Part shown: positions 1 to 32,000 of the stretch, in pieces | Layout: each line of letters opens with the position of its first letter | How positions within the stretch are numbered: the stretch's first letter is position 1 | DNA from: Methanothermobacter thermautotrophicus str. Delta H | GTDB taxonomy: Archaea; Methanobacteriota; Methanobacteria; Methanobacteriales; Methanothermobacteraceae | NCBI RefSeq assembly: GCF_000008645.1 | Contig: NC_000916.1 | Coordinates: forward strand, 1,620,001-1,652,000 | DNA: 32,000 nt | Direction: 5' to 3' | Made by a program: the position numbers and the translations under genes | Notes under the pieces: model-generated | The model's database searches: none | The model's input: the letters and a program-made list of their open reading frames with translations, nothing else | What the model was told of the DNA's origin: nothing

Positions 1-1
1 A

Positions 2-157
2 TTATACCTTGCAGGAGTCCGTGAAAGGTACCTTGAACTTGCAGATAAAAACGGGTTCTACACTGTGAATGCTGAAAGGGGGGTTAACCTGATCCAGAGG
101 GATATAAGGAGGATACTGGCCCCCCATTTTGGCATATGTTCAGGGGGTATAATGTAG
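2..157 (+). CDS. 3' end of an unidentified CDS entering from upstream of the window (...RGVNLIQRDIRRILAPHFGICSGGIM*)
   Basis: My own translation of frame 2 is open from base 2 to the TAG at 155-157. It is convergent with the 208-414 gene. I recognise no family. Confidence 0.4.
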   Translation, partial: LYLAGVRERYLELADKNGFYTVNAERGVNLIQRDIRRILAPHFGICSGGIM

Positions 158-207
158 AAGGCGGCCCCGGATCCTTTTCAGGAAAAATAGAAACTTATTA
201 TGTGAAA

Positions 208-414
208 TCAGCTCTCTGAGCCGGGGTTTTCGAGTTCCTCTATTCTCTCCCTGAGGGACTCCAGGATTCTGTCCCTCGCCATCTCAAGTTCCTCCATTTC
301 ACCCCTCAGAACAGGGCCGTCATCGGTCTGTATCAGTTCAACCTCATATTTTTCGATTATTTCAGCCATTGTTGTATGTGTTATTCCAGGCGGCAGTCTC
401 ATCTCATAGAGCAT
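208..414 (-). CDS. Small acidic hypothetical protein (68 aa), translationally coupled to tyrS
   Basis: An ORF whose ATG directly abuts the tyrS stop (TAGATG on the minus strand). The C-terminal half has a charged, helical composition. I recognise no family. Confidence 0.5.
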   Translation of the reverse strand: MLYEMRLPPGITHTTMAEIIEKYEVELIQTDDGPVLRGEMEELEMARDRILESLRERIEELENPGSES

Positions 415-1374
415 CTAAACACCTTCCATGTATTCCCTTACAGGTTCAAGCATATCCACAAGGTAGTCTGAGACAGCGTTCTTGAGGTCCAGGGGGTGCA
501 GCTCGCTACTGGAGTACATCTCAAGCAGCTCATCGAGTTCCAGTTCCAGGTCGCCCCCGAATTTCTCAGGTCTCCTTATGGTCATCATTCCATACTCTGG
601 CATTATGAAGTACTTCACGATTTCGATGATGGGGTTACCCTCAGTCTCACCCATGGGGCAGTAACTCTTCTTAACCTTCTCCCTTATTTCATCGGGGGAA
701 TCATCGACGGCTATGAAGTTACCCTTACTTGATGACATCTTTTCAGAACCATCGGTTCCATGAAGGAGGGGTGTGTGTATGCATACAGGGGCATCAAAGC
801 CAAGTCTGGGCAGGTTTTCACGTGCAAGCATGTGGATCTTTCTCTGTTCCATCCCACCGAGGGCAACATCAACGCCCAGGTAAACCATGTCTATGACCTG
901 CATTAAGGGGTATATGACCTCTGCAACCTTATGGTCCCTGGATTCCCTGGTTATCTGGGCCATACTCCTTTTTGCTCGCAGGAGGGTTGTTATGAGGGCC
1001 AGTCTGTAGACCAGGTCAGTGTATTCTGGTTCTGTCTGGAACGATGATCCCAGTATGAACTCGGTTCTCTCGGGTGAGAGTCCAAGGGCCAGGAAGCATT
1101 TCTGGTTGTAATCTGCAAGTTCCCTTATTCTCTCCATGCTCCCCTTCCCGTTGAGGTAGGCATGATAGTCTGCGAGGAGTATCTTGACCCTGAAGCCAGC
1201 ATCCTGGAGCTCCCTGAGTTTCCTTACCGTCAGGGCGTGCCCCAGATGAATCCTTCCTGAGGGCTCATATCCGGTGTAGACAACGGGTTCATCCTTCTTG
1301 AGGACATCCATTAACTCTTCAGGGGTTATGACCTCCAGAACGTCACGGGTTATGGTTTTCAGCGAATCATCCAT
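415..1374 (-). CDS. tyrS: Tyrosyl-tRNA synthetase (archaeal type)
   Basis: Class I motifs HLGH and KMSSSKGN are present. The length (319 aa) and near-collinear similarity to the remembered M. jannaschii TyrRS sequence ([35 protein letters not shown]) support the call. Confidence 0.96.
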
Positions 1375-1378
1375 TCAA

Positions 1379-2437
1379 TCATTCCTCCGCCTCATCCTCG
1401 ATGATGTAGAGTCTTTTATCGATTTCTATGACAGGGACCTGTTCCCCTATATCCAGTGTTGATGTGTAGCTGTCCGCCTCAAGGTCCACGGGTTCAAAGG
1501 TTTCCGGGTGGAGTATCTGGATCATTCCAGGGGATCTTGAGGTTACAGTGGTGGTCTTCACATCATCTGCACGGCCCACAACATCCATATCCTCATATTC
1601 CCCCCAGAGTATGTTCTTTACCTCACGGGTCTCAAGGTCCCTCACACTCACGCCCTTCTTTCGGAGGTCAATGACTGCCAGAATTCTGTTATGGTGGGAT
1701 AGAAAGTCTCCAACCCTGAAATTCGCAAGCCTGAGGGATATCCACGTCCTGTAGAGGCCCTTGCCCGTCGATTTGTCCTGACCCATGAGTCTGGGGGACT
1801 CCATTGTTATCCCCCCGAGTTTCTCCCGGATGGCGTCCACAACCTTCCGGGCGGATTTGTGGGATCCTATGTAGTAGTCAACACCCTCCTTCACCTCAAC
1901 CCTCTGGGGGAGGTAGGCCAGTTTGTCCCGCCTGGAAAGTTTCAGGAGTGTCCTCTGGACAACCCTGTCAGCTGTTTCTATTTCGGTTTCTGCAAGTTCC
2001 CTTCCATCGGCCCTCAGCTGTATAACCGCCTCATAGTAGCCGGAGCTCTGTTTACTGCAGGTGGGGCATACTGTGTTGGTGATGCGGACCTCCACCTCGT
2101 ATTCCTGGCTGAGCCGCTTCCCGAGGACCTCTGCATCAACCTCCACAAGGCACCTGTAGATGGTGCCCCTCTCCTGCATTATTTCGAGTTCGATTTCAGG
2201 GTTCTCAACGGGTTCATCCCAGCTTATACTGTCCTCAAGGGCCCTGTACACGATTTCCTCGTCTGGGAGTCCTTCATCCAGCCACTGACCACTTATAAAC
2301 TTTGCACGGCAGTGGCTGCATACCCTGACCTCTATTCTGTCAGGTATCCTGAGGATACTGTAGTCCTCAAGGAAACAGTCCCTGCAGAGGCCTTCATATA
2401 ATTCAGAATCAGAACTACCGCATCTGACACAGAACAT
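1379..2437 (-). CDS. NMD3-family protein (archaeal homologue of the 60S export adaptor)
   Basis: The N-terminal CxxC...CxxC zinc motifs (CVRCG...CRDC, CSHC...) and the 352-aa length are typical of archaeal NMD3-like proteins. Confidence 0.8.
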   Translation of the reverse strand: MFCVRCGSSDSELYEGLCRDCFLEDYSILRIPDRIEVRVCSHCRAKFISGQWLDEGLPDEEIVYRALEDSISWDEPVENPEIELEIMQERGTIYRCLVEVDAEVLGKRLSQEYEVEVRITNTVCPTCSKQSSGYYEAVIQLRADGRELAETEIETADRVVQRTLLKLSRRDKLAYLPQRVEVKEGVDYYIGSHKSARKVVDAIREKLGGITMESPRLMGQDKSTGKGLYRTWISLRLANFRVGDFLSHHNRILAVIDLRKKGVSVRDLETREVKNILWGEYEDMDVVGRADDVKTTTVTSRSPGMIQILHPETFEPVDLEADSYTSTLDIGEQVPVIEIDKRLYIIEDEAEE

Positions 2438-2463
2438 TTTCTATGGCTGCTCCTCTCTGTTCT

Positions 2464-2871
2464 CTAGACGTTCTTGAGGGGGGCCTTGGCACCACAGGCC
2501 TCACACTTGAGGAGTGATATGCGGCCCTCCCTGATTATCCTTGTGTCCGGTCTGTTGCATTCGTGGCATATGACGAACTTGTTCACGTAGTCCTCTATCC
2601 TCTCATTTATGAGGAAGTGGGTGAATTTTCCCTGAAGTATGGCCCTTCCGCCCTCAAGATTCCCTGCGGTACCCAGTTCCCTCAGAAGGAATTTCAGCAG
2701 GTGCTGCGGGTCCCTGTTGAGGGCATCTGCAACCTCCCTGAAGTTCTGTATGAATGTCCTGTTTCCCTGTATGACAGAGTATGCCTTTGGAACCTCAAAA
2801 CGTTTTGTTTCAAACACTTCAGGGGGCAGCTGGTCTATTGCCCTTTCAAGTAATTTTTCATAATCATCCAT
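2464..2871 (-). CDS. eif2b: Translation initiation factor aIF2 subunit beta
   Basis: A 135-aa protein with a C-terminal zinc ribbon (CHECNRPDT...CEACG) and the conserved [11 protein letters not shown] core. Confidence 0.94.
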
Positions 2872-2908
2872 AACTGATACCTCCAGTAAAAGTGTGTAAA
2901 TGGAAAAT

Positions 2909-4909
2909 TCAGACTATCTTAAGGTATCCCCTTGCGGGTTCAAATATGGCTCCCTTGTCCTTGAGGATCCTTATTAGTTCTTCAACCTTTTCCTCACTTA
3001 CATTATATCTATCCATCATCTCAGTTATAAGAATATTGGTGGGTGCCCTGCCACCGTAGTCATCCTCATATTCCTTTATGAGTTCAAGGAGAAGTCTGAA
3101 CTTATCCCTCTCTGATTTTGGTGTCCTCCCCTCAACCTTGTCTATATCTATCTTGCCTGTCTCGGGGTCATAGCCGACCTGTTTGAGGCAGGCCTGTGAC
3201 AGTTTTATTGCCTTCCTTGCATCCTCTGCCTCAACATGTTCCTTAAGTTTTATCTTGGCACTGGCCTCTGATAGACGCACAAGGGCCTCCAGCTGCCTCG
3301 CGGTTATGGGGACCGGTGAGTCCTCATCTGCGGCGCTGGCCCTCATGGAGACATAGAAGTCCTCCAGGACCTGCATGGCCTCATCTGTGAGGACCGGCCT
3401 GACGTTCTTCCTTGCATAGGCTATGTACTTCCTCAGGAGTTCAGGGTCAATCTCGAAGGGCATGTGGTCCTCCTTGTGTGTCTTGAGGATGTGCCTTGCA
3501 AGCTCCCTGTCCTTCTCCTCATCCGGTTTGTCCTCAACCACGAATATGAGGTCGAAACGTGATAGTATTGTTGATGGAAGATCTATCTGCTCTGCAATTG
3601 ACTTGTAACTATCGAATCTTCCGAACTTGGGGTTTGCAGCTGCCAGGACCGAACACCGGGAATTCAGGGTTGCCATTATCCCTGCCTTAGCTATGCTGAT
3701 GGTCTGCTGCTCCAGGGCCTCGTGTATGGCTGAGCGGTCCTCCTCACGCATCTTGTCAAGTTCGTCCACACAGACGTTACCCTTATCCCCGAGGACCAGG
3801 GCCCCTGCCTCAAGTGACCAGCCACCGAATTCGTCCCTCACGGCTGCCGCTGTGAGACCGACCCCTGAGGTACCCTTACCGCTGGTGTATATCCCCCTGG
3901 GGGCCAGCTTTGAGACGTACTTGAGCATCTGTGACTTACCGATACCCGGGTCCCCCACTATGAGTATGTGGATATCCCCACGGAGCCTGGTCTTATCATC
4001 CAGTTCCTTCCCGGTTCCTCCAAAGAGCTGGAGGGCTATGGCCTCCTTAACCTCACGGTAGCCGTGTATGGATGGTGCGGTGGACCTTATGATCTTCTCA
4101 TAGATGTTGGGGTCCCCTGCAAGCTCCTTTATCTTTTCCTCATCCTCTTCACTTATCTGGAGCTCCTCAAATTCCTGTTCAAGGAATTCGGTGTAGTTCC
4201 CGTAGATGAAGTTCTTGAAACGTTTTGTTCTCTCGTCCCGCACCGTCCTGAGGGTGCCGGTCACCCTCACAATATCCCCGGGTGTGAGGGTGTCAACCAG
4301 GTCGTCCTCCAGGACAACTGTTATCTGCCGGGGCTGTTCCCCACCGGAAAGGTTCTCCAGGGGCTCCTGGAGTTTCAGTGTCTGGGTGTCCAGGAACTCG
4401 GATTCGTCCTGAAGGAGCCTGAAGGATCTCCCACCACACTCTGAGCAGAGTGATGGCTCTGTGATCATGTTGGTTGACTGTGTTACCGCATGGTGCCGCA
4501 TACACCCACGGCACTCAAAGACGGCCTTAACTATCCTTGGCCTTATCTCATCGGTCTTCCTGACGATGCCATCAACTGCCACGAACTTACCTATGAATTT
4601 ACTCCGGAGCTCCCTGAGGGGTATTACGTTGCTGATCCCGCTGAACCTTATGTTGAGGTCCACATTCTTTCGGAGGCGGTCGATGTTCCTTATGGCCTGC
4701 TGGGCCGCCCTTATCACATCATCGGGTTTTTCGATGAGGAGGTCTGCAAGGTCAGGGTCAAACATTTCAAGGTCAAGATAATCAACTTCAATTGATCTGA
4801 CGTTTGGATATTTCTCTATTGCCTCAAATACCCTGTCCTTGTAGTCCTGCAGTGAAAAGAATTCCTCAAATTTTGTAAGTGTCTTGCTCTTATCCACGGT
4901 TTTCATCAT
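2909..4909 (-). CDS. mcm: MCM replicative helicase (666 aa)
   Basis: Walker A GDPGIGKS, Walker B CVDELDK, arginine finger SRFDL and the zinc motif CRGC...CSEC are all present. The sequence matches my memory of MthMCM. Confidence 0.98.
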
Positions 4910-4929
4910 GGAAAGTATATTATGATAAC

Positions 4930-4937
4930 ATTATAAA
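4930..4937 (-). promoter_or_regulatory. TATA box (TTTATAAT on the minus strand) 21-28 nt upstream of the MCM ATG, implying a leaderless or very short-leader mRNA
   Basis: The sequence attataaa at 4930-4937 reads TTTATAAT on the minus strand. There is no SD sequence between it and the ATG. Confidence 0.45.
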
Positions 4938-5054
4938 CCTTAGTCTGTGCACAGATAACTGTAAACAGAACTTAGTTTAGCGTGCTCTGGAGGGACCAGA
5001 TCAGATATAAAACTGTGAACTGAGAGCTGAATCCACGGCAACGGGGTTGATAGA

Positions 5055-5489
5055 ATGAAGAGATCAAGGATAAACCTTTTTAAACTGACTTCAATGACCA
5101 TATCCGTCCTGGGAGTTCTTCTTATAATAGGAACAATCCTGGTATTTGCCTACATAGGTGTTGATACCATCTCAGATGCAATATCAGGTAGTGTGAACAG
5201 GGGGGAGGAGTACGATGAACTTGCAAAGCTTCAGAGCGACTACTCTTCCCTGAAGGTCCAGTACGATTCAGTCAAGAAGGAGGTATACCAGAGGAACAAT
5301 GATAACCTCACGAAGACCTACCTGAATGCTGAAATAGAACTTGTGAAGGCAAGGTCAGCTATAGACGACGTTAAAAGTGCACTTGAGACCAGCAAGCCCA
5401 AATCAGAGGTTGATGAAAGGATTAAAACGGCCAGGTATCAGCTACAGGTAGCCTCACAGGCCCTGAGTGATGTGAGGGCCCTCATGTAG
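5055..5489 (+). CDS. Membrane-anchored coiled-coil protein, function unknown
   Basis: It has an N-terminal TM helix (ISVLGVLLIIGTILVFAYIGV) followed by heptad-like charged sequence. An SD-like GGGGT lies upstream of the ATG. Confidence 0.6.
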   Translation: MKRSRINLFKLTSMTISVLGVLLIIGTILVFAYIGVDTISDAISGSVNRGEEYDELAKLQSDYSSLKVQYDSVKKEVYQRNNDNLTKTYLNAEIELVKARSAIDDVKSALETSKPKSEVDERIKTARYQLQVASQALSDVRALM

Positions 5490-5512
5490 TTTCAGGGGAT
5501 CCTTCTCTCCCA

Positions 5513-5521
5513 TTTTCTTTT
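5513..5521 (+). terminator. Oligo-T tract (TTTTCTTTT) downstream of the 5055-5489 CDS
   Basis: A T-rich run lies 24 nt after the stop codon. Archaeal RNA polymerase terminates at oligo-T. Confidence 0.3.
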
Positions 5522-5543
5522 ACTCTTATCTTTCATGTGGGTT

Positions 5544-6179
5544 CTAGTGGATTATTCTTTCCCATTTTTCTTTACCCTTGAAGTCCCTCCCCACAATGTA
5601 CATCTCTGCACTGGCCTTCCTTGATGAGGCCGGCTTGGTGGTTTTAAGTTTCCAGAAGTCCTTCCTCAGTTCCTTTATAACCCTGTCAAGCTCAGGGCCC
5701 TGGAATGCCTTTATCAGGATGTTTCCCTTCCTGTCAAGGACCCTGTAGGCTATGTCAAGGACGTTCTCAACGAGGTCCACTGACCTCAGATGGTCAATAT
5801 CCCTTATACCTGAGAGTGATGGTGCTGCATCTGATATGACCACGTCGGCCCTGCCTCCAAGTTCCCTGATTATTTTATCCTTCACCTCAGGGTCGGTGAA
5901 GTCTCCCCTTATTGCCCTGAAGTTTTCAGCAGGGAAACCCTTTATCCTCTGGAGGTCAACGGCGACCACAAGTCCCTCCTCTCCGACCTTATCAAGGGCA
6001 ACCTGCGACCAGCCCCCGGGGGCCGCGCCCAGGTCAAGGACCCTGTCACCCTTCTTTATAAGCTTATATTTGTTGTTGAGCTGCAGTAACTTGTAGGATG
6101 CCCTTGAACGGTAGTTCTCCTTCTTGGCGCTTCTGTAGTAGTGGTCCCTCTTCCTTTCGGCCTGCCACCGTTTACCCAT
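5544..6179 (-). CDS. rlmE: 23S rRNA 2'-O-ribose methyltransferase RlmE (FtsJ/RrmJ family)
   Basis: It has the SAM-binding motif [14 protein letters not shown], the FtsJ-type N-terminus RSRASYKL, and a length of 211 aa. Confidence 0.9.
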
Positions 6180-6183
6180 ATGA

Positions 6184-6702
6184 TCACCTCCTGAAATTCA
6201 GGGACCTGCATACAGGTGCCCCGGTTCTTATTATCTCGGCGTCCAGTTTTTCCCCATCAATTCTGAGCACCATGACACTTGGATCCGTGAGGCGAGGCAC
6301 GGTGGGGCTTCCAGGGTTAAGGAGGACCATATCTTCAAGTTCCCTTATGAAGGGCTGGTGGGTGTGCCCGCTTATCAGGACATCGGCTCCCAGTTCAAGG
6401 CCGAGGTACCTCAGCTGCTGGGTGTCACCCCGGGGGTAGACCTCACCGTGGATTAGCCCCACCCTGAAGGATTCGATCTCAAATAGCCTTGACCTGGGGG
6501 TTTCTATACCATAGTGGCGGTCCATGTTTCCCTGCACACACTCCACAGGGGCCAGTGTTTCGAGTTCCGTGAGGATATCAGGGGATGTTAGATCACCTGC
6601 ATGGAGTATCAGTTCAACGTCCCTGAAGGCATCAAAAACGGCCTCCGGGATCTCTGATGCCCTGTCAGGTATATGTGTATCTGATATAACGCCTATAAGC
6701 AT
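6184..6702 (-). CDS. MJ0936-family metallophosphoesterase (YfcE-like phosphodiesterase)
   Basis: Motifs SDTH, GDL, GNMD, GHTH and the 172-aa length fit this family. An AAGGAGAG SD lies upstream. Confidence 0.85.
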
Positions 6703-6762
6703 CTCAACTCTCCTTGATGTGCTTGATTTTAAGACATCTGCTGGATGTATGCTTTAAAGTTA

Positions 6763-6845
6763 GTTATCTCTATTCCTTTAATTAGTTTTTCCGGGATCTG
6801 GATGGAGAAGGGAACATGTTATCTCTGTTCCTTTAATTAGTTTTT
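6763..6845. repeat. Two direct copies of a 28-bp AT-rich element (GTTATCTCT[A/G]TTCCTTTAATTAGTTTTT), period 55 bp
   Basis: Copy 1 is at 6763-6790 and copy 2 at 6818-6845, with 1 mismatch. They lie upstream of the minus-strand 6184-6702 gene. Confidence 0.9.
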
Positions 6846-7078
6846 TCATTTAGAGGAGAAGATAAAATGGAATGAAATTATGGTGGGCAGGTTATCCTAC
6901 AAACTCCTTAAACCCATACCCATCATTTAACCTTGGAGGTCAAGTCTTTTAGGGGCCGGTTCCATCATAGAACCCCAACTCAAAGGGGCACAGGGGCACC
7001 TGCCTGGAAGACCTTCAAAGCGGAGGTAAGCATCGACCGGGTATTGCTCTTCTTTCAGATATTCTGTAATGAACGTTA

Positions 7079-7447
7079 TCAGTCACCTGCAAGGAAACCT
7101 CCAATCGCCCCGCCAATACCCATGAAGAGCATTGACACAATCAGGAGGGCCAGCACGAGCACTCCCCCTGCAAAGGCTCCAATCAGGAAACCTACAGGTC
7201 CGGCCAGGGCAGTTCCAAAGATCGTGAGTAAAATGGCAACCAATATGCCTCCAAATGCCCCCGCAACAGTCGCATTCCAGAAACCCCCACTGGCCCCCTC
7301 ATTTACCATGAGACCAACGACAAAGCCCGCCAGGAATAATCCAAGGATTGAAGCATGCCCAATAAAGGGGCTGAGGATGTATGGAAAAACAATTGAAAGT
7401 ATAAATCCAAGAATAACGGCTCCCCACTTAACCATTGTAAACACCAT
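7079..7447 (-). CDS. Glycine-rich polytopic membrane protein (122 aa)
   Basis: It has four hydrophobic Gly/Ala-rich helices. The overlapping plus-strand ORF is Pro/Lys/Arg-rich, which marks it as an antisense shadow. Confidence 0.7.
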   Translation of the reverse strand: MVFTMVKWGAVILGFILSIVFPYILSPFIGHASILGLFLAGFVVGLMVNEGASGGFWNATVAGAFGGILVAILLTIFGTALAGPVGFLIGAFAGGVLVLALLIVSMLFMGIGGAIGGFLAGD

Positions 7448-7509
7448 TACAGTTTATGTCTCGGAGTCCTAAAAAACTTTTAGATTTATAGTTATCATGC
7501 AACATAATT

Positions 7510-8985
7510 ATGGGCATGGATGAGAAATCTGTGGCCATTGTATTCCCCCACCACCTCCTGGAGGACCACCCTGCAGCAGGGAAAACCTCAGGTTTCATCC
7601 TGGTGGAGGACCAGCTCTTCTTTGGAGACCCGGTATTTGGACTCAGATTCCATAAGAACAAGCTTGTACTCCATCGGGCTTCAATGCGCTACTACCATGA
7701 CCACCTTAAATCAAGGGGTCTTAAGGCGGAATACATACAATACAGTCCTGACCCGCACATGGGGTACCTCAGGGACCACCTGGAGGGATATGACCGTGTC
7801 TACACACTTGAGCTCCTTGACCATGAACTTGAGGCGAGAATGAAGAAACTCTCCATGGAACTGGGACTTGAAATAACTGAAATTGAGGCCCCATTCATCT
7901 TCAGGAGGAATCTGATGGACGGTTACTTCAGGGATGGGAGGTTCCTCCTGAGATCATTCTACATCAGGGAGAGGAAGAGGCTTTCCATTCTCATGGAAAA
8001 TTCCAGACCAGCAGGTGGTAAGTGGACATTTGACACCGAAAACAGGAAGAGAATGCCCCCCGACCTGCAGGTACCAGCCCCTGTGAAACTCCCAGAAAAT
8101 GAATACGTACAGGAGGCGAAGGAGTATGTTTCAGAGAAATTTCCTGACAACCCGGGATCCATGGACCGCTTCAATTACCCCACAACACACACTGAAGCCA
8201 GGATTTTCCTGAAGGACTTCATTGAGAGGAGAATTAAAAACTTTGGAAGCTACCAGGACTTCATATCCCGTGATGAGACCTTTCTGTTCCACTCGGTACT
8301 CTCATCTTCACTTAACATATGCCTCCTCACGCCCATGGAGGTTATAAGGGCAGTCCTCAAGGCAGATGCGCCACTGAACTCCATCGAGGGGTTTGTAAGG
8401 CAGGTGATGGGCTGGCGGGAATTCATAAGGGCAGTTTATATTCTTAAGGGACCCTATGAGAGGACAAGGAACTTCTTCAACCACAGAGGGAAACTCAATC
8501 CTAAACTCTCCCATGGTGAAACAGGTATAGATCCCTATGACATTGCTGTGGGGAGGGTTCTGGGGCACGGCTACACCCATCACATTGAACGGCTCATGGT
8601 GATAGGGAATTTAATGCTGCTCCTTGGCACGGACCCGGATGAGGTCTACAGGTGGTTCATGGAGATGTTCATAGACGCCTATGACTGGGTGATGGTGCCA
8701 AACGTTTATGGAATGAGCCAGTACGCTGATGGCGGGCTGATTGCAACCAAGCCTTACATCTCATCGTCAAATTACATCCTCAGGATGAGTGATCACCGAC
8801 GCGGGGACTGGTGCAGGGTCTGGGATGCCCTCTTCTGGACATTTCTAAATGAAAAAAGGAGCTTGATAGGAAACAATCCCCGTATCAGGGTTCTATACAG
8901 GCACCTGACTGACAGGAAACTCGAAGAATTCAGAGGGATCCGTGAAGAGTTCATGGGGGAACTGATGGGCCGGCAGGGATTGTAG
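7510..8985 (+). CDS. Cryptochrome/photolyase-related protein of the COG3046 (CryB/PhrB, FeS-BCP-like) type
   Basis: It is collinear with my remembered PhrB sequence (HKxKL..ASMR, GGKW.FD.ENR, EGFVRQ.MGWREF, HHIERLM, PNVYGMSQYADGG, KPYISSSNYILRMSD). A TATA-like ATTTATAG lies about 20 nt upstream. Confidence 0.85.
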   Translation: MGMDEKSVAIVFPHHLLEDHPAAGKTSGFILVEDQLFFGDPVFGLRFHKNKLVLHRASMRYYHDHLKSRGLKAEYIQYSPDPHMGYLRDHLEGYDRVYTLELLDHELEARMKKLSMELGLEITEIEAPFIFRRNLMDGYFRDGRFLLRSFYIRERKRLSILMENSRPAGGKWTFDTENRKRMPPDLQVPAPVKLPENEYVQEAKEYVSEKFPDNPGSMDRFNYPTTHTEARIFLKDFIERRIKNFGSYQDFISRDETFLFHSVLSSSLNICLLTPMEVIRAVLKADAPLNSIEGFVRQVMGWREFIRAVYILKGPYERTRNFFNHRGKLNPKLSHGETGIDPYDIAVGRVLGHGYTHHIERLMVIGNLMLLLGTDPDEVYRWFMEMFIDAYDWVMVPNVYGMSQYADGGLIATKPYISSSNYILRMSDHRRGDWCRVWDALFWTFLNEKRSLIGNNPRIRVLYRHLTDRKLEEFRGIREEFMGELMGRQGL

Positions 8986-9068
8986 TTAACTGTCAATCCG
9001 CTGGGGGCTGCTGATCGATTGAAGTTTAATGGTTTCTACCCTTAAAATCCACAGAAAAATGGTGAAGG

Positions 9069-9764
9069 TTAATCATATCCGGTATAGTCAAGGGCGCCCT
9101 CATTGTAGAGCCTCTGGAGGTCAGATGCGTGGCTGAGTTCATATGCAGCATAGGGGTTGTTCAGGTAGGGATGCAGGAGCCCCTTCACGATGTAATAGTA
9201 GGCTCCGAGTCTACCGTACTGCCTCCAGGCGATCTGGACATAGAGCGGGAAACCGCAGCCAGGATTGATGAAAACGTTACCCTCCCTGACTGTGCCGTGG
9301 AAGACCATGGGCATGGGACCCTCCTGTCCCTTACTCCTGGCAACACTCTCAACGTAATCCATGGCCTCATCAAGACTGTCGAATTCATATCCGTCCGCCC
9401 GGTAGCGGTATTTACCATCCGGGATCCCGAATATGAATGATTCGATGACCTCGCCCCAGTCTATGTCGGTCCGGTACTCTGAACTGATGTATGCAAGTTC
9501 TATTATGGTGACGTTGCCCTCCCGGTAGTGCATGTAGTTTGAACTTCCGGCGTAATGGACCACGAGGGCGCATTTGGATCCCCTCTGGGCCGCATAGGAT
9601 GCCAGGACCTTTGACTGGGGGTGCCCTGGATACATGTCAGGGTTTGCCAGTTTAACGAAGCCCAGACGCCCCACAGGTTCCACTGGACTCAGTGCAGTCA
9701 CCCCGTAGAGGTAGGCGCCGAATAGTAGAATGGCTCCGATGATTATGTAGGATGATCTTGCCAT
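9069..9764 (-). CDS. N-terminally anchored hypothetical protein (231 aa)
   Basis: It has a single N-terminal TM or signal-anchor helix (YIIIGAILLFGAYLYGV) and a GAGGAT SD before the ATG. I recognise no family. Confidence 0.6.
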   Translation of the reverse strand: MARSSYIIIGAILLFGAYLYGVTALSPVEPVGRLGFVKLANPDMYPGHPQSKVLASYAAQRGSKCALVVHYAGSSNYMHYREGNVTIIELAYISSEYRTDIDWGEVIESFIFGIPDGKYRYRADGYEFDSLDEAMDYVESVARSKGQEGPMPMVFHGTVREGNVFINPGCGFPLYVQIAWRQYGRLGAYYYIVKGLLHPYLNNPYAAYELSHASDLQRLYNEGALDYTGYD

Positions 9765-9869
9765 GTTATCCTCGTTGATGAATTACTTATTTATGCTAAG
9801 GGGCCATGCTGTATAAAAGTAACGGTGTCCCAGGTGAGAAAACTTTCTAGATTAAATTCCTCAGATGAA

Positions 9870-10594
9870 TCATCTTTTCTTCAGCATCTCCTTGATTTCA
9901 GCAACCTCCCTTCTGAGGTCCTCTATGCCCCTTTCTATTTCCCCGATCCTTTCATGGACTTCGCGCTCCTCCTCGGGGTTCCTGACAAACCATGAGGCCA
10001 GTGAAGCTGTCAGGAACCCCACAAAGGTGACACCAACCAGCATGAGGATGCTTGTTATGGCCTTGCCATAGATGGTCCTGGGGGGTATCACGACCTCCCC
10101 GGCGATTATTGTTGTTAAACTGTACCAGAGGGAGTCCAGGGGTCCATGGAGGAGCTGTTGACCCCTGACTCCATCATGTAAAAGAACATTGTCCCGGCCA
10201 CGAGTGCAATTAGGAGTGTTCCCACAGCCTGGTCAAGGTGTGTATCCACAAGGAAGGTGAAAAACTTCTTGAGGTACTTCCTGAAGAGGGCGATAACCTT
10301 CACAACCCTTATTATCCTTATAAAACGGAATGCCCGGAAGAAGTCCACCGGGAGGAATGCGATTATATCAAGCCAGTTTTCCAGCAGGAATTTCTTACGA
10401 TCCTCTGCCCTTTTCAGGTTTACTGAGAATTCTATGAATAGGATTATGCAGAGGACGAGGTCAAACTGGTTTATGGCGTTCACGGTCAGGGGATTTGATG
10501 GGTAAAATGAGATGTAGCTGAGTAGCACTATGTCAAGGATGATGAGAAACAGCAGGGCAATTTCCTTGGCTCTTATGAGCTTCCAGTAATCCAT
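9870..10594 (-). pseudogene. Voltage-sensor (S1-S6) ion-transport channel, interrupted by a frameshift between S5 and the pore helix
   Basis: The 159-aa ORF carries S1-S5, including an S4 with RxxRxxRxxRxxK (RAFRFIRIIRVVK). Extending the frame of the 73-aa ORF upstream reads LDSLWYSLTTIIAGEVVIPPRTIYGK plus S6. The span is 725 nt, which is 3n-1. Confidence 0.75.
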
Positions 10595-10774
10595 GTCAAT
10601 CCCATTATGAGGTTGATCTGACTGCTGAAAATACTTTACCTTTTCATGGCTTTTAGTTTTACTTTAACTGTCAACTTCAGTATACTACCCTATTACGAAG
10701 GACAAGTTCCGCATCGAAATCTAGATATGGGCGCGGGTCCAGATAAACATACGGAAAGATGGGGGGAGGTGCAT

Positions 10775-11539
10775 ATGGATATTTTAACTGCAGGTTTGCT
10801 GGCTGCTGTGATAATCGTTATTATTTCTCTGAGCCTGAAGATAGTTAAACAGTACGAGAGGGGTGTTGTTTTCAGACTGGGGAAGGTTATAGGCGTCAGG
10901 GAGCCAGGTCTTCGCATAATAATCCCGATTATTGATCGCATGGTAAGGGTTTCACTTCGAATAGTTACGATGCCCATACCATCCCAGAAGATAATAACAC
11001 AGGACAATGTTTCAATAGATGTGGCCGCGGTTGCCTACTTCAAGGTTGCAGACCCTCTCAGGGCCGTTGTTGCAATTGAGGACTATTATGGTGCGGTTAA
11101 CCAGATATCCCAGACAACAGTCAGGAACGTCATAGGCCAGTTTGTCCTTGACGAGGTCCTCTCAGAAACAGCAAGGATAAATGAGAAGATAAAGGAGATA
11201 ATAGATGAGCACAGCGAACCATGGGGCATAAACGTAACAACGGTGGAGATAAAGGATATAAAACTTCCTGAGGGGATGCAGCGGGCCATGGCCAGACAGG
11301 CAGAGGCTGAAAGAGACAAACGTGCCAAGATAATCACTGCCGAGGGGGAGTACTTCTCAGCAGCAAAGCTAGGAGAGGCCGCTGATGTGATTGAAAAACA
11401 TCCGGTGGCCCTTCAACTGAGAAATCTGCAGGTACTGGCTGAAATAGCCACAGAAAAGAATTCAACGATAGTATTCCCGGCCCAGTTCATGTCATCCATA
11501 AGGGACGTGAAGGAATTCATTGAGAGGGAGGATGAGTAA
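10775..11539 (+). CDS. SPFH/band-7 (stomatin-like) membrane protein
   Basis: An N-terminal TM helix is followed by the SPFH core ([16 protein letters not shown]...ITQDNV...[17 protein letters not shown]). The start is placed at the ATG at 10775, preceded by GGAGGT at 10765-10770, rather than at 10646. Confidence 0.9.
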
Positions 11540-11667
11540 TTGTTTTTCTCAAAGAGAGCGGGAGGTGATACCATGGGAATGCCTTTCCAGCTGTTGTGAA
11601 ATGTACGAAGAGCGTTGAAGTTGATATGGATTGAGAAGATTGAGATACATGACGGGAGGTTAATTCT

Positions 11668-12225
11668 TTGAACAGAATAATGAACTTTTCCAGGGACATG
11701 ATACTTGTCCTTGCATCACCCGAGGAGGCCTTCAGGAGGGTCAGAGAGAGGGGTCTTGAAGGTCAGGGCATCTACCTGTACATCTTCCTATCAGCATTTC
11801 TCGGGTACATGCTTGGGGGTGTGTTGTCGACCGCAACAGGAGCAGGAATTGCAGTTCCCATTCTATTTGCAGTTGCTGTGCTGATCGTTTCCTTCATAAA
11901 ACTTCTGGTATGGGCTCTGATATCCCACATAATTGCATCGAAGGTTTTCGGTGGGGAGGGGACATTCGCAGGAACCCTCAAGATGATGGGCTTTGCAGCG
12001 GCCCCCTTCGTGGTTGGAATATTTGCCTTCATGACCCTGATACTCTGGAGGACCATCTTTACATCCACAGCACTCCTTGTGGTGATGTACATCTGGGTCA
12101 TTACAACTGCCATGGCTGCAGTGGCTGCTGAACATGGAATCGACTACGGAAGGGCATTTCTATCGGTATTTGCACTTCCAGCGCTTGTGATAACAGTTCT
12201 GATGATGATTCTGGGGGTGTTATGA
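11668..12225 (+). CDS. Yip1-domain polytopic membrane protein
   Basis: It has five hydrophobic helices after a short soluble N-terminus. A TTG start sits 7 nt after GGGAGGT (11654-11660). An alternative ATG is at 11680. Confidence 0.65.
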   Translation: MNRIMNFSRDMILVLASPEEAFRRVRERGLEGQGIYLYIFLSAFLGYMLGGVLSTATGAGIAVPILFAVAVLIVSFIKLLVWALISHIIASKVFGGEGTFAGTLKMMGFAAAPFVVGIFAFMTLILWRTIFTSTALLVVMYIWVITTAMAAVAAEHGIDYGRAFLSVFALPALVITVLMMILGVL

Positions 12226-13025
12226 TGGACAGGATGAACATTGCAGGGGCCGTCCTCCTCATAGTACTGGTGGCTGCATTCATCGTTGCATCTGCAGCAC
12301 CGATCCTGCAGCCGAAGGATAAGGAGGCGGCTCAGAACTTCACACTTAACTCAAGCGAGGTATCAGGGGTCAGATATGTGAATGTGAACCTTGAATCGAA
12401 TGCCAGCGACGTTGAACTTGAATTTACAAACACATCAGAGAGGGTTTACACGGTTGAGACACAGAGGAATTTCACAGGCCCAGTTCCGGGGTTAAACATG
12501 CGGTGAACGGTGAAAACCTGAACCTGAACATTACATGGACACAGGCACCGCAAGATAATCTTGTCAAACAAATACATCTACTACATCACCATCAGGACAA
12601 AGACAGGCGGATTAATGGTTGTACTTGCCAACGATTCAAGGATAGAAAACCTCAACTCAACCATTCAGTACGCAGGGGGAGGGACGGTGCTCATCGGAAA
12701 TTCCACCTTCAGGAATGCGTCCTTCCGTGTTAACACCGGCGGTTTCTACATAGCAGACCTGCATCAGAATCTGAGGGCCAGCGGTAATCTGAGCACCGAT
12801 GTCACCATAGGGGGGACAGCACTGGCCATTTCACCTGACAACGTCCTTAGAATCACGGGTTCAGTGGATTACGGGGGCATAGCATTTGAACCGGCAGGTC
12901 TCAGGGTTATAAGGAATTCAACAAGCTACCTTGAACTTGAAGGGTCAGGGAAGATTGGAATAATAAACCGTGTGGGCCTTGGAGGTGTTAATGTGGGGGT
13001 GTTCAGAATGCCAGTGGCACCCTGA
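12222..13025 (+). pseudogene. Signal-anchored, N-glycosylation-sequon-rich surface protein, apparently broken by two frameshifts (possibly two genes)
   Basis: The ATGA overlap with the Yip1 gene stop suggests coupling. The 94-aa and 154-aa ORFs share one frame but are separated by three stops (12504-12527). The bridging segment reads sensibly only in another frame (VNGENLNLNITWTQAPQD). The total span is 804 nt, which is 3n. Confidence 0.5.
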
Positions 13026-13039
13026 ACCCACCACCACTC

Positions 13040-13045
13040 TTTTTT
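13040..13045 (+). terminator. T6 tract 15 nt after the 13025 stop
   Basis: The sequence ctTTTTTTat lies in the convergent intergenic spacer. Confidence 0.35.
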
Positions 13046-13079
13046 ATCATCGGAGCTTTGATTTCATCAGATATACCTA

Positions 13080-14465
13080 TCATCTGTCCTTTTTGAAGGG
13101 GATTTTTGGCTCGATATAGGTCCTGTAGAGGGTTTCGAAGAATACGCGTATCATGTAACTGTGCTTCAGGAGGTAACGTGGTCTTGAATAGAACTTGATG
13201 TAGGCCTTCACGAGTTTTTTCTGGATGAGTTCACGGCTCAGTCCGAGCTTCTCGTATTTGATAACCGGCTTTATAACGGTGTAATTCTCCCAGTCATCTT
13301 CGATGAGTCCCTGGCTCTTGAGCTCCGCATAGATCGGGGTGCCGGGGAATGGGGTCAGTATTGAGTACTGGCTGTAGTCCGGGTCAAGCTTTATTGAAAA
13401 GTCTATGGTCCGGTCCATCTCGGAGGGTTTTTCACCGGGATATCCCAGTATGAAGGATGTTATGACATCCACCCCAACCTTCTTGGTGACCCTCACAGCA
13501 TCCTCGGCCTGCTTCACGGTTATGCCCTTTTTCATCATATCAAGGACGCGCTGACACCCTGATTCAACGCCATAATATATTGTGCTCATTCCAGCGTTCC
13601 TCAGGTCCCTGAGAAGGGACTCCTGGACCATATCCACCCTTGAGGACGTGACAAAGCTCACATCAAGGTTCCTCCTCCGGATCTCCTCAGAGATCTCCCT
13701 GGCACGGGGTCGGTGGAGCATGAAGGTGTCGTCAAGGAATGCTATATCATGGAGGCCATAAACCTCCACAAGTTCCTCAACCTCATCCACTACGTTCTCC
13801 GGGCTCCTGAATCTGAACTTCTTACCCATTATGAGGGATGATGAACAGTACCTGCAGGGGTAGACACAGCCGCGGCTGGTTATCATCCCCCCGGCGTCCT
13901 GGCTGGATGTCTCATAGTCCCTGAAGGGCACCAGGTGCCTTGCGGGGAAGGGTATCTCATCAAGGTCCTCTATGAGGGGCCGGGGTTCGTTTGTCCGTAT
14001 CCTGTCACCCTCGCGGTAGGTGATACCTGCAACACCATCCAGGGATCCTCCCCTCTCATGGTTCTCTGCAAGGTCAACGATGGTGGCCTCACCCTCACCC
14101 ATGACAACAACATCAAGGTCCCTGCACTCCCTCAGTGTGTCTACAGGGAGAAATGTGGGGTGAGGACCGCCTATAACCGTCAGGACGTTGGGTAAACGAT
14201 CCTTTATGGCCTTTATGTACTCGAGAGATGTTCTTATTGTTGCGGTGGTTGCGGTTATTCCCACGATGAAGGGGTTGATCCTCTCAACGAGTCTGGCAAC
14301 CCCCTCAACTCCCATTCTCCGGAGGTCATCGTCGATTATCTTAACACTGAAGGATGCCCTTTCAAGGGAGGCTCCAAGGTACATCAGGTTGAGGGGCGGC
14401 AAAACAAAGCCCAGTTTATTTTTCACGGCTGTCCTGTCCTCGGGGTTTATAAGCACGACGTCCAA
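13080..14465 (-). CDS. B12-binding-domain radical SAM enzyme (class B, COG1032-like)
   Basis: It has an N-terminal Rossmann-like B12-binding region (VVLINP...GITATT...VIGGPHPT) and the cluster motif CVYPCRYC. The TTG start directly follows the upstream TAA, with a GGTGGTG SD 5 nt upstream. Confidence 0.88.
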
Positions 14466-15829
14466 TTAAACACCACCAGTCTCTTTTTCTCCACAGATTC
14501 TGCACCATTCACTCATGTTGTTCACACAGCCGGGGTCCGGTGAACGGATGTCCCCAAGGTAGGATAGGGCGCGTGCTCTGCAGCCGCCGCAGATGTATCT
14601 TGATTCGCATGATCCACAGTGACCTGTGAGTTCATCCCTGTCCCTGAGGGTCTTGAGGACCTTATTTGTCTTCCATAAATCTTCAAAGCTGTCTTCGAGA
14701 ATGTTTCCCACACGCATATCCTCACGGTGGGGGAAAAATACGCAGGGGTAGATATCGCCATCAGGTTCTATGCTAAGGTAAAATCTTCCAGCGCCACATC
14801 CACCGATGAATTCAGCCAGCTGAAGAGTTTCCTCTGTGTATTCGGGGTTATAGAAGTGGGTGGGTATTATCTTCTTATCATGGCTGAGACCCGCTGCAAT
14901 TGGTGCGAACTGTGGCGCCGTTGAAAGTATCTGGATTTTCTCCTGGAGGTTACTGTGGTGGGCATCACAGAGGACCCTGTATCTTTCACCCGGGCTTATG
15001 TCCAGTTCCTGGTTCTCATTTCCCCTGCCAGCGGGTATGAAGTTGTAGAGCATGAACCAGTCTGCACCCAGCTCATGGAAGAATTCACCCATGCCGGCCA
15101 GATGCATACAGTTCTCTGAGGTTACAGTGGTCGCAACCTCCACAAGGATGTCGTACTCTGAGAAGTTTTTAACGGCCTCACAGGCCCTCTCCCATGAGCC
15201 ATCAACACCACGGAATCTGTCATGGACCTCTGGCCTTATTGAATCTATGCTTATCTGGACAAACTGCAGGCCCGCATCGACGAATTTACTGCAAGCATCC
15301 ATGTCACTGAAGATGTAGCCATTGGTTGCCATGGCAGTGTACATGCCGTTTTCATGGGACCTTGATATGTACTCTATTATGGTGGGGTGTATGCTTGGTT
15401 CTCCACCCGAAAAGGCAAGGGATGTTACACCTGCGTCTGCGAGGGTGTCTATAACCCTGAGACCTTCAGAAGGTTTCATTTCACATGATTTTCGACCGGC
15501 GTATTCATAGCAATGTTTACACTTCATGTTGCAGCGCTTTGTAATGTTCCATACAACCTGGAAGGGGGCTCCGGGTATGAATGGCCTGTTAACACCGAAA
15601 ACCCGATGCCCCTGAGGACGCTGATGAGGCCCCTGAACCAGTATTGATCATGCATCTGTTCCCGTATATCCTCCTCCTTCACGCCAAAGGCATCCGCTCC
15701 CCTCTTCACTATGAGTCCAAGGATACTGGACAGTAACCTGCACTCAAAGCAGCATTCATCACCATGGAGGAAATGTTTCAGGGCACTTTCTATTCTTGGA
15801 GCTCCGTCCTTCCGGCACTCCCCTGTCAT
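14466..15829 (-). pseudogene. Radical SAM/SPASM-domain enzyme with a Cys-containing ~100-aa N-terminal extension; the reading frame is broken near 15598-15604
   Basis: The full motif CNMKCKHC appears only if the frame is read upstream of the annotated Met. SPASM cysteines are present (GGCGAG..YPC..GHCGSCESRYICGGCRA..DPGC). The 101-aa ORF (15524-15829) joins after a 1-nt correction. The span is 1364 nt, which is 3n-1. Confidence 0.8.
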
Positions 15830-15853
15830 ATGCTTTAGAAGTATCCTTGAAGC

Positions 15854-15871
15854 AGGGTTTTCAGCAACCCT
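15854..15871. promoter_or_regulatory. Perfect 6+6 palindrome AGGGTT-ttcagc-AACCCT between the TetR gene and the radical-SAM genes (candidate operator)
   Basis: I read it directly from the sequence. It lies 25-42 nt upstream of the 15829 ATG. Confidence 0.3.
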
Positions 15872-15911
15872 CCGGAATGTATCTGTAAGATCCCTGAGAT
15901 CCCCCCGGCGA

Positions 15912-16496
15912 CTATCCCTTAATCATACCACCTCCTGCCATACCGTTCCATAATATGTCCATGAACCGCCCGGCTGATGGTGTTTCATGTCCACGGAAGT
16001 GTGAACTGAGACTTGCATGTGAGATGTAGCTTACAATAATCTCTGCAGCGGTCCCAGGATCCACAGCCCTTAAGGAGCCCTCATCGATCTTCTTCCTCAG
16101 GTAAGCCTCAATTGAATTGTATATCAATCTGCCAGCTGAATCAGGAACCTCCCATTCCTCAAAACCGTGTTCTTCAAGTTCCCTCTCAACCATCATTACG
16201 AAGAGGAGGTCGATCTTCTCCTCGACCATTACCCGGATTAGCTGTTCGCTGACTTCCTCAAGTACATCACGCGGGTCACCATCCCCATCAAGGACTTCAA
16301 GTACCTGGGACAGCCTTTCAGTGCTCTCATCCATTATCCTTTTGAGAAGATTTTTCTTGGATCCAAATTTTCTGAATACTGTTACTTCACTCACACCGGC
16401 CCGCGATGCGATTTCACGGGTAGCTGTACCTCTGTACCCCCTCTTTATGAAGAGTTCCCTTGCAGCATTGGTTATCCTCTTCTCTGTTGAGACCAT
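15912..16496 (-). CDS. TetR/AcrR-family transcriptional regulator
   Basis: It has an N-terminal HTH (ITNAARELFIKRGYRGTATREIASRAGVSEVTVFRKFGSKKNLL). The start is set at the ATG at 16496, because the ATG at 16526 lies only 15 nt from the TATA box. Confidence 0.88.
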   Translation of the reverse strand: MVSTEKRITNAARELFIKRGYRGTATREIASRAGVSEVTVFRKFGSKKNLLKRIMDESTERLSQVLEVLDGDGDPRDVLEEVSEQLIRVMVEEKIDLLFVMMVERELEEHGFEEWEVPDSAGRLIYNSIEAYLRKKIDEGSLRAVDPGTAAEIIVSYISHASLSSHFRGHETPSAGRFMDILWNGMAGGGMIKG

Positions 16497-16540
16497 GATA
16501 CCACTTATGTAAGTACTTACTAACATTCTGTGGGTTAGTG

Positions 16541-16550
16541 TTATATAAAC
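16541..16550. promoter_or_regulatory. Shared TATA element (TTATATAAAC / GTTTATATAA) for the divergent TetR and 16565-16912 genes
   Basis: It is the only AT-rich TATA-like element in the 68-bp divergent spacer, and it is near-symmetric. Confidence 0.4.
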
Positions 16551-16564
16551 CTATCGCCACAGAT

Positions 16565-16912
16565 ATGATCATGAAAATAACCGAGGACGATGTTATTGAA
16601 TCCCTTGAACTCTTCACAAGGGTCCCATCATTCATTCTAAGGCGCTGGGCTCGTGGAAGGACAAACCTGGCCTCAAGATTCAGGTCGCAGATAATCGAGG
16701 GGTATTCGCAGCTCTCAGAATCTGACAGGGAGAGAGTGAGGGCCGTCCTTCAAATGGACGTCTCTGATATCCAGAACATCCTTGAGGCGGCCCACCTGAA
16801 AACAGGAAAAAGACAGCTGGGGATACTTGCAGATCCCTCAAGCAGGAATTTCATAGAGATTAATCTTGGGGAGATCCGGAATATCCTTTCTCAGGAATTT
16901 CATAGAGATTAA
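16565..16912 (+). CDS. Hypothetical protein (~115 aa) whose C-terminus is encoded by a tandem duplication
   Basis: The ORF has an ATG at 16565 or 16571, about 20-25 nt from the TATA box, so the mRNA may be leaderless. I recognise no family. Confidence 0.5.
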   Translation: MIMKITEDDVIESLELFTRVPSFILRRWARGRTNLASRFRSQIIEGYSQLSESDRERVRAVLQMDVSDIQNILEAAHLKTGKRQLGILADPSSRNFIEINLGEIRNILSQEFHRD

Positions 16913-16932
16913 TCTTGGGGAGATCCGGAATA
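16843..16932. repeat. Perfect 41-bp tandem duplication (CAGGAATTTCATAGAGATTAATCTTGGGGAGATCCGGAATA), period 49 bp
   Basis: The copies at 16843-16883 and 16892-16932 are identical and separated by tcctttct. The stop codon of the 16565-16912 CDS lies in copy 2. Confidence 0.95.
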
Positions 16933-16953
16933 GCATCCATCAGGAAAAGACCA

Positions 16954-17964
16954 CTAATCCTGGAGCCTCCCACCGTACATTCTCTCATAGTACCTGAGGT
17001 ACTCCCCGCTCTTTATATTCTCCCACCAGTCCCTGTTATCAATGTACCACCTTATGGTCTCCCTGATACCCTCCTCAAATGAGTAAAGGGGCTTCCAGCC
17101 AAGTTCATTCCGTATCTTACTGGCATCGATTGCATATCTCCGGTCATGTCCCGGGCGGTCCTCAACGAACCTTATGAGGGATTCATCCTTGCCAAGCTCC
17201 CTCACTATCAGCTCAACGATCTCTATGTTCCTCCTCTCACTGTTACCCCCTATATTGTAGACCTCACCTACACGTCCGCGGTGCAGAACAAGGTCAACTG
17301 CCCTGCAGTGGTCCAGGACATGTATCCAGTCCCTGACATTCATCCCATCACCGTAGACAGGCAGCGGCTTATTCTCAAGGGCATTTGTTATCATTAAGGG
17401 TATGAGTTTTTCAGGGAACTGGTAGGGTCCATAGTTGTTTGAGCAGCGGGTTATATTGACTGGCAGACCATAGGTCCTGTGATATGCCCTCACCATGAGA
17501 TCCGCAGAGGCCTTGCTGGCGGAGTAGGGGCTGTTGGGTGCCAGGGGTGTCTCCTCTGTGAAGTAACCCTTCTCTGCTGAACCATAGACCTCATCGGTTG
17601 AGATCTGTATGAACCTTTCAACTCCATGTTTTCTTGAGGCCTCCAGCAGAGTCTGTGTGCCCAGGATATTTGTCCTTATGAATATCTCTGGATCCTCGAT
17701 GCTGCGGTCCACATGTGACTCCGCTGCAAAGTTAATGACGGCGTCCACGTCCTTTATGATTCCATCCACGAGTTTCCTGTCGGTTATGCTCCCCCTCACA
17801 AAGGTGTAGCGGGGTTCATCCTCAACCCCCCTCAGGTTCTCAAGGTTTCCGCAGTAGGTGAGGGCGTCAAGGTTTATTATATGGTAGGGGTGTTCCTGGA
17901 GCATGTACCTTATGAAGTTGCTCCCTATGAAACCAGCCCCCCCGGTTACAAGAATCTTCTCCAT
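16954..17964 (-). CDS. rfbB: dTDP-glucose 4,6-dehydratase
   Basis: It has the SDR fold (GGAGFIGSN), the catalytic YSASK motif, a length of 336 aa, and an rfb operon context. Confidence 0.95.
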
Positions 17965-17974
17965 TCAGATCTCC

Positions 17975-18532
17975 TCACAGGTATACAGGGTTCTCCCTGA
18001 GGGGTTTCCAGTTTCTGTCCTTCTCTGAGATTATCAGATCATCCACCATTTCAAGTGGCCAGTCTATTCCAATGTCAGGGTCGTCCCAGGGGATCCCTGA
18101 GTCATATTCAGGGTGGTAAAGCTCGGTGCATTTGTAGTTAACTATGCACTCATCTGAGAGGGCCAGGAATCCATGTGCAAAGCCCTCTGGGATGAAAAAC
18201 TCCCTTCTGTTCTCATCTGAGAGCCTGACGCCAGTCCATTCACCATAGGTATCTGAGTTCTTCCTGAGGTCCACTGCAACATCAAAGATTTCGCCCCTTA
18301 TAACCCTCACAAGTTTTCCCTGGGGCTTTTCTCTCTGGAAGTGCAGTCCCCTGAGGACACCCCTAACTGACATAGACTCGTTGTCCTGCACAAACCTGAC
18401 TTCAAGGCCATTTTCCTGGAATATGGCCTCATTGAATGTCTCCATGAAGTATCCTCTCTCGTCCGTGTACACCTCGGGTTCTATGATTATGGCACCATCA
18501 AGGCTGGTTTTTATGAACCGGAATTCAGCCAT
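17975..18532 (-). CDS. rfbC: dTDP-4-dehydrorhamnose 3,5-epimerase
   Basis: RmlC motifs are present ([30 protein letters not shown]). The start is at the ATG at 18532 (MAEFRF), which overlaps the rfbA stop by 8 nt. The upstream extension of the ORF is spurious. Confidence 0.94.
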
Positions 18533-19403
18533 GGAAGTTCCCCTCCGCAAGGTCCCTGAGGTACTTACCGTAATCTGTTTTTTCAAGCTTTTCGGCCATT
18601 TCAAGCACATCCTCCCTGGTGATCCAGCCATTGTTGTAGGCGATCTCCTCCAGGCATGCAATGTAGAAACCCTGCCTCTTCTGTATTGTTTCTATGAAGC
18701 TGCTTGCCTCAAGGAGACCATCATGGGTCCCTGTATCCAGCCAGGCCATCCCACGACCCATGAGCTCGACCCTGAGTTTACCCATCCTGAGGTATTCCTC
18801 ATTGACTGATGTTATCTCAAGCTCACCCCTATCTGAGGGTTCTATCCTCCTTGCGATCTCAACAACCTGGTTGTCATAGAAGTAGAGGCCGGGTACAACG
18901 TAATTCGATTTTGGCCGTGATGGTTTCTCCTCAATGGAGATAACCCTGCCTTCACTGTCAAATTCAACCACCCCGAAGGGACGCGGGTCTCTGACATAGT
19001 AACCGAATATGACAGCGCCATCCTCCAGTGAAGCCGCCCTGCGGAGTATTTCACTGAACCTGTGCCCGTAGAAGACGTTGTCACCCAGAACAAGGGCAAC
19101 CTTTGAGTCCCCTATGAAATCTTTACCCACGATGAATGCATCCGCAATCCCCCGGGGTTCCTCCTGGACCCTGTAGGAGAACCTGACCCCGAACTGCGAG
19201 CCGTCCCCCAGAAGATCCCTGTAGAGTGGAAGGTCCCGGGGTGTTGATATTATAAGTATGTCCCTTATTCCCGCCAGCATAAGGACGGATAGGGGGTAGT
19301 ATATCATTGGTTTATCATAGATCGGCAGCAGCTGCTTTGAAACAGCCCTTGTTATCGGGTAGAGGCGGGTCCCTGAGCCACCTGCAAGAACTATTCCCTT
19401 CAT
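18525..19403 (-). CDS. rfbA: Glucose-1-phosphate thymidylyltransferase
   Basis: It has the N-terminal [11 protein letters not shown] motif, a length of 292 aa, and an operon context. Confidence 0.95.
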
Positions 19404-19426
19404 GCTTCACCTCCTCAGACTTTCAT

Positions 19427-20269
19427 TCATTTTACAAAACCCGCATCTTTGAGGTAATCCCTCAGGGCGTCCCTGTAGTTCCTCAGGGGTTTGAAACCCT
19501 CCATGGACCAGTTATAGTTTCTGAGAACAGAGAATGAGGGCCTCCGGGCGGGTCTGGGGAATTCATGGCTTTTCACGGGTTTCAGGCACACTTCCATGCC
19601 GAGTTCATTGAATATATCAATGGCAAATTCATACCACGAGCACTGACCAGAATTTGTGAGGTGATAGACCCCGTAGGCCGGTCTCTCCAGCAGGTTCCCG
19701 ATGGCTGCTGCAAGGTCACGGGTGTAGGTCGGGGATCCGTACTGGTCATCCACAACGCTTATTTCATGACCCCTCTCAGCGAGTTCAACCATGGTCCCCA
19801 CGAAGTTTCTCCCGTTCCTTCCGAACAACCATGATGTTCTGACAATGTAGAACCTCTCTGAAAGCTGACGCACCGAAACCTCGCCGAGGTACTTTGTTTT
19901 ACCATAGAAGTTAAGGGGATTTGGTTCATCAAATTCAAGGTATCCATCACCTTTTTCTCCATCAAAGACGTAATCCGTTGATATGTACAGGATGGATGAC
20001 CCCACAGCTGATGCCGCAGCTGCAATGTTCCTGGTGCCAAGCACGTTCACCTGGTATGCTTTATCCCTCTCTGTTTCTGCACAGTCAACGTCTGTGAATG
20101 CCGCGGCATGTACAACGGCGTCGGGCCGGGTCTCCCTGAGGAGTTCCATAACACCCTCAAGGTCACGGATGTCAAGGGAGCCTGATGTTACAACCTCATG
20201 CCTCCGGGATAGGATGTCCACGAGGTCGCTTCCCAGCATGCCCGAGGAACCGGTTATAAGGATCTTCAT
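19427..20269 (-). CDS. rfbD: dTDP-4-dehydrorhamnose reductase
   Basis: It has the TGSSGMLG Rossmann motif, the STDYVFDG motif and a length of 280 aa. It is the first gene of the rfbDACB operon, with a GAGAGGTG SD upstream. Confidence 0.92.
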   Translation of the reverse strand: MKILITGSSGMLGSDLVDILSRRHEVVTSGSLDIRDLEGVMELLRETRPDAVVHAAAFTDVDCAETERDKAYQVNVLGTRNIAAAASAVGSSILYISTDYVFDGEKGDGYLEFDEPNPLNFYGKTKYLGEVSVRQLSERFYIVRTSWLFGRNGRNFVGTMVELAERGHEISVVDDQYGSPTYTRDLAAAIGNLLERPAYGVYHLTNSGQCSWYEFAIDIFNELGMEVCLKPVKSHEFPRPARRPSFSVLRNYNWSMEGFKPLRNYRDALRDYLKDAGFVK

Positions 20270-20385
20270 CTGAGCACCTCTCTCTGGTCTTTTATTGTTA
20301 GAGGGATCTTAATACAAACCCCTCTTTCCCTGGTTTTATTCTGGATATCTTTCATGATAACAAATCCCTTATCTGATTGCAGGAA

Positions 20386-21087
20386 TCATCTCGGAACCTC
20401 TGAGGTTACCGGGTAAGGATACCCTGCTATCTCAAGAAAAGCATCAACATCAAACAGTCCCTCAAGGACGTGGTCTGCACCAGCATCCTCAAGTTCATCC
20501 ATGCTGAAATCACCTGTTGCAACCCCCACCGTTGTGACACCCACTTCCCGGCCGGCTGCAATATCACGGGGTGTGTCCCCCACGGCAATAACATCCCCTG
20601 CCTTGAGGTTTCCATAGATACCTGAAGCTCTTTCAAGGGCCAGCCTCAGAATTGAGGCCCTGCTGCAGCCCTCATTACCGAAGCCTCCGAACCGGAAGTG
20701 GGTATCAAAGGATGCTTCCCTGAGTTTCAGCCAGGCCACGGGTTCAATGTTACCGGTTACAACTCCAAGGGGTATCCCTGCATCCCTTAGGTGCTCAAGG
20801 ACCGCCCCGGCACCATCAAGGGGCCTTATATTATCCCTGCCAAGGTTCAGCCTGTAGTTGTATGATATCCTGTCGACTATCCTCCTGAAATCGTCTTCAT
20901 CAATTTCAAGGCCATGTTCAGCAGCTGTCCTGAATATTATCTCCTTATCGGTCATCCCCTGCATGTTCCCGATATCTATCCTGACATCAACATCAAACAG
21001 TTCCCTGAATGCCAGCCTGAAGGAGTAGAAGTGGCAGTGGGAACCCACAAGGAGGGTCTTATCAATGTCAAATATGATGGTCTTCAT
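20386..21087 (-). CDS. HAD-superfamily hydrolase (phosphoglycolate-phosphatase-like)
   Basis: Motif I is FDIDKTL, motif II is VVTGN, and motif IV is VGDTPRD. Confidence 0.85.
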   Translation of the reverse strand: MKTIIFDIDKTLLVGSHCHFYSFRLAFRELFDVDVRIDIGNMQGMTDKEIIFRTAAEHGLEIDEDDFRRIVDRISYNYRLNLGRDNIRPLDGAGAVLEHLRDAGIPLGVVTGNIEPVAWLKLREASFDTHFRFGGFGNEGCSRASILRLALERASGIYGNLKAGDVIAVGDTPRDIAAGREVGVTTVGVATGDFSMDELEDAGADHVLEGLFDVDAFLEIAGYPYPVTSEVPR

Positions 21088-21130
21088 GGTATCATTCCAT
21101 TACTTAAAGCGGATCAGCCGAAATTCAATT

Positions 21131-21346
21131 CTAGCTGTACTTTTTTCTCAGATGCTCTGAACTGTAATCATAATAGACAATATTGGACTTAATAAAAACC
21201 CTCTGCACGGGTTCATCATCCTGAAGGTATGTCACGGTTATCTTCCTCTCACTCACACGAATCTCCACTGCATTGCCACGGGGACCTGTACTGTAGGTGT
21301 GCTCCTCCCCCACAAGGTCCCTTATCCTTATCCAGTCCACTGCCAT
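21131..21346 (-). CDS. Small hypothetical protein (71 aa)
   Basis: Only an ORF with a beta-strand-like composition supports this call. It is divergent from the ArsR gene. Confidence 0.4.
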   Translation of the reverse strand: MAVDWIRIRDLVGEEHTYSTGPRGNAVEIRVSERKITVTYLQDDEPVQRVFIKSNIVYYDYSSEHLRKKYS

Positions 21347-21418
21347 TTTAATCCATCCGAATATTTCACCAGAGTCTCTGCGTTATTATTATCTACGGTT
21401 CCATCTATAAAGTATTTC

Positions 21419-21778
21419 ATGAAGAGGGATATCTGTGAAATTGAGCATACAGACAGGGAACGGGTGCTGAGGGTGAGGGCTGAAATGCCCTCCATCGATG
21501 ATATAAGGGGGATCTGTGACATTTTTAAGATATTATCTGAGCCAACACGACTTAAGATACTCATGGCGCTTTCACTGGACTCCCTCTGCGTATGTGAACT
21601 GGCATCATTACTGGATGTAACCCAGTCAGCGGTTTCACATCAGCTGAGGATCCTCAGGAACGCCGGGATGGTTGACTATGAGAGGGATGGTAAGATGGCG
21701 CGCTATTACCTAAGGGATAATATGGTTGTGGATTTCATAGAGCAGTGCAGTAAACTGCATTCACGGTGTGAGGAATAA
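21419..21778 (+). CDS. ArsR/SmtB-family metalloregulator
   Basis: It has a winged HTH (ILSEPTRLKILMAL...QSAVSHQLRILRNAGMV) with a CVC metal site (SLCVCELA). The start is at the ATG at 21419. Confidence 0.9.
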   Translation: MKRDICEIEHTDRERVLRVRAEMPSIDDIRGICDIFKILSEPTRLKILMALSLDSLCVCELASLLDVTQSAVSHQLRILRNAGMVDYERDGKMARYYLRDNMVVDFIEQCSKLHSRCEE

Positions 21779-21780
21779 AA

Positions 21781-22432
21781 ATGTATGAGCTGCTCTCCTA
21801 TCACCTTGAGGACAGATCACCGGTCCACCCATCCCTTGAGGATGTCAGCATAACCATCAACACCACTGTAGGGAATGATGGATATGAGACCCACACCATC
21901 CGGACCAGCAACCATGCAGGTACACACATAGATGCACCGGCCCACTTCATTGAGGGAGGAAGGAGGATCTCTGACTACAGTATAGATGACCTTATCTTCA
22001 ATGAGGTCTCCATAGTTGAGGTGGATGCGGGCCCAGGTGTCCCCATAGGAAAGGATGACATTGACGTTGTTGACTGTGAGCTCCTCATCATAAAAACAGG
22101 TTTCGGGTCACGCAGGGGAGAGGATGTTTACCTCAGAGACAATCCATGGATAGACCCTGAACTCATAGACCATATAAGAAGAAACTTCAAGGGGATAAGG
22201 GCTCTTGGAATTGACTGTATATCGATATCCACTTCATCAAGGCCCTCTGAGGGGAGGATGGCCCATCTGAAACGCCTTCATGGAGAGGCCCGAGTACGGA
22301 GACCCCCTCCTTCTCATAGAGGACATGAAACTTGACAGGGTCCGGGAGGTTACCGGGAGGGTGTTTGCTGTTCCATGGATGCTTGGATCTGTTGACAGCG
22401 CACCCTGCACCGTTATAGCGGAGCTGAGATGA
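21781..22432 (+). pseudogene. Cyclase-family protein (kynurenine-formamidase-like fold, PF04199 type) with a frameshift near 22270
   Basis: It has the HAGTHIDAPAHF motif. The C-terminus continues only in the +1 frame (NAFMERPEYGDPLLLIEDMKLDRV...PWMLGSVDSAPCTVIAELR*), and that frame's stop overlaps the next gene's ATG (ATGA). The span is 652 nt, which is 3n+1. Confidence 0.8.
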
Positions 22433-22842
22433 GTGACATGGAAATAAGGATAAGGCCCGTCGGGGTTGTAAGGTCACCCTTCAAGACCAGGAGCGATGCA
22501 CCGGCACAGGGAAGGTTTTCCAGCGAGGAAAGTGAGATCCACATCTTTCCAGAGTACCTGGACGCGGTGGACGGTCTTGAACTCTTCAGCCACATCTTTG
22601 TTTTATACTGGCTGCACCTCGCTGAGAGGAATGTTTTAAGGGTGGTACCCAGGGGTAAAAGGAAGAAGAGGGGTGTTTTCTCTACAAGGGCTCCTGCGAG
22701 GCCCAACCCTGTGGGGCTCTGTCTTGTGGAGCTACTTGAGTGTGGGGAGATACTGAGGGTCAGGGGCCTTGATGCCCTGGACGGTTCCCCGGTTATTGAT
22801 ATAAAACCATACTATGAGGATATAGATTCACTGGGGTTCTGA
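22429..22842 (+). CDS. TsaA/TrmO-family (UPF0066) putative tRNA m6t6A methyltransferase
   Basis: Family motifs are present: IRPVGVVRSPF, APAQG, FSHIFVLYWLH, RGVFSTRAPARPNPVGL, LDGSPVIDIKPY. Confidence 0.85.
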   Translation: MSDMEIRIRPVGVVRSPFKTRSDAPAQGRFSSEESEIHIFPEYLDAVDGLELFSHIFVLYWLHLAERNVLRVVPRGKRKKRGVFSTRAPARPNPVGLCLVELLECGEILRVRGLDALDGSPVIDIKPYYEDIDSLGF

Positions 22843-22926
22843 TGGTTTTCTGAATGGTTCTTCAGCATCCGGGGGATATGGATTCACTGGGGTTCTGATG
22901 GTTTTCTGAATGGTTCTTCAACATCC
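22818..22926. repeat. 53-bp tandem duplication (2 mismatches), period 56 bp, carrying the 3' ends of both convergent genes
   Basis: The copies are at 22818-22870 and 22874-22926. The TrmO-like stop (22840-22842) is in copy 1 and the flavodoxin stop (22884-22886) is in copy 2. Confidence 0.95.
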
Positions 22927-23380
22927 CTTACGAAGGGTTCTATCTTGCAGTCGCAGGTATCTTCCTTTATCTCCCTCTCTGTGATTGCGACTGTTTCGAT
23001 GGGTTCCATACCAAGGATTTCCTTCATGGTCCTGAATGTTCCCTCTGCACCGCTTCCACCGTAGGTGCAGAAGAAGGCCACATTCTTTATCTTTGAACGG
23101 TTCTCCTTCAGGTAGGTGCTTATGGGTACAGATGCTTACCAGCCCATACCGGAGTTCCAGCTATCACAAGGTCGTAACTGGAGGGGTCCTTTTCATAGGG
23201 TTCAAGGACGGTGTCCTTCCCCCTTGCAGCCTGGTAACCTGATTTTATAAATCCTATGATCCCTGTACGTTTCTGGGTATCATGGATCTCCTCGATATCG
23301 CATCCAAGTTCATCGGCTATTCTGGCTGCAACCTCCCTTGTGTTCCCGGTTCTTGAGTAATATACCACAAGTGCTTTCAT
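22884..23380 (-). pseudogene. Flavodoxin-family protein split by a frameshift near 23120-23137
   Basis: The N-terminal part reads MKALVVYYSRTGNT...GTPVWAG. The third frame continues ASVPISTYLKENRSKIKNVAFFCTYGGSG into the 65-aa ORF. The span is 497 nt, which is 3n-1. Confidence 0.8.
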
Positions 23381-23637
23381 GTAGTCTAATATGTGGATCT
23401 GTTCATTTATATTATTGCTTAATTTTAAAATCAGTTTTCTGTCTTCCAGGGGTTCTCTTGCGTTTCATATCTCATGGAGTGTTCCTTTGATGCTTTAAAA
23501 GCAGGGTTCTCTGTTTATCTGCGGAACGTATTCTGTGATCTTAGCTGAAAAAACTGTGAGATGATAGCATGCACTAAATTGAAGCTGGCCTTCATATAAA
23601 CTTAGAAATAGTCCCTGCATGTGATAATATGGGGGGT

Positions 23638-23727
23638 AGCTTCCAGAGATTTTAAGGGGGGTTGTTAGGAGTGAAAAAACGGGGAGGTGCTTTATTTTTT
23701 CACATCTCTGGAAGCTGATATTTTTTT
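23638..23727 (+). other. Candidate structured RNA: a perfect 13-bp stem enclosing a 53-nt purine-rich loop, followed by T7
   Basis: AGCTTCCAGAGAT (23638-23650) pairs with ATCTCTGGAAGCT (23704-23716). A T7 tract lies at 23721-23727 and a TATA-like TTCATATAAAC at 23591-23601. Confidence 0.3.
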
Positions 23728-23931
23728 GTGCTTTCAACAGAACGAATATCCCGGATGTTGAAAGCCATAATAAGGGGGTGATGTGTGTATGAGACACACA
23801 AACCTATATGTTAGAATACTCCTATATAAACATTTCGGTGAGGTGAAGGGTGAATTAGGTGATTGAACATAATTAATGTAGTGGACCATGAGATGACAAT
23901 CTTTAATTTCAGAACCTGAAGGAGTGAATCC

Positions 23932-24606
23932 ATGAAAGAACCTGTGGAAGGGCCACTATTCACGGCCCGCACATGCAGGGAGTACCTTAAAATGTTCAAC
24001 CTCAACCCTCCCGACCTGAGGGACCTCCGGATACTGGACTGCCCGGGGGGTGCCAGTTCATTCACCCCCATCATGGCCGCAGCTGGTTTTGATGTGAGGG
24101 CATGTGACATCATGTACGGCGAGGAACCAGGGATCCTCGGTGAAATGTGCAGGGAGCACCTCCGGACCCTCACAGAAGCATTAAAAAGAATTAAAGATAC
24201 CTTTAAATGGGAATTCTATAAATCCCCTGATGAGATGCTTGAAAAACGCCTTGAAGCATGCAGCTGCTTCGAGGAAAGCTACAGACTGAACCCCGCCCTG
24301 TACATCAGGGGGGATCTCAGGGAGCTACCCTTTGATGACGGTGAATTCGACCTGGTGGTCTCATCACACCTCCTGTTCATCTACGAGCACAGGCTTGACC
24401 GGGAATTCCATAGAAAAGCCCTTGAAGAACTCACAAGGGTGGGCTCAGAGGTGAGGGTGTACCCCATCGTCAGGGAAAACGGTGAACTGGCGGATTATGC
24501 AAGGGAACTAATAAATGATGGGATGAGGGGAGTTGATGTTGATGTGGTGGAGGTGGACTATGAGTTCAGGAGAGGTGGCAACAGGATGCTCATACTGAGG
24601 AGCTGA
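23932..24606 (+). CDS. Class I SAM-dependent methyltransferase
   Basis: It has motif I (ILDCPGGASSF) and the acidic motif post I. A GGAGTGA SD sits 4 nt upstream of the ATG. Confidence 0.8.
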   Translation: MKEPVEGPLFTARTCREYLKMFNLNPPDLRDLRILDCPGGASSFTPIMAAAGFDVRACDIMYGEEPGILGEMCREHLRTLTEALKRIKDTFKWEFYKSPDEMLEKRLEACSCFEESYRLNPALYIRGDLRELPFDDGEFDLVVSSHLLFIYEHRLDREFHRKALEELTRVGSEVRVYPIVRENGELADYARELINDGMRGVDVDVVEVDYEFRRGGNRMLILRS

Positions 24607-24627
24607 TCCAGTTTTCAGGACATCCAC

Positions 24628-27216
24628 CTACCTTTTTATTTCATCTATTATCGCCTGGTGCATTCTCCTTATGAATTCTATCCTGTCCTCATATTTGAGG
24701 ACATCCAGGTAACCCTGGGCCACAAGGTTGAAGGCGAAGGGTGATGGTATGCGGGTGTTGATCTGTTTTATCTCCATATCACCGTCCCTTATCCATTCAA
24801 GCACCCTGATGGCATTTTCAATGTCCATGTAGTCCTCCATGACCTCCCTCCGCGCTTCCTCGAGGATAGGGAACTTATCATCAAGTTCACTCACAAATTT
24901 GAGGAGTATCTTACCCCGCACCTGCTGCCTGCCAACCGATTTCTCCTCGCCCCTGTACCTCCGAAGTATCATAAGTGCACGGCCAGCACAGTGCCTGAAT
25001 CTGCTTGCCAGCGTCTCTGTCCTGTCAAGGGCCTTCTTGAGCACATTCCTCAGGTTTTCAGGTTCAAGTTCCCTGAAGGCCTCAAGACCACCCATTTTGC
25101 CCTCTGAACTGAGGTAGAAACCATTGTCAGATACAGATATCATAACATCCCTCCGGTAGCGTCTGGCAATGACGTAGGCGACTGCACGGGAGATTGCATC
25201 GTTCACCCTCCTCCCGAAGAGACTGTGGAATACAATGAACTTCCTCCCACCGAAACCTGTGTAGTACTCCACCAGCATTCTCCTTATACTGGGTATTCCG
25301 GCGTAGAGGTACTGCTCACGGAAGTATTCGTAGATGGAGGACGCCGCCCTTTCGTCCACATGAAGGTAGCTCATTATGAATTCCATTATCTCATCCCTGG
25401 AACGTCCATACTGAAACTTTCCATCCATTATATCCCTGAAGCGCTGTATATCCAATGCAAGATCAAAGGAGAGGGGTAGCTGCTCTGAGAACCATGAGGG
25501 GATCGTCGGAGGCCCTGAGGCCGGAGTGACGTTCACGGTCATGCCCCTGGCATAGTTGAAGCGGTATATTCTGCCCCCAAGCACAAAGGTGTCCCCCTTC
25601 CTGAGCTTCTCCATGAAGTCCTCCTCGATTCTCCCCACGACCTTACCGCCGCACTTCACAACCGCAGCGCTTCTATCCGGTATCGTGCCTATGTTGGTGG
25701 AGTAAAGCATCCTTGCAAGTTTACCCCTCTTCCCGAACTGGTTCTTATCATAGTCAACCCAGATCTTGGCGTACACGTACCTTTCCTCAAGTTCCACGTA
25801 CTCACCGGCCAGGTAACTGAGGACAGAGAGGTAATCCTCCCTACTGAGGTTCCTGTAACAGTAGCTGTTCCTTATGACCGCAAGGGCATGGTCGATGTCC
25901 CAGGGGTTCTCGATGGCCATCCCGTATATGTGCTGGGCCAGCACATCCAGGCAGTTCTCGGGTACCTTGATGGAGTCGATTTTACCCTCAAGGGCATTTT
26001 TGAGTATGAGTGAACACTCAACAAGGTCATCCCTGTCCACAACAACTATCCTCCCCTTAGATCTCTGGTGAAGCTGATGGCCGCTCCTCCCGATCCTCTG
26101 GAGGGCCCTTGAAACTGATTTGGGGGAACTCAGAAGCACCACAAGGTCTATGTAGCCTATGTCGATACCGAGTTCAAGGGAGGTGGATGACACAACCGCC
26201 TTCAGTTCACCCCTCTTGAGCTTCTCCTCGGTTTCAAGTCGGATCTCCCTTGAGAGTGATGAATGGTGGGCCATGATGTTGCTATCACTGTAACTCTCAG
26301 GGAAACGACTTTTAAGGTTATATACAACGCTTTCAGTACCGCTCCTGGTGTTTGTGAATATCAGGGTTGTTCTGTGATCCTCTATGAGGTCATGGAGGAT
26401 GTCATAGAGGGCGTTCCCTATCTCCTCGGGATCAGCGGCAACGATATCATCCACGGGGCATATGAGGTCGATGTCCAGTTCCTTCAGGTAGCTGACGTCA
26501 ACTATCAGACACTCCCTCTCTGAACCGTAGCTGTAACCAACCAAGAACCGCGCGACCCTCTCGAGGGGGTGGACGGTTGCTGAGAGACCGATCCTTGTGA
26601 AGTCCCCCACGAGGTGCTGCAGCCTCTCAAGGCTGAGGGAGAGATGGACTCCCCTCTTATTATCTGCAAGGGAGTGTATCTCATCAACTATAACATAGCG
26701 GACGGTTGAAAGCTTTTCCCTGAATTTTGGTGCGACAAGGAGTATTGAGAGTGTCTCAGGAGTTGTTATCAGTATGTGGGGTGGTTTTTTGAGCATCCGT
26801 GACCTTTCATAGCTGGTAGTGTCCCCTGTCCTGACAGCCTTCCTTATCTCAAGGTCCCTGCCCTCCCCTGCGGCGATATCCCTGATGGCACTGAGGGGCT
26901 CCTCCAGGTTCCGTTCAATGTCGTTGTCCAGCGCCTTGAGGGGTGATATGTATATGCAGTAGACACTGTCCTCAAGCTCCCCATCATCTGCAAGTCTCGT
27001 CAGTTCGCTGATTATCGATAGGAAGGCGGTGAGGGTCTTGCCGGACCCTGTAGGGGAGGATACCAGGACATTCCTTCCCCTGTGGATGTCCATTATGGCA
27101 TACCTCTGGGCCTCTGTGAAGTCATCGAAGGTCCTCCTGAACCATTCACTCACCCATGGATGGAGTATGGAGTGTATCTCTCCGGATGTGTACATCCTCT
27201 CCTGTTTCTTTATCAT
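24628..27216 (-). CDS. lhr: Lhr-type (Lhr-Core) superfamily 2 DNA helicase
   Basis: Motifs [12 protein letters not shown] and SAT are present, with the C-terminal Lhr winged-helix/domain 4 region and a length of 862 aa. I recall it as the M. thermautotrophicus Lhr. Confidence 0.92.
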
Positions 27217-27960
27217 TCAATCACCCGGATAACCTGTTTTCTGCTGAAACTTCAGAAGGTCCCCCACGGTCCCGAATTCGAAGATCTCAAAGTCCTCAAC
27301 ACCATAAACCAGGAATTCAGTGAGTTCAGACTCCCTCAGAAAGGGGGAGAGTATATCCTCATGGAGGATGTCTGAACCCTCTGTAACGAAGTTAAAGGAG
27401 GGCATCACAAGGAGTTTCATGTCCCTGAAGGGGCCAAGCAGGAAACATTTGATCTTCTCAACCCTCTCACCGCTTCTTAAACCCACACAGGGATGTTCAT
27501 GGCCGATGATTATTGTCTCAGCATCAAGGTCTTCGGGTACAACGTGGCCGTGTGCAAGGAGGAAACAGGATATCTTGAGGGTTTCGGTGACACTGAGATG
27601 TGACACCTGTGACATGTAGGGTATGAGGGCGTCATGGTTTCCCCTGATGATGGTTATATCCCTGAAGTTCTCCTCAAGGTACTGCATCATTCTGATGATC
27701 TCACGGTTCTCCTGCCAGCTCACCCTTCCGAACTCATGTTTAAGGTCCCCGTTTATGATGATACCTGAGGCTCCGGACACGTCCCGTATGGCGTCTATCC
27801 GTTCAATTATCCTCCTGAACTGGAAACCGGGTACCATAACACCCTGTGTGTTGAGGTACTGCTCGTAGCCCAGGTGGAGGTCTGCAATGACCATGGAATC
27901 CTCAATGATGAGGGACAGGTCACATATTTCAAGGTCATCCATGAGTCTGTAGGTCTTCAT
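27217..27960 (-). CDS. Lhr-associated metallophosphoesterase (MPE/PdeM-like)
   Basis: Motifs ADLHLG, GDLKHEF, GNHD and GHEHP are present. Its stop abuts the Lhr ATG (TGAATG). Confidence 0.87.
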   Translation of the reverse strand: MKTYRLMDDLEICDLSLIIEDSMVIADLHLGYEQYLNTQGVMVPGFQFRRIIERIDAIRDVSGASGIIINGDLKHEFGRVSWQENREIIRMMQYLEENFRDITIIRGNHDALIPYMSQVSHLSVTETLKISCFLLAHGHVVPEDLDAETIIIGHEHPCVGLRSGERVEKIKCFLLGPFRDMKLLVMPSFNFVTEGSDILHEDILSPFLRESELTEFLVYGVEDFEIFEFGTVGDLLKFQQKTGYPGD

Positions 27961-28900
27961 GGCGTCACCAGGACTGTCGTTAAATATATGAGGTCAAGCA
28001 TGCCGAAGACTATGAGGGAGTTCATAACAAGCTCAGATTTGCTTGCAACATCCTCTCTATCCCCTGAACCGTAGAGTGAATGGATGCACGGGATTGTGAC
28101 TGTGAGTGATAGGGCTGCTATTACCAGGAAATTGATCCCGGGACTGAAACTCTCTGATAATGAAAGAAGGGCCAGCATCACCGTTGCGGTGGCTGATGCA
28201 AGGATCATTATCCTGCGGGAATCTCTGACCCCGAGGTGGACTGGAAGGGTCATTTTACCTCCCAGCAGGTCCTCCCGGAGGTCGGGTATCTCAACGTTTA
28301 TTATGAATACGAGCTGCAGCAGCATTATCGGTACCGAGAAGAGCAGAATCCGGATGTCAGGCCCACCTGCCATTACAGAGTAACCCATGGCTGGAAATAT
28401 GAATCCGGTGATGGCGGTTGCCGGTTCACCAAGGCCCCTGTATGAAAGCCTGAGGGGCGGTGCACTGTAGAACCATCCAAGGAGGCTTCCAGAAACAGTA
28501 AGCAGGAGTACTGAGGGATTCCGGAGGGTTATGGTGTAAATTATGGACAGTGTTATGGATGCGGCTATAAGAAAAACTGCAAATCTCCAGCGAAGCTTCG
28601 CAGTTCAGGGTGCCTCTGGAGGACACCGCTTCCACCGGAGTACTTCGTTGAAGAATCCGGTCTGTCAAGGTCAAAGTCATAGTAGTCGTTGCTGTAGGAT
28701 ACAGATAGGTGTGCTGGCATAACTATGAGGTAACCGGCGATGAACTGTTCCGCTGAAATATGTCCAGTCTCTATGGCTGCAAGGACAGCTCCAGTGGCAT
28801 AGAGTATAAAGCCGGCTCCAAGGAAGGGGAGCCTTCCAAGCCGGATTATTTCACGGATTGTTTCAGTATTCCATGCAGGATTCTTCATGGGAATCTCCAT
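27957..28900 (-). pseudogene. UbiA-superfamily prenyltransferase with a frameshift between 28565 and 28604
   Basis: It has the Asp-rich motif NDYYDFDLD. Downstream TM helices continue in another frame (RFAVFLIAASITLSIIYTITL...GWFYSAPPLRLSYRGLGE...) into the 143-aa ORF. The span is 944 nt, which is 3n-1. Its stop overlaps the MPE start (ATGA). Confidence 0.8.
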
Positions 28901-29049
28901 TGAATTACTGTGGAATATTTATATCATCGGGGAGATAAATTAATTTTCATTGATGGAGCTGAACACGTAGGCATGGTCGGAAGTCAGTTGTCTTTGGTTA
29001 CTGGAGAGGTTCGGAGATTACGGCATATCAGGAAAAAACAGGTGATCTT

Positions 29050-29601
29050 ATGGTCAATGCAAGGTTGAAGGAAATGAGGCTAATGGAGCCTCAGAAGAGG
29101 ATGGAGGCCATAGAAAAACTTGAACCTTCAGAGGAATCAGTTGAAATACTCATAGCTTTTCTGGAGGATGAAAGTCATCCCGTAAGGTTTAAAGCAGCTG
29201 AAAAACTTGCAGAATTTGGTGAAGCATCCCTTGAGAAACTAATGGAGATAATGGATACGGCGGAGGGCGAAATCAGGAGATACGCAACCTTCGCACTCAA
29301 GAAGATAGGAGATCCCCGTGTTACAGACCACTTCATAGAGGCCCTCAGTGATGAGGACTGGGGCGTAAGGAAGTTTGCTGCAAGGTCCCTGGGTGAACTG
29401 GGAGATCTGCGTGCAGTGGAGCCCCTTATAGCTGCCCTTGATGATGAGGACTGGGGTGTTAAACTTGCAGCTGTAAGGTCCCTTGGAGACCTTGGAGATG
29501 AGAGGGCCATAGAACCCATCAAGAAGGCCAGAAGAAAGGGTGATAAGGACTTCAAGAAGGCTGCAAACAAGTCCCTTAAAAAGATCCAGTCAGGACGATG
29601 A
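29050..29601 (+). CDS. HEAT-repeat (PBS-lyase-type) protein
   Basis: It has tandem 31-aa repeats (DEDWGVRxxAxRSLGxLGDxRAxEPL). At DNA level these repeat with a 93-bp period, for example at 29350 and 29443. Confidence 0.85.
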   Translation: MVNARLKEMRLMEPQKRMEAIEKLEPSEESVEILIAFLEDESHPVRFKAAEKLAEFGEASLEKLMEIMDTAEGEIRRYATFALKKIGDPRVTDHFIEALSDEDWGVRKFAARSLGELGDLRAVEPLIAALDDEDWGVKLAAVRSLGDLGDERAIEPIKKARRKGDKDFKKAANKSLKKIQSGR

Positions 29602-29870
29602 CATGCAAGTAAATTATCAGTTTTTGCTGTTTCTTTTCTTTAGTTGATTTATGGTCTGGCTAGTGTGCGATAACGTGCTGTTCCTTTGATTCTTCAGTTA
29701 AACTGATTTAAGGATCAGAGAGGACATTGTTCATCCACCCCTCCTTTTCACATCATATCTATGCGTCGACACATCACTGTTTCTGCACATTTCAATAATG
29801 AAATATCCATTTAATGAAGTTTTTATATCTGCTTCAACATAATACTATTAATATGGTCTGTGGTGGTTTT

Positions 29871-31358
29871 ATGAATATTGTGATTGTTGGAGCTGGATTC
29901 GGGGGAATATCTGCAGCGGCACTCCTTGCACAGAAGGGGCTGGAAGTAACTGTCATTGAGAAAAATGAGGGTCCTGGGGGACGTGCAAGCGTCTACAGTG
30001 AGGGGGGATTCACCTTTGACATGGGACCATCATGGTACCTCATGCCAGACGTCTTTGAAAACTTCTTCGCAGAGTTCAATGCCAGGCCAGAGGATTTCTA
30101 TGACCTCAAAAAACTTGAACCAGCATACCGCGTATTCTTTGACGGGGGAAGGGTAGTTGATGTATCATCTGATATTGAAAAGAACTATGAACTCTTTGAC
30201 AGCTTTGAGGAAGATGGGGGTGAAAGACTCAGGGAGTACCTGGAATCAGCCGGTAAACTCTACGACTCGGTTGTGAAGGAAATGCTCTACAGGGACTACA
30301 GGTCAGTCCTGGACTTCCTTAATGGAAAGCTCCTGCTACAGGGATTGAGGCTCAACATACTCGAATCTCTTGAACACTTCGTTAACAGGCGATTTAAGAG
30401 TGACGAGGCCCGCAAGATACTCCAGTACTCAATGGGATTCCTTGGAAGCGCACCACAGAACACACCCTCAATGTATCATATAATGTCCCATATCGACATG
30501 ACCCTTGGAGTCTTCTACCCTGAGGGGGGTATAAGGAGGGTTGCCCAATCAATATATGAACTCGCCCTTGAACATGGAGCCAGATTCCACTTCAACGAGG
30601 AGGTTAAAAGGATAGAGGTAATCGATGGAGTGGCAACATCTATCATAACCGACAGGAACATCTATGAAGCTGATGCGGTCCTGGTGAATGCGGATTACCC
30701 CCACAGTGAACTGGAACTTCTTGATGAACCCCACAGGACCTATGATGAGGCATACTGGGAGTCCAGGGTAATGGCACCATCAGCCTTTGTAGCCTACCTC
30801 GGAGTTGACAGGGTTATAGATGCCCTTGAACACCACAACCTCTTCCTGGAGAGGGACTGGGCCGATAAATTCCAGGAGGTATTTGACCCCCGGAGGGCGA
30901 GGTGGCCAGAGAGACCATCCTACTATGTGAATGTACCATCACGGACAGATACGACTGCTGCCCCCCAGGGATCAGACACCCTCTTCATACTGGTCCCCCT
31001 CGCGCCGGGCATGGAGGATAACGAGGAACTCAGGGAGGGCCTCTACCGGAGGGTCATGGATGACCTTGAGAGGAAGGTGGGTGAAAATATACGTGACCAT
31101 GTTGTTGTGAAGAGGATATTCGCCATAAATGATTTCAGGGACCGTTACAATGCATACAGGGGCACAGCCCTGGGTCTTTCCCATACACTCAGACAGACAG
31201 CCCTCTGGAGACCATCACATAAGAGTAAGAAGGTTAAGAACCTCTATTACACGGGACATTACACCCATCCAGGTATAGGCGTGCCGATGACACTTATCTC
31301 CTCCCAGATAGTCTGCAACGAGATGATGGATGATATGGGAATTAATCCGGATGGATGA
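29871..31358 (+). CDS. Phytoene-desaturase-family FAD oxidoreductase (CrtI/CrtN/HpnE-like)
   Basis: It has the dinucleotide-binding N-terminus IVIVGAGFGGISAA...EKNEGPGGRA and GPSWYLMPDVFE. The start is at the ATG at 29871, after GGTGG and a TATA-like TTTTATATCT at 29821. Confidence 0.87.
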   Translation: MNIVIVGAGFGGISAAALLAQKGLEVTVIEKNEGPGGRASVYSEGGFTFDMGPSWYLMPDVFENFFAEFNARPEDFYDLKKLEPAYRVFFDGGRVVDVSSDIEKNYELFDSFEEDGGERLREYLESAGKLYDSVVKEMLYRDYRSVLDFLNGKLLLQGLRLNILESLEHFVNRRFKSDEARKILQYSMGFLGSAPQNTPSMYHIMSHIDMTLGVFYPEGGIRRVAQSIYELALEHGARFHFNEEVKRIEVIDGVATSIITDRNIYEADAVLVNADYPHSELELLDEPHRTYDEAYWESRVMAPSAFVAYLGVDRVIDALEHHNLFLERDWADKFQEVFDPRRARWPERPSYYVNVPSRTDTTAAPQGSDTLFILVPLAPGMEDNEELREGLYRRVMDDLERKVGENIRDHVVVKRIFAINDFRDRYNAYRGTALGLSHTLRQTALWRPSHKSKKVKNLYYTGHYTHPGIGVPMTLISSQIVCNEMMDDMGINPDG

Positions 31359-31380
31359 TTTTTACTGTATAAACCTATTA

Positions 31381-32000
31381 ATGGGTGATATAACTTTGAT
31401 TGACGGGAAAATTTACTCAATATTTAAGCGTGGAAGCAAAACATACTTCTACAGCACGCTATTCTTCCCAAAGGATGTCAGGAGAGACGTTTTTATACTC
31501 TACAGCTTCCTTCGAAAGGCCGATGACTACGTTGACCGGGTACCGCAGGATACTGATGGGTTCTATGAATTTGTGGAAAGGTACCGGAGAGCATACTCCG
31601 GTGAAATCACAGGTGACGTGGTGGTTGATTCCTTCGTGGAGCTTTCAGAGAGAAAAAATTTTGAAGATGAGTGGACAGAGGCCTTCCTGAGGTCCATGGA
31701 GATGGATATAACAGTATCATCCTACAGTACAATGTCTGCCCTCGAAGAGTACCTCCTTGGTTCATCAGAGGTCGTGGGGCTCTTCATGGCATCCATAATG
31801 GGCCTCCACACGGATTCATACCACCATGCAAGGTACCTTGGAAGGGCCATGCAGTACGTTAACTTCATAAGGGACATTGCAGAGGACATTGAGCTTGGAA
31901 GGCTATACTTTCCGATGGACGAACTTGAAAGGTTCGGACTCCAATCCCTTGATCCTGATGAGATAAGGGGGAGGGAGGATAATTTCCGGTCATTTCTGAG
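31381..32000 (+). CDS. Squalene/phytoene-synthase-family enzyme (CrtB/CrtM-like), 3' end outside the window
   Basis: This ORF is not in the ORF track, because it is open to the window edge. My own translation gives MGDITLIDGKIYSIFKRGSKTYFYSTLFFP...YSFLRKADDYVD...NFIRDIAEDIELGRLYFP, which carries both Asp-rich motifs. Confidence 0.87.
   Translation, partial: MGDITLIDGKIYSIFKRGSKTYFYSTLFFPKDVRRDVFILYSFLRKADDYVDRVPQDTDGFYEFVERYRRAYSGEITGDVVVDSFVELSERKNFEDEWTEAFLRSMEMDITVSSYSTMSALEEYLLGSSEVVGLFMASIMGLHTDSYHHARYLGRAMQYVNFIRDIAEDIELGRLYFPMDELERFGLQSLDPDEIRGREDNFRSFL

Follow-up and report, generated by a model that had tools for sequence, protein, structure and literature searches.

What do two radical-SAM enzymes encoded side by side behind a TetR-family regulator make in a methanogen? 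The question is raised by positions 13080-16526 of the window, the 32,000-nucleotide stretch of Methanothermobacter thermautotrophicus Delta H (contig NC_000916.1, 1,620,001 to 1,652,000) analysed here. The initial annotation described three co-directional minus-strand genes, which the ORF list of the window confirms, and read them as a tightly coupled, TetR-headed tailoring cassette for a peptide, a lipid or a cofactor; the cassette is supported, with lipid among the three classes offered. Its further statements, that no substrate was assignable and that neither enzyme could be matched to a characterised one, did not survive. The locus is tetR-gms-gmm, and gms-gmm is an already published pair whose products are not orphan enzymes: work from 2024, using heterologous expression and in vitro assays, characterised the Gms and Gmm families, and the gms-gmm cluster of M. 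thermautotrophicus and M. marburgensis is named explicitly in those papers (PMC11214058, PMC11186832). By homology to these families, Gms very probably cross-links GDGT-0 and Gmm methylates the resulting GMGT; TetR is a putative repressor of the genes, which most likely form one transcript. What is new here is the TetR link with its TATA box and palindrome, the modular make-up of the locus, and an upstream TTG/TTA start of gms overlapping tetR.

In the window, gms consists of two minus-strand ORFs in different frames, one of 101 aa (15524-15829) and one of 353 aa (14466-15527). The ~454-aa SPASM enzyme reported earlier, with its C5 and HGDECCFEC, is borne out by its domains and motifs, but it is not a single ORF in this record. 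The cause of the split is one T missing in GGGTTTTCGG (15595-15604), where the window has a T4 run (15598-15601), while CP064324.1, a newer M. thermautotrophicus assembly, has T5 (A5 on the plus strand, window position 15597). The 101-aa ORF leaves the frame after ~15598, and the start of the 353-aa ORF falls within the CNMKCKHC cluster motif. Insertion of one base yields a protein identical to WBF06252.1 at 454/454 residues, and in the 1364/1365-nt alignment with the intact KEPCO 2 gene the missing base at 15598-15601 is the sole indel. A sequencing error almost certainly accounts for the split, because CP064324.1, which is 99.94% identical to the window over 21.4 kb, carries an intact gms encoding a 454-aa product. 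That the frameshift is instead genuine in the sequenced Delta H stock, where gms would be a pseudogene and gmm alone functional, is very unlikely. Such a reading can point to the 1-nt deletion itself and to the original annotation, which holds only the 353-aa fragment; against it stand a second assembly of nearly equal length (1,751,429 bp vs 1,751,377 bp) with intact gms, six other 1-base indels between CP064324.1 and the window in 21 kb, five of them within short homopolymers and at least two coinciding with split neighbouring genes in the window, the exact intact protein in 90 blocks of a public collection, and the documented production of GMGTs by M. thermautotrophicus. Even as a sequencing error, the frameshift has consequences: since it breaks gms in the old Delta H record, the 353-aa fragment, identical to AAB86251.1 (P0126), is named there 'coenzyme PQQ synthesis protein', and this may hide gms from protein-based surveys.

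The domain anatomy of the restored protein was observed directly. Its radical-SAM core (PF04055, 87.9 bits) carries the CX3CX2C motif as CNMKCKHC at 15510-15533, with C100, C104 and C107 invariant, and the SPASM domain (PF13186, 46 bits) contains the seven-cysteine motif: across 76 sequences, C417 is conserved in at least 90%, and the other six (C345, C363, C405, C408, C414 and C435) show no variation. Residues 1-90 precede the radical-SAM match in Pfam; this N-terminal region gave no match in Pfam or NCBIfam, and the extension is kept across 3748 homologs at 96-100% query coverage, with C5, C27 and C30 invariant or nearly so across the family. In the AlphaFold2 model, helices at 12-22, 28-47, 52-58 and 62-78 form an N-terminal bundle (pLDDT 80-93), that is, four modelled helices vs six for Mo-Gms, unless 31 upstream codons are also translated. 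The 101-aa stretch is the conserved N-terminal domain of Gms and not a separate gene, and the N-terminal cysteine triad C5, C27 and C30 could be a metal site or an auxiliary-cluster ligand beyond current Gms models.

By homology, the SPASM enzyme is a GMGT synthase (Gms) of the AhbD-like radical-SAM/SPASM family. Gms is described in the literature as an AhbD homolog with an N-terminal extension of ~100 aa, and has been delimited by E<1e-50, >30% identity and >420 aa against Mo-Gms, by E<1e-80 against Tg-Gms, or by a match to the COG4001 profile (Garcia et al.). An M. thermautotrophicus protein appears in a published table with 1e-100 and 44% identity to Mo-Gms. P0003, a syntenic protein that is 81% identical to the window Gms, clusters with M. 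marburgensis ADL57959.1 (P0136), which is entered in the sheet 'Archaeal domain-Gms-homologs' of Li et al. with E=5e-100 and 40% identity to M. okinawensis Gms, an enzyme characterised biochemically. The function of the Methanothermobacter enzyme is assigned through homology at ~40-44% identity to characterised Gms. The enzyme chemistry and the host lipids are taken from the literature, according to which M. thermautotrophicus and M. marburgensis make GMGTs as well as methylated GMGTs and GDGTs in temperature-dependent proportions.

Profile matches taken at face value would suggest other products. A peptide (RiPP) or cofactor tailoring cassette, in which the SPASM enzyme cross-links a peptide or acts on a tetrapyrrole like AhbD/NirJ and the B12 enzyme methylates either the product of the SPASM enzyme or a methyl-coenzyme M reductase residue, could draw on the top NCBIfam matches of both proteins, namely NirJ2, AhbD, PqqE and RiPP maturases for the first and BchE, HpnJ, ApyD and the MCR glutamine C-methyltransferase for the second, and on the solved folds closest to Gms, which are PqqE, SuiB, SkfB and anSME. 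It is nevertheless very unlikely, as all of these NCBIfam matches lie far under the curated cutoffs. For the SPASM enzyme, NirJ2 (213.9 vs 500), AhbD (202.5 vs 500) and NirJ (181.5 vs 515) fall below their equivalog cutoffs, as do PqqE and the RiPP maturases; identity of the B12 enzyme with the MCR glutamine C-methyltransferase (TIGR04014), which the initial annotation named for comparison, was rejected at 151 bits vs a cutoff of 360. Experiments have tied the Gms family to the cross-linking of lipids, and there is no precursor gene: the only candidate, the Cys-rich 101-aa ORF singled out at first, is the helical domain of the enzyme itself, split off by the record-specific 1-nt deletion. The accompanying remark that no precursor-peptide gene was obvious stands.

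The tetraether synthase (Tes/GDGT-MAS), which converts archaeol to GDGT, had also been put forward for comparison. Like the window protein, it is a radical-SAM enzyme of archaeal lipid metabolism that has auxiliary clusters, and the host makes GDGTs. A Tes paralog is nonetheless virtually excluded, since similarity to MJ0619 (7TOL/7TOM) is not full-length but confined to the radical-SAM core (38.5 bits with GDGT-MAS, 7tol), Foldseek places it at rank 39 with a query TM-score of 0.36, and sequence-similarity networks set Gms apart from Tes (Li et al.).

Assignment of the SPASM enzyme to Gms leaves its 5' end to be defined. The annotated gms ATG is preceded by 31 in-frame open codons (15830-15922, minus strand), the first of which is TTA (15920-15922), located 6 nt 3' of a perfect Shine-Dalgarno sequence, GGAGGTG (15929-15935); with a start at this position, gms would overlap tetR at its 3' end. 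The 31 codons match the N-terminus of 490-aa orthologs by homology, most codon differences among species are synonymous (7:4, 6:3 and 7:4), and the sole indel is of 3 nt. Two loci (L090 and L091) have TTG in place of this TTA, and a 484-aa Gms has been called from it. In Delta H the upstream segment is in frame but lacks a canonical start codon. This comparison suggests that gms probably begins with the stretch 15830-15922.

The third gene (13080-14465, minus strand) encodes a protein of 461 aa with a B12-binding domain (PF02310, 94.2 bits), a radical-SAM domain (PF04055, 107.1 bits) and the motif CVYPCRYC at residue 200, as had been described. The profile searches suggested at the time (PF04055, PF13186 and PF02310) all returned matches across the two enzymes. 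The protein reached no NCBIfam equivalog cutoff. It is, by family membership, a GMGT methylase (Gmm): it has the size of at least 400 aa and the N-terminal B12-binding and radical-SAM domains that define the family, for which a Gmm1 threshold of E<1e-65 against Tg-Gmm and clades A-C have been published. The literature places the Mt-Hgm/Gmm protein in the canonical clade, and in the legend to a preprint figure Mt-Hgm is assigned to the Hgm1 clades. The junction of the two genes reads ...GGTGGTGTTTAA|TTG, with the gms stop codon TAA at 14466-14468 and the gmm start codon TTG at 14463-14465; the Shine-Dalgarno sequence GGTGGTG (14471-14477), located within the last gms codons, ends 5 nt before the TTG, in agreement with the earlier description, and is kept even in genomes without gms.

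The label 'GMGT-specific' may be too narrow for the Methanothermobacter Gmm, because Methanothermobacter genomes without gms keep an 85%-identical Gmm and M. thermautotrophicus makes methylated GDGTs. A stronger version of this view would have the window enzyme act mainly on unbridged GDGT-0, like the promiscuous methylase Pgm, with the gms pairing reflecting co-regulation and not a strict substrate hand-off. In Methanothermobacter sp. DP the corresponding locus is tetR-gmm, lacking gms and encoding the 85%-identical Gmm; another lineage has gmm alone; the gmm-only genomes include M. wolfeii, where a role as GDGT methylase has been suggested (Garcia et al.); and among Gmm homologs that are about as distant, one methylates cyclised GDGTs, one is a promiscuous methylase and one has become a desaturase (bioRxiv 10.1101/2025.10.20.683597). 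This stronger version is still somewhat unlikely, given that methylated homologs are commoner among GMGTs than among GDGTs in both M. thermautotrophicus and M. marburgensis, that Tg-Gmm strongly prefers GMGT, and that the Methanothermobacter protein is assigned to the canonical Gmm1 clade. A GMGT methylase with some breadth of substrate is the reading followed below.

The adjacency of the three genes is conserved to different degrees. Of 71 informative loci, 33 have a Gmm-like gene directly 3' of gms on the same strand; these span several phyla, with Thermoprotei, Bathyarchaeia and Thorarchaeota among the groups represented. By contrast, tetR is directly 5' of gms in only 13/72 informative loci, all of them in Methanobacteriaceae, and is absent from most gms loci elsewhere. 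Of the SPASM/B12/TetR arrangement whose conservation the initial annotation proposed to check, the enzyme pairing is conserved in related genomes, and the regulator is restricted. The locus is modular, occurring as tetR-gms-gmm, tetR-gmm or gmm alone, and in Methanothermobacter and some Methanobacterium tetR heads the cluster with a conserved promoter and palindrome. Strain EMTCatA1 carries a TetR truncation-fusion, and a full TetR-Gms fusion also occurs. As for the presumed novelty of the pair, the claim falls on the point that the initial annotation itself had named as decisive, clear orthology to characterised enzymes.

The first gene (15912-16526, minus strand; longest ORF 204 aa) encodes a TetR regulator, as proposed, with a PF00440 match of 59.6 bits vs a cutoff of 24 at residues 18-64. 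Its C-terminus has only sub-threshold Pfam matches, TetR_C_7 (18.6 vs 22) and TetR_C_24 (17.7 vs 26.4), no NCBIfam equivalog was matched, and no close solved or named relative was found, the best PDB match scoring 41 bits. The ATG at 16496, which gives a protein of 194 aa, is preceded by the Shine-Dalgarno-like GTGGTATC at 16497-16504 and corresponds to the form annotated in KEPCO 2; it is the likelier start compared with that of the 204-aa ORF. Further upstream, the candidate promoter and operator (16509-16549, minus strand) comprises an archaeal TATA-like box, TTTATATA, at 16542-16549 and a perfect palindrome of 12 bp, GTAAGTACTTAC, at 16509-16520, which separates the box from the probable start of tetR. 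The divergent intergenic region shows 86% identity across three Methanothermobacter species, and no TATA-like sequence was seen in the tetR-gms gap. On the other side of this region, a small ORF of 113-115 aa (16565-16912, plus strand), which shares the TATA region with tetR, is conserved (71-76% identity in L001 and L006), gave no match in Pfam or NCBIfam, and also adjoins the gms-less and tetR-less versions of the locus.

The palindrome GTAAGTACTTAC occurs once in the window; it is exact in four loci (L001, L004, L086 and L087) and a variant in two others (L006 and L007). It is missing from the tetR-less loci L088 and L089, which follows trivially since tetR is deleted there, and taken alone it is statistically unremarkable, with 0.58 chance matches expected at no more than two mismatches. 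It can be regarded as a candidate operator for TetR. Ligand-responsive repressors of the TetR family are exemplified by the acyl-CoA-sensing FadR of Sulfolobus acidocaldarius, and the window protein resembles FadR-type repressors in its N-terminal HTH, its length of ~200 aa, its position at the head of the putative target genes and the promoter-proximal palindrome. Tentatively, TetR might be a ligand-sensing repressor that couples membrane state or amphiphile exposure to the transcription of gms and gmm; if so, it would be the first described transcriptional switch for archaeal tetraether cross-linking and methylation.

Taken together, the following sequence of events may be proposed. The genes tetR, gms and gmm would most likely be expressed as one transcript from the tetR promoter; a tight operon is supported by the abutting gms and gmm, and by the overlap of gms with tetR if the upstream start is used. 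We infer that TetR represses this promoter through the palindrome, which overlaps the expected transcription start, and would let go on binding a hydrophobic or amphiphilic ligand. Gms, a radical-SAM/SPASM enzyme predicted to hold three [4Fe-4S] clusters and to bind lipid through its N-terminal helical domain, would take hydrogen from both biphytanyl chains of GDGT-0 and link them by a C(sp3)-C(sp3) bond to give H-shaped GMGT-0. Gmm, a cobalamin-dependent radical-SAM methylase presumably translated from the abutting TTG, would then add one to three methyls to the GMGT chains, with C-13 as the proposed position, and in Methanothermobacter its substrate range probably extends to unbridged GDGT-0.

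As the enzymes are known and the cluster of this species has been published, the locus brings nothing new to enzymology. GMGTs, methylated or not, serve as palaeo-environmental biomarkers and are believed to make the membranes of archaea stiffer at high temperature, and tetR with its conserved promoter and palindrome offers a concrete handle on the regulation of tetraether cross-linking and methylation. M. thermautotrophicus now has a genetic system. At this one locus, close strains carry variously tetR-gms-gmm, tetR-gmm, gmm alone or TetR fusions, and they are natural comparisons for lipid phenotypes; should TetR indeed act as a switch, the EMTCatA1 fusion, the TetR-Gms fusion, tetR-gmm and gmm-only versions would be ready regulatory or structural mutants.

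Among known systems, the window enzyme shares its architecture with Gms/Hbs of Thermococcus guaymasensis, T. celer, Pyrococcus furiosus and Methanothermococcus okinawensis (PMC11214058, PMC11186832): a helical N-terminal extension, the CX3CX2C core, the seven-cysteine SPASM domain and a sub-cutoff likeness to AhbD, together with an adjoining B12 methylase gene and a host that makes GMGTs. It differs in being, like its tabulated orthologs, only ~40-44% identical to Mo-Gms, and in its shorter N-terminus, the annotated protein having 454 aa whereas published Gms have ~490-515 aa. Along its radical-SAM and SPASM region, the profiles that fit it best are those of AhbD and NirJ, but it scores less than half of their equivalog cutoffs, and AhbD lacks the N-terminal extension that the window Gms has (Garcia et al.). 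Tes/GDGT-MAS (7TOL, 7TOM) is likewise a radical-SAM enzyme that joins lipid chains of archaea through C(sp3)-C(sp3) bonds, and for both enzymes a mechanism involving auxiliary clusters has been proposed; however, Tes has a rubredoxin-like domain and Gms has none (2026 review).

Similarly, Gmm/Hgm of T. guaymasensis (PMC11214058) is a B12-binding radical-SAM enzyme encoded directly 3' of gms, and, as with that enzyme, the M. thermautotrophicus protein is placed by the authors in the canonical Gmm1 clade and its host makes mono- and dimethylated GMGTs. Unlike it, the window ortholog persists in gms-less Methanothermobacter and the host is abundant in methylated GDGT, and because of this the window Gmm may take unbridged GDGT-0 better than Tg-Gmm does. 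Cgm, Pgm and Ted, from Sulfolobus, Thermococcus aggregans and a Bathyarchaeon (bioRxiv 10.1101/2025.10.20.683597), are B12 radical-SAM homologs whose substrates are also tetraether chains; in contrast to the window Gmm, they have no gms linkage. The literature describes no regulator for them, and amphiphile-induced methylation in these systems suggests regulated expression.

Three co-directional genes on the minus strand occupy this region, as the initial annotation described: a TetR regulator gene (15912-16526, minus strand; PF00440, 59.6 bits), a radical-SAM/SPASM gene, and a gene for a 461-aa enzyme (13080-14465, minus strand) with B12-binding (PF02310) and radical-SAM (PF04055) domains and the motif CVYPCRYC at residue 200. 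The junction of the two enzyme genes also reads as described there, with ...GGTGGTGTTTAA followed by TTG. The proposal that they form an orphan tailoring cassette with no known counterpart has been superseded, and by sequence the pair corresponds to the gms-gmm cluster for lipid modification already published for M. thermautotrophicus, encoding the GMGT synthase Gms (Hbs) and the GMGT methylase Gmm (Hgm). Clustering of gms with gmm is stated for M. kandleri, M. thermautotrophicus and M. marburgensis (PMC11214058), and in the preprint version of that paper Fig. 3A includes the cluster of M. thermautotrophicus, whose Gmm (Mt-Hgm) is marked in the canonical clades. The sheet 'Archaeal domain-Gms-homologs' (PMC11186832) lists an M. 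thermautotrophicus protein with 44% identity to Mo-Gms, the Methanothermococcus okinawensis enzyme (1e-100), and ADL57959.1 of M. marburgensis with 40% (5e-100). The latter is our homolog P0136, which falls in the cluster of P0003, a protein that is syntenic with the window Gms and 81% identical to it.

The function of Gms has been proven for the Thermococcus guaymasensis, T. celer and Pyrococcus furiosus genes by expression in T. kodakarensis (PMC11214058), and for the M. okinawensis enzyme both in vivo and in vitro (Li et al., PMC11186832); in T. guaymasensis, the B12 radical-SAM gene in a cluster with gms was shown to encode the GMGT methylase, Gmm (PMC11214058). Identity with tetraether synthase (Tes, or GDGT-MAS) was excluded, as it gave only a weak match to the core (38.5 bits) and ranked 39 in Foldseek. 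The existence of two Methanothermobacter paralogs, of 454 and ~490 aa, was also rejected, the ~490-aa proteins being M. tenebrarum orthologs. A literature search for MTH1784-MTH1787 returned nothing. In public records Gms is named 'coenzyme PQQ synthesis protein', 'subtilosin biosynthesis protein AlbA' or 'predicted Fe-S oxidoreductase', and Gmm 'anaerobic Mg-protoporphyrin IX monomethyl ester cyclase' or 'coproporphyrinogen III oxidase'. These annotations are generic or misleading, and NCBIfam release 20 contains no model for either enzyme.

In the Delta H record gms is split into a 101-aa ORF (15524-15829, minus strand), corresponding to its 5' part, and a 353-aa ORF (14466-15527, minus strand) in another frame, corresponding to its 3' part, which begins within the CNMKCKHC cluster motif. 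The 353-aa product and the Delta H protein AAB86251.1, labelled 'coenzyme PQQ synthesis protein', are identical, which identifies the window as the old Delta H record. The SPASM enzyme of ~454 aa noted in the initial annotation is the product obtained once a base is restored, although the frameshift that leaves two ORFs had gone unnoticed. Methanothermobacter sp. KEPCO 2 has an unbroken gms encoding 454 aa, and alignment to it (84% identity) revealed one 1-nt gap within GGGTTTTCGG (15595-15604) and no further indel. A newer M. thermautotrophicus assembly, CP064324.1 (1,751,429 bp, versus 1,751,377 bp for the old record), which we take to be a re-sequencing of strain Delta H, aligns to window positions 4470-25829 with 99.94% identity, with six substitutions and seven single-base indels in 21.4 kb, six of the latter adjoining a repeat of the same base. 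The base absent at 15597 is among the seven; with it restored, the product matches WBF06252.1 at 454/454 residues, and exactly this intact protein was found in 90 blocks of a public collection. On these comparisons the split in gms is judged an artefact of the old record. A programmed frameshift at the T-run was ruled out, since T5 and the intact protein occur in the second assembly and in many metagenome contigs.

The other indels, at 10150, 12487, 12534, 12553, 22270 and 23133, likewise coincide with split or missing ORFs in the window whose genes are whole in CP064324.1. The first falls in a 241-aa ion-channel gene, the next three in a 268-aa gene beside the Yip1 gene that is read in the window as separate ORFs of 94 and 154 aa, and the last two probably in a cyclase-family gene and a flavodoxin-like gene, respectively. 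At locus L091 (MAG JASKLL010000005.1, 2956-4339) gmm is itself broken in two, with a B12-binding ORF of 122 aa and a radical-SAM ORF of 340 aa, through either a further frameshift or a faulty assembly of this gene pair.

An AlphaFold2 model of Gms, based on an alignment with 76 homologs (pLDDT 83.4, pTM 0.86), comprises an N-terminal helical bundle (residues 12-22, 28-47, 52-58 and 62-78) followed by the radical-SAM barrel and the SPASM domain; its closest solved folds are PqqE, SuiB, SkfB and anSME. The initial annotation had considered the Cys-rich N-terminal ORF a candidate precursor peptide. This was ruled out, because the 101 residues become in-frame enzyme sequence upon repair of one base, and because the bundle that precedes the barrel in the model makes them a domain of the enzyme. 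Across the 76 diverse homologs C27 and C30 (about 15749-15751 and 15740-15742, minus strand) are invariant and C5 (about 15815-15817, minus strand) is at least 90% conserved. These three cysteines, no discussion of which was found in the Gms papers (PMC11214058, PMC11186832), come on top of the radical-SAM triad and seven SPASM cysteines, and might bind an additional metal or provide the eighth ligand of the auxiliary clusters. Gms is described as having no rubredoxin domain (2026 review).

Upstream of the gms ATG used in the annotation (15829), a further 31 codons continue the frame without a stop and have homologous counterparts in the N-terminus of longer orthologs; changes between species are mostly synonymous (7:4, 6:3 and 7:4 codons), and the sole indel is of 3 nt. 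In a widespread M. thermautotrophicus population (loci L090 and L091) this stretch opens with TTG, located 6 nt past a perfect GGAGGTG, and a 484-aa Gms is called from that TTG with an 11-nt overlap with tetR. The candidate earlier start lies in the region 15830-15935 (minus strand), which includes the 3' end of tetR, and the real start of gms is probably there, 31 codons before the ATG of the annotation and overlapping tetR. In Delta H (15920-15922) and KEPCO 2 this codon reads TTA instead of TTG, and the coding-like evolution despite TTA would reflect either near-cognate initiation or a recent shortening of the N-terminus.

No TATA-like sequence was seen in the tetR-gms gap, and a search for inverted repeats there gave only weak arms (72% complementary). 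Scans for bacterial promoters and terminators gave no excess over shuffled controls (7 versus 4.3 and 4 versus 3.0) and are uninformative for an archaeon. Between tetR and a divergent ORF lies a region with 86% identity among three species; it contains a candidate TATA box, TTTATATA (16542-16549), upstream of tetR, and then a perfect palindrome, GTAAGTACTTAC (16509-16520), just ahead of the likely tetR start at 16496. The palindrome occurs once in the window, with 0.58 occurrences expected, so that the count alone is not significant. It is exact or near-exact in all tetR-bearing Methanothermobacter loci and absent from those lacking tetR, as would be expected anyway from its position in the tetR leader. 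From the conserved TATA box and palindrome, the probable overlap of gms with tetR and the lack of a TATA-like sequence in the tetR-gms gap, we infer that tetR-gms-gmm would be a single autoregulated transcript. Searches for TetR together with GDGT returned nothing relevant, and no regulator of gms or gmm is mentioned in PMC11214058, PMC11186832 or the other literature found. The divergent ORF (16565-16912, plus strand; 113-115 aa), which has the TATA region in common with tetR, matched no family. It is conserved in Methanothermobacter and still adjoins the locus where tetR and gms are missing.

Conservation was assessed with the Gms alignment as a query against one genome per species, taking the best 80 of 317 confirmed loci, a set without Thermococcales and without the loci of M. 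thermautotrophicus and M. marburgensis themselves. Within these 80, the adjacency of the SPASM and B12 genes is borne out: of the 71 loci with sufficient flanking sequence, 33 have a Gmm-like gene as the next gene downstream of gms in the same orientation; such pairs include Thermoprotei, Thermoproteota, Bathyarchaeia and Thorarchaeota. The TetR gene is also found directly upstream (13 of 72 loci in the same set), although only in Methanothermobacter or Methanobacterium-type genomes, and 12 loci have both neighbours.

In Methanothermobacter the syntenic position flanked by the rfb genes on one side and the Yip1 gene on the other has three arrangements: tetR-gms-gmm in Delta H, KEPCO 2 and a Kamchatka MAG; tetR-gmm in Methanothermobacter sp. 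DP (locus L086, CP113501.1, 4327-6398); and gmm alone in another lineage (loci L088 and L089, 5001-6392). All three keep the TTG start codon of gmm and its GGTGGTG Shine-Dalgarno sequence. Complete genomes with gmm but without gms, among them M. wolfeii, have been reported (Garcia et al., PMC11214058), and the last two arrangements account for such Methanothermobacter genomes. Two orthologs of window 14466-16526 are fusions: P0131 (680 aa), from another M. thermautotrophicus genome, joins a complete TetR to Gms, while P0134 of EMTCatA1 (505 aa) has TetR residues 1-36 fused in frame to Gms. Since only these residues are kept, tetR is mostly deleted in EMTCatA1; provided that TetR acts as a repressor, this strain would be a naturally derepressed mutant.

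According to the chemistry in the literature, the radical-SAM cluster of Gms would take hydrogen from both biphytanyl chains of GDGT-0, the unbridged tetraether lipid; the first substrate radical would probably be parked on an auxiliary cluster, as in Tes, before the bridging C-C bond of the H-shaped GMGT-0 forms. In Gmm, one SAM would methylate cob(I)alamin and a second would be cleaved to generate a substrate radical, which would pick up the methyl group from methylcobalamin in up to three rounds, tentatively at C-13. M. thermautotrophicus and M. marburgensis contain GMGTs and GDGTs with extra methyl groups in temperature-dependent proportions, methylation being enriched among GMGTs, a profile consistent with the genes present and with regulated expression. 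Gmm is kept by relatives devoid of gms; its homologs have diverged to other specificities, and amphiphiles affect lipid methylation in other archaea (bioRxiv 10.1101/2025.10.20.683597). The interest of the locus now lies in the TetR link, its modular organisation and the ambiguous start codon of gms.

Neither enzyme reached an equivalog cutoff in the NCBIfam profile search. The B12 enzyme scored highest with BchE and HpnJ, and the MCR glutamine C-methyltransferase profile gave 151 bits against a cutoff of 360. The top scores of the SPASM enzyme were for NirJ2 (214 bits) and AhbD (202 bits), with cutoffs of 500. Gms is recognised by an AhbD-like pattern together with a conserved N-terminal extension of ~100 aa (Garcia et al., PMC11214058), and the window SPASM enzyme, with its AhbD-like profile and conserved N-terminal extension, is the same as the published Gms in both features.
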